Shown one piece after another: positions 1 through 64,000 of a stretch of 64,000 nt of DNA. Below the pieces are notes generated by a model that saw only the letters and a list, made by a program, of their open reading frames with translations, did no database searches and was not told where the DNA came from. The translations under genes and the position numbers were made by a program. The stretch is from assembly GCA_964016885.1 (NCBI GenBank), contig OZ024741.1:332754001-332818000 (forward strand), given 5' to 3'. Origin of the DNA: Eledone cirrhosa. Its lineage: Eukaryota. Position 1 is the stretch's first letter. Each line of letters begins with the position of its first letter.

Positions 1-380
1 GAAATAATATCAACCATCCTCTGGACCACATCCCTACTCACTATTAACATGGCAGAGTTGTCTACCTGCAGGAACAAGCCTTGCTAGTTGGAATGAATAT
101 TCCAACGTTTTCACCCTTGCCTTCCTCTGGGGCAACATCATCACCTTTGCCATTCCCTGGGACCTCATCTTCTCCCTTGGACAACGTTTTCTTTATTTTG
201 TCCACTGGTAATACGAGGAGGCACACCCATGGACTCCCACACACCAGAGAATGCTTCCTCACTCTGTCTGAGCATGCATCACTGGGGAAGCAATGCTGAG
301 TCAGTCAACAGTAAAACAAAAACTGTCTGTTTATAAATATATAAAAATATACTCAATCATTGGATTTATATTCAAATGTA

Positions 381-568
381 CAGTGAAATTCCATTATAAC
401 GAAATTTACGGGGTATAAAAATAAATTTCTTGTAACGAAAAATACTTTATAATAAGATCTACGGAAATAAATCTAGTGTTTGTTTGTTACTACTTTGGGG
501 ATTGAAAAAAATGTTGTTATACTGAAAAACTTGTTATAATGGTATTTGTTATAACGGAATTTTACCTG
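381..568. mobile_element. pogo/Tigger-type MITE
   Basis: Left end TA|CAGTGAAATTCCATTATAACGAA and right end TTGTTATAACGGAATTTTACCTG are imperfect inverted repeats of the Tigger/pogo style; internal TTATAAC repeats; no ORF. Confidence 0.6.
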
Positions 569-879
569 TTGTTCAAAATGAACCAATGGATGGTGAAACT
601 GTCATGCATATTTAGGATGCATTTTAAGAATAATATTGACCCCAGTATTTCACTAGAAAAAAAAAGGAAACAAAAAGAAAACAAAATAAAAACAAGGTAA
701 AGTGTCCTAAACTTCTGATGGGGTTGTAGCAGCACTGTCCTAACACACAACCTGTCTTGGGCATTTTTTGAAAACCTAGCAGAGCTCCTTTCTCTGTAGG
801 TTGGAACATAATTGATTTCTTCGTGGGAAGAAAGAGAGAGAAAAAGTGATAAAGAGAGAAGAGAGATGGGAGATGAGAG

Positions 880-1190
880 ACCTTGACTCCAGTACTGGGC
901 TGGTACTTCATCTATCGGCCTTGAAAGGAAGAAATGAAAAGTTGACCTTGATTGGGTTTGAACACAGAATGCAGTGAGCCAGAACAAATACCAAGGGATT
1001 TTTAATCTGATGCCTTAACAACTCTGACAATTTGCTGCCTTAATTTGCTGCTATTTATTTTATTCTATCAACCTCAGAAGAATAAAAGTCAGAGTTGACC
1101 TTTGCAGGGTTTGAACTCAGATTGTAAAGGGATGTAACTAAATACTGTAAACCATTTTGTATGACCCTTCTTCTACAGGTTCTGCCACCC
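880..1190 (-). mobile_element. Two decayed copies of the Nin-domain-like tRNA SINE family
   Basis: Contain 'ggtacttcatctatcggccttgaaaggaagaaatgaaaagttgacct...gggtttgaac' and 'ttttattctatcaacctcagaagaataaaagtcagagttgacct...tttgaactcag', matching the intact copy at 20202-20387. Confidence 0.6.
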
Positions 1191-2118
1191 CCACATTATA
1201 ATATGCATGAGTGTGTTTGTATGTTTGTGTGTGATTGTGAATGTGTTTGTATGTGATGTTTTCAGACAAGTCTCAGTGTTTTTGTGTATGCTGTTTGTGC
1301 ATATGTAAAAGAGAGAGAGTGTGTGTGCATGTGTGTAATTGAGCATGTGTGTGTATTAATGCATAGTGTGTGTGGGGTGGGTGGGGGGTGGGGGTCCTCT
1401 AGGCTTATAAGTATTTCTGACCTCCTCTTTCATCCCACTACAGCAAAAACAATTGACAGGTCCCCAGTCCCTGCAGGGTATCTAGGCTTCAGCTTAGCCA
1501 GCCTTATTAATAATACAGCCCAAGGAAGAGAATCTATGTTGTTTGTGCATGTGTGAAAGAGGGTGTATATGTGTTTGTGTGCATGCAACAGAGAGAGAAT
1601 GTGTGTATGTGTGTTAAAGAAAGAGAGAGAGTGTGTGTGTGCACATGTGTGAGAGAATGTGTATGATTGAGAGAATGTGTGCCTGTGTGAGAAAGAGTAT
1701 GTATATGTGTTTTAGAGTGAGAGAGAAAGAGAAAGGAAAAGCAGTAAATAACCTTCCTGTTTATTAAACAGGTGTAAGGCAGTGGACAAAAATACCTTGT
1801 GGTATTTGTTCCAGACATTTAAGTTCTATGTTCAAATCTCAATGAAGTCAACTTTGCTGTACTTTCTTCCAGAGTCGGTTAAGTCTTGTACTTCTTCTTC
1901 TTGGGATGGTTGCGGAGGCATAGTCTTCAAGCATGCCATCCTGTAGGTCCTGTCAGAAGCAATCATCCCCAATTTATCCAGCTAGATCTCTAAGCAAGAC
2001 CAGCACATGAATGTTATCCAACCAACCTTCTCAGTGTTTCCTTGGTCAGACTGAGAAAGCATTGATAGAAGTGCGGAGGCGTAGAATAAAATAAAATTCC
2101 CACTAAAGTCTAGATTAA

Positions 2119-2339
2119 CCCCTTAGCATTTAAACCAACCACATCTGGCCAGAATTCTGCAACCTCTTTCTGCTCAAACCAGACATAACTGGCCACTCAT
2201 ACTGATGTTAAGGTATTATTCTCAAAATAAATAACATCAAAATCTCATAGATTCGATATTATGTGAGATACTTATGTAAGATAAAGTCTTCACCACAAAA
2301 ATACAATAGTAAATATAGAGTAATGTAAATGCTAAAGGG
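2119..2339. mobile_element. piggyBac-type MITE (about 220 bp), copy 1
   Basis: TTAA on both sides; TIRs CCCCTTAGCATTTA / TAAATGCTAAAGGG; homologous copies at 39568, 43729 and 52809. Confidence 0.85.
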
Positions 2340-2370
2340 TTAATAGAACCAGGTATAACCAGATACAACC

Positions 2371-2414
<44 letters not shown>

Positions 2415-2984
2415 TTGATTAATTTAATTTGACAATTCCATTGATTGGTTAATTATTTAAGTTTGTTTAATAACGGTCTGGTTGAGTGCTTAATTCAGTT
2501 TGTGTATGGAATTTTTTCCATTGCTCATAATTTGAATTTGACCGCCATAAACCGGGGTTACCTCCCTTTGGAGTAACATGTGCTATCACATGAAATCCTG
2601 TTGAGAAAGTAAGTCCTCTGTTCGATCTTCCAGAAACCTAACTTGTATACACCACAAGCGGATTTAGTTGATTTCGGATTTACAGAAACCTTACTTAGAT
2701 ATTCAATAATTTCGAAGTGATGGTCCAGGTTTGTTATATATACAGATATGTATGTATCTGTGTGTATGTATTTTTTTCTCACTAGTCAGTTCTTTCGTTG
2801 TTACAGATCACGTGGCTGAATTAGCGGTCGCTATCTTCAATTTGCAAAGCCCTTTAAACTGTATGTTATTACTCTGAGGTTTATACCTTGTTGAGTGCTT
2901 GGCTGTACTGCTGAAGGCATCCGTTGACTTAGCTGCTGCTCGAACTTATGCTGTACTTTCATTTGTATATATATATATATATAT

Positions 2985-3375
2985 AACCAGATATAGCCAT
3001 ATACAACCAGATACAACCAGATATAGCCAGATATAGGCATATGTAATCAGATAGAACCAGATATAGCCATATACAACCAGATACAACCAGATATAGCCAG
3101 ATATAGGCATGTGTAATCAGATAGAACCAGATATAGCCATATACAACCAGATATAACCAGATATAGCCAGACATAGGCATATATAATCAGATAGAACCAG
3201 GTATAACCAAACACAACCAGTTGTAACAAGATAGAACCAGGCATAACCAGATACAACAGATACAACCAGATATAACCAGATACAACCAGATATAGCCAGA
3301 TTTAGTCAAATACAACCAGATATAGCCAGATATAACTAAATAGAGCCAGATATACCCAGTTACAACCTGATATAA
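2985..3375. repeat. 10-bp tandem satellite (CCAGATATAG/CCAGATACAA) with a 70-bp higher-order period
   Basis: Decamer repeated directly; the 7-decamer block ending in 'taatcag' recurs about three times; the same decamers also occur at 2344-2372. Confidence 0.9.
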
Positions 3376-3694
3376 GTAGATTGTTATATTAACATTGTCA
3401 CCATTATAAAGTATAAGGCTGCTTTGATTTCTATTTGTTGCCTTCAAAAGAGAGACCTTTCCAATTCATGATAGACCAACAGTTCATGTCAAGGAGACCT
3501 TGTATACTTCAAAGTAGAATTGAATCACAGTTTAAAATGTTATTAATCACTTCATTACAATTAGGTTTTGTTTTAGAGTTGACCAAAAAGGTAGATTAAA
3601 CAAAACAGTAGTTTGGTAAATATGTAGTTCTGTTTGGTTATTTTATATGAACAAAGGAGCAAACTAAGATATTTATACATACATACAGTACACA

Positions 3695-3940
3695 TCATCA
3701 TCATCATCATCACCATTTAATGTCCATTTTTCCATGCTAGCATGGGTTAGATGCGTTGTTCAATTGCAAGACAAGCCAGATTAGATGACCATGTCTTGCC
3801 CATAAAGAACTGATTCCGGCTTGGTTTCTACAGCTGGATGCCCTTCCAAACACCAACCATATTTACAGTGTGGACTGGGTGCTTTTTGTCATGACATCTA
3901 CATGACCTCTTTACAGTGTGGGCTGGGTGCCTTTTGTAGT
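3695..3940 (-). mobile_element. RTE-derived non-autonomous repeat with (CAT)n tail
   Basis: (CAT)n, then 'tttaatgtccatttttccatgctagcatggg' and 'tttctacagctggatgcccttcc..caccaacc'. Related copies at about 4360-4660, 22090-22350, 23850-24105, 25880-26168, 33810-33930, 36275-36490 and 53555-53710. Confidence 0.75.
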
Positions 3941-3952
3941 ATATATATATAT

Positions 3953-4093
3953 AAGCACATGGCTTAGTGGTTAGAGCATTGGCCTTGCAATCGAAAGGTT
4001 GTGAGTTCAATTCTCAGACCGGGTGATGTGTTGTTTCCTTGAGCAAGACACTTTATTTCACATTGCTCCAGTTTACTCAGCTGTAGAAATGAG
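3953..4093 (+). mobile_element. tRNA-derived CORE-like SINE
   Basis: A box TGGCTTAGTGG, B box GTTCAATTC, then CCTTGAGCAAGACACTTTATTTCAC resembling the CORE domain; other copies at about 26422, 27755, 50420 (-) and 63133. Confidence 0.8.
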
Positions 4094-5189
4094 ATGATAG
4101 GGACTGGGGTCCCTATCATTCCACTGCAAAGTGGTCGTGGAGGTGCCACGGCAAAAAAGCACCCAGCACTCACTGTAAATGAGGTTGGTGTTAGGAAGGG
4201 CATCCAGCTGTAGAAACCAAGCCAGAATCAGTTCCCGTCCCACCCTTGCAAGCAGGGAAAAGCGGATGTAAAATGATGATGATGATGATGACATCATCAT
4301 CATCATTTAACATCCACTTTCCCAGCTAGCAAATGTCGAACAGGTCTTCACAGAAGAGAAATGAGATAGGTATGAAGTTATGGGTGCATGGCGAGTGTGA
4401 TGATTTGACAGAGTGATAAGTAAGGCTACTGAAGCTAAGTCCGAGTAACTCAAGTGCTGGAGTCACCTCCTCGTGCACTGGTACCATAATAAAATGCTCC
4501 CAGTACATGCTATAAAGTGGTTGGCATTAGGAAGAGCCTTCAACTGTAGGAACCAAACAAAAAATGGAATGGATGGACAAGGTGTGATCATCTGATTGCT
4601 CTAGCCACAGAACCTGACAATCTGTCTAACCCATTCAAGCATGGAAAAATAGATGTTAAATGGAGATAATCAGATATATTTCTATATACACATACAACAC
4701 ACATATATGATGTCCTTTCTTTAGTTAGCCCTTTATCATTTGCCATCATAAGCAAACCAACAAGGTTTTGTCAATAACTACACCCCAATAATCATGGTTA
4801 TATTAATCATAATGAAGATGATCCTGATGATTGACATGGTGATGATGATGAAGATGATGATGATGGTGATGATGATGACAACTGTGGTGATGGTGGTGGT
4901 GGTGATGGTGGTGATGATGGACATGGTGGTGATAATTATGGTTTTTTTTTTATTGTTTTCAAAACTACAAACGTGCAAAAACATGTTCATATATTTATTG
5001 ATATGTGTATAAATTTTATGCATCCCTAAATGCATGTGTGTACATACATACACACACAAACACAAACACAAACATAGATGCAGATATACACATATACACA
5101 CACACACAGGCATACATGCATTTATCATATGTACAAACACAGACATGCACACACACACAGACATGCACATACACATACACTGTTCAGAG

Positions 5190-5693
5190 ATGTGCAACCA
5201 AGCGAATACCTACCATACTCTGAACACCTTGCTTCCCTGGGCATGGATACATTAAAGCTCCAACATCTGGCAATGGACTTGGTAAACACCCACAAAGTTA
5301 TTAACCATCTCGGCAACAACAACCCTGAGCACCTTTTTGATCTTCATATGTTTAACACATGTGGACATGCCTACAAAGTCAGAAAACAGCACAGCTCCCA
5401 TGACTTTCGTAAACATTTTTTCACGCTCAGAGTTGCTGAAGCATGGAACAAACTGCCTGCGTCAGTTGTTAGCTGCCGAGACACTGCATCCTTTAAGACA
5501 CTCATGCTTCCCGAAATTCGCTAAAACTACACCTGATGTCCCCCTTCCATACACATGCATACATGTGTATATCATGACTCATGCACTGTTCATTTTCATG
5601 ACATTTGTACATTAGCCTATGTACTATACATACACTTTTGATGAGTTGTAGTGCACCTGAGCACTGTACACAATATTTTTATTATTATTATTA

Positions 5694-5700
<7 letters not shown>
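5190..5700 (+). mobile_element. CR1-clade LINE 3' fragment
   Basis: Peptide YSEHLASLGMDTL...TCGHAYKV...RKHFFTLRVAEAWNKLPASVV is a typical CR1 ORF2 C-terminus, followed by a 3' UTR and (ATT)n tail. Confidence 0.85.
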
Positions 5701-5751
<51 letters not shown>

Positions 5752-5790
5752 AATAAGAGTGGTTAAAACAGGATTATTTCACCATAATTG

Positions 5791-5832
<42 letters not shown>

Positions 5833-6010
5833 TAAAAAAACGAAAAATCAGTGATGCATCTGGACTCAGTTTATTGCGTGTTACAATTGTTTCGCCGGCA
5901 GGTAGCTCAAGACATGATCACTGTAGGGATCTGGCTGATTCTACGGCTGCAGGTTCCTTCGGACACATGCAATTCTTTCTGAGCAAATTTTATATATATA
6001 TGTATATAGG

Positions 6011-6098
6011 AAAATGTTCAAGACCCCGACGGCAGAGCTCAAGCCGTTTCAACGGCTATTTCTGGACTGAGCTCTGCCGTCGGGGTCTTGAACATTTT
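6011..6098. repeat. Perfect 31-bp-arm hairpin
   Basis: AAAATGTTCAAGACCCCGACGGCAGAGCTCA / TGAGCTCTGCCGTCGGGGTCTTGAACATTTT, with an inner AGCCGTT/AACGGCT stem. Confidence 0.9.
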
Positions 6099-6723
6099 TC
6101 TATTACCCACTCTACTACCCTAAGTATTAAGTACTCTGGTGCATTATGGTCCACCTGGTTCCTTACCACACTTCGTTTTATATATATATATATATACATA
6201 AAATAAGGAAAAGCGAAGTGTTTTCAGATGTTCAAGTCTTTTAATAATAAGGCTGTGATATATATTTCAATTGCGACAGTGGCCACACAGTTCCGTGCGC
6301 CAGTGTCGCGACACCGTGAAACCATGATACATAGAATTAAGTATATTTTCTCTTAGAGGTTGATGGTCAATTATACTGTCCATGCTTAATGAGAGGTAGT
6401 ATTCAGACCTGTAGATACTCACACTCTCCAATCCCCACTGGCTTTCGGCTGACTGCCACAGACGGGGTGGGTAGCAGTAAACTATATATTACAGGCCTGA
6501 ATGGATCATTGTTTGGCTTAGAGGGGGAACTGACTAAGCGAATTTCGTTGAAATCTGCGGTAGCTAATGGTCAACTTCCTTCGGACCTGCACCTGTGCAG
6601 ACCGGTGGGGGTGAATTGGTACTCACAGGGGAATGGATGAAGAACCCAAGAGCACACACTTTGTCCGTTCCCATGTCGATTCAATTTGGATTGCCTCGGA
6701 AACATAACCTTATTATGTAACAA

Positions 6724-6797
6724 GCTGTCTGATGATGTCACGACACTGGTGCATGGAACAGTGTGGCCACTGTCGCCATTGAAATATATATCACAGC
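6724..6797 (+). ncRNA. Type I minimal hammerhead ribozyme motif
   Basis: GCTGT-CTGATGA-[stem II CGACA...TGTCG]-GAAA-TATATA-TC-ACAGC. Stem I GCTGT/ACAGC is perfectly complementary and stem III is palindromic. Confidence 0.75.
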
Positions 6798-6939
6798 ATT
6801 ATTATTAAAAGACTTGAACATCTGAAAATACTTCGCTTTTCCTTATTCGATATTTACTCCGTCACTCCTATGTGGAATAAGTACGTTGAGTGCTTGAATT
6901 GAATTGCATCAATGTTTACCCTAAGTATATATATATAGA

Positions 6940-6973
<34 letters not shown>

Positions 6974-6992
6974 GATATATATGTGTGTGTGT

Positions 6993-9900
6993 GATCATCA
7001 TCATCATCATCATTTTATGTCTGCTTTTCCCTGCTTGCAAGGGTGGGATGGGTCTTATTCAGCACAGCATCTCTCCACTTGTCACGATCCTTCGTCATCT
7101 CCACCATGAGCTTCAGCGATCTGAGGTCTGTTCTCACCACCTCCACCCATGTTTTCCATGGTCTACCTCTACCACATCTTCCTTCAACTGGCATTTCCTT
7201 GCACTTCTTTACCCATCGGTCATCCTCCATGCACATCACATGTCCATACCACCTCAGTTTCCTCTCTCGCACACTACATTCTATCCCTCTCAGACACAGT
7301 TTCTCTCTCAACACATTCATGCTGGGTCGTTCACGCACATTGACATTGCACATCTAACGGAGCATGTTTGCCTCATTTCTCTCCAGCCATCGCATATCCT
7401 CTGCAGTTGCTGCCCATGACTCACTACCATGCAGCATCGCGCTCCTCACACAGACATCATATAACCGGCCTTTCGTACGGAGGGAGAAACCCTTCTTTGT
7501 TAGCAGAGGAAGCAGCTCCCTAAACTTCTTCCAACCCATCTTTATTCTAGACACTATGGCCTCGGAACCCCCCCCCCCCCCCCCCCCTCCCATGCTAATC
7601 TGATCTCCCAGGTACCGGAAACTATCCTTCACTTCTATAGCACCCGCCTGCATTTGAAAAATGTGTCTATCAATATGACTTCTACTGTCTAATTTCCCTG
7701 TACATCTACTGCATACGTATTTCTCCCTACCTGTTTGTTTGCCTGCTATCCCACTACATCTCTTGTGTACCCAGAATATGCATTGGGTGCATTTTATAGA
7801 ATTTATGCCAGTTCCTTTTCTGCATATCGAACATGGCCATTTCCTTGACGGAATCAGAGTTTTGTCCTCTTTTCTACTTATCAACACTTTTGTCTTAACT
7901 ATGTTCACTCTCAGTCCTCTTGCTTCCAACTGCTGTTTCCATAGCCAGAACTTTTTCTCTAGCTCCTCTACTGATTCTGCTACAAGAACCAGATCATCAG
8001 CATAGAGAAGTTCCCATGGACAGCCAGTCTTAAACTCCTGTATTATGGCTTGGAGGACTATAATGAACAAGAGCGGGCTGAGGACTGAACCTTGATGTAC
8101 TCCTACTTGTATCTGGAAATCCTCACTAAACTCCATTCCTACCCTGACTTTACTGACAGTACCTCTGTACATAGCTTGCACTGTCATCACAAGCCATTCC
8201 TCTACACCTAGTTTCCTTAGGGACCACCAGATACAAAGTGGGGTACCTTATCAAACGCCTTCTCTAGGTCAATAAGTATAGTGGCTTATTATTCTCTAAG
8301 AACCTCTCTTGTAATTGTCTCACCAAGAAGAGGACATCTGTTGTACTCTTCCCAGGCACAAAACCAAACTGCATCTCATCTAGTTTGAACCTTTCTCTAA
8401 TTAGTTGCGCTAATATCCTTTCTGCCACTTTCATGACCTGATCCATCAGTTTTATGCCCTATAATTGCTCCTCTCCAGAGCATTGCCTTTACCTTTGTAG
8501 CAATTTATGAGAATAATGCTTCACCAGTTTTGGGTATGACACCACCATATATAGCCTGATTGAGGATGTGTGCAACTAGTTTAGTGCCTACATCCCCTGA
8601 TGCCTTCAGCATCTCAGCAACTATCCCTGATGGTTCAGCAGCCTTACCATTTTTCATTTCATTAATTGCATCTTGGACCCTATATTCGTCAATCTCAATA
8701 GCTGGTCCCTCTGTCGGATCTACTGAGGGTAATTCTCTCTCTCCCATTCGTTCTCCACATACATCAGTCTCTCATAATGACATTTCCAGGCCTCCTTTTT
8801 CTGATCATTCGTGACACTAAGTACACTTGCATCATTCCGGACACATTTATCTCCAACAACATCCTGATTTGCATTGACACACTGCCTTGCAATGTGGAAC
8901 ACTGCACGCCTCTGTTCTTCCTGTCGCAGAACATTGGCAAACCTCCTACTCTCAGCCTCCCCGCGTGCTAAGTACACCTGACATCTAGCTTCTCTCTTAG
9001 CGGCTGTATATCCTTCTCTACTCCCACCCTTTTTCCAAGCATTCCATGCTAGTCTTTTGTCTCTAATGGCCTTATCTACTGTGCTGTTCCACCACCAAGT
9101 CACTCTCTGTCTGGTTGGAGCTTTGCTCCAGCCACAAGTTTCATCAGTAGCCTGCAGTAAGTTGTCACATAAGAAATTCCAGTTATTATCTATGTCATAC
9201 GTTTCTAAATCGTCTTCTCTTTCGTCATACACATATTGAAGGGCTTTCCTAAATTTGTATTTTAGTGAAAGGCCCTTTAGCTTCCAGACCTTTCTTCTCC
9301 ACACCTTCCTGTATGTCTCATTCCATCTCTTGCTTACTGAGATATCACTAACGACTAACCTATGCTGTGGGGTACATTCTTCCTCAGGGTATGCCTTGGT
9401 ATTAGACACCAGCTGCCTGTCCCACTAGTAAGAAGTCAATGTGGCTTATGTGCTCGCCTGATTTGTAGGCTATTAGGTGGTTGGCAGGTTTCTGGAAGTT
9501 AGTGTTGCAAATAGTCAGTGTACTTGCATCACAAAATTCAAGAAGTCTCACTCCTTCTTCATTTCTTGAGCCCTAACCGTGCCCACCATGTACCCCAGTG
9601 TAACCATCCTGGAGCTGTCCAACATGACCATTGAAGTCCCCTGCTAGCATAACGATGTCTCTGTCCTCTGTCATTGTGGTTGTTTGTAAAAGTTGCTCAT
9701 AAAAGCAGTCTTTCTCTTCTTTGCCTAGGCCTGCTTGGGGAACATAAGCAGAGATGATTGTCAGTAGTCTGCTGCCTACAACTAATCTAAGCTTAATTAT
9801 TTGATTACTAACTTGAACTACCTCTATTGTCTTATTGATCCATCTCTCAGCCAGGAAAATGCCTACTCCCCCTAACCCATCATCCTTACCTACCCAGAAA

Positions 9901-10260
9901 AGCTTATAGCTAAGATGTTTGCCTGCGACTAGTCTCGCAGAGGCACCTCTCCATCTCACCTCTTGCACGCATCACACATCCACATGCCTTCTCTCCAGCA
10001 TCTCCGCTATTTCAGCAGGTCTACCTCTGAGAGTGCCAACATTAAGTGTTGCAACTCTGAGATGTGACGTCTTCATATTTTGTTGTTCCTATATACTTGT
10101 TGCTGTGTTCATAATCGTTTTGGCATTGATACACTGGTTGGATGCCCTTCCTAACACCAGTGCCACTTTACAGCATGGACTGGGTGCTTTTATTTGTGTC
10201 ACCAGCACTAGAGATGATGTCTTACTGGACTCATGGGCCCTCTCTACCCCTCCATTTTAT
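6993..10260 (-). mobile_element. Near full-length decayed RTE-clade LINE, family A (APE, RT, PHD-like insert)
   Basis: ATG at 10076 (MKTSHLRVATLNVGTL); APE motifs QEVRW, ISAYVPQ, AGDFNGHVG; RT motifs QFGFVPGKSTTD, GVHQGSVLSPLLF, LLYADD; C-terminal LRWYGHVM...RGRP; (GAT)n tail; several frameshifts and stops. Confidence 0.95.
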
Positions 10261-10429
10261 AGCATGGTCATAAAAAAAAAACACTTATTGATATTCATGG
10301 CACACACACACTCACTCACACACCAACACTCATGCATACAAACACACACGCCACTCACACACCAACACTCATGCATACAAACATATACACACCACTCACA
10401 CACACACGCATACATATATATATATATTA

Positions 10430-10572
10430 CCGTCAGTACTGATACGTCAAGCAACTTGAGGACGATACTGGATGCACTGCGGAAGAACTGGCAAACGCTA
10501 TGAGAGACAGAGATGGATGGAGGAAGTGTGTCGTAGAAAGCCGAGCAAGCTCGACCTGATGATAATGACTGA
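10430..10572 (+). mobile_element. RTE/RTEX-like LINE extreme 3' fragment
   Basis: Reads YVKQLEDDTGCTAEELANAMRDRDGWRKCVVESRASST* followed by a TGA-rich tail. Confidence 0.6.
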
Positions 10573-12109
10573 TACAAAATCAAAATCATGTCAACTGCTG
10601 ACTTTTCCAGTTCAGTTTTTATATAATAATAATTGATTGCTTTACAATAAAGAGCAATGACTCTCCACTCTCTGGGCCCCAAAAACAAGGCACCAGCAAT
10701 GCGCTGGGACAATCGCTGCCCCGTGCCAAGAACAGAATAGTTATTTAGTATTATTATTATAGTTGTTTTTAAGGCCTGATCGCTGGTGATGGTGGTAGAT
10801 GGTGTCAGTGATGGTGATGGTGGTGGTGGTGGATGTGCCAGTGATGGTGCCAGTGATGGTGGTGGTGGTGGTTGTGGTGGTGGATGGTGTCAGTGATGGT
10901 GGTGGTGGTGGATGATGTCAGTGATGGTGGTGGCAGTTGTTGTTGTTGTTGTTGTTGCTGCTGTTGCTGCTGTTGTTGTTGTTCATTTCACTGATGCTGT
11001 TGCTGCAGACAATGGTGTTGTTGCTGTTGTTGTTGTTGCTGTCGCTGTTGTTGTAGTTGGTGTTGTTGTTGTAGTTGTTGTTGCTGTGTTGAAATCTGGT
11101 CGCATCGACTGAGATATATATATATATATATATACATGTGTATATATACACACACACACACACACACATACACACATACATATATATATATATACATATA
11201 TATAATATATATATATACATACATACATATATATATATATAGACGTGTGTGTGTGTGTGTATATATATAGACACACACATACACATATACATGAATATGT
11301 GTGTTTGTGAAAACTTATAAAGATAACTATACCCCAACATACATGAACACTTATATATACATATATAACCATGATATCTATGTATTTTAAATATCTTTCT
11401 TAACAATTTACAATGGAACTTGATAAATAATCATAGTATATCCTAATTGTTCTATCCACTTATCTTGTTAATTACTTTAATGAAAATACATCTTTGCAGC
11501 TACAACTCTTATTTAATCTTACTATCTGTGATAATGAGAAAAATAGAATATGAAATGCATCATCCATTATTCCATATCCCAAAGACAAACGGATATTATA
11601 TGTACTACTAATTACAGATGATGATGATGATGATGATGATAATAATAGTGATGATGGTGATGGTGGTGGAGATGATGATAGTGATGATGGTGATGGTGGT
11701 GGTGGTGGTGCTGCTCACACTACTGCTGATGATGATCATAATAGAGGAGGTGGTGGAGGTGGTGGTGATGGTGGTGACGATAATGATAATGCTAGTGATG
11801 ATGGTGGGGGTGGTGTTGATGACACTACTGCTGCTGATGATCATAATGTAGGAGGTGGTGTTGTTGTTGTTGGTGGTGGTGGTGCAGTTGATGGTGATGA
11901 TAATGATAGTGATGATGATGATGATGACGGTGGTGGTGGTAGTTATGATGACGACAACGATAGTGATGATGATGATGACACCAATAATGATGGTGTTGAT
12001 GACACTACTATTGGTGATGGTCATGAAAGCAATGAGGAGGATGTTGTTGTTGATGCTGGAGGCTGACAATTATAATGATGGTGGATAATAATATTGTTGC
12101 TTCTATATA

Positions 12110-13681
12110 TCATCATCATCATCATCATCATCATTTTACGTCCGCTTTTCCCTGTTTGCAAGGGTGGGACGGGTCCTATTCAGCACAGCATCTCTCCACT
12201 TGTCACGGTCCTTTGTCATCTCCTCCATTAGCTTCAGGGAACACCACCCTCCCATGCTAATCTGATCTCCTAGGTACCGGAAGCTATCAACCACTTCTAT
12301 AGCGCCCTCCTGCATTTGAAAAATGTGTCTATCAATATGACTTCTACTGTCTAATTTCCCTGTACATCTACTGCATATGTATTTCTCCCTACCTTATATG
12401 TTTGCCTGCTATCCCACTACATCTCTTGTGTACCCAAGATCTGCATTGTGTACATTTTATAGAATTTATGCCAGTTCCTTTTCTGCATATTGAACATGGC
12501 CATTTCCCTGATTGAATCAGAGTTTTGTCCTCTTTTCTACTTATCAACACTTTTGTCTTAGCTATGTTCACTCTCAGTCCTCTTGCTTCCAACTGCTGTT
12601 TCCATAGCCAGAATTTTTCCTCTAGCTCCTCTACTGATTCTGCTATAAGAACCAAATCCTCAGCATAGAGAAGTTCCCATGGGCAGCCAGTCTTAAACTC
12701 CTCTGTTATGGCCTGGAGGACTATAATGAACAAGAGCAGGCTGAGGACCAAACCCTGATGTACTCTTACTTGTATCTGGAATTCCTCACTAAACTCCATT
12801 CCTACTCTCACTTTACTGACAGCACCTCTGTACATAGCTTGCACTGTCCTCACAAGCCATTCCTCTACACCTAGTTTCCAGATGACAGATCGAGGTACCC
12901 TATCAAAGCCTTCTCTAGGTCAACAAAAGCTAAGTATAGTGGCTTATTCTTCTCTAAGAACCTCTCTTGTAGTTGTCTCACTAAGAAGAGGGCATCTGTT
13001 GTACTTTTCCCAAGCAGAAAACCAAACTGCATCTCATCTAATTTGACTCTTTCTTTAACCAGTTGCACTAATATTCTCTCTGCCACTTTCCAGAGTATCC
13101 CCTTTACCTTTAAGAAGAATACTGCTGCACCAGTCTTTGGGCATGACACCGCCATATATAGCTTGATTGATGATGTGTGCAACCAGTTTAGTGCCTACCT
13201 CTCCAGATGCCTTCAGCATCTCAGCAACTATTCCTGATGGTCCAGCGGCCTTACCATTTTTCATTTCCTTAATTGCATCTTGGACCCTATATTCGTAAAT
13301 CTCAATAGCTGGTCCCTCTGTCGGATCTACTGAGGGTAATTTCTCTCTCTCCCATTCGTTCTCCACATTCATCAGTCTCTCATAATGACATTTCCAGGCC
13401 TCCTTTTTCTGATCATTCATGAAACTAAGTACACCATCCTGGACACACTTATCTCCAACAACATCCTGACACATTGCCTTGCAATGCGGGACACTGCACG
13501 TCTCTGATCTTCCCGTCGCAGAACATTTGCAAACCTCCTCCTCTCAGCCTCCCTGCATGCTAAGTTCACCTGATGTCTAGCTTCTCTCTTAGAGGCTCTG
13601 TATCCTTGTCTACTCCCACCATTTTTCCAAGCGTTCCATGCTAGTCTTTTTTCTCTAATGGCCCTATTTACCGTGCTGTTC
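12110..13681 (-). mobile_element. RTE family A copy, 5'-truncated with internal deletions
   Basis: ORFs at 13055-13474, 12871-13182 and 12389-12853 closely match the copy at 7354-9409; the 3' end (12110-12230) is joined across a deletion; the 5' end abuts (TA)n. Confidence 0.93.
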
Positions 13682-13712
<31 letters not shown>

Positions 13713-13977
13713 AAGGTAAACAGAAATAATGACACAATTGGTACAGTACATGGAAGGAATATATTGGGTTAACGCTTGAAATAGCAGGAAGAGCGTCTTA
13801 ATGGATGCTAGTCCTTCATCAGAAGAAAGAATGAGAAATAAGATAGAATGAGGGGATGGGTGGGGTGGAATTGAAAAAAATGTCTTTAGATAAAAATAAC
13901 ATGTTGACATATATATAAAATATATATATATATATACAATATATTAACAAAAGAAACTATATTTATAAAACCCTATT

Positions 13978-14043
13978 TATTTCATTATACATATTTCAAG
14001 GGCCACCAAGGTAGTTTATGGTGCGCTTTCATCAGATAAAATA
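13978..14043 (-). ncRNA. Type I minimal hammerhead motif (left arm of palindrome)
   Basis: Minus strand: TATTTTAT-CTGATGA-AAGCGCACCA...TGGTGGCCCTT-GAAA-TATGTA-TA-ATGAAATA. Stem I pairs with one G-U, and AATAAA follows. Confidence 0.65.
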
Positions 14044-14180
14044 TAATATAGATTAGTTTTATAAATGAATATTGACATACCCTGAAAAAATGCAACCTTC
14101 ACGGTTGGAGTCTCCAGGAGACTCCAACCATGAAGGTTGCATTTTTTCAGGGTATGTCAATATTCATCTAATCTATATTA

Positions 14181-14246
14181 TATTTTATCTGATGAAAGCG
14201 CACCATAAACTACCTTGGTGGCCCTTGAAAAATGTATAATGAAATA
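14181..14246 (+). ncRNA. Type I minimal hammerhead motif (right arm of palindrome)
   Basis: Same motif as the left arm, but stem III reads AATGTA (one substitution). Confidence 0.55.
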
Positions 14247-14406
14247 AATATTGTTTTATAAATATAGTTTCTTTTGTTAATATATTGTATTTTTACTCCA
14301 ATAATTTGTTGAGTGCTTTATATCAGTTATAAAAATATTTTGCTTGTTGTATCCCAACAAATTAAATATAACCTCTACATATATATATATATATTTTATA
14401 TATATA

Positions 14407-14444
14407 TGTTTAGAAGCCTGAGCAACGCCAGGCCATTCTGCTAG
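14407..14444 (+). mobile_element. Isolated Helitron 3' terminus
   Basis: GCCTGAGCAACGCCAGGC hairpin plus CTAG|T, nearly identical to 38435-38472. Confidence 0.7.
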
Positions 14445-14567
14445 TATATATATATAACGATGATGATAACAATATATATATATAAAAAGCTGCTGCAGCT
14501 GATGATGATGATGATATATATATATATATATATAAAGATTTTAATGAAGTACTCCTCTGTAATCACC

Positions 14568-14654
<87 letters not shown>

Positions 14655-14732
14655 TGTATGTGTATACATACATTTATATATAAATATATATATAATATAC
14701 ATATATATCTATATATATATAAATATCTGAGG

Positions 14733-14786
<54 letters not shown>

Positions 14787-15015
14787 TCATACATACGCAC
14801 ACATGTATATATCCATACAGCCATACACATATACACACACCCAAAGACACACAGACAAGCCACATATGTCAATACCTAATTGATCAGCTCTGTCCCATTC
14901 TGAATTTTAAATTAAGACTTCCATCGTCTTTTTTCTCTTTTCTTTCGAGGTTAATTGACTTATTAATATCAATAAAGCTTTTGGATATACGTTTACTTAC
15001 TTATTTGGCCATAAC

Positions 15016-15051
<36 letters not shown>

Positions 15052-16689
15052 CATTAATAATAACAATATCAATGATGAATAATTACTTCGTTGTTTTTGT
15101 TTCATTGTAAATGCCACCACCACCACCACCACCACTACTACCACCACCACTACCATCACCTCCCAACCAACTCTACCACCACCACTACCACCACCGCCAC
15201 CACCACTACCACCACCACCACTACCACCCTAGCTATTGTTTTCTTCCTCTTTCCACCATCATCATCAACTCCACCACCATCCTTCTCTATCATCCTCTGG
15301 TTCTCTTCCTCCCCACCTCACTTGCTACCTCCACTCCCCACCACTTGCCACCTCCACCACCATCTTCCTCATCAAAGGGTCTCTTTAATTCTAGATATAC
15401 CAACCATAATATCATTGGTCATAGTGGATTATTATTTTTTTACTCTTTTATCTTTACAATTATTAATATATATTTTTTTGATTTTGCCATATTTATTTTG
15501 TATTTTTTTTGTGTGTGTTTTTTCTTTTCTTTGTGTCTTTTTTTTCTTCTGTTAATTCTTCCTATTATTTGTTATCCACCACCACCGCCACCACCACTAT
15601 AACCACTGCCACCGCAACCACCCCTACCACCATAACCGACCCACCCCACTAAAAAAAATTACCTTTTCAATGTTGTAAAAGGCTTCCTTTGATTAGAGGT
15701 ATTTTATGTCACGCATGGCTGAATCAGTTGCAAGTTCACTGTTATGGTCCAGAGAACAATGCTGCTCTGCTGTAGATGCCTCTTACAGCAGCAACTATTG
15801 TTTAGGAGGATCCGGCTTGTTTGTTCATGGCGTTGGTGGTGATTGTGGTGGTGGTGTCAGTAGTGGTGATTGTGGTGGTGGAGATGGTGATGGAGATGGT
15901 GGTGGTGGTGGAGATGGTGGGTGGTGGTGATTGTGGTGGTGGTGTCAGTAGTGGTGATTGTGGTGGTGGAGATGGTGGGTGGTGGTGATTGTGGTGGTGG
16001 TGTCAGTGGTGGTGATTGTGGTGGTGGAGATGGTGATGGAGATGGTGGTGGTGGTGGAGATGGTGGGTGGTGGTGATTGTGGTGGTGGTGGTGGTGGAGA
16101 TGAATGTGGTTCTGTGGTGGTGGAGATGGTGGAAGATATGGTGGTGATGAACATGGTGTTGGTGATGGTGGTGGAGATGGTGGTAGATGTGGAGATGGTG
16201 GTAAATGTGGAGGTGATGGTGATTGAGGTGGAGGTGATGGTGATTGTGGTGGTGGTGGTGGAGATGGTGGTAGATATGGTGGTAATTGTGGTGGTGGTGG
16301 TGGTGTTTGAGGTGGTGGTGGTGATTGTGGTGGTGATGGTGATTGTGGCATTGGTGTTGGTGATGATTGTGCTGGTGTTGGAGGTGGTAGATTTGGCAGT
16401 GATAAATGTGGTGGTGATAGTGATTGTGGTGTTGGTGGAGGTAACATTTATGGTGGTAGATGCAGTGGTGATTGTGCTGGTGGAAGTAATAATGGTGATG
16501 GCAGTGGGGGAGTGTTTTAAATTTACTGCAGTTATATACTTCTTATTGTATGTATTTGCGTGTGTATATATGTATGTGTGTGTGCTTGAGTGTGTGTGTG
16601 TATGTATGTATACAAATGCATAGATTTGATACAGAGCATCTTGGAACTCATCACCCATGAACTTTGAATTGCTGGACTATATAAATAAA

Positions 16690-17117
16690 TACACACACTA
16701 AAAAAAAAAAAATCTAGGGACGAAGTGATAAAAACTGACCTTGTTCACTTTCACCTCTCTAAGACAATGTCACTGGATCGAGACCTTTGGCAATATGCAG
16801 TTATACAGAAAACCCGTGTTCCCTTTCATACAAACTTAAGCCTACAGTAGGCACCTCTTAACCCAATATACACTCCTACTCCACCCTCCCACTTCCATCC
16901 ACTTTAAAGTGGTCATGTAGGAGACATGGTAAAAAGGCTCCCAGTCCACACTGTAAATGTAGTTGGTGCTAGGAAGGGCATCCAGTTGTAGAAAACCTGC
17001 CAGAAAATGTTCTGTACAAGCGAAGCATGGTCACCCAACCAATCTTGCCTCAAGTGGGACAAAACCGTCGAACCCATGCTAGCATGGAAGATGGACATTA
17101 AACAATGATGATGTTGA

Positions 17118-17122
<5 letters not shown>
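16690..17122 (+). mobile_element. RTE family B-related 3' fragment with 3' UTR
   Basis: Reads DLVHFHLSKTMSLDRDLWQYAVIQKTR, then the family B 3' UTR and a (GAT)n tail. Confidence 0.8.
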
Positions 17123-17172
<50 letters not shown>

Positions 17173-17582
17173 TGTATATCTTTTTGAATTAACTTTTTTA
17201 TAAATCATGTATATATATATATATAGTGTGTTTATTTGTACAAGATGTCTTTTATGAAAATAATTAAGTTTGGTAATCTTTCATTTTAAGTTCCCAGAAA
17301 ACTTTCAAACGGTTTTATTTTTAAATTTTATTGTCATTTTGGTTAACTAAAAGTGGTTATTTAAAAGTGTCTCTCTGTAAAATATACAGAATTAAGAAAG
17401 TTATGACAAAACTATGTATTTTTCTACTGCCTTATCAATTTCTTTGTCTGTCCATCACTCTATAACCTATCTATGTCTATCTACCTGAGTGAATATGTGT
17501 GTATGTGTATGTGTGTGTATGTGTTAATCTATATTCATTTGTCTAGCCATCAATAATCTTTCTCTCTCTCTTCTATCTTTAT

Positions 17583-17620
<38 letters not shown>

Positions 17621-17797
17621 CTATATAAGAAGACAGATATGCTATCTATAAGATAGCGGGTTCGTGCTAGCGTATGTGTCTGATGACTCGGTGAGAAGGA
17701 GGCAAAACTCAAGAGTAACAAGACTTACAATTTAACCTGAAATGAATACACACAAATAAACAGATGCACACACACTCACACACATACACATTATATA

Positions 17798-18750
17798 TAG
17801 ACATGAAAAATGCGCAAGCTCAAAAGTGCCACAGAATGTTATAATAAACCTTCAAAAGTGTGGGACTAGAGTTGTTGCTAAAAAATATTGTAATCATTAT
17901 ATATCGTACATTCTGTGGCATCCTTTATAAAAATAGCTTAAACCAACGAAGCCTTTATTTTTACGCTATTTCACTTAGTTAATTCTTAGAGTGTAACATA
18001 TAAAAATATGATTTACAACTATAAAATAAATTAATTAATATAATAACAGAGCTGCGGAGCTGAAATTTAGGAAATAATGGAGTATCGGATCCTGAGTTGG
18101 AGCCAGTCAATTTTTGACCGACTCCGCAGCCCTGTATAATACATTTCATATTAAAGTTATTAATAAACCTATTTTACACTTCATGCAAATTACCACGAGA
18201 TATTGATATTAGATATAAGATACAGCGCAATATCTACAGCTGTAAAAGTACGAAAGCGAAGTAATAATAAGTGGCTTAAGGTAATTCCAATATGAAAGTT
18301 TGTAGTGATAAAAATTTGATAATGCAATACGATTGTTAATATTATAGTTCTATGAAAATGTAACAATAGATAACTAAATTATTTTACTATTAGTATATTT
18401 AAGAAATTATCATTATAGATTTGATCGTTCATATAAGCATCATATTAAGTTTCAACACAATTATTTTGTTACTATGAGTATATGATAATAATATTACGTA
18501 ATTATTTATAGCTGTTATTACATTAAACATAGATGTATTTATTTTTATATGTTACACTCTAAGAATTAACTAAGTGAAATAGCGTAAAAATAAAGGCTTC
18601 GTTGGTTTAAGCTATTTTTATAAAGGATGCCACAGAATGTACGATATATAATGATTACAATATTTTTTAGCAACAACTCTAGTCCCACACTTTTGAAGGT
18701 TTATTATAACATTCTGTGGCACTTTTGAGCTTGCGCATTTTTCATGTCTA
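17798..18750. repeat. Fold-back structure: about 210-bp inverted repeats around a 530-bp spacer
   Basis: 17798-18008 is the reverse complement of 18540-18750; no mismatch found by eye. Confidence 0.92.
18047..18134. mobile_element. Very short hAT-type MITE
   Basis: TIRs CAGAGCTGCGGAG / CTCCGCAGCCCTG; 8-bp flanking repeat TATAATAA / TATAATAC. Confidence 0.65.
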
Positions 18751-19866
18751 GTTTAATATTTTTTTAAGGCAACGCTTGTAATAACTCTAGTTAAACAGGA
18801 TATATATTAATAATAAATTATCGTTGTAATGTAATTAGATTATGTAATTGTTATTATAAATTATCTTATAAATATTAGTGTAAGATGTATAAAAATATTT
18901 TCAGACTTTTAATATAAACAACTACAAAAAACAATCAATATTAAATCAATATATTATACATAATAGAAAACATAAAATATACAATACAAAAACAAAATAT
19001 TTACATACAATTGCAATTATCAGTGTATATACATTTTCTTTATATTCCCTGAGCAAATTAATAAGATTTGTTTTTATTGTACATAATTTGATGACTTGTT
19101 GGAGTGTATTAAAAGATAGCAACAATTTGTGATTAAATTGTTATCTTAAGCAACTCACTTTTTAATAGTTGTTGGCTGAGCGAAATTGTAAAAGCCTATG
19201 AGCAAATATAAAAAAAAATACACAAACAACATTTCCTTGTATTATTACAACATTAGATAAAATAATTGAGCAATGTCGTTATATTTTGCTCTTATTGCAC
19301 ATTAATAGTGTTTCTATTTTTCGGCACAAATCCATTACGGCAGTCCATTACTGGTACTTTATTTTATCGAATTAGTAAGTATGAAAGTCGAAGTTAACCT
19401 CGGCAGGATTTGAACTTAGAATGCAAAGGACCATAACAATACTGCAAAGCATGGTGTCTGACGCTCTACCAATACTTGTGTTGAGCTGGTCATTAATTTA
19501 TGGTGGTCGTGCGTGGAGTAGAGCAATCGCTAGTTGAAATATTATGAACAAAACATTTTTATTTGCCGAAGAACATATTTTCAATACTGTTTGTGAATGT
19601 GACGAAGGAAATACATTCTGATATGGAACAGTGTACAAAGTGTGTCTGTGAATAACATAATGTTACCTCATGTTGTTGTCAAGACATAATGGATTTCGTT
19701 TATCCAGTTAGAAGATGAAACCTAGCCATCTCGGATTAGTTATATTTCATGCCATGTGTAAACGTGTTTGAGGATAGCAAAATATGCGCGTTAATTATAA
19801 TAATTAGTTAATAATATTACAAAATATACCTAATTAAACTCTTTGCTTGAAATTTTATCATTCTTC

Positions 19867-19977
<111 letters not shown>

Positions 19978-20201
19978 TCTAGTCCTTCGCTCAAGATTAA
20001 TCTATAAGTTTAGATGTTTGCCTTCGTTTAAGTAAATATTACAGTAAGATTTTTAATATAAACAACTGCAAAAAACAATTAATATTAAAACGAAAAAATT
20101 ATCAATGATAAAAGAAGCGGATGCAACTTTTTTTTTTATAAAGTTATATTCCTGTTTCTTTAAAGAACATTTCATTTTTGTTCTATTGTAGGCGAAATAA
20201 T

Positions 20202-20387
20202 TGTTTCTACTTTAGGCACAAGGCCAGCAAATTACCCAGTACATTACTGGTACTTTATTTTATCGACCCCGTAAGGATGAAAGGCAAAGTTAACCTCGGC
20301 GGGATTTGAACTCAGACTGTAAAGGGACGTAACTATGCTAGAAAGCATGGCGTCCAACCCTCTACCGATACTGCCAATTCACCGCCC
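20202..20387 (-). mobile_element. Full-length tRNA-derived SINE with Nin/Deu-like central domain
   Basis: 15-bp TSD TGTAGGCGAAATAAT. Minus strand has A box TGGCAGTATCGG, B box GTTCAAATCC, then GCCTTTCATCCTTACGGGGTCGATAAAATAAAGTACC. Other copies at about 19310-19470, 20540-20586, 30110-30305, 40030-40180 and 44030-44205. Confidence 0.85.
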
Positions 20388-21519
20388 TGTAGGCGAAATA
20401 ATGCAATGGTTTAATAGGGAAGATATAACTTACGAATTATGTCTCTAACCGTGTAACGCTTTTTAAGTAGATAACTACAATTGAAAATACTAAAGAAATG
20501 GAACCAACAATTCAATTTGAAAGTCGTCTAGTGACAGTGTATTACTGGTACTTTATTTTATCGACCCCGTAACGATGAAAGGCAAAAATGCAAATGCTTA
20601 AAATTTAAATTGCCTTAATTCTATCGTCTGCTGTTTCATTAAAGGGAGATTATCGTCTGTATTTAATTCTATCGTCTACTGTTCCACTAAACAGATATAC
20701 CTCCACTATCGTCTCTATTTATACATTTTAACTTATAACTTATACACATTTGATTTGAAATATTTTATCTAGTCCCCCCTCTCAATATTATGATGATTTC
20801 TTTCGAATGAAACAGTTCTAGTCCTGTAGAAGCCATTTATATATATAATTGAACTGAGTTAAAAATTCACAATATTTATAATTAAATAAGCTCATATATA
20901 TATGTGTGTATTTATCTGTTTATTGTATTATATATAATGTGTGTATATACAGGATGTCCCCCAAAAATATATACACACTTCAACAGCATTCTAATAACTA
21001 TTGCCTGTACAGGTAATCAAAGTGTCAATCGAATGTTAGTTTCGTGTTTTAACAGTACAAATTTACAATACACACATAAAACCAGTGTATATACATACAT
21101 GAGTGTGTATACACATACATGAATGTGTATATACAATATATATGTATATATATATATAGACACATGTATTCACGGTGCAACGGTACATTAAAATATAGAT
21201 GCGGGAGAGGGGGTGTATATATAGGGGCGCTGGGGATAAAGGAGTGTAAAGCGTGTGTAATTGATATATTGAAGGAGAGGAGCGTGCAGCGATAGAGTAA
21301 CAAATATATAGAGAGGGGGAGAGATGGTATTGAAGGGGAGGAGTGCAAAGCGAAAGAGTAAGAGATATAAATAGAGACGGAACAGATAGAGAGAAACAGG
21401 CGTAAGTAACAGTGGAAGAGATATAGAGAGAGGTACTCTGATTGGTTGAAAATTAGCCAATCACATACGATCACCACCACGGCTATCCCCGAAAAATTTT
21501 TAAAGAAGCTAGGCATATA

Positions 21520-21573
21520 TGTTAGAACACGAAAAGTGAACATTCTGTGTTTCACACTTTTCGTGTTCTAACA
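21520..21573. repeat. Hairpin with 19-bp arms next to (TA)n
   Basis: TGTTAGAACACGAAAAGTG / CACTTTTCGTGTTCTAACA. Confidence 0.85.
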
Positions 21574-21588
21574 GATATATATATATAT

Positions 21589-21641
<53 letters not shown>

Positions 21642-22353
21642 GTATGTATATATGTGTGTGTTCTTTCCCTTATTATTGATTCGGTGTAATCATAAATTGG
21701 TAATCAATATGATGACAAATGACCAAGAAATGGTGTGAGCAGCATGTTCCTCCCAACAACAGAATAACAATCTTATTCATACATAATGAAAAGGACACTT
21801 ACACAGTGACATACAATATATGGAGACACAGATATGTCTCTCCCTCTCTCTTTATACACACATATATATATATGTGTGTATTATATATATATATATATAT
21901 GTGTGTGCATATATATGTATATATATATAGAGAGAGAGATAAATATATATATATATACACACACACATATAATATATATATGTTTAATATAGATATATAT
22001 ATGTATAATATATATATATATATATACATATATACATATATCATCATCATCATCATTGTTTAACGTCTATGATGATGATAATGAAATATATGTATATCAT
22101 CATCATCATCAACATCACTGTTTTACGTCCGTTCTTCTATGCTAGCATGGATTAGACAGGTTGTCCTGTTGTGGGCAGTGTCTGGTCGGCTGACCTTGTC
22201 TTGCTCATACAGGAACTGATTCTGGCTTGATTTCTACAGCTGGATGCCCTTCCTAACACCAACCTTATTTACAGTGAGTGCTGGGTACCTTTTTTCTGTG
22301 GCACCTACACGTCCACTTTACAGTGTGGGCTGGGTGCTTTTATGCCGTGGAAC

Positions 22354-24523
22354 TTCATGTCACAGCTACCCCAGTAGCTATGTGAGATGGCCAAACACTA
22401 GTATTTCTGGATTTTAATCAATCTTCAATGATATTTATTCACTTGATACTGAAGCAAATAAAATACGCTAATAGCTTATATAGATTTTTGCAGAGGATAT
22501 ATTTATGGAGATGTTCATTTAATGGGGCCGATATCATTGACTAAATCAAGGTGGTTCACCAGCAAGGCCAGTCTATTAATTGAAGCAAATAAAAGAACAT
22601 ATATATATATACATATATAAATATATATATATATATATATACACATTTATATTACATATACATATATATTATATATATATATCATCATCATCATCATCGT
22701 TTAACGTCCATCTTCCACGCTTGCATGGGTTTGGACGGGAATTTTCCCACTTGAGGCAAAATTGGTTGTCTTGCTTGTATAGGACTGTCTGGCGGGTTTT
22801 CTACGGCTGGATGCCCTTCCTAACACCAACCACATATACAGTGTGGAACTGGGAGGTTTTTACCGTGTTGCCTACACGGCCACATTACAGCGTGGACTGT
22901 GTGTTTTTTTTGTCGTGACACCTACACAACCTCATTTATTTCGGACTGGATGTTGTGGTACCAACATAACTTCACATTTAAGGGGGTGGTGTGGATAGGG
23001 TGGGGGTAGTGGGACGGGTGTATTTTTGTTAAGAGGTGCCTACTGACTGTAGGTTTCGCTTTGTACTTAGGCAAGGCGGGTCTTCTGTATTACTGTGTAG
23101 TGCCAAAGATCCCGGTCCAGCGACATTGTCTTGGAGAGGTGTAAGTGTGTGAGGTCGGAATTTATCAAGTCGTCCCAGGTTTTTCTGGGTCTGCCTACTC
23201 CGTGGTTAATGTCTATTTTGATCGCCCTGCACTTTTTTATACAGTTGTCGTCTTTCATGCGCATCACATGACCATACCAACGTAGTCTTCTCTTGAGTAA
23301 ACAACATCTGATCCCTCTTATTCCTAATTTCTCCCTTAGCTCATTTATGCTTTGCCGTTCACGTATATTACTATTACACATCCAACGGAGCATGCAAACT
23401 TCGTTCCTCTCCAGTCTGCGTATATCCTCTGCACACAATGCCCAAGTCTCACTGCCATGTAACATTGCAGGCATCATACAGCCTGCCTTTCATTTTTAGA
23501 GAGAACCCTTTAGCGGCCAATAGTGGTATAAGCTCTCTGAACTTTTTCCATCCCGTTCTGACTCTAGCTACTGTACTTTCAGAGCACCCTCCACCACTGC
23601 TGATTTTGTCACCCAGGTAATGGAAGGTGTCCACTTTTTCTAAGAACCATCTGTGCAATGGAATGAGCTAGTATTCTGTGGGCATTTGCTGCTACTTATT
23701 GCACCAGAGCACTGGCCACATATAAAATCTATATTCTTAGTTAGCTTACCTGTGATCCCACTACATCTTTTATGCACCCATACTTTGCATTTGGGACATA
23801 AAATGAGCATGGCCATTTCCCATATATATATATATGTATTATATATATGGTGCCACGGCAAAAAAGCACCCAATCCACACTGTAAAGTGGACGTGTAGGT
23901 GCCACAGAAAAAAGGTACCCACCACTCACTGTAAATGTGGTTGGTGTCAGGAAGGGCATCCAGCTGTAGAAATCAAGCTAGAATCAGTTCCCGTACGAGC
24001 AAGACAAGGTCAGCCGACTGGACACACTGCCCACAACAGGACAACCTGTCTAACCCATGTTAACGTGGAAGAACGGATGTAAAATGGTGATGATGATGAT
24101 GATGATCATGATCATCATCATCTTCGTTTAACATCCATTTTCCACGCTAGCATGGGTTATATAATATATATGTATATGTAATATATATGTGTATATATAT
24201 ATATAATATATATGTATATGTAATATAAATGTGTATATATATATATATATATATTTATATATGTATATATATATATATGTTCTTTTATTTGCTTCAATTA
24301 ATAGACTGGCCTTGCTGGTGAACCACCTTGATTTAGTCAATGATATCGGCCCCATTAAATGAACATCTCCATAAATATATCCTCTGCAAAAATCTATATA
24401 AGCTATTAGCGTATTTTATTTGCTTCAGTATCAAGTGAATAAATATCATTGAAGATTGATTAAAATCCAGAAATACTAGTGTTTGGCCATCTCACATAGC
24501 TACTGAGGTAGCTGTGACATGAA
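22354..24523. repeat. Inverted duplication of about 330 bp (22354-22680 vs about 24195-24523)
   Basis: Near-identical reverse-complement match, including the adjacent degenerate TA tract. Confidence 0.88.
22682..23822 (-). mobile_element. RTE family B 3' portion with 3' UTR
   Basis: CPKCKVWVHKRCSGITGK, YLGDKISSGGG, MLHGSETW, LRWYGHVMRM; 3' UTR and (GAT)n tail; 5' end at a TA tract. Confidence 0.93.
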
Positions 24524-25036
24524 CACACTTTAAAATACCTACAGCAAAACTTATGTATCTTTATTATACATAAATATATTGTATAAGCTTTCATATACAC
24601 CTCATATGGCAACATGAATGGAACTGTTATTTTTATCTAAATACCTTTTTTCCAATTTCATTCTGCTCATCTCTTCAATCTATCTAATTTCTCATTCTTT
24701 CTTCTGATGAAGGATTAGCATCTAAAACGTTAACACCCTCTTGATATTTCAAGTGTTAACCTAATATATTCCTTCCATATACTGTAACGATTCTGTTGTT
24801 ATTTCTGTTTACCTTTTGAATATATATATATATTTCGTTTCTGAATTTGTTTAGCAAGATTCTTTATCTGAAAACGTGTGTTGAAACCGATATTGTTATA
24901 CTTTGGGAGGGTCATGTTGCCAATAAGAAACACACGCACCAGTTGCTTTCACTCCAATTTATTATAAATTAAAAATTTTTTTTATAAATTTCCGGTTGGT
25001 TGGTTGGTTCCACAACCGGACGGTTATTCATATATT

Positions 25037-25079
25037 GTCAAAGTTCTTTCGTCACACATTCTGTGACCTCCTCAGTGAC
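25037..25079 (-). ncRNA. Compact minimal hammerhead motif (left arm)
   Basis: Minus strand: GTCA-CTGAGGA-G-GTCAC..GTGAC-GAAA-GAAC-TT-TGAC. Confidence 0.6.
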
Positions 25080-25194
25080 TGATGATTCTTTTCTTTGTTT
25101 TGTGCCTCTCCTTTGTTCTGTCCTATGCCATCTTGTTTTTGTGTGTGTTACAGGTGGTTTGGCAGTTTGAATGTGTTCTGCATATATAAACCTA

Positions 25195-25286
25195 CATATA
25201 TCTGATGACCTGTTGATGTAGAGTTGGGCCCTGGTTATCATGATCGCACCTTGAGCTGATCAATATCGAAACAATTATCATATGTG
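25195..25286 (+). ncRNA. Type I hammerhead motif with long stem II
   Basis: CATATAT-CTGATGA-(cc)TGTTGAT...ATCAATATC-GAAA-CAATTA-TC-ATATGTG, followed by AATAAA. Confidence 0.65.
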
Positions 25287-25348
25287 AATAAACAAGATAG
25301 CGTAGGACAGAACAAAGGAGAGGCACAAAACAAAGAAAAGAATCCCCA

Positions 25349-25391
25349 GTCACTGAAGAGGTCACAGAATGTGTGACGAAAGAACTTTGAC
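25349..25391 (+). ncRNA. Compact minimal hammerhead motif (right arm)
   Basis: GTCA-CTGAAGA-G-GTCAC..GTGAC-GAAA-GAAC-TT-TGAC. It differs from the left-arm copy only at the variable N7 core position. Confidence 0.6.
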
Positions 25392-25541
25392 AATATATGA
25401 ACAACCGTCCGGTTGTGGAACCAACCAACCAACCGGAAATTTATAAAAAATAAAAAAATTCTTTTAAAAATTTATAATAAATTGGAGTGAAAGCAACTGG
25501 TGCATGTGTTTCTTATTGGCAACATGACCCTCCCAAAGTAT

Positions 25542-25634
<93 letters not shown>

Positions 25635-26223
25635 TATGTATGTAAGGATTAAAATACTGGAGCGTGTTGGAGTTAAACACCCTCTTCGTATTATAGAAAT
25701 GACAGTAAAAGGTATAGCTCAATGCAGTTAAACAGAGCCAAAAAATTAATATATATGTATGTATATAGATGTATTTTTAATATATATGTATGTATTTTTA
25801 ATATATATGTATGTATATAGATGTATTTTTAATATAGATGTATTTTTAATATATATGTATGTATATAGATGTATTTTTGACATGATAAAAAGTGCCCAGG
25901 TGACACTGTAAAGTGTTCATGTTAGTGTCATGACAATATAGCACCCAGTACATACTGTAAGGTGGTCATTTTGGAGCCATGATAAAAATCACAGTCTACG
26001 CTGTAAATGTTGTTGGCATTAGGAAGGGCATCCAATCATAGAAACCAAATGAGAAACATTTCTGTATAAGCAAGACGTTGTCATCTGATCTGATTTTTTT
26101 CACAACGGGACAGCTCATCTAATTGATGTTCGCCTGGAAAATGGACATTAAACAATGATGATAATGATATATAAAAGTAAGCAGTAACAAAGTCTTCAGG
26201 TTATATCATTTCTAAACTTTATT

Positions 26224-26315
26224 CACATATGATAATTGTTTCGATATTGATCAGCTCAAGGTGCAATCACGATAACCAGGGCCCAACTCTACATCAACAG
26301 CTCATCAGATATATG
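26224..26315 (-). ncRNA. Second copy of the long-stem-II hammerhead motif
   Basis: 26217-26363 is an inverted copy of 25148-25292; the core reads CTGATGA-G...C-GAAA-CAATTA-TC. Confidence 0.65.
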
Positions 26316-26374
26316 TAGGTTTATATATACAGAACACATTCAAACTGCCAAACCACCTGTAACTATCATTACAT

Positions 26375-26411
<37 letters not shown>

Positions 26412-26421
26412 CATACATATA

Positions 26422-26675
26422 TGGGTTAGAGCATTGGGCTTGCAATCGAAACTTTATTTCATGTTGCTCCAGTTTACTCAGCTGTAGAAATGAGTCACAA
26501 CATCACTGGTGTCAAGCTGTCTCAACCATAGCCTTTCCCTTGGTCATCATTGGTGGCATGGAGAGGGGAGGCTGGTATGCATGGGTGACTGCTGGTCTTC
26601 CACAAACAACCTTGCCCAGACTTGTGCCTCCGAGGGAAACTTTCTAGGTCATTTGTGACCGAAGGGGGTCTTCGA
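26422..26675 (+). mobile_element. CORE-like tRNA SINE with 3' body
   Basis: Truncated head plus 'actttatttcatgttgctccagtttactcagctgtagaaatgag' and a body shared with 27755-27990 and 50420-50735. Confidence 0.75.
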
Positions 26676-28707
26676 TTATATATATATTATATTATACATA
26701 CACATATATATATATATATATATTATAGTAGGTAAAAATATCCAAAGTTGTTGGAGCATCCAGGCCGTAACAGTTGGAGTTGTGAAGTTTACAACTTTCA
26801 CTTTTACAATTAGCAAGCAGAGTGTAAGAAAAAGGAATCACAATTGACTGCACTTGCTGACTTTTTGTAAAGAACCTGGCTTCTCAGTCAAAAACACACC
26901 AGATACCCATAGAAACAGTCTAAATACATACTCAGTCCATTTTAAATTAATTTTATAATCACCAGAAGATATATAAAAAAAAAAGATTTTTTTTCACTCA
27001 TTATATTCCATTCCATTTGTTGCCTGTCAGATCCATCTTTGTTGTGCAACAAACTATCTTAGAGAATTTTTGGGAAAACAATGACATCAAAACAATATCG
27101 AAGCTCCAAAGTTTAGAAATGTCAAGTGACAGGTGTGTAGAGGAATGTAGCTTTCAGGATTTTGTTGCGAGGAAAAACATCAAAATGTCAAAATGTTCAC
27201 CGAAAGCTGGAAATAAAATATTGTGGATTCTCAAAGAGATTAACTGTAACCCTGTAAATGAAAATAATACAGAAAATGTTGTAGTATCTTCGATGTGCTT
27301 CAATAAGTAACATATTCTCTTTTCTTTGAAATCCCTGGATTGCCTTATACCATAAGAATGAGAATTGGTTCAACGAGAACAACCCTTGAGTAATATTTGC
27401 TTTAGATAGAATGCATACTGCATACCAAGAATTGGATATCTGAGAAAACATGCTACATGAAAAAGAATACTTACCTTGAGCAAAAAAGATCCAAATGTTT
27501 GAAATAAAACATGGTGACCAAAGAAATCTACTGAGGCTCAATGTGCAGCAGATAAGAAAGACACTATCTCTTAACATCCTGTAATGATTTAGCAGAAAAT
27601 GTCTAAAAATGGATTTGTTATTTCAAAGATTTATAATATTTTACTAGTGGATAGATCATTGTAAAAAGTTGCAGTACTATCTCTTAACATACTGTAATCA
27701 TCTAGCAGAAAGTGTCTAAACACGAGTTTGAATCAAATGTAGTATTTTTACACTTAGTGGTTCAAGAGTTAAATTTGCAATCGTAATTTAGTAAGTTCAA
27801 TTCTTGGACTGGGCAATGCTTTATGTCCTTGAGCAAAACACTTTATTTTACATTGCTCCAGTTCACTCAGATGTTGAAATAAGTTGCAACACCACTGGTG
27901 CTAAGATGTATTGGCCGTTCCCTTAGACAACATCGGTGGTGTGGAGAGAGGATACTTGTATGTATGGGCAACTGCTGGTCTTCCTCAAAAACAGGACATT
28001 AAGTGTTAAAACCTTCTATGATAGTTTGAAGAGGTTATGAACCACAAACCTGTGATTCATTTCCCTTTATGATTGTTTAATGGTGATCTCTTGGCAATGA
28101 TTGCTCCAGCTGTATTATTAGGGGTACAGCCTATTCATAAAATTTAATATGTAAGTGGCTGAGCATTCCACAGAACCGTGTGTGCTTAATGCAATTTTCA
28201 AGGCAATTCAGCATGACACTTGGTGTGGAACAAGGCTTGCCATTTGAATTACATGAACGGTTCATCTGATAGTAGTTACCATCTACCCAGTTTCATCCAC
28301 AAGGTATGGGTTGAGCTGAGACTTTGGTAAATTATACCTAAGATGCCATTCAGTGGGATTGAAACAAGACTAAATGATTCCAAAGTGACCTTCCTAACCA
28401 TTTTGCCATGCTGCATTCACTTGCTGGTGGGACAAAACTGGTGACTGAAAAAAAAAATTAATAGGGGAAGAACACATTAATTAGTAATTTTTGTTTTGAA
28501 TTGTTTCCATTTCACATTTGAAAAGAGGGTTATAGCCCTGAAATATCATGTTGAAATATATTGGGTAATGGATTGCTTTGCTTTGTTCTATTAGTCACCC
28601 TTTGTCCTTTATATATATATCTACCACATTGTACCAGCTTTTTGAAACTTATCAGTCATTACATATCTCACAATGCTTTGTATTAACTATCCTAATATCT
28701 ATATCTA

Positions 28708-28812
<105 letters not shown>

Positions 28813-29391
28813 TGAAGTACATAGCGATCGTCCATTTTTGTTTTGAACCCTTTTTGTTTCACATTTGTTTCACACTGAAATATCATGTTAAAATATACTG
28901 AGTGATACATTGCTTTGCTTTGTTCTATTGGCCATACTTTGTCCTTTATATATCTCTACCACATTGTACCAGCTTTATGAAATTTATCTGTCATTTAAAA
29001 TAGAAATTTATAAAGCTGGGGAGGAGACCTTTACTTCTTAACAATTTGTCAATTTTGCTATCCATTGCTGATGGTACAAAACTGGTGACTAGAAAACAGT
29101 ATTTTAATGGAAATTTACACAATGCTGGAAGGAATCGTTTGAGATTTGTTTTCGGTATTGATTTATCAATTAACAAGAATATTCTTTCATCAGTTCCACA
29201 AATGCCAGAAATATTTCACATTGCATAGAAATCTACATTTAATGAAGTCCATGCTGAAACCTGATGATGCTGATGATGATAATGGACTGTCTGGTCAATT
29301 TTGTCACATGTATACATACATACATATATTACATACACACACACATATATATACATACATGTACACACATTATATATATAGATGTACACAC

Positions 29392-29432
<41 letters not shown>

Positions 29433-30379
29433 ACACATATATATATACATACACATATATATATATACATACACACACATATCATCATCATCATTTTACG
29501 TCCGCTTTTCCCTGCTTGCAAAGGTATATACATACACACACACACATATATATATATATATACATACACTCACACACACATATATATATATTATATATAT
29601 ATACATACACACACATATATATACATACACACACACACATATATATATACATACACACACACATATAAATATACTCACACATATATATACACACATATAT
29701 GCATATACATACATATATACACATATACATACACACGCATGTGTATGTGAAGTCCCACTGTTCCATCAGTCATCTAATGCTTTTATCTATTGTAAGATAT
29801 CAAACCAACTTTAGATTTTCAATACAAAGCCTCAACCCGAACAACTCATAGCATGATCAGAGCAAATTGTTAAGAATTTGAGTTTGAATTTCACTCCCTC
29901 TCCCCTCTCCCTTTTATTATTAGTTTATCTAACCTTAACCCTTTCCATACTTAACTGCCTGAAACCCATTCTTGATTCTGTGATACAAAACTCTATAATT
30001 TAAATGGTTTATATTTATCTAAAACTCTCCATCATAATTTCATGTAAGTACCTTTGTTAACTAATGTTCCAAACCCCAACTTAATTGTTTCTAACATTAG
30101 TATAAGGCCAGCAATTTAAGGGGAGGGAAAGAGAAAGTTCATTATATCGACCCCAGTATTTGACAGGTACATTATTTTATCAACTTCAGAAGGATGAAAA
30201 CCAAAGTTGACTTCAGCAGGATTTGAACTCAGAAAGTAAAAAGTTGGAACAGATACTCCAAAGCATTTTGTATGAGGCTCTGATAATTCTGTCAATCTAC
30301 TACCTAAACACCAGCTAAATGACAAGAAAGTTTGCTATATTGATAAATCCTTCCCAATAATGTTTTTATTTTCAAAATC

Positions 30380-31165
30380 ATAGGTAGTGTCTTTCATTAG
30401 AAATATGGTAAGGAGAGGGTTAAAGACATAGGCAGTGTCTTTTATTAGAAATATGGTAAGGAGAGGGTTAAAGACATAGGCAGTGTCTTTTATTAGAAAT
30501 ATGGAAAGGAGAGGGTTAAAGACATAGGCAGTGTCTTTTATTAGAAATATGGTAAGGAGAGGGTTAAAGACATAGGTAGTGTCTTTCATTAGAAATATGG
30601 TAAGGAGAGGGTTAAAGACATAGGTAGTGTCTTTCATTAGAAATATGGTAAGGAGAGGGTTAAAGACATAGGCAGTGTCTTTTATTAGAAATATGGTAAG
30701 GAGAGGGTTAAAGACATAGGCAGTGTCTTTTATTAGAAATATGGTAAGGAGAGGGTTAAAGACATAGGCAGTGTCTTTCATTAGAAATATGGAAAGGAGA
30801 GGGTTAAAGACATAGGCAGTGTCTTTCATTAGAAATATGGTAAGGAGAGGGTTAAAGACATAGGCAGTGTCTTTCATTAGAAATATGGTAAGGAGAGGGT
30901 TAAAGACATAGGCAGTGTCTTTCATTAGAAATATGGTAAGGAGAGGGTTAAAGACATAGGCAGTGTCTTTCATTAGAAATATGGTAAGGAGAGGGTTAAA
31001 GACATAGGCAGTGTCTTTCATTAGAAATATGGTAAGGAGGGTTAAAGACATAGGCAGTGTCTTTCATTAGAAATATGGTAAGGAGAGGGTTAAAGACATA
31101 GGCAGTGTCTTTTATTAGAAATATGGTAGGGAGAGGGTTAAATACATAGGCAGTGTCTTTCATTA
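30380..31165. repeat. 48-bp minisatellite, about 16 copies
   Basis: Unit GTGTCTTTCATTAGAAATATGGTAAGGAGAGGGTTAAAGACATAGGCA with few variant positions and one 2-bp deletion. Confidence 0.97.
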
Positions 31166-31589
31166 TAAAAGTGTTAAAGTTTCAGAATCTATTATATTGT
31201 GACATACCTGTCTCACAAATTTCGGCTCATGTGCCATTTTTTTAAAGCGGCTTATGCTTTAATTGGATGTAGATAAAGTCCATTCCCGTTTAAAGCAGTA
31301 AATTAAAAGAATTGGATAAAAAATGTGTGGGTGTATGTCTGGGCAAATTCAGTAAGTATAGTATCGCATAACCAGTGGCGGACTGGGTCAAAAATATCGG
31401 TTGCCAGGATATGAAGGAGGCCCACCTACATATAGAATGCTATCATTTAATTTTTATAATGAATAAATAACATTTTCCAAAAATACATAAGTGGAAACAA
31501 AACAGTGCCATCAAATTTTTGCCGAAAAATATCTTACCTTCTCCAATAAAAAATATTGTATTTTGTGAAATCCAGAGACTTTCAATAAT

Positions 31590-31697
31590 TGTTTCTACTT
31601 TTGGCACAAGGCCAGCAATTACCCAGTGCATTACTGGTACTTTATTTTATCGACCCCGGAAGGATGAAAGGAAAAGTTAACCTCAGCGGGATTTGAA
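31590..31697 (-). mobile_element. 5'-truncated Nin-like SINE
   Basis: 18-bp TSD CCAGAGACTTTCAATAAT on both sides; body matches 20202-20387. Confidence 0.85.
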
Positions 31698-32021
31698 CCA
31701 GAGACTTTCAATAATGACCAGAAGTCGATGCTAAATATTACTAATTTCTCTAGGAAAGCCACGAACGACACCACATCTTTTTAACTTTCATTTTGAAAGT
31801 AGGTTTATAATTATCAATTTTCATTATACTTTTGAGCTGTCTCGGTGGCCTAGTTGGAGGAATCATAGACGTTGGTGATCCTGGTCTGTGGTAGGTTTCC
31901 CGGTAAACCTTTTCATTTTTGTCTATTGATTGTAAAATAAAAACAGAAAAAGGTTACATGCACCTCTTGACCAGGATTGAACCCAAGGCCAGGATCTCCA
32001 CCCTCTCTACTATTTACCACT

Positions 32022-33201
32022 AATTCTTCCTGTTTTATGTGAAAAAAGTGGCTCCAGAGGTATTAAGATTTGGTTGGTTGTTGAATGTCACGTGAATGAG
32101 TACTCTAAATTTCGCGCCAATTCCTGTTGCAAAAATTCTTGTAGTCAAAACAATTTTGATTGGTCGGTAGAGGTCACGTGAATGTTAAAAATTGATTTTG
32201 CGCCAAATGTAGGTTTGTCGAAGAGTGTCCTTTTTCGCCTGATTGAGAAGTCACTGAAAAATAAGTCTTTTAAGACAAATATGTGTGTGTGTGTGTGTGT
32301 AGCAAATATACACAAATTTGTATACCTTTTGATGTCTATAGATATAAACGTGCCGACACACACACATACATATACGCACACATGCATTGCACACTGATGG
32401 ACACATACATATTTGTACACAAGTATTCCCATACGGCAGGGCCAAATGGATTCCCCTTGCAGTACGTACAATCTGGACACTCACACACACCTTGGTGTTA
32501 TGACAATTCTATACATCATTTCACCCCTTTTATTATTAATGTTTTTGATGTTCTTTTGAGAAAATATTGAATAATGTACACCATTTTTACCAGTATCACA
32601 AAAATACTGGTCCACCCACACGCACACACATACACACATATACACACACACACATACACACGCGTACACTAACATACAAACAAACACACACACACTTCTC
32701 CGCATAAGACAAGAGCTGAAAAATATCTTTCAACATGTTAAAATATCCCCACACACGTACAGACACATTCTTACTGACCGAATTCCTAAAACACGAACCA
32801 CTCTGCTACACACACACACACATATTTGTCTTAATAGACACCTGAACTGTTGACCTTTCAACATGACTGCAATTCACACACACATCCCTACTGACCATTA
32901 TCACAACAATGAACCTCTTTAATACACGCACACACATACACATATTTGTCTTAAAAGACTTATTTTTCAGTGACTTCTCAATCAGGCGAAAAAGGACACT
33001 CTTCGACAAACCTACATTTGGCGCAAAATCAATTTTTAACATTCACGTGACTTCTACCGACCATCAAAATTGTTTTGATTACAAGAATTTTTGCAATACG
33101 AATTGGCGCGAAATTTATAGTACTCATTCACGTGACATTCAACAACCAACCAAATCTTAATACCTCTGGAGCCACTTTTTTCACATAAAACAGGAAGAAT
33201 T
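32022..33201. repeat. Fold-back structure: about 270-bp inverted repeats around a 640-bp spacer
   Basis: 32022-32290 is the reverse complement of about 32930-33201 with scattered mismatches. Confidence 0.9.
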
Positions 33202-33612
33202 TCCAAAACCAACTTTTGCAAAGCATTAGAAATGCGCAACCGGTAAAAACTTAAAACTAAAACTGAATACTAGCCAATACTTATTACTAATTTATACTTA
33301 TTCCTAATTAAACTATTTTTCACTGGGAAAAATTTGTCAGCATTTTCTTTTCCTTTTACTAATATATCACAACTCGTGTGTTACACCTCTATTCTTTTAA
33401 ATATATATATATATATATATTGAAAGGATAACAAGGACGATTGGTTACTCCTTCATTACATTTATTGGTTAGTGACGCCCGTTTCGCCACTGATCAGCTC
33501 AAGGTTCGATCTGTATCGATCTTACCCGACTTTATAATCGGCAGCTCGACGGACCCTTTAAAATGCATCGAGTGCTCACCCGGGTGAACCTGCAGTAACT
33601 CCAAGTTACACT

Positions 33613-33670
<58 letters not shown>

Positions 33671-34039
33671 ATAAAGGGCATCCGGCAATCATGAAATCCT
33701 AGCCAAAAAAATTGGTGTTTAGGAACGATACCGTACAGCCAAAATGTGGTCCAGTATGAACCAGGTACGTTGCAGAAAACTGGCCAGACTAGCCTTATAA
33801 ATTGGATCATCCAGTCCTATACTCTAAATGTGGTTGGTGTTAGGAAGGGCACCAGGCAGTTATAAAAACCCAGCTAAAACTCAGTTCTGTATGAGCAAGG
33901 TCCAACGCAGCTAACTGGCAAGATCCTCTACATAACAGGAACATAAAGTCCCATACTGTAAACGTGGTTGCTGCTAAGATGGACAGCTAGCAGCTGCAAA
34001 ACCCTAGTGAAGACATCGTCCCATATGAGCAAGATACAG

Positions 34040-36274
34040 CACAAAATTGCTTGTAACATATTGGGGCATATTTTTAATTGCACTTGCCCTCGGCGGATTT
34101 GGTTGATGACCATTTTTATCGATGATTTGTCCTTGGTACATTATTCTAGGCAAGAAAAATTCACACTTCTCATCGTTGAGTTTGAACCCATTCTCTCTTA
34201 TCTTTTCAAAAACACACTTGATATGCTTGACATACTGATCATGAGATTCACATTTAATTAATACGTCATCCAAGTATGCAATCAAAAAATCACACTCTGC
34301 CAGCATCATATCCATAACTTGTTGGAATTATGCCAAGTCGGTTAAATTTGTGCAAACCTTTATGCGTATTTATTATCAAAAACTTTGTACATTCGTCTTC
34401 AACTTGTATTTGTAGATAAGCTTAAAAAGGGTCTAATTTCGAGAAAAAATTTCCACCGTTTAGTCTTACAAAAAATTCCTCTGGACTTGGCAATGGGTAA
34501 TTGTGTGGTCTTAAAGATTCGTTTAGTCCTGTCGAAACGTCTGCGCACACACGAATTATTATTATTATTTTTTACATACATTGTTGGAGCCGCCCACTCT
34601 GCATGGTCAATTTTTTCAATCACTCCCATTTTTCTAGTCTATCTAATTCTTTGTTGACTTGATCCAACGCGGCAAACGGTACATTACGTTTGGGTTTAAT
34701 CATATTCTTCCACTTGAAATTTAACTTTCGTTTTAGTACAACGACCTAACTCATCCGATAAAACATCGGGGAACCACCTTTTCAATTCTTCTTTTAAATT
34801 TTCTGACACTTTGTTTGAAATGGCAGACAACCCAATTACATTTTTACAAAATATTTTCGGGTAAATCCCATAAGTCGAACAACTCCATCCAGTCAGTACC
34901 GAAAGGATTTGTTGTATTTCTTAATACATAAGCTTTAGCTTTTATGGTCTTGCCACAAAATGTCACGTTACTTACTATTTCGCCTTTAAAAAATAAATTC
35001 TTCCCCGAAACGCCACGTGCAATCTTCTAGGTTGCTTTCCATGTATCTTCATTGATTATAGTAATGTCGCTACCTGCAATTTAACATTCACGTTGTTAAT
35101 TTTTACATACACAAATTTCCTTTGAGTCTCGTTCATTGTTTTCCCCGCTGATAACGTGTTTACATAATTTTTTCTTGGTTTTGTTTTGCAGTGTGATTTG
35201 TTATGTCCTATTCTCCCACACTCGAAGTTTTTAAAAGGACAATCGTATCTGAAGTGCAATTCTCCACATCCAAAACCGGGAATAATGTTTTTGTTTTTCA
35301 CTTTAGGTCGCACAGACTCTATATGAGAGCACTCTATCTCTCTTCGATTCTTTCCATGTCATGTCTCAGATTTATAATTCTCTGATATTCTTCAGATATT
35401 CCCTGTAATGTTAAGTTCTGATTCTGCTCTAATTTTGACAGAATTCTGGTATGAATTTCCGCATCTTTCTTTGTGGTTAACCCTTGCACGAAAATTAAGC
35501 ATTTAAACATGTCTGGTGTTAGTTCGTTAATTTTAAATCTTTTGCATTCCTTGTTAACGGTCCCAGCATACCTGACAAAATCTTCGTCCTCTTTTTTCGC
35601 GAGATTCATACACTGCCAACGGGTGTTAAATAAAGAACTTTTCTCGCTAAACATTTTTGACAGGATATTTACTGCTTCCTCAAAACAGATCCCACCTGGT
35701 TTCTTCGGTAGTATATAGCTGCAATATTTTTCATATTCGATTGGTGCCTACTTTCTCAATAACAGTTGTGTTTTTTTCTCGTCTTCCCAGCAGCTGCATT
35801 TTTCTTGGAAATTTTCCTCCTGTCTTCTAAAGTAAGCACAGAATGTAATGCCCTCACCTGGGTTATATATGAATTCTCCTATTGAGTTCGCCACAGCGTC
35901 CAGGGTGAGCAAACTATTTTCCGTATTCTTCAGTACTAATTCTATTAACTGTTGTTGTTGCAAACACTTGGGCTAGTAAATCTTCCATATTAAGGATCTT
36001 TATTTTTTACAGGAAAAAAAAAATCCGTCCAACGTAAGCTTCGAATAAAGTGTCACCAGTGTTATCATGGTGTGTTACACCTGTTAGTATATCTGTACAA
36101 ACGAAGGTAAAACCAAAGTATTCATTAGGCATAATTTCGAACTATTAATGGGATCACTACAATGAGACTCTGTATACAGTCTACTGACAGTTCCCTTCAG
36201 CTATTATTTATAGACATTTCACCTAGTCCACTTTTAGTTATGCGGTAGTGTCCAGGTTTTTTTTCCCTACAACA
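34040..36274 (-). mobile_element. Truncated, decayed Ty3/Gypsy LTR retrotransposon (K02A2.6-like)
   Basis: 5' LTR 36274-36060 (TGTTG...AACA, TATAAA inside); PBS TGGTGACA; gag FIYNPGEGITFCAYFRR and FKCLIFVQGL; zinc knuckles CGELHFRYDC and CGRIGHNKSHC; RT HAEWAAPTMYV and IAYLDDVLI. No RNase H, integrase or 3' LTR seen. Confidence 0.9.
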
Positions 36275-36606
36275 CACTGTAAAGTGGTCGTGTAGGTGTC
36301 ACAACAAAAAGCACTCAGTACTCACTGTAAATAAGGTTGGTATTAGGAAGGATATCCAGCTGTAGAACCAAGCCAAAATCAATTCTGTATAAGCAAGGCA
36401 TGGTTACCTGACCTAGCATTGCCCACAACAGGAAAACTCGTCTAATCCATGCTAGCGAGGAAGAATGGATGTAAAATGGTGATGATGATATATTACTAAC
36501 AAGAATAAAGAAGTCATGTCTGAAATTTTTTTAGACAAGCGCCATATCACCTGTAAGGAAAGCCCAAAGAAAGATTCTAAGGAATAAATCTGAGCATTTA
36601 TTATAA

Positions 36607-36981
36607 AATTCAAAAATTATTGACATATACATAAATATATCAAACATTAACAGGAGATAATTTACAAAGGATGTAAGAACATATAATTACCAAAGGTGGC
36701 ATATTTAAATTTAACAAAAATCTAAATACCTGACATTCAATAATTATTTATAACCTCTCATACATATTCTATTATTTCTTAAGAAATAATACATATTCTA
36801 TTATTTCAAGAAATAATAGAATATGTATGAGAGGTTATAAATAATCATTGAATGTCAGGTATTTAGATTTCTGTTAAATTTAAATATGCCACCTTTGGTA
36901 ATTATATGTTCTTACATCCTTTGTAAATTATTTCCTGTTAATGTTTGATATATTTATGTATATGTCAATAGCTTTTGAATT
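36607..36981. repeat. AT-rich palindrome (arms about 175 bp) with a duplicated centre
   Basis: Left arm ends ATTATTTCTT|AAGAAATAAT, then a short re-duplication; the right arm is the reverse complement of the left. Confidence 0.9.
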
Positions 36982-36993
36982 ATATATATATAT

Positions 36994-37413
36994 ATCATCA
37001 TCATCATTTTACGTCCGCTTACGAGGGTGGGACGGGTCCTATTCAGCACACTATCTCTCCACTTGTCACGGTCCTTCGTCATCTCCACCGTGAGCTTCAA
37101 TGATCTGAGGTCTGCTCTCACCACCTCCGCCCATGTTTTTCGTGGTCTTCCTCTACTACATCTTTTTTCAAATGGCATTTCTTGGCACTTCTTCACCCAT
37201 TGGTCATCCTCCATGCGCATCACATGTCCATACCATTGCAGTCTCCTCTACCGCACACAACAATTTGTCCTTCTCAGACACAGTTTCTCTCTCAACACAT
37301 CCATGCTTGGCTGTTCATGCACATTGACATTGCAAATCCAATGGAGCATGCTTGCCTCATTTCTCCCCAGCCGTCGCATATCCTCTGCAGTTGCTTCCCA
37401 TGTCTCACTACCA
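36994..37413 (-). mobile_element. RTE family A 3' fragment
   Basis: GSETWEATAEDMRRL...RGRPRKTWAEVVRADL; (GAT)n tail; 5' end at a TA tract. Confidence 0.9.
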
Positions 37414-37548
37414 TATATATATAGGGAGAGGGAGAGAGGACGATAAAATACTGACCACAACATAAGTGGTTTCAGCTTGTATATATATATAGTTCAAGAA
37501 TAAACAAGACAAGCACAGACATGCAAAACACACACATGTATATATATA

Positions 37549-37646
37549 TTTTACTAAAGAAATTTTAGCCTGATAGTGGGGTTTAGAACCCTCTAAGAAA
37601 TGGAAGCTTCTAAACCTCACTATAGGCTAAAATGTCTTTAGTAAAA
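37549..37646. repeat. Imperfect hairpin, arms about 40 bp
   Basis: TTTTACTAAAGAAATTTTAGCCTGATAGTGGGGTTTAGAA / TTCTAAACCTCACTATAGGCTAAAATGTCTTTAGTAAAA. Confidence 0.8.
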
Positions 37647-37714
37647 AAATACAGCGAAAACTTCTATTTTCTAATTTCAAACTCGCTTGCTGTTTCAAAA
37701 CATACTTACTTACA

Positions 37715-38472
37715 TCTATACATATATATAAAACTGAAGTTGTCTGTGTGTGTATGTCCTAATTTTGGAAAGTCTATACAAATCTACATTTCAATTCTGA
37801 TTGACTTCACACTTGCATTTATATATTCTTTGCGGTCTAAAGATAATAACTGCAGCTTTTATTTTTTAATTTTCTGTTGTTAAAGGCGTTTTTTTCACTA
37901 AAACTTTAAGCCCTTTTTGTCAGTTCAGCAATTTTGTCTAGAATGTTCAAGAGAGACAACTCTTTAGTATTTTGAAAGAGTTACCTCTCTTTATAGACTA
38001 TATTATCCCTACCTAAATGTACACCCCTTGAAATTGTTGATGGTGACCTCAATAGTAACTCCGAAGCGTTCGGCATCCGATATAACAGTTCGGTCTATAT
38101 CAGATTGGGTAGATTTTTTTAACCTTAAAAGTATGCAACTAAATTCCTTCATGCTCTCCACCACTGCAGTCCCCATGCTTACTGCTCTGTAACTTTCATT
38201 GTACCATAGCACAACAAATATATGTTCGGTTTGTCGAATGCCTTTTTACTTAACCCTATCGTCTTGGCTTTCGTGGGTTGAACATTTTACTCTCAGGCAC
38301 CCAATTCAGTTAAACCCCTGGTAATCTACGACGAATTTTTTTTATAAGCACAAAATGTAGACACCATCCCCAGGCCGAGGTATTCCATACTTCTCTGTAC
38401 TGTTTCAGAAAGGATGGATAAACATGCCAATCTATGTTTAGAAGCCCGAGCAACACCGGGCCATTCTGCTAG
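37715..38472 (+). mobile_element. Non-autonomous Helitron
   Basis: A|TCTATACATATATATAAAA 5' end; CCCGAGCAACACCGGG subterminal hairpin; CTAG|T 3' end; no TSD. Confidence 0.75.
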
Positions 38473-39567
38473 TATATATATATATATACACACACATATG
38501 TATGTGTGTATATATGTATGTGTATGTTTACAAATCTGCACTACATACATTTGGGGGTTGGTCAAATTTTTGTAAACAAACATTATCTCTAAGAGGTGGT
38601 GAGAAAAAACAAATAAACAAACACTTGGTAGATGAGATATAGTGTTCCCTTCCACACTACCTGTGCTTCTGTGGAGTTTACACTTTTTAGAGAATGTACT
38701 GTGTGTTAATTTGGGAAGCTTTATTGAGTGATGTGTAAGAAGTTGATCCTGTTAGTTTACCAGAGAATATGACCTTAAATCGTCTGTGTCTCCTGGGAGC
38801 TAGCTGCTCAGTTTAATGCCGCCACCTGGTCCTTGGCTGCTTTTGCAGAATCCATTCTGGTCTGATTTTTTATTTGATGGTTTCTTCCTCCCTCTGACTA
38901 GCTTTGAATACCCTAAAAGGTGTCATGGGCACACTGCCTGTCCCTCAGGCTTGGTTCCTTGTCTGATCATACCTTCCTCCCTGTCCTCTGAAGGTCCTGA
39001 ATAGTGTCATAGAAACTGCCCTACCCTCAGTGCTGGTTTCTTACCTAAGGATATCTTTCCCACCCTCTGAAGGTCCTGAAAAGTGTCATGGGCACATTGC
39101 CCTTCCTTACTTGACAACATATTAAACAAACATAGTTTATTTACCCTATTTAATGTCCATTCTTCTGATATATATCTTGTCATCTCCTGTATTCAACTGA
39201 CAATATTAGTTTGTATAAATAGTTTATTGTTTGTAGACAATATACATTTGAAACTGCCCTGCCCCAAACCAGCTCTGGTTCTAAGAAACAAAACCACCCA
39301 TTTTAAAGAGTTGATAAGTAAATTCAGCATATATACTCAAATAAAAGCCGACCCCTTTATTTTTTATTTGTGAAAAGAGCAAAAATCCAAACCCTGTCTA
39401 TAAACCCAGGCAGTTAATCAACACATTATGTTTATATGGTGAATATAATTTGATCCTACCATTTTACCATCAACTTTCTGGCTTATATTCAAGTATACAT
39501 GGTAATTCTTCCAACATATTTTAATATAAGAACCTTTTGTTAAAATTTGTTCCAAATACTATCTTAA

Positions 39568-39786
39568 CCCTTTAGCATTTAAACTGGCCATATTCGCCCA
39601 GGATTCTTTCACCTCTTTTTGTTCAAACAGGCCATAACTGGCCACTCATACTTATGTTAAGGTATTGTTCTCAAAATAAATAATATCAAAATCTCATAGA
39701 TTTGATATTATGAGATAATTATATGTGGTAAAGCCTTTACCGTGAAAATACAATAGTAAATATAGAATAATGTAAATGCTAAAGAG
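39568..39786. mobile_element. piggyBac-type MITE, copy 2
   Basis: TTAA|CCCTTTAGCATTTA ... TAAATGCTAAAGAG|TTAA. Confidence 0.85.
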
Positions 39787-41026
39787 TTAATAATGAACAT
39801 TTTAAATAATTTTAATAATTCCCTCCAAATTCTTCGTTAATTCTTTGAAATACAATATATCTTAATAGAAACATAGTAATGATATAGTTAACATTTTGTT
39901 ACCATATAAAGCCTTTTTTACCAAACTGCCTGGAACCATCTCTTGTTCTATGACAGAAAACTGTTTATTTTAAAGTGTTTATATTTAAATAAACACATTG
40001 CATCATAATTTTATGTTCTGATTTGGGCTCAAAGCCAACAATTTTGGGGGGATGGGAAAGTCAATTAAATTGAGCCCAATCCCTGTAAGGATGAAAGACA
40101 AAAGCTAACTTTGGCTAGATTTGAACTCGGAACATAAATGGACGTAGCTCTACCAATTACTGCTAATCTACTGCCCTTAAAAACAAAAAAAAAAAACACC
40201 TGCTTAATAATGAAAACATTAGTTATATTATTAAATCCCTTCAAATCTTTTGTTTTTATTTTATTTCTAAAATAAATTTGAGAATCCTAAGTAGTATGTT
40301 TCACTAGAAATATGGTAATGAAAGGTTTAAATATGCCCCAGAAGAGGAGTTAACATAAAAACAATTCATGCAATGTGGTTGACAGAACCATTCTTTGATA
40401 TTAAATCATAGAATATCTGGAATATTTTATCAACTTTAAATTAAGAATTAGTGTAGATATTTCATAAAAAGACACCTTCATCCATGAAAGATAAAGTTCT
40501 ATTATAATAATAATTTTCTACAGATCTCCTCCTCCTCTTCTTCTCCCCCCCCCCCCACCCATCATCATCACCCCCCCATCCTCCCCCACTTCCTTCTCCT
40601 CCTCCTCCCCCACCACTCTCTATATCATTTCATCTAAAACTGAAATAAAGACATGACGCAGTGAAGTAAGTGAGGTAGAGATATATGCAGGACAGCATGC
40701 AAACCTAACCTAAATGATGATAACGTTATCAACTATATAATTCACTTAATGGATATGGCTGGATATGGCTTCCATTAAAGCAATGTTATCATCTTCGCTA
40801 TATACATATACATACATACATGTATATGTATGTATGTATGTATATATATATGTATGTATGTATGTATATATATATATAAATGCATATTTATTTATACACA
40901 CATACATGTATATATTCCTATATTATATATATATATGTACATACATACTTACATACATATATGCATATTTATTTACACACACACACACACATATATATTC
41001 CTATATTATATATTATATGTATATAT

Positions 41027-41060
<34 letters not shown>

Positions 41061-41419
41061 ATATAGGTATATATATATATTTATGTGTGTGTGTACGTGT
41101 GTATGTATATTTGGACACATTATTATTATCATTAAAGATGGAATATATGCCTGTGAAATTAAAGACACACCATGTTATTGTAAGTCTGCTAAATGATATA
41201 TTCTTGGATATTTTATTTGTCATCTGTACGTACAGTCTTCCAGTAAATGATGCACAATGCCTAATTTACAGAAAATTAAATGTGCAGCAGGAGATCGTTG
41301 ACAGGTGATGGAACCAATTATTATTTTTTTTGTATTTTTTTAGAGGGAGGAGGGTTGTTTGTGTGTGTATGTGTTCTTTTTTTTTATCAAACATCTTATA
41401 ATATTTATGTATATACATA

Positions 41420-42185
41420 CCAGGGTCGGCTGAAAAGTTCATAAGCTGAGCAGGATACTCACATGGAATGACGAAATGAGGTTTATTTTTCGACCTAGTC
41501 CCTGGAACGAAATAATTCAGTTATTAATAAGAAGAGTTGAAATTAATGCATACAAGATTTCACAGCACTAGCATCATTCCTTCATAGACTGACCAAGATA
41601 CTCTCATGGAATGACCAAATGAGGTTTATTTTTTGATGTAGTCTCTGGAAAGAAACAATGCAGGTATTAATAAGAAGAGTTGAAATTAAAGCATGCAAGA
41701 TTTCACAGCTCTAGCAGCACTCATTCATAACCTGACCAAGATACTGTCGACGAATGACCAAAAATGGTTTATTTTCAACATAGTCCACGGAAAGAAATAA
41801 TTCAGTTATTAATAAGAGTTGAAATTAAAGCATACAAGATTTCACAGCTCTAGCATCACTCCTTCATAGGCTAACCAAGATATTCTCATGAAATGACCAA
41901 ATGAGGTTTATTTTTCAACATAGTACTTGGAAAGAAACAATGAATTTATTAATAAGCAGAATTGAAATTAATGCATGCAAGATTTCACAGCTCTAGCATC
42001 ACTCCTTCATAGGCTAACCAAGATACTCTCATGGAATGATCAAATGCAGTTTATTTTTCAACATAGTCCTTAAAAAGAAACAATGCTGTTATTAATAAGA
42101 AGAGTTGAAATTAAAGCATGCAAGATTTCACAGCCCTAGCACCACTCCTTTATCATCACCCTATGAACTTTTCAGCCCACCCTCG
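41420..42185. mobile_element. mariner-type MITE with about 5 internal tandem units of about 140 bp
   Basis: TA flanks; TIRs CCAGGGTCGGCTGAAAAGTTCATA / TATGAACTTTTCAGCCCACCCTCG; repeated unit 'gaccaagatactctcatggaatgaccaaatgaggttt...gatttcacagctctagcatcactccttc'. Confidence 0.85.
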
Positions 42186-42929
42186 TATATCTTATATCTT
42201 ACAAATATTATGTTCGTGCATATATATTCCTTCTATACTTAGGTGAAAATATTGATATATAAAAAGAAATTTACCATTCATTTCTTTCTCCATCAACTAT
42301 TAAACATTTATTTTGTTTGCTATTTTTTTCCTCCATTTTAATGTTGTCGATTTATTAATTTTTGTTATTGTCTTATATATTTAAAAAAATATTTTTTTAT
42401 ATTTTTAGAAATATTTTGGGGGTGGGTGGGGGTGGGGAAGGGAGATTTTTGCTACTTTTTTCCTACCCTTTATTTGTTTTTGTCTTTGTTTTATATATTT
42501 TTTAAATATATTTTTTGTTCTATTTTTCAGGGGAAGGAGAATGTGTTTTTTTATTTTTGTTTGTTCATTTTTTTTCTCCCCCACCCCTGAATTTAATGCG
42601 TTAAGTCTGCTTTGTAAATTTATATGAAGTGAATAGTGATTGGGCTGATTATTTTTTTTTTAATTCCAGCCAAAGAGGAGATATATTTCTGATTTGTGAT
42701 TAGAAAAGAAATGGAATGAAAAGTGAAGAGTCCGACAACCGACTGATTTACAGATAATAATGGCCATTTCTTACTATGGTTGGCCATTCCAGCTAGTAAA
42801 AGCCATTCAGCTTTGGTAGAGAAGAACATATTATGTATAGATTTCTCAAGATATTGGTTTCCAGTGTTTTCCAGCCTAGAACAACATTGATTATATTTGT
42901 AAGTTTCTAATGGCCTTAGTAGTAGTAGC

Positions 42930-42963
<34 letters not shown>

Positions 42964-43728
42964 TGAGTCGTATGATCTTTTAAGTGATAGTGTTTATTTG
43001 GAGGGGGTGTTTTTGCTGTTGCTGTCATTACTATTGTAGATGCTGTTGTTGCAGTTGATGCTTTTGTTATTGTTGTTGTTGCTGTTGTTATTGCTGTTAC
43101 TGTTGTTGGTTGTTGCTGTTGCTGTAGTTGATGTTATTGTTGCTATTGTCGTTGTTGTTGATGCTGTTGTTGTTGTTTACCACCATGTTAGTTTGGAGTA
43201 GAAACAGAGCTATGGTCAAAGATATCCCAGCTATGAACATTAAATCTTCCGTATAATTAGGATTACATTATCCAGTGTATCCTATCCAGTGTCTTTCAGA
43301 CTATAGTCTATGGTTTCAAGGAATTTAGCTGCCATTTTCTAGCAAGTTGAGAAGCCACATTGACTTGGTGAAGAATTGGGGGTTTGTAGTATTGTTAGTA
43401 GTATTAGTAGTGTTAGTATCAAGGAAAACTGACATTAAAGCTTTCCTTATTAACCTATGCCCAACCCCAGAAGTGGAGAGATACTGTACTGAGAAGGACC
43501 TATCCAACCCATGTAAACATGGAAAAATGGATGTAATAATGATGATGTTGATGATGAGCCTTGTTACACACTGTGTCCAACTTAATCTCCCTGAAAGTTA
43601 TGTTAAGAGTACACATGTCTATGGAATACTCAGCGCTTGCAGACTAATTTCATAAGCAGACTTTTCCATTAGTCAAACAACTAGAATACTCACTGTTGAA
43701 ACCAAACATAGGTCCATTTCACCTTTTA

Positions 43729-43949
43729 CCCTTTAGCATTTAAACCAGCCATATTTGGCCAGCATTCTCGCACCTTTTTCTGTTCAAACTGGCTGTAACT
43801 GGCCACTCATACTGATGTTAAGGTATTGTTCTCAAAATAAATAACATCAAAATCTCATAGATTCGATATTATGAGAGATAATTATGTGAGGTAAAGACTT
43901 TTCCATGAAAATACAATAGTAAATATAGAGTAATGTAAATGCTAAAGGG
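43729..43949. mobile_element. piggyBac-type MITE, copy 3
   Basis: CCCTTTAGCATTTA ... TAAATGCTAAAGGG|TTAA. Confidence 0.85.
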
Positions 43950-44262
43950 TTAAGTTAGACATTTTTTGCTTGAATGTTGGGAACAATTGACACATTAAAT
44001 AACATTCTTTCAATAATATTGATTTCTGATTTAGGCACAAGGTTAACAATTTATGATGAGAGAAAAGTCAATTATATCAACCCCAGTACATGACTAGTAT
44101 CTTATTTTATCATCGCTGAAAGGAAAAAAAAAGCAAAGCTAACTTTGGTGGGATTTGAACTCAGAATGTAAAGGACCATAACTATATGTTGCAAAACATG
44201 TTGTCCTTTGGATATCACTACCCTTTTGTTCCTGTTTGTCCATGATTATAATTCAGGTATTT

Positions 44263-44430
44263 ATGAGGATTGCCTGAAAAGTTCATAGGCTGACCGAGAT
44301 ACTCTTATGACCAAATAAGGTTTATTTTTCAATATAGTCCTTGGGAATAAACAATGCAATTACTAATTAATGCATGTAAGATTTTACAGCTTTAGCATCA
44401 CTCCTTCATACTTTTCAGTCCACTTTCGTA
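44263..44430. mobile_element. Single-unit version of the mariner-type MITE
   Basis: Same termini (CTGAAAAGTTCATAGG ... ACTTTTCAG..CAC..TCGTA) with only one internal unit. Confidence 0.75.
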
Positions 44431-46459
44431 TTTATCATAAAATGTCTTGTTTGTCCACACACAGTATTCTGTCCCTCATATTATTCATCTCTTCCAAGCA
44501 ATGCCTTTTTAATTTCAAAGTGCTCTCATGGTAGGACCTGAAGCTATTGTTTATTTTCAACTGTTTGCCTACCTGGAAACTGTGAATTAAGAGGAGACAC
44601 ATAAAGATCACAAATGTTCATTGTAATTGTATTTGTCATGATCCCCTGTTGTTAAGTGATGTTCCAGACACTAACATAATAATAATTTAGTTTATTACTA
44701 ATATATTACTAATTCTCTCCAAATTTTTGAATATTTTCAAAATTATTTGTAAATCATACGTAATGTCTTTCATTAGAAATATGTTAACGAAATGGTTAAA
44801 ACATTCCATCATAATTTAAGAGATTTATTTATGTTTCAAACATTGGTTTATTAATGTAAAGTTGAGCTTGCTGAGTTTTGAACTCAGGGAGCTGAGAGCC
44901 CTAATGAACACCACAATGCATTCTATTCAACATTCTAATGACTCTGATAATTCGCTGTCTCAGTATAGGGAGATATATTAAGTCTACAGAATCTGTGCTA
45001 TTATCATCAGCATATTTCTTCTTTATCAATATTTTACATCTGTTTACCATGCTGATATGGGTTGAATGGATTGTCAAGTTCTGAGACCAAACGAGTCGGA
45101 GCAATCTCTTCTAACTTATATATCCAAAGTTGGCATGGGTTCTATGGCTAGTTGGCCTTCCTAATCCCAAGTACCTTACAAATTGTACTAGGTACATTTT
45201 TTTCATATCACCAACACTACTACTTTACAGAGTGCACAGGGTGTGTTTTCTTGTGGCACCAATACTACCCCTTTACAGAGTGAACAGGGTGCATTTTTTC
45301 ATGGCATGAACGCTACAACTTTACAGAGTGTACTGGGTGTGTTTTTTTTGTATCCACACTACTACCACTTTATACTGCTGTATAGTGATTACGTTTTTTT
45401 TTTTGTGATACTGAGGCTGCCACTTTAAGGAGTGTAGTGGTTAGGTTTTATCATGTCACCATCACGAGATCAGTTGTCAATTGTTTGTCTAGATTGAAGG
45501 GTCCTCTCAAACCCTCTATTGTCTGCATTTGATTGCTAACACCATAATCTATGACCATGTTTACTTGAACTTTAGGAACAAAATAAAAGTCAGATAAATA
45601 TCACCTCCTATTTAGAATACATGTATTACACACACATACAAGCATGTACGTACCAATGCACACATGTTCATATGCATGCATGTATCTTCCCACACATGTA
45701 TGTATGCATGCACCTATGCACACATGTATGTATACATGTATATAACTACACACACATGTATGTAAACATGCATATACCTACACACACATGTACCAACACA
45801 CACATAACCCTACACACATATCTACCTATACACACATGTATGTATGCATACACATATGTACCTATACACAGATGTATGTATGTATACACATATGTACCTA
45901 CAAACACGTACCTACATATATATCTACCTACACACACACACATGTGTGTGACCTTAATTTTCAACTTTCTAAAAGTTTAGCTCCCACCCCCCTATCTTAT
46001 TTTAATTAACAAAAACCCAATCTATGCAAAATTTTAGCTTAAGCGGACAACTACAAGGCTACCCTCATTGACTGTGAAATTTTGAAGTTTTCGCCTGGAA
46101 AGTCAATTTTTCAGATAAACATTTTTTTTATCTCTTATATAATTTTCTCTTAAATTAAAAACTTGTTCAGACATATTCTTGGTATTAGAAGGATAAGCGA
46201 CAATAAATATAATGGGGGAGGCAACTTGCAAAGCTGGGGACAGAGCGCAGGTATAGGGCAAATACATATGTTTCACAGTGGGAGCAGCAACATTTTAACA
46301 TTCGGAAAATTACCTATTGCTAAGGGCCACCCTAATATAGATATATCGTATGTGGTTAACAGCTGAGAGAAATGAGTACTCAGTATTGAGTAATATATAT
46401 ATACATATATGTACATATATACATTTAAGAGATATGATATGTATATATATATATATATA

Positions 46460-49405
46460 TCTAGATGCTTGAACGTAAGGAGGTTGATGTTTGCTGTATT
46501 CAAGAGACCAGGTGGAGGGGTGGGTCTGCTAGATTCATTGTGGGTAAAAAACGATGCTATAAGCTTTTCTGGGTGGGAAATGACAATGGGCTGGGTGGAG
46601 TAGGAATCATGCTATCAGAAAAATGGGTAGATAAGATAATAGACGTAAATAGAGTGAACGACAGAATAATTAAAATAAGACTTGTCCTCAATAGAACTAC
46701 TGTGACAATAATATCTGCGTATGCACCCCAATCCGGACTGCCTGGCATTATAAAAGACAGATTCTATGAGTCGTTAATGCTCACTACCCCCAAAATAACT
46801 GACAGTGATTATATAATTATTGCTGTGACGGCTATGATGGAATCCATGGAGGCTATGGGTTTGGTACTAGAAATGAAGAAGGCTCCAGAATCCTGGAATT
46901 CTGTGACGCAAATAACCTAACTATCTGTAACACAAACTTCAAAAAACGAGACAATCACTTGATCACCTATAGATCAGGGGAACACGCCAGTCAGATCGAT
47001 TATATCCTTACCAGAAGACGTGACAGAGTGTCTGTTGTAAACACTAAATCCCTCCCCCATGAAGAATACATCTCCCAACATAGCCTCATAGTTAGCAACC
47101 TCATAGTCAGGACGAGACATACTCGACAACAGAGGAGGACTATCCTTAGGAGAAAAATATGGAAGTTAAAGGACCCCACAGCCAGTAATAAATTTAAAAG
47201 CATATTACTTGATGCTTTTGACAGTAAGGAAGAGCAATTAGTCGTAAAATACAGAGGAACAGTGGGATTTCCTGAAAGCTAACCTGCTGAAGGTGACAGA
47301 TGAAATCTGTGGCTGGAGGAGCAGACCTATAGGCAGGAGGAGAGTAACTTGGTGGTGGAACAGTAAGGTGGAGGAGTCGATCAAGGCCAAAAAGCAGGCT
47401 TGGAAAGTATGGCGGGATGGGGGAAGTAGAGAAGACTATCAAGTGGCCAGGAGGGAAGCTAGGAGACAAGTGTACTTCACAAGAAGGGAAGCAGAGGAAA
47501 GAAAGTTCAAGCATGTTCTACAACGCGAGGACCAAAAACGTGAGGTGTTCAGGATTGCTAGGCAATGTGTCAATGAAAACAGTGATATTGTCGGGGAGAA
47601 GTGTGTCCGTAATGATGATGGTGTACTTGCCATCACTGATGCTGATAAGAAGGATGCTTGGAAGTGTCACTACGACAGGCTACTAAATGAGGAGAATAAA
47701 TGGGAGAAAGACAGTCTCCCCAACATCGATCCAATAGAGGGACTAGCAGTGCAAGTTGAAGGTAGTATAATAAGTAAGGCAATCAAGGATATAAAGACGG
47801 GCAAGGCGGCTGGGCCTTCGGAAATAGTTTCTGAAATGCTGAAAGCATCTGGAACGGTGGGACACACTATGGTCACCCGGATAGTAAACCAAGTCATACA
47901 GAATGGGGTCGTACCAAAGGACTGGCGTAGCAGCATCATCATTAACTGCTACAAGGGTAAAGGAGATGCCCTAGATAGGGGAAACTATAGAGGCATTAAG
48001 TTAATTGACCAGGTCATGAAGGTCACAGAAAAAGTAATAGCGCAACTAATCAGAGAGCGAATTGATCTAGATGAAATGCAGTTTGGGTTTGTGTCAGGTA
48101 AAAGTACCACAGACACTCTTTTCATTGTACGACAACTACAGGAGAATCCCCTAGCTAAAAGTAAACCCCTATACTTAGCTTTCGTTGACTTGGAGAAAGC
48201 CTTTGACAGAGTCCCACGCCCCATTATCTGGTGGGCTCTCAGAAAACTAGGTGTTGATGAGTGGCTTGTAAGAGCTATACAAGCCATGTATAAAGAAACA
48301 GTCAGCAAGGTTAGAATTAACAACGAATATAGTGAAGAGTTTAGCGTAAAAGTTGGTGTTCATAAGGGCTCCGTCCTTAGCCCCCTCCTATTTATTATCG
48401 CCCTCCAGGCTATAACTGAGGAGTTCAATACACAGATGATCTAACGCTCATAGCTGAATCAATGGCTGAACTAGAGAAGAAATTCCAAACATGGAAGCAT
48501 GGCCTAGAATCAAAAGGCCTTAAAATTAACTTGTCTAAGACTAAAGTTCTAATATGTAGGAAGGAAAATAGGGCACTGGTCCCATCTAGGAAATGGCCAT
48601 GCTCAGTGTGTAGGAAAGGAGTAGGCAGAAACTCCATTTTATGTACCAAATGCAAAGTATTGGTGCATAAAGGATGTAGTGGTGTCACAGGTAAGCTAAC
48701 TAAGAATATAGATTTTATATGTGGCCGGTGCTCAGGTGCAATAAGTAGCAGCAAATGCTACAGAATACTAGCTCATTCCATTGTCCAGATGGTTCTATAG
48801 AAGTAGTGGATATGTTCCGGTACCTGGGTGACAAAATCAGCAGTGGTGGAGGGTGCTACGAAAGTACTGTAGCTAGAGTCAGAACGGGATGGAAAATGTT
48901 CAGAGAGTTTATACCACTATTGGCCGCTAAAGGTTTCTCTCTAAAAATGAAAGGCAGACTGTATGATGCCTGCATACAAACAGCGATGTTACATGGCAGT
49001 GAGACATGGGCCTTGTGTGCAGAGGATCTACGCAGACTGGAGAGGAACGAAGCTTGCATGCTCCGTTGGATGTGTAATAGTAATATACGTGAACAGCAAA
49101 GCATAAATGAACTAAGTGAGAAATTAGGAATAAGAGGGATCAGATGCTGTTTACTCGAGAGAAGACTACGCTGGTATGGTCACATGATGCGCATGAAAGA
49201 CGACAGCTGTATAAAAAAGTGCAAGGCAATAAAGATAGACGGTAGCCACGGAGTAAGCAGACCCAGAAAAACCTGGGACGACTTGATAAATTCCGACCTC
49301 ACACACTTACACCTCTCCAAGACAATGTCACTGGACCGAGATCTTTGGTGCTACGCAGTAATACAGAAGACCCACCTTGCCTAAGTACAAAGCAAAACCT
49401 ACAGT
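46460..49405 (+). mobile_element. Near full-length decayed RTE-clade LINE, family B
   Basis: APE (VDVCCIQETRW, ISAYAPQ, SQIDYIL); RT (NYRGIKL, FVDLEKAFDRV, GSVLSPLLF); PHD-like insert; LRWYGHMM. Frameshifted, with a short deletion at the YADD region (about 48428). Confidence 0.95.
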
Positions 49406-49562
49406 AAAAAAAAAGGGGAAAGATGCCAAACTCATTCAGGATTACAATAATATTCTTACAAAAGATGAAACTGAGAAACAATTTTTTTTAGTTTTACAGA
49501 TCGCTACTGAAAACCGTAAAACATACCCAACTGCCACTAAATCCTCTCTTATGCAAAAATAA

Positions 49563-49828
49563 GGCCAGCAATTATCCCAGTGCATTACTGGTACTTTATT
49601 TTATCAACCTCATAAGGATAAAAGGCCAAGTTAACCTCGGCGGGATTTAACTCAGATCATAAAGGGCCGTAACTCTATGCTGCAAAGGCATGGCGACCGA
49701 CCCTCTACTGATACAGATTGGCAGTATCGGTAGAGAGTCGGACACCTTACGGGGTCAATAAAATAAAGTCCCAGTAATGTACTGGGTAGTTGCTGGCCTT
49801 GTGCCAAAAGTAGAAACAATTATTTTTT
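49563..49828. mobile_element. Head-to-head pair of Nin-like SINEs within one TSD
   Basis: Direct repeat CTCTTATGCAAAAATAA at 49546-49562 and 49829-49845; left copy on the minus strand, right copy on the plus strand with an internal deletion. Confidence 0.8.
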
Positions 49829-50419
49829 CTCTTATGCAAAAATAATGTTCAATATTCAGTGTTCAATGTTCACATTATGTTTTTGATTCAATAGAAATTA
49901 TTGTTGTAAATAAAAATGTGTTTCTCTTTATTAAGAAAACCTAATATTTAAGTTTTTCATGTTATTTCATGAAATTTTTCAAATCAAATTTTGGTAAATT
50001 TGATTCAGAATGTTTTTAAACATTTGCTGGGGTTGCCTGGATGTGTCCACATAAATTTCTCTAAGAAGAAAAAAGAAAATTGTTGAGACAGGGAACAGTA
50101 TATCGCTTTTGAACAGAATTAATCGTTGCATATACTATGTTCTAACTTCACGGCGTTTGAGGGTCACCTAACAGTTATCCAATTGAGCTGAAATTTTGCA
50201 CACTATGTCCTTTTGTTGATTCAAACAGGATTAAGGGATGGGAGCAGCAAACTTTTAACTTTCTGAAAATTATCTATTGCTAAGGGCCACCCTAATGTAT
50301 ATATATAAATACATATCTGTATTTATTAAATTACTACCATGTAGTCATCGCTGGCTCAGTTGAGACACCAGTGGTTTATTTCAGTGAAATACTAGATAAA
50401 CATTGACAATAAAATATTG

Positions 50420-50735
50420 GATGACCTTGGGATTTGCACCTAGAAAGTTCCCCTCCGAGGACAAGTCTAGGCAAGGTTGTTTGTGGGAGACCAGCAGTCG
50501 CCCATGGATACCCGTCTTTCCTCTCCATGTCACTGATGATGTCCAAGGGAAAGATAATCGTTGATACAGCTTGGCACCAGTGACATCACAACTCATTTAT
50601 ACAGCTGAGTAAACTGGAGCAATGTGAAATAAAGTGTCTTGCTTAAGACACAACACATCACCCAGACCGAGAATCGAACTCACAACCTTCTGATTTAAAG
50701 CTCAATGCTCTAACCATTAAGCCAAGCCCCTTCAT
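50420..50735 (-). mobile_element. Full-length CORE-like tRNA SINE
   Basis: Minus strand TGGCTTAATGG A box, GTTCGATTC B box, CORE-like segment and 3' body. Confidence 0.8.
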
Positions 50736-51754
50736 AGACTGAAAACCAAAAAGAAAACTCACTAGATAATCTATGCTGATGTTGATGATGTTGATGATGT
50801 TGTTGATATTGTTGATATTATTGTAATTGTATCACTGTTATTGTTGTAGTTGTGTCATTGTTATTGTTGTAATTATGACATCATTGTTGTTGGTGTTGTT
50901 ATTGTTGTTGATAATACAGTAGTTGTGTCACCATTATTGTTGTAGTTGTGCCAACGTTGTTGTTGTTGTTTTTATGTCAACATCATTGATGTTATTGTTG
51001 TTATTGTTGTAGTTATGTCAACATTATTGTTGTTAGTATTGGTGTAGTTAAATCAACGTTATTGTTGTAATTGTTATTTTTGTTGTTGTTATTGTTGTTG
51101 TTGTTATTATTATTATTGTAGTTATGTCAACGTTATTCACATTATTATTGTAATAGTATCAATATTATTGTTGTTGATATTGTTGTAGTTGTGTCATTGT
51201 TATTGTTTCTAGTGTTGTTATTGTTATAATTGTATTAGTTGTTTTTGATCAGTGTATTACATTAATACAATTAGCATAAATATCTGTTCTTTAATGATAA
51301 CTACTGGAATCAGACTAGATAATATCAAACAAACAACAGCAGCAGTAACAGTAGTAGCAGTATAATATATCTATTGAGAATGCTAAAAGAATAAAATATT
51401 GGTTGATATTTTACATGTGTAACAGTATTTATCTCTGATATATTAATCAGATCAAATTGAAATATATGTCTTCGTTTATCAGGAAAAACTGAGTTGAAAC
51501 CAAAAATGTTTCAGCTCATGTATTCCCATATTTCTCTCTTCTCAAAGAATGACTGACGAATGACTGACTACACACGTTTTATTTAACACATTTGGGAATT
51601 TTGGCCTCTCTCTGAAACGAAATAACCCTTTTGCTTCGTGTGTGTTTTTTTAAAAAATAAAATCAGTTAAATCTTATCCTGATACTTAATAAGATGATTT
51701 TGTGGATTAAGCTAGGGTTACTTTTAGTCTCTAGTGTATTTAAGGGATGATGAA

Positions 51755-51791
<37 letters not shown>

Positions 51792-51801
51792 CATATATAT
51801 A

Positions 51802-51939
<138 letters not shown>

Positions 51940-52175
51940 TATATATATACACACATATATATATATACACATATATATATATATACACATATATATATAT
52001 ATACACACACATATATATATATACACATATATATATATACATATATATATACATATATATGTATATATACATATATATATATATGAACATATTTATATAT
52101 ACATATATATATATATATGTATAAACATGTGCATATATATGTGTATATATATATGTGTGTATATATGTGTATATA

Positions 52176-52258
<83 letters not shown>

Positions 52259-52808
52259 GTATTTAACTGAATTTAGTAGAAAAAAGTGTATGTTATAGCT
52301 TTATATAACAGTAGTCATCATCATTATCATTTTTACATTAGGTTTTCCATGCTTCCATGGATTGGATGGCTCATCATGAGCACTAAATCACTTGCTGTAT
52401 TCCTTTTGTCATCATCTCTGAGTTCAGATTTCGCTGCCTCTGTTGACCATCATCAATATCATCATCATCAGTTTTTCCATGCTTGTATGGATTAGATGGC
52501 TTATCATGAGTACTATATCTTGCCACTTGTTTTATTCATTCTATCATCATCTCTGATGTGAACTTTTGCCTTCTAAGTTTAGATTTCACTTTCTCTGTTA
52601 ATCATCATCATCATCATCATCATCATCAGTTTTTCCATGCGTGTATGGATTAACAGGGTCCTCATGACGATATAAGCCTCAGCATTTTGAGCTCAACTTT
52701 CACCATTTCTACCCATATCTTCCTTCGTCATCTTTTTCCACATCTCCCTATCATTTAGAATAGACACTTCTTTGTCTAACCCATGTAAGCATGAAAAATG
52801 GTCATTAA

Positions 52809-53017
52809 CCCTTTAGCATTTAAACCGGCCGTATCCAACCAGAGTTCTCTCCCCTCTTTCTGTTCAAACTGGCTGTAACCAGCCACTCATACCTACATGA
52901 AGGTTTTTTCTCAAAACAAAAAACATCAAAATCTCATAGATTTGATATTGTGTGAGATAATTATGTGCGATAAAATATTTTCTGGGAAAATACAAAAATA
53001 ATGTGAATGCTAAAGGG
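52809..53017. mobile_element. piggyBac-type MITE, copy 4
   Basis: TTAA|CCCTTTAGCATTTA ... GAATGCTAAAGGG|TGAA. Confidence 0.8.
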
Positions 53018-53964
53018 TGAATGCTACAGGCCTTACATGTGTGTGCCATTGCAGTCTTCTCTCTTGCATATGATATATCATTCTTCTTATATCTAGTTCA
53101 TTTCTCAACTTATCTGTGCCCCGTTGTTCACACCATGCTAACACTGCACATCCAGTGGATTAGGCACAATTCATATTTTTCTAACTTTTACATATATGTA
53201 TTCAATGATTATTTTTCACTTCCATGTAACAAGCACCACACAATCTACCCTTTGCTTGGAAAGAGAGTGAATCCCTTTGTTTGTACCAGAGGTAATAGCT
53301 TCTTGAACATTTTTGATCTGGTTCTTATTCTGTCTACTATATATATATATGTTGTGGTATATGTGTGGTCACTGCCTTTAGTCGTTTTTCTTGGTGTCAC
53401 ACTTTTTAACTGTTGTGTTTACTCTGGAGTCATATATTAACTTACTGTTCTATTGAGTGCTTTGTGATTGCCTCAAACAACTCGATTAGTACCTGCTACA
53501 TGGCAGCTACAACTTCGATTCATACCTAATATAATATGATATTATATATATCAATCATCATCATCACCGTTTAACATCCATTTTCCATGCTAGCATGGGT
53601 TAAACGAGTTGTCCTGTTGTGAGAAATGCCATGTCAGGGGACCATGCCTTGCTCACTTAGAACTGTTTTTGGTCTGGTTTCTACAACTGGATGCCCTTCC
53701 TAATGCCTTTGGATTTGCTTATCATGTATATTCAGATGTTGCTTTAATCCACAACTTGATTTGCAAATTTTTGGACAAACATGGCACTGGAACTGATTCT
53801 TTTCAATGAAGTTTGAATAGTCACCTTGGACTTTATCCTTATGTGTTCGTTAGTGTGACTTCAAGCTAGCATTTAAAAGGCACACCTTAGGGCACACAGG
53901 GTATTTAAAAACCAACACTTGATAAGATTCATCATTATTACTGTTGGTCTCGCATGTTTTACCC

Positions 53965-54570
53965 TCTCTATTTAAAATGCTTTAACTCCATTCGAAATGA
54001 CAAGATTTTTGTAGGATATGTTAAGGTATTTTAAGTTCACTTTTAGAGAGTCTCTGTATATCCTCCTTGGCTTACTATTTAAAGTTTTGCATATCTTGGG
54101 GATGCATCCATCACCCATATGAATTATGTGACCTGTCGATCGTAACTGATTCCTAATAAACATAGCTTGAGTAGATGTATCTTTTGCCCTAACAAGAATC
54201 TCAGTGTCTGGTGAAACTGCTCTCCAGCATGTTAACATGCCGTGTGTACAACGTTCATGTCTCAGATGAATACAATAGTACAGAAAGTACAAATGAAATG
54301 TATAAAGCAATCTTAGTCTCCAAGTCAATGTACCGTTGTGACCAGACTTCAGTTTATAGTCCACCAAAGGCTTTTGCTGCTTTTTGTATATGAGATGTGA
54401 TTTCAGTATCCAATTTGCCATCAGCTTGGGTCCTATTGCCAAGGTATTCAAAGGGGGTCACAATCCTTAGCACTGTGCCTTTAATGAGGATTCGAGGTGC
54501 AGTTGTCTGCTCCCCAGGTGCAGGTTAATGCATTACAACAGTCTTTTTCAAATTAATTTTAAGACAAATA
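53965..54570 (-). mobile_element. Old RTE-BovB-like LINE 3' fragment (third RTE family)
   Basis: EILVRAKDTSTQAMFIRNQLRSTGHIIHMGDGCIPK resembles the RTE 'QLRWAGHVxRM..RIPK' region. Confidence 0.7.
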
Positions 54571-54947
54571 CCACAATTCTGCCAATCCACTACCCTCTTA
54601 TTAATTAATTATATTTCTTCTGTTCTTTTACTGGTTTTAGTTATTAGACTGGTACTTTGCTGGAGGACTGACCTGGATGGTTTAGTTGATCGTATTAGCC
54701 ACAGTACTTATTTTGAAGTCTGGTACTCATTTTTTGATTATCAGATATTAAGATCCTTTATCTTACTGCCCATTCAATGGAATTTCAAACAGTCCCTGTC
54801 TACCCAATTCCCTCATTGGTCTAACTGAGGCTATGATAAATGACTCTTGTCCAATATATTATGCAGTGGAATTGAATCCTGGACCTTATGATTGCATAAC
54901 AACTTCTTAACCATTCAACTATGTTGAAATATTTCGTTTATATGTAT

Positions 54948-55296
54948 GTTAGCTGCCGAGACACTGCATCCTTTAAGACACTCATGCTTCCCGAAATACG
55001 CCAAAACTACACCTGATGTACCCCTTCCATACACATGCACACATGTGTGTATCATGACTTGTGCACTGTTCATTTTACTGATGTTTGTGCATTGCCCTAT
55101 GTACTGTACATGCACTTTTTTGATGAGTTGTGGTGCACCTGGGCACTGTACACAATATTTCATTATTGTTATTGTTATTATATCATGACTCATACACTGT
55201 TCATTTTCCTGACATTTGTACATTACATTATTCTATGTACTATACATGCACCTTTGATGAGTTGTAGTGCACCTGAGCACTGTACACAATAATTTC

Positions 55297-55322
<26 letters not shown>
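54948..55322 (+). mobile_element. CR1 3' end with tandemly duplicated 3' UTR
   Basis: Matches 5468-5700; the terminal segment of about 150 bp is repeated; (ATT)n tail. Confidence 0.8.
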
Positions 55323-55329
<7 letters not shown>

Positions 55330-55366
55330 TATAAAAATAAATAAATATATATATATATATATATAA

Positions 55367-55397
<31 letters not shown>

Positions 55398-56939
55398 CAT
55401 GCATGGAGAATAATTTGAACGAGTGTCTTTTAATTTAGTCATTACATCAATACTGAAGTACTGCAACAACTCACACACATATACACACACACTCTCTCCT
55501 TCTCTCCCCTCTAAACACTCTTATATCTATATAAATAATTCTGTATACACATACTTACATCACTGACACATAAGAAGTAGTGAAACCTCCTTCTTCATTA
55601 ACAGACATGCATATTATAACATCATCACACACACACACATTGCACCACACAGATATACACATACACAGATGCACAAATATACATCAAACACTCAAGTACA
55701 CTCACAAGTACACAAGCACACATATCTACAATCAAGCCCACAAACACATACCCAAGCACATAAAGCACATACTTATACAACACACATATACACAGGCACA
55801 TATGCAAGTACAGACACACACACTCACACAAAAGCCCACATACAGCACATACACATCAATACACAAACACACTGGCAAATACACAAGTACACATACACAC
55901 ACTCACACACAAGTCCACAAACACATACAATGAATGCACATACACATCAACACACAAACACACAAGTATACATAAAACACACAAGTACACTCACACAGGC
56001 ACACACACACACAGGCACACATACATACACACACACACACACACAAGTACACTCCCATGTACACACTCTCACAAGCAGCCACACTCATACACAAGCCCAT
56101 CTATATCACACTCATACACAAGTCCACATACATCACCTTCACATTAACACATAAACACACAAGTATATTCACAAGCACACACTCACACATACACTCATAC
56201 ACACACACACACACGCAAGCCCACATACATCACCTACACATCTACATATATATTCACAAACACACACACTCATACACACACACACACACACACACACAAG
56301 CCCACTCATACACAAGCCCACATACATCACCTACACATCAACACAAACACACACGCATAGACACACACACACACATGCACAAGTCCACTCACACACACTC
56401 ACTCGCTCACACACACACACACTCAAACAGAACCTACACCCACATACATCATCTACACCCACATAAAGACAAATCATTATAAATCACAAATCAATAACAT
56501 ACAGTCTCGGCACCCGCAAGATTTAATTAGCTGATCTTGGGGAATATCAATTGTTAAATTTACCAAACAACTAGATGATATTCCTCAGCAGATGTCCAAT
56601 TACTGACTAACGACAATTCCAGCCAATTATTTACTGAGGACATATCTAATTAAGACCAGCTCTGAAATTTCGGTTGTTCTCTCTTGAAGAACCCACCATT
56701 TGAAGTGGCAAATGGAATTTAGGATATTACTCAAGAATTTCTACAGAAATTTATTATGGGTGTATGTTTGTATGATTGGAACAATGGTTTTTGTTCCAAT
56801 TTAAAAGGGGATTTATAAGCAAACTAAACTCCAAACTACAAACTCAATCCCTACAATAAACTGATAGTATGTATTATAGAGAAATTATGGCATATAATAT
56901 GGGGTATGTGATCCTATCAATCTGTTGCTGTTCTTTCTC

Positions 56940-56970
<31 letters not shown>

Positions 56971-57270
56971 TATCATTATCATCATCATCGTTTTTATGTC
57001 AGCTTTTCTATGTTTGAATGGGTTGGACAGGTCCTTCTCAGCACAACATCTCTCCACTAGTCACACTCTTCATCATCTTCTCTGCCAGTCTTAACAATTT
57101 GGTCGTCCTCTACTGTGGCTTCCTACTACTTGGATTTCTTGGTTTTTATTCACCCATCGGTCATTGTCCATGTGCATCACATGTACAAACAAATGCAGTC
57201 TTCTCTCCTGCACACAACCTCGGATTGCTCTTAAACCCAACTTTCCCCTCAGCTCATCCAAGCTCTGCCT
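56940..57270 (-). mobile_element. Decayed RTE 3' fragment
   Basis: (CAT)n tail and similarity to the family A 3' end ('cagcacaacatctctccactagtcac', 'catcacatgt'). Confidence 0.6.
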
Positions 57271-57461
57271 GAGGGAATCTGGGTCCTATCTTCTTTCTTA
57301 CTTGCTAGTATTTTAGTTTTGGCTAAGTTTACTCTCAGACATTTTGTTTCCAAATTCAGTTTCCATAATCACAATTTACTTTTTAGTTCTTTTTGACCAA
57401 ATCATCTGCATAGAGAAGTTCCCATGGACAGCCCATTATATATATATATATATATATATAT

Positions 57462-59841
57462 AGGAAAGAAAGTTCAAGCATGTTCTACAACGCGAGGACC
57501 AAAAATGTGAGGTGTTCAGGATTGCTAGGCAATGTGTCAAGGAAAACCGTGATATTGTCGGGGAGAAGTGTGTACTTAACGATGATGGCGTACTTGCCAT
57601 CACTGACGCTGATAAGAAGGTAGCTTGGAAGTGTCACTATGAAAGGCTACTAAATGAGGAGAATAAATGGGAGAAAGACAGTCTCCCCCACATCGACCCA
57701 ATAGAGGGACCAGCAGTGTTAGTCGAAGGTAGTATAATAAGTAAGGCAATCAAAGATATGAGGACGGGTAAGGCGGCTGGGCCTTCGGAAATAGTTGCTG
57801 AGATGCTGAAAGCCTCTGGAACGGTGGGACACACCATGGTCACCCGGATAGTAAACCAAGTCATACAGAATGGGGTTGTTCCGAAGGATGGCGTAGCAGC
57901 ATCATCGTTAACTGTTACAAGGGTAAAGGAGACGCCCTAGATAGGAGTAACTATAGAGGCATTAAATTAATCGACCAGGTCATGAAGGTCACGGAAAAAG
58001 TAATAGCGCAACTAATCAGAGAGAGAATTGATCTAGATGAAATGCAGTTCGGGTTTGTGTCAGGCAAAAGTACCACAGACGCTCTCTTCATTGTACGACA
58101 ACTACAGGAGAAGTACCTAGCTAAAAGTAAACCCCTATATTTAGCTTTTGTCGACTTGGAGAAAGACTTCGACAGAGTCCCCCGTTCCATTATCTGGTGG
58201 GCTCTTAGAAAACTAGGTGTTGACGAATGGCTTGTGAGAGCTATACAAGCCATGTATAAAGAAACAGTCAGCAAGGTTAGAATTAACAACGAATATAGTG
58301 AAGAGTTTAGCGTAAAAGTTGGCGTCCATCAGGGCTCTGTTCTTAGCCCCCTACTATTTATTATTGCCCTTCAGGCTATAACAGTGGAGTTCAAGACCGG
58401 CTGTCCATGGGAACTCCTATACGCAGATGATCTAACGCTCATAGCTGAATCAATGGCCGAGCTAGAGAAGAAATTCCAAACATGGAAGCACGGCCTAGAA
58501 TCAAAAGGCCTTAAAATTAACCTGGCTAAGACTAAAGTTCTAGTTTGTAGGAAAGAAAATAAGGTGCCGGTCCCTTCCGGGAAATGGCCATGCTCAGTGT
58601 GTAGGAAAGGCGTAGGTAGAAACTCCATTTTATGTCCAAAATGCAAAGTATGGGTGCATAAAAGATGTAGTGGGATCACAGGTAAGCTAACTAAGAACAT
58701 AGATTTTACATGTGGCCGGTGCTCTGGTGCAATAAGTAGCAGCAAGTGCCCACAATTACTAGCTATTTCAATTGCGCAGAGGGTTCTATAGAAATAGTGG
58801 ACAGCTTCCGTTACCTGGGTGAGAAAATCAGCAGTGGGGGAGGGTGCTCTGAAAGTACAATAGCTAGAGTCAGAACTGGATGGAAAAAGTTCAGAGAGCT
58901 TATACCACTATTAGCCGCTAAAGGGTTCTCCCTAAAAATGAAAGGCAGGTTGTATGATGCTGTATACGGACAGCAATGTTGCATGACAGTGAGACCTGGG
59001 CATTGTGTGCAGAGGATATACGCAGACTAGAGAGGAACGAAGCTTGCATGCTCCGCTGGATGTGTAATAGTAATATACGTGAACGGCAAAGCATAAACGA
59101 ACTAAGGAAAACATTAGAAATAAGAGGGATCAGATGTTGTTTACTCGAGAGAAGGCTACGTTGGTATGGTCACGTGATGCGCATGAAAGACGACAGCTGT
59201 ATAACAAAGTGCAGGGCAATAAAGATAGACGGTAGCCACGGAGTAGGCAGACCCAGAAAAACATGGGACGAGCTGATAAATTCCGACCTCACACACTTAC
59301 ACCTCTCCAAGACAATGTCACTGGACCGAGACCTTTGGCGGTACTCAGTAATAGAGAAGACCCGCCTTACCTAAATACAAAGTAAAAACCTACTACAGTC
59401 AGTAGGCATCTCTAACAAAACACACCCCATCCACACCACCCCTTTCAATGTAAAGTTATGTTGGTGCCACAACATCCAGGCCAAAACAAATGAGATCGTG
59501 TAGGTGTCACGACAAAAAAAAAAACACACAGTCCACGCTGTAATGTGGCCGTGTAGGCAACACAGTAAAAACCTCCCAGTCCCACACTGTAAACGTGGTT
59601 GGTGTTAGGAAGGGCATCCAGCTGTAGAAAACCCGCCAGAGAGTCCACGCTGTATTGTGGCCGTGTAGGCAACACGGTAAAAACCTCCCAGCCCCACACT
59701 GTAAATGTGGTTGGTGTTAGGAAGGGCATCCAGCTGTAGAAAACCCGCCAGACAGTCATATGCGAGTAAGACAACCACTCTTGCCTCAAGTGGGAAAACT
59801 CCCGTCCAAATCCATGCAAGCGTGGAACATGGACGTTAAAC

Positions 59842-59874
<33 letters not shown>

Positions 59875-59875
59875 A
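57462..59875 (+). mobile_element. RTE family B copy, 5'-truncated, complete 3' UTR
   Basis: RT motifs QFGFVSGKSTTD, GVHQGSVLSPLLF, WELLYADD; PHD-like insert; 3' UTR with an internal duplication of about 110 bp; (GAT)n tail. Confidence 0.95.
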
Positions 59876-59914
59876 TATATAGTAATAATATTAAATTTGA
59901 AGACTGTTATTTTA

Positions 59915-59954
<40 letters not shown>

Positions 59955-61049
59955 TGTATATTTATTAATGGATCTTCTGAAACTAACAAAGTCAATCTGT
60001 GAACACAGAAGTGAATATTTCAAAATACGTTGCAACCGGAGGAAGACAGGAAGACGATACTTTGGTTCGTGGAAACGTGCCCTGGCAAAGAACGGGAAAA
60101 AACGAATATAATACGTCATTATTTGGAGCGGTGAAAAACAATTACACGCAAAGACAAAACCACGTTTATGGTATAAAAGAAGTCGTAGACGAATATTCTC
60201 TTAGGTGGTTCATAGAGACGTTCTCTGGCAATGAACGGAAAAAACGAAGATTTTACGTCATATGTGGAGCGTGGAGAACAATTGCACGCAAAGACAAAAC
60301 CACGTAAATGGTATAACTGAAGTCGTAGACTGAAATTCTAACTAGGAAACCGAATGATTCTTGGCTTCAGAGTTAAGAATAAAGTAAATAAAATAGAGGT
60401 AAAAGAAATTAAATAAATACATACACGCATCCATATACGTACATACACAAGCATACGCGAAAACACTCGCCATAGGTATACAAATACACGCACGTACAAC
60501 CCCCCCCACCCCACCCAAAAAAGCCCCGCACGCACATACAGAACTCACGCAACGCCTGTACCCGCACGCATACGAATGTAAACCAAATACACATAAAAAA
60601 ATATATATAAAAAAAATATATATATATATATGTGTGTGTGCGTGTATACATATAATTAAATAAACGTATATAAATAAATTAATACGTATATAACAAGCGC
60701 ACACACATACCTACATGTAAATACACATATGTTCGGAGACGCACGTCAACCAAAACACAAAGTACACATATACACATACCCTACATACTTACGAACAGAC
60801 GCAAAACTCACGTATACACATAACCAAAAGCATATGTACCAGAATATATAATATATACGCCATAACATATACAATCAAATATACGTACGAGAAAGTATAC
60901 GTACGTTCACGAAACATACAGGTAATATATACTTACCTATACAAATAAGTAATGGTATAAACATAACATATACTTAGCTACCACATCAAGACGTAAAATA
61001 TCAGCGTATAGTTCGTACTATCCGTTAGGGTATAATGTGGGGCTGTAAT

Positions 61050-62222
61050 ACAGGAAAGTTTTGTGCAATTTATGTTCACAAGCCGAAATTGCTTCAAATT
61101 TTTGTTTAAGATGTGGTCTTTGGCGTAGAGTATTTCCAGGGCCTCAGCGGCTCAGAGGTCACATGGTCATTTATTTCCTTTATACCATCTAGCCCTAGCT
61201 AGGATCTCCCAGTGTAACTTATATTGGGTGTGGTTGTCTTTTAGACTCCAGATATAAGCTGAAAGTGACGTCATATTCCTTCTTAAAGGGTAACGAAAAG
61301 AATGTAAAGACGCTGCTTGAATCTATTGGCGGTTAACCTTATGTAGGCCCTACGGGACGTGGGTGTTTCCACCTTACATTTGTAGACAATATTACTAGAG
61401 AGGCATTTCCCGGATAGGGGGCAGTCAACCCGATTCCTACAATTACAGTTAGTACTAACTACAGGGTTGCACGTGTACCTACGGCTAGGTAGTTTAGCTA
61501 AATTTGAAGCTGTGATGTTATGTGCAAGGTTAGGAGTCGCAGAGTAAAAAATTTTAATAGTATTTCTATTAAAAATTTTACTATATTTATGTGTAGGGGG
61601 AAAATGCTTCATAATAAGGGAGAAAAAGATCTTAGCTAATGGTGTGGCCACCTCCATATTATATGGTGGGTTATGCCATATAATGCGTCGGATCTATTTC
61701 TTCTAGGTCTGTTCTCGTACTCTGTATATGCTACCTTATCGACAAATCCACTCCGAGCAAGAGCTTCATTGTAATATGTGGAATGGTCGTTGAAAATATG
61801 CTCGTTAGTAGATAGACAGGAAAGCCTCAAAGAAACGTTTCTTACCAGGTTCTTGGTTATGCTGGCAGAATGGTTAGAATGCTTACTTATGTAATTAAGC
61901 GTATCATTCGGCTTTCTATACGGGTAATGCAAGCCATTCAATAAATTGAGGGTAACGTCGAGGCAATTAACGACCGAGAGGTTTGTCTCAACCTGTATGG
62001 AGAGGTTGAAGCCTTTAAAGAAGGCTGTGAGTTCTTTTCTGAACCTGTCACAAGCACGTGGGCCGCACTTAGTCATGGTCAAAAGACCATCAACACGGTA
62101 CAAACCACCGCCCATGTTGGGGAATTCTTCCTTGATAGAGAAAAGAAGGAAAAGGCCGATAAGATCAGTAACCTCCGCAGAATCGCTGGCGCCCATACTC
62201 ACGTCGAATGGGATACTATTAG
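61050..62222 (-). mobile_element. Penelope-like element remnant (RT C-terminal half plus GIY-YIG endonuclease)
   Basis: VSMGASDSAEVTDLIGLFLL, GGLYRVDGL (YxDD), CLDVTLNL...YPYRKPN..NYISKHSNH, CNCRNRVDCPLSGKC, NIVYKCKV...AYIRLTANRFKQRLY; frameshifted. Confidence 0.9.
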
Positions 62223-62385
62223 ATATATATCTATATACATATGTATATATGTATATATGTATATATATATATACTTGTTTACCAGCAAATTGAATTGCCA
62301 CCTGTCATATAATATCCCCCCTCTTCTTCCTTTCTTACAACTAATATAAGTACTTCAATTTTTCTCATTTTTTCCAATTCATCCA

Positions 62386-62506
62386 ATATCTCTGAAGAAG
62401 TGACAACTGATTATACATTTGCTATCGAATACTTGCTAACATTATATGATTACGCAAGCAGCGATACATAGGTATTCCGTCTGTTACAGAAACATATGTC
62501 AATACC
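62386..62506 (+). ncRNA. Hammerhead motif with very long stem II insert and weak stem I
   Basis: CTGAAGA-A-GTGACA...TGTTAC-A-GAAA-CATATG-TC, then AATAAA at 62508. Stem III is palindromic; stem I is imperfect. Confidence 0.5.
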
Positions 62507-62547
62507 TAATAAATCCCTTTATAAAAGCACTTTCATTTTATATTCAT

Positions 62548-62590
<43 letters not shown>

Positions 62591-63080
62591 ATGTATATAT
62601 GTGTGTGTCCGCATGTATCTGTGTGTTTCTAAATATATTGTTAATAACTCCCTCTGGTCGAGCAACCTTTGAAGTGTGGGGACGGCTGGAAGGCTTCCAT
62701 TACTCATACTTCTCGCCTTCTTCACCACCTCTTCTACGGCCTCGATATAAATACCCCCTCAACCGCCGTGGTATGTTCTTCGGGGTTATAAGAGGCTTAG
62801 CTCTGTTTCCCGACCGTTATATCGCGTGACTATCTCCCCCTCCGCCTTTTGGGATTCTTTCTCACGTCGTGTAGACGCGTTCTTGAGACTAGTAAAATGA
62901 GGTATCCTCTTGATAAGTCGGCAGACCTCGCAAGGACTCTATATCTTTATGATATATTGTTTTTGTTTATGCCACGAAACTACGTAGTCGAGGAATTTAG
63001 GAGCAGTTTAGGTATGATACATTTTATTACTAATTATATCTAAATGTTTCTTCTCTCTTCATTATATATATATATATATG

Positions 63081-63132
<52 letters not shown>

Positions 63133-63277
63133 GAAGGCGCATGGCTTAGTGGTTAAAGCATTGGGCTTGTAATCAAAAGGTTGTGAATTCAATTCTTGGA
63201 CCGGGTGATGTGTTGTTTCCTTGAGCAAGACACTTTATTTCACGTTGCTCCAGTTTACTCAGCTGTAGAAATGAGTA
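63133..63277 (+). mobile_element. CORE-like tRNA SINE 5' half
   Basis: GGCGCATGGCTTAGTGG...TTCAATTC...CCTTGAGCAAGACACTTTATTTCAC; matches 3953-4093. Confidence 0.8.
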
Positions 63278-63285
63278 CCGGTATA

Positions 63286-64000
63286 TCATCAGCATCATCA
63301 TCATGGTTTAACGTCCATCTTCCACGCTAGCATGGGTTTGGACGGGAATTTTCCCACTTGAGGCAAGATTGGTTGTCTTGCTCGTATAGGACTGTCTGGC
63401 GGGTTTTCTACGGCTGGATGCCCTTCGTAACACCAACCACGTTTATAGTGTGGACTGAGAGGTTTTTACCGTGTTACCTACACGGCCACATTACAGCGTG
63501 GACTGTGTGTTTTTTTGTCGTGACACCTACACGACCTCATTTGTTTCGGACTAGATGTTGTGGTACCAACATAACTTTATATTGGAAGGAGTGGGGGTAG
63601 TGGGGTCGGGATGTATTTTTGTTAAGAGGTGCCAACTGACTGTAGGTTTCGCTTTGTATTTAGGCAAAGCGGGTCTTCTGTATTACTGCGTAGCACCAAA
63701 GATCTCGGTCCAGTGACATTTTCTTGGAGAGATGTAAGTGTGTAAGGTCGGAATTTATCAAGTCATCCCAGGTTTTTCTGGGTCTGCCTACTCCGTAGCT
63801 ACGGTCTATTTTTATCGCCCTGCACTTTTTTATACAGCTGTCATCTTTCATGCGCATCACGTGACCGTACCAACGTAGTCTTCTCTCGAGTAAACAGCAT
63901 CTGATCTCTCTTATTCCTAATTTCTCACTTAGTTCATTTATGCTTTGCCGTTCACGTATATTACTATTAAACATCTAACGGAGCATGCAAGCTTCGTTCC
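63286..64000 (-). mobile_element. RTE family B 3' portion (continues beyond window)
   Basis: NSNIRERQSINEL...LRWYGHVMRM...DRDLW; 3' UTR and (GAT)n-like tail. Confidence 0.93.

What the first reader, a model, noticed from the sequence alone, without database searches (positions are those of the whole stretch)
6197..6930. Element of about 730 bp with an inverted partial terminal repeat that stops at the ribozyme core
Seen: 6202-6313 is the reverse complement of 6736-6847. The right copy is preceded by GCTGT-CTGATGA, giving a complete hammerhead, while the left copy ends right at the core boundary. The whole unit is bounded by (TA)n. Known: Penelope insertions often carry an inverted truncated pLTR at the 5' end. 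Inference: a non-autonomous Penelope-like insertion, and the cleanest ribozyme candidate here.
Basis: partly seen in the sequence, partly recalled or inferred. Interest (0 to 1): 0.72.

Follow-up and report, generated by a model that had tools for sequence, protein, structure and literature searches.

The report
Truncated hammerhead-bearing Penelope-type parasite insertion
This is one decayed, one-off insertion of a common protein-free repeat that carries a hammerhead ribozyme motif and likely borrows Penelope-type retrotransposon enzymes; its mirror-image end is the usual footprint of such insertions, and its stopping at the ribozyme core is likely chance.

Summary
The inverted repeat is real (6202-6313 vs 6736-6847, 105/112 identical) and a type I hammerhead core lies at 6729-6792. 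But the 730-bp unit is not a family: its junction is unique in the genome. Bases 6312-6926 are the 3' half of a 1.33-kb non-coding monomer with at least 1,748 ribozyme copies, found as 5'-truncated, partial-tandem and head-to-head insertions in (TA)n. In 90 copies picked by their terminus, 61 have an inverted arm whose outer end is nearly fixed (70-79-nt tail) and whose inner end scatters; 0 of 61 stop at the core boundary, and 0 of 151 5' ends lie at the cleavage site. This is Penelope-like (PLE) insertion architecture. An older sister family shares only the ~260-nt ribozyme-plus-tail module. The ribozyme is a U10.1-U11.1, palindromic-stem-III variant predicted to need a dimer; the window copy is a poor candidate. 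No autonomous partner or RNA evidence was found. New member of a known kind; the scan noted similar PLE stubs on other DNA.

The parts
6179..6196 (.). left (TA)n target microsatellite, shared with the neighbouring family-B element
   Evidence: a TSD cannot be read inside (TA)n
6202..6313 (-). inverted 5'-truncated arm (monomer 1137-1248): stem II, GAAA, stem III and 3' stem I of the ribozyme, without CUGANGA and without the tail
6312..6313 (.). inversion junction, 2-nt CA microhomology (8 of 11 bases match the continuing arm); unique in the genome
6312..6926 (+). 5'-truncated direct copy = positions 716-1327 of the 1.33-kb non-coding monomer, 96.7% to the family majority
6660..6926 (+). pLTR-like cis module (monomer ~1062-1327): the only part shared (67-73%) with an older sister family; full-length copies often begin near its 5' edge
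6724..6797 (+). type I hammerhead motif: stem I 6724-6728/6793-6797; CUGAUGA 6729-6735 (family majority CUGACGA); long stem II 6736-6780 opening with U.U; GAAA 6781-6784; palindrome AUAUAUAU 6784-6791; predicted cut after C6792
6797..6798 (+). empty SINE hot spot (CACAGC^ATTATTATT), occupied in 34 of 110 arms elsewhere
6849..6926 (+). tail, 70-79 nt (6857-6926 or 6849-6926), present only on the direct arm; ends TTTACCCTAAGT
6926..6982 (.). right (TA)n target microsatellite

Best explanation
This is a single 5'-truncated, 5'-inverted insertion of a 1.33-kb protein-free repeat that carries a type I hammerhead motif and is likely reverse-transcribed and inserted into (TA)n by the enzymes of an unidentified autonomous Penelope-like element (PLE). 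Shown: the monomer has no long ORF, lies in partial tandems, ends at a fixed tail, and the two arms of one insertion share private variants, so both were copied from one template. Inferred: a transcript starting near the 5' edge of the ~260-nt pLTR module runs through the next monomer uncleaved; a PLE RT-endonuclease nicks (TA)n and primes at two sites 70-79 nt apart (tail end and monomer 1249/1257), as PAc does in vitro (PMC11167929); the two cDNAs, or one cDNA folding back, are joined head-to-head over a few bases of microhomology wherever synthesis stopped. Here it stopped by chance next to A9. The ribozyme is kept by selection on source elements and would cleave only as a dimer or with protein help; this copy is likely inactive.
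For: Copy number: 3,832 first-look candidates, 1,748 exact 19-mers of the ribozyme 3' half, 301 exact termini followed by TATATAT, controls 0. Unit: 31 of 38 contexts upstream of monomer position 1 are the previous pLTR end, 3 are inversion junctions, 3 microsatellite, 1 other (a place may be counted twice); longest stop-free frame 103 aa; no tRNA or Rfam head. Architecture: 61 of 90 copies have a head-to-head arm; 48 of 55 measurable outer ends lie at 1244-1258; inner ends run from 24 to 1247. Same template: shared variants 0.024 per site vs 0.0076 in shuffles (max 0.0116 of 500; 37 loci). Microhomology of 2 nt or more in 16 of 21 clean junctions vs 18% by chance. Sister family shares only 1062-1320. 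Ribozyme: 12-nt core intact in 78 of 86 arms; C7>U 31 of 147 but G8>A 4 of 147; G-C>A-U in 36 copies; sister family keeps core, stem I and palindrome, with A-U for G.U at 10.2/11.2. The genome holds many RT plus GIY-YIG PLEs.
Against: No autonomous partner found: no sequence link to 30+20 GIY-YIG loci or 30 Hydra-type loci, nor beside 30 sister-family loci. No TSD is readable. The tail is about twice the 30-40 bp reported. 39 of 61 junctions have extra bases that I did not resolve. Covariation in the 28 closest copies is not above shuffles (316 of 500); the compensatory change is one linked subfamily event, and one distal stem II pair is broken in 49 copies. Core conservation (1.6%) is close to non-polymorphic flank (2.1%). 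Rfam gives no hammerhead hit. One 10-monomer array has alternating 99%-identical units, so some spread is probably at DNA level.
Confidence: 0.85

Rival explanations
1. The copies are dead-end stubs of an autonomous PLE with a long 3' UTR, not a self-copying non-autonomous family.
For: Autonomous PLEs in this genome have long non-coding 3' regions; most copies are truncated; only about 400 loci were read.
Against: Upstream of monomer position 1 lies the previous pLTR in 31 of 38 contexts and an ORF in none seen; pure monomer arrays exist; no PLE protein matches the monomer.
Confidence: 0.07
2. A classical non-LTR retrozyme: the ribozyme cuts tandem transcripts into monomers that circularise, and the circles are the templates.
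For: One hammerhead per monomer, head-to-tail arrays of up to 6 units per arm; palindromic stem III suits dimer cleavage (PMC7229834, PMC4209133).
Against: 0 of 151 5' ends lie within 3 nt of the cleavage site; ends cluster weakly upstream of the ribozyme (1067-1085, 9 vs 4.0 expected, post hoc p=0.015), which fits linear uncleaved RNA. A circular template would leave no end at the cut, so this rival is not excluded and is compatible with PLE mobilisation.
Confidence: 0.2
3. The arm stops at the core because stem II or the ribozyme fold makes RT pause or switch template there.
For: The window junction has 8 of 11 bases of imperfect complementarity; two direct 5' ends lie at 1134 and 1137 and one other inversion at 1128.
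Against: 0 of 61 inverted inner ends within 1137+-5; all ends 2 observed vs 3.4 expected.
Confidence: 0.05
4. A MITE or DNA transposon with long TIRs.
For: Inverted repeats near both ends.
Against: Arms of variable length, 29 of 90 without a detected arm, a one-sided tail, 5' truncation, tandem arrays; junction unique.
Confidence: 0.01

Closest known systems
EN+ Penelope-like element insertions (Penelope/Poseidon, Neptune, Hydra, Naiad; PMC8557442 passages and section 11, PMC3846280 passages)
   Same: 5' truncation, partial tandems forming a pLTR, adjacent inverted 5'-truncated copy, one-sided tail, (TA)n targets that hide TSDs, type I hammerhead in the pLTR
   Different: No RT-EN ORF; tail 70-79 nt rather than 30-40 bp; partner not identified
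Metazoan non-LTR retrozymes (PMC7229834 passages; bioRxiv 10.64898/2026.07.22.740005 parts 1-3 of 5)
   Same: Non-coding tandem monomers with one type I hammerhead each; proposed to use PLE machinery
   Different: Monomer 1.33 kb (reported about 300 bp, and 51-972 bp); mostly dispersed complex insertions with full PLE hallmarks; circular RNA untested
PLE hammerhead variants with palindromic helix III (PMC4209133 parts 1-2 of 4) and the natural U10.1-U11.1 variant (PMC3088659 passages)
   Same: Conserved core, short stem I, long stem II, palindromic stem III that would need a dimer
   Different: No G10.1-C11.1 and no bulge after A9; stem II about 19 bp with internal C.C mismatches
Non-autonomous Chlamys elements such as MRC1 (PMC8557442 passage)
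   Same: Non-coding PLE dependants with pLTRs and head-to-tail copies
   Different: Those resemble a known autonomous family at the 3' end and mostly lack canonical hammerheads

Membership tests
PLE-type insertion | partial tandem forming a pLTR | tested here: met
PLE-type insertion | inverted 5'-truncated copy next to the 5' end | tested here: met
   61 of 90 copies
PLE-type insertion | one-sided tail | tested here: met
   48 of 55 outer ends at 1244-1258; tail 70-79 nt, longer than 30-40 bp
PLE-type insertion | target-site duplication | tested here: inconclusive
   ends lie in (TA)n or (TC)n
Autonomous PLE | RT plus GIY-YIG ORF | tested here: not met
   longest stop-free frame 103 aa; no tblastn match
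Non-autonomous PLE | pLTR shared with an autonomous partner | tested here: inconclusive
   none in 80 PLE loci; 10,596 and 46,354 first-look candidates exist
Type I hammerhead | 12 conserved core nucleotides in a three-stem junction | tested here: met
   window sequence; 78 of 86 arms; sister family
Type I hammerhead | canonical G10.1-C11.1 pair | tested here: not met
   U.U in 161 of 166; sister family U.U 11, G.U 7, A-U 2 of 20; known natural variant per PMC3088659
Type I hammerhead | self-cleavage | not testable with these tools
   monomer fold predicted 3.5-3.8 kcal/mol below the open-core fold
Non-LTR retrozyme | two or more consecutive units with a complete hammerhead | tested here: met
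   array G000:C1:130.88-130.89 Mb; not met by the window copy itself
Non-LTR retrozyme | circular RNA intermediate | not testable with these tools
   no RNA holder listed
MITE / DNA transposon | fixed TIRs at both ends | tested here: not met

The most novel reading that the evidence does not exclude
The ~260-nt module that two otherwise unrelated non-coding families share is a stand-alone PLE mobilisation signal with a double-length (70-79 nt) tail, and its U.U-variant hammerhead is under selection although it never marks the 5' end of an inserted copy: the ribozyme acts at a step other than template maturation, for example protein-assisted cleavage after reverse transcription. More than a thousand natural junctions plus an ORF-free 1.33-kb unit would then make PLE trans-mobilisation and the role of the PLE hammerhead directly testable.
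Probability: 0.3. Interest if true: 0.55.

Novelty: new member of a known kind. Interest (0 to 1): 0.3.

Why it matters
The locus itself is ordinary. The family gives insertion-level support for the proposal that animal hammerhead repeats are PLE parasites, which so far rests on co-occurrence and pLTR similarity in vertebrates (10.64898/2026.07.22.740005). It also agrees with the in vitro result that uncleaved RNA is the PLE template (PMC11167929). Repeat annotation would likely call such copies MITEs or unknown repeats.

Tried and rejected
Rfam at E<=1 on the window and the monomer and E<=10 on 6650-6860: no hammerhead hit. Partner search: GIY-YIG family search with 30 loci, 20 long-ORF regions, one Hydra-type EN search with 30 loci, a shared-terminus pattern (30 loci) and sister-family flanks (30 loci) gave no link. 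Covariation on the 28 closest copies was uninformative. RNA: no RNA holder listed; contigs of two runs of unrecorded kind from one sample hold the family but may be the assembly's source, so they are no support. An excess of 5' ends at 1198-1207 (9 vs 2.9) was rejected as a cleavage signal: these ends lack ACAGC and sit on the SINE target. A tRNA-derived head, suggested by earlier notes on other DNA, was not found. A loop II pseudoknot was considered by eye only and not tested. The search of earlier findings by sequence returned nothing. Six paper searches listed no description of this family or of a SINE hot spot in a PLE ribozyme; Repbase/Dfam could not be searched, and I read no supplement (those of the bioRxiv paper are closed), so prior annotation is not excluded.

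Full report
Observation. The window lies in a 3.0-Gb animal genome (G000:C2). Bases 6202-6313 are the reverse complement of 6736-6847 at 105 of 112 positions. (TA)n flanks both ends.

The real unit. A search with the whole 729 bp found many copies, but among the 40 scored only the window matched end to end; the others match from window 6312 on (3,832 first-look candidates). The junction 23-mer occurs once in the genome, with one mismatch allowed. The other copies continue upstream into a 715-nt region and then into the previous copy's 3' end, which defines a head-to-tail monomer of about 1,327 nt (L006:786-2112). Window 6312-6926 is monomer 716-1327, 96.7% identical to the majority. The monomer has no stop-free frame over 103 aa, no match to PLE proteins and no tRNA or Rfam head. 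Upstream of position 1 lies the previous pLTR end in 31 of 38 contexts. The ribozyme's 3' 19-mer has 1,748 exact matches; the 27-mer terminus with TATATAT has 301; both controls were 0.

Insertion architecture. I read 90 loci taken from the first 100 listed of those 301 termini (contigs C1-C3; 9 already held under other ids were left out, among them the window's, and 2 neighbours were merged). 61 of 90 have a head-to-head inverted arm; very short arms are missed. The outer end is nearly fixed: 48 of 55 measurable ends lie at 1244-1258, mostly 1257 before (TA)n or 1249 before (TC)n, which leaves a 70-79-nt tail on the direct arm only. Inner ends scatter from 24 to 1247. The two arms of one insertion share private variants about three times more often than shuffled pairs (137 in 5,609 sites, 37 loci), so they come from one template. 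Of 22 junctions without extra bases, 17 overlap by 2 nt or more (16 of 21 after dropping one 18-nt overlap; 18% expected by chance); 39 have unresolved extra bases. Partial tandems, an adjacent inverted truncated copy, a one-sided tail and (TA)n targets are the PLE hallmarks given in PMC8557442 (passages, section 11) and PMC3846280 (passages). PMC11167929 (parts 1-2 of 4) traces the tail to two RT start sites. A MITE is excluded.

Is the stop at the core special? No. 0 of 61 inverted arms end within 1137+-5; over all ends, 2 were seen against 3.4 expected from the neighbourhood. The window junction has the family's modal 2-nt overlap, extended by an imperfect 8-of-11 match that may have helped annealing; I did not test that against chance. 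No 5' end (0 of 151) lies within 3 nt of the cleavage site. A weak post hoc cluster at 1067-1085 (9 vs 4.0, p=0.015) coincides with the edge of the conserved module and may mark the RNA start (inference).

Cis module. A 68%-identical relative (L274) led to an older sister family (920 candidates, about 80% copy identity). It shares only monomer ~1062-1320 with this family, at 67-73%: an upstream GATTGCCTCGGAAAC motif, the ribozyme and the tail. This defines the pLTR as about window 6660-6926.

The ribozyme. Stem I has 5 bp. Stem II opens with U.U, G.U, U-A, C.C and then about 14 pairs. Stem III is the palindrome AUAUAUAU. The core is intact in 78 of 86 arms. At the core CpG the free position C7 is U in 31 of 147 copies while G8 is A in only 4 of 147. 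A subfamily changes a G-C pair to A-U (36 copies) and closes a C.C mismatch (56), but a distal pair is broken in 49; these are linked events, and the 28 closest copies show no covariation above shuffles. The sister family has U.U, G.U or A-U at 10.1/11.1 (11, 7, 2 of 20) and A-U at 10.2/11.2, which supports the register. My descriptor found 316 hits in 45 groups in 1.26 Mb of partly overlapping loci against 1 in shuffled DNA, several groups opening stem II with U.U. PMC3088659 (passages) reports U10.1-U11.1 as a natural variant and the best-tolerated mismatch. Rfam misses the motif. As a monomer the core is predicted to be paired away, 3.5-3.8 kcal/mol below the open form. PMC4209133 (parts 1-2 of 4) found low activity for such motifs; the 2026 preprint (parts 1-3 of 5) saw cleavage in 1 of 9 dimers. 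The window copy is a lone monomer with CpG-type changes at 6733, 6740, 6750 and 6754, and in a transcript across the locus the left arm is predicted to pair with the ribozyme (stem I probability 0, against 0.83 for the pLTR alone). It is a poor test candidate; intact tandem copies are better.

Partner. The genome holds RT plus GIY-YIG ORFs and an abundant family whose 918-aa frame has the RWK, DKT and CxCX5C motifs of the Hydra clade (PMC8557442 section 11, which notes (TA)n targeting). None of the 80 loci read shares sequence with this family. PLE mobilisation is therefore inferred from architecture, not from a named partner.

Verdict. A real, ordinary, decayed insertion of a new non-autonomous PLE/retrozyme-type family. 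Points of some interest are the long monomer, the double-length tail, the module shared between families, and the lack of any DNA footprint of cleavage. The host looks like a coleoid cephalopod; this is recalled from the repeat landscape and was not tested. Earlier scan notes describe similar stubs on other DNA; they are not used as support.

Noticed in passing
window 6797|6798 (monomer 1199); reference SINE L113:2729-2914: A ~186-nt SINE sits 5 nt downstream of the predicted cut in 34 of 110 arms, always in the element's sense, with different TSD lengths and 5' truncations even between arms of one locus, so the hits are independent. Elsewhere it targets ^ATTAT(T). A Dong/R4-type driver and a Deu/Nin domain are guesses from recall.
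   Followed up: partly
window 6004-6180: A different abundant (2,000 candidates) fold-back element in (TA)n with a hammerhead-like 3' half (GAAAC GGC...GCC GTC), an inverted arm ending at TTTTCC and a ~78-nt one-sided tail that also contains TACCCTAAG; many copies have nearly the same small structure.
   Followed up: partly
window 13985-14239: Head-to-head pair of complete hammerheads of a third family (CTGATGA AAGCGCACC...CCCTT GAAA; A10.1-U11.1).
   Followed up: no
window 25202: Another hammerhead-like motif on the + strand with a long stem II.
   Followed up: no
G000:C1:130880500-130897000 (L291, L292): Head-to-head array of about 4+6 monomers; the + arm alternates two units (99% alike within, 93% between), which suggests DNA-level duplication of a dimer or copying of a dimeric circle.
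   Followed up: partly
window 7015-9424 (-): Decayed LINE reverse-transcriptase frames (YADD motif) ending in a (GAT)n tail just right of the element; RTE-like by recall.
   Followed up: no
window 61021-61917 (-): Frameshifted endonuclease region of a Hydra-type PLE, 87-94% identical to L095.
   Followed up: no
loci L001-L327: Some 45 groups of type I hammerhead motifs crowd in (TA)n-rich flanks; at least eight open stem II with U.U and would fail canonical descriptors and Rfam.
   Followed up: partly
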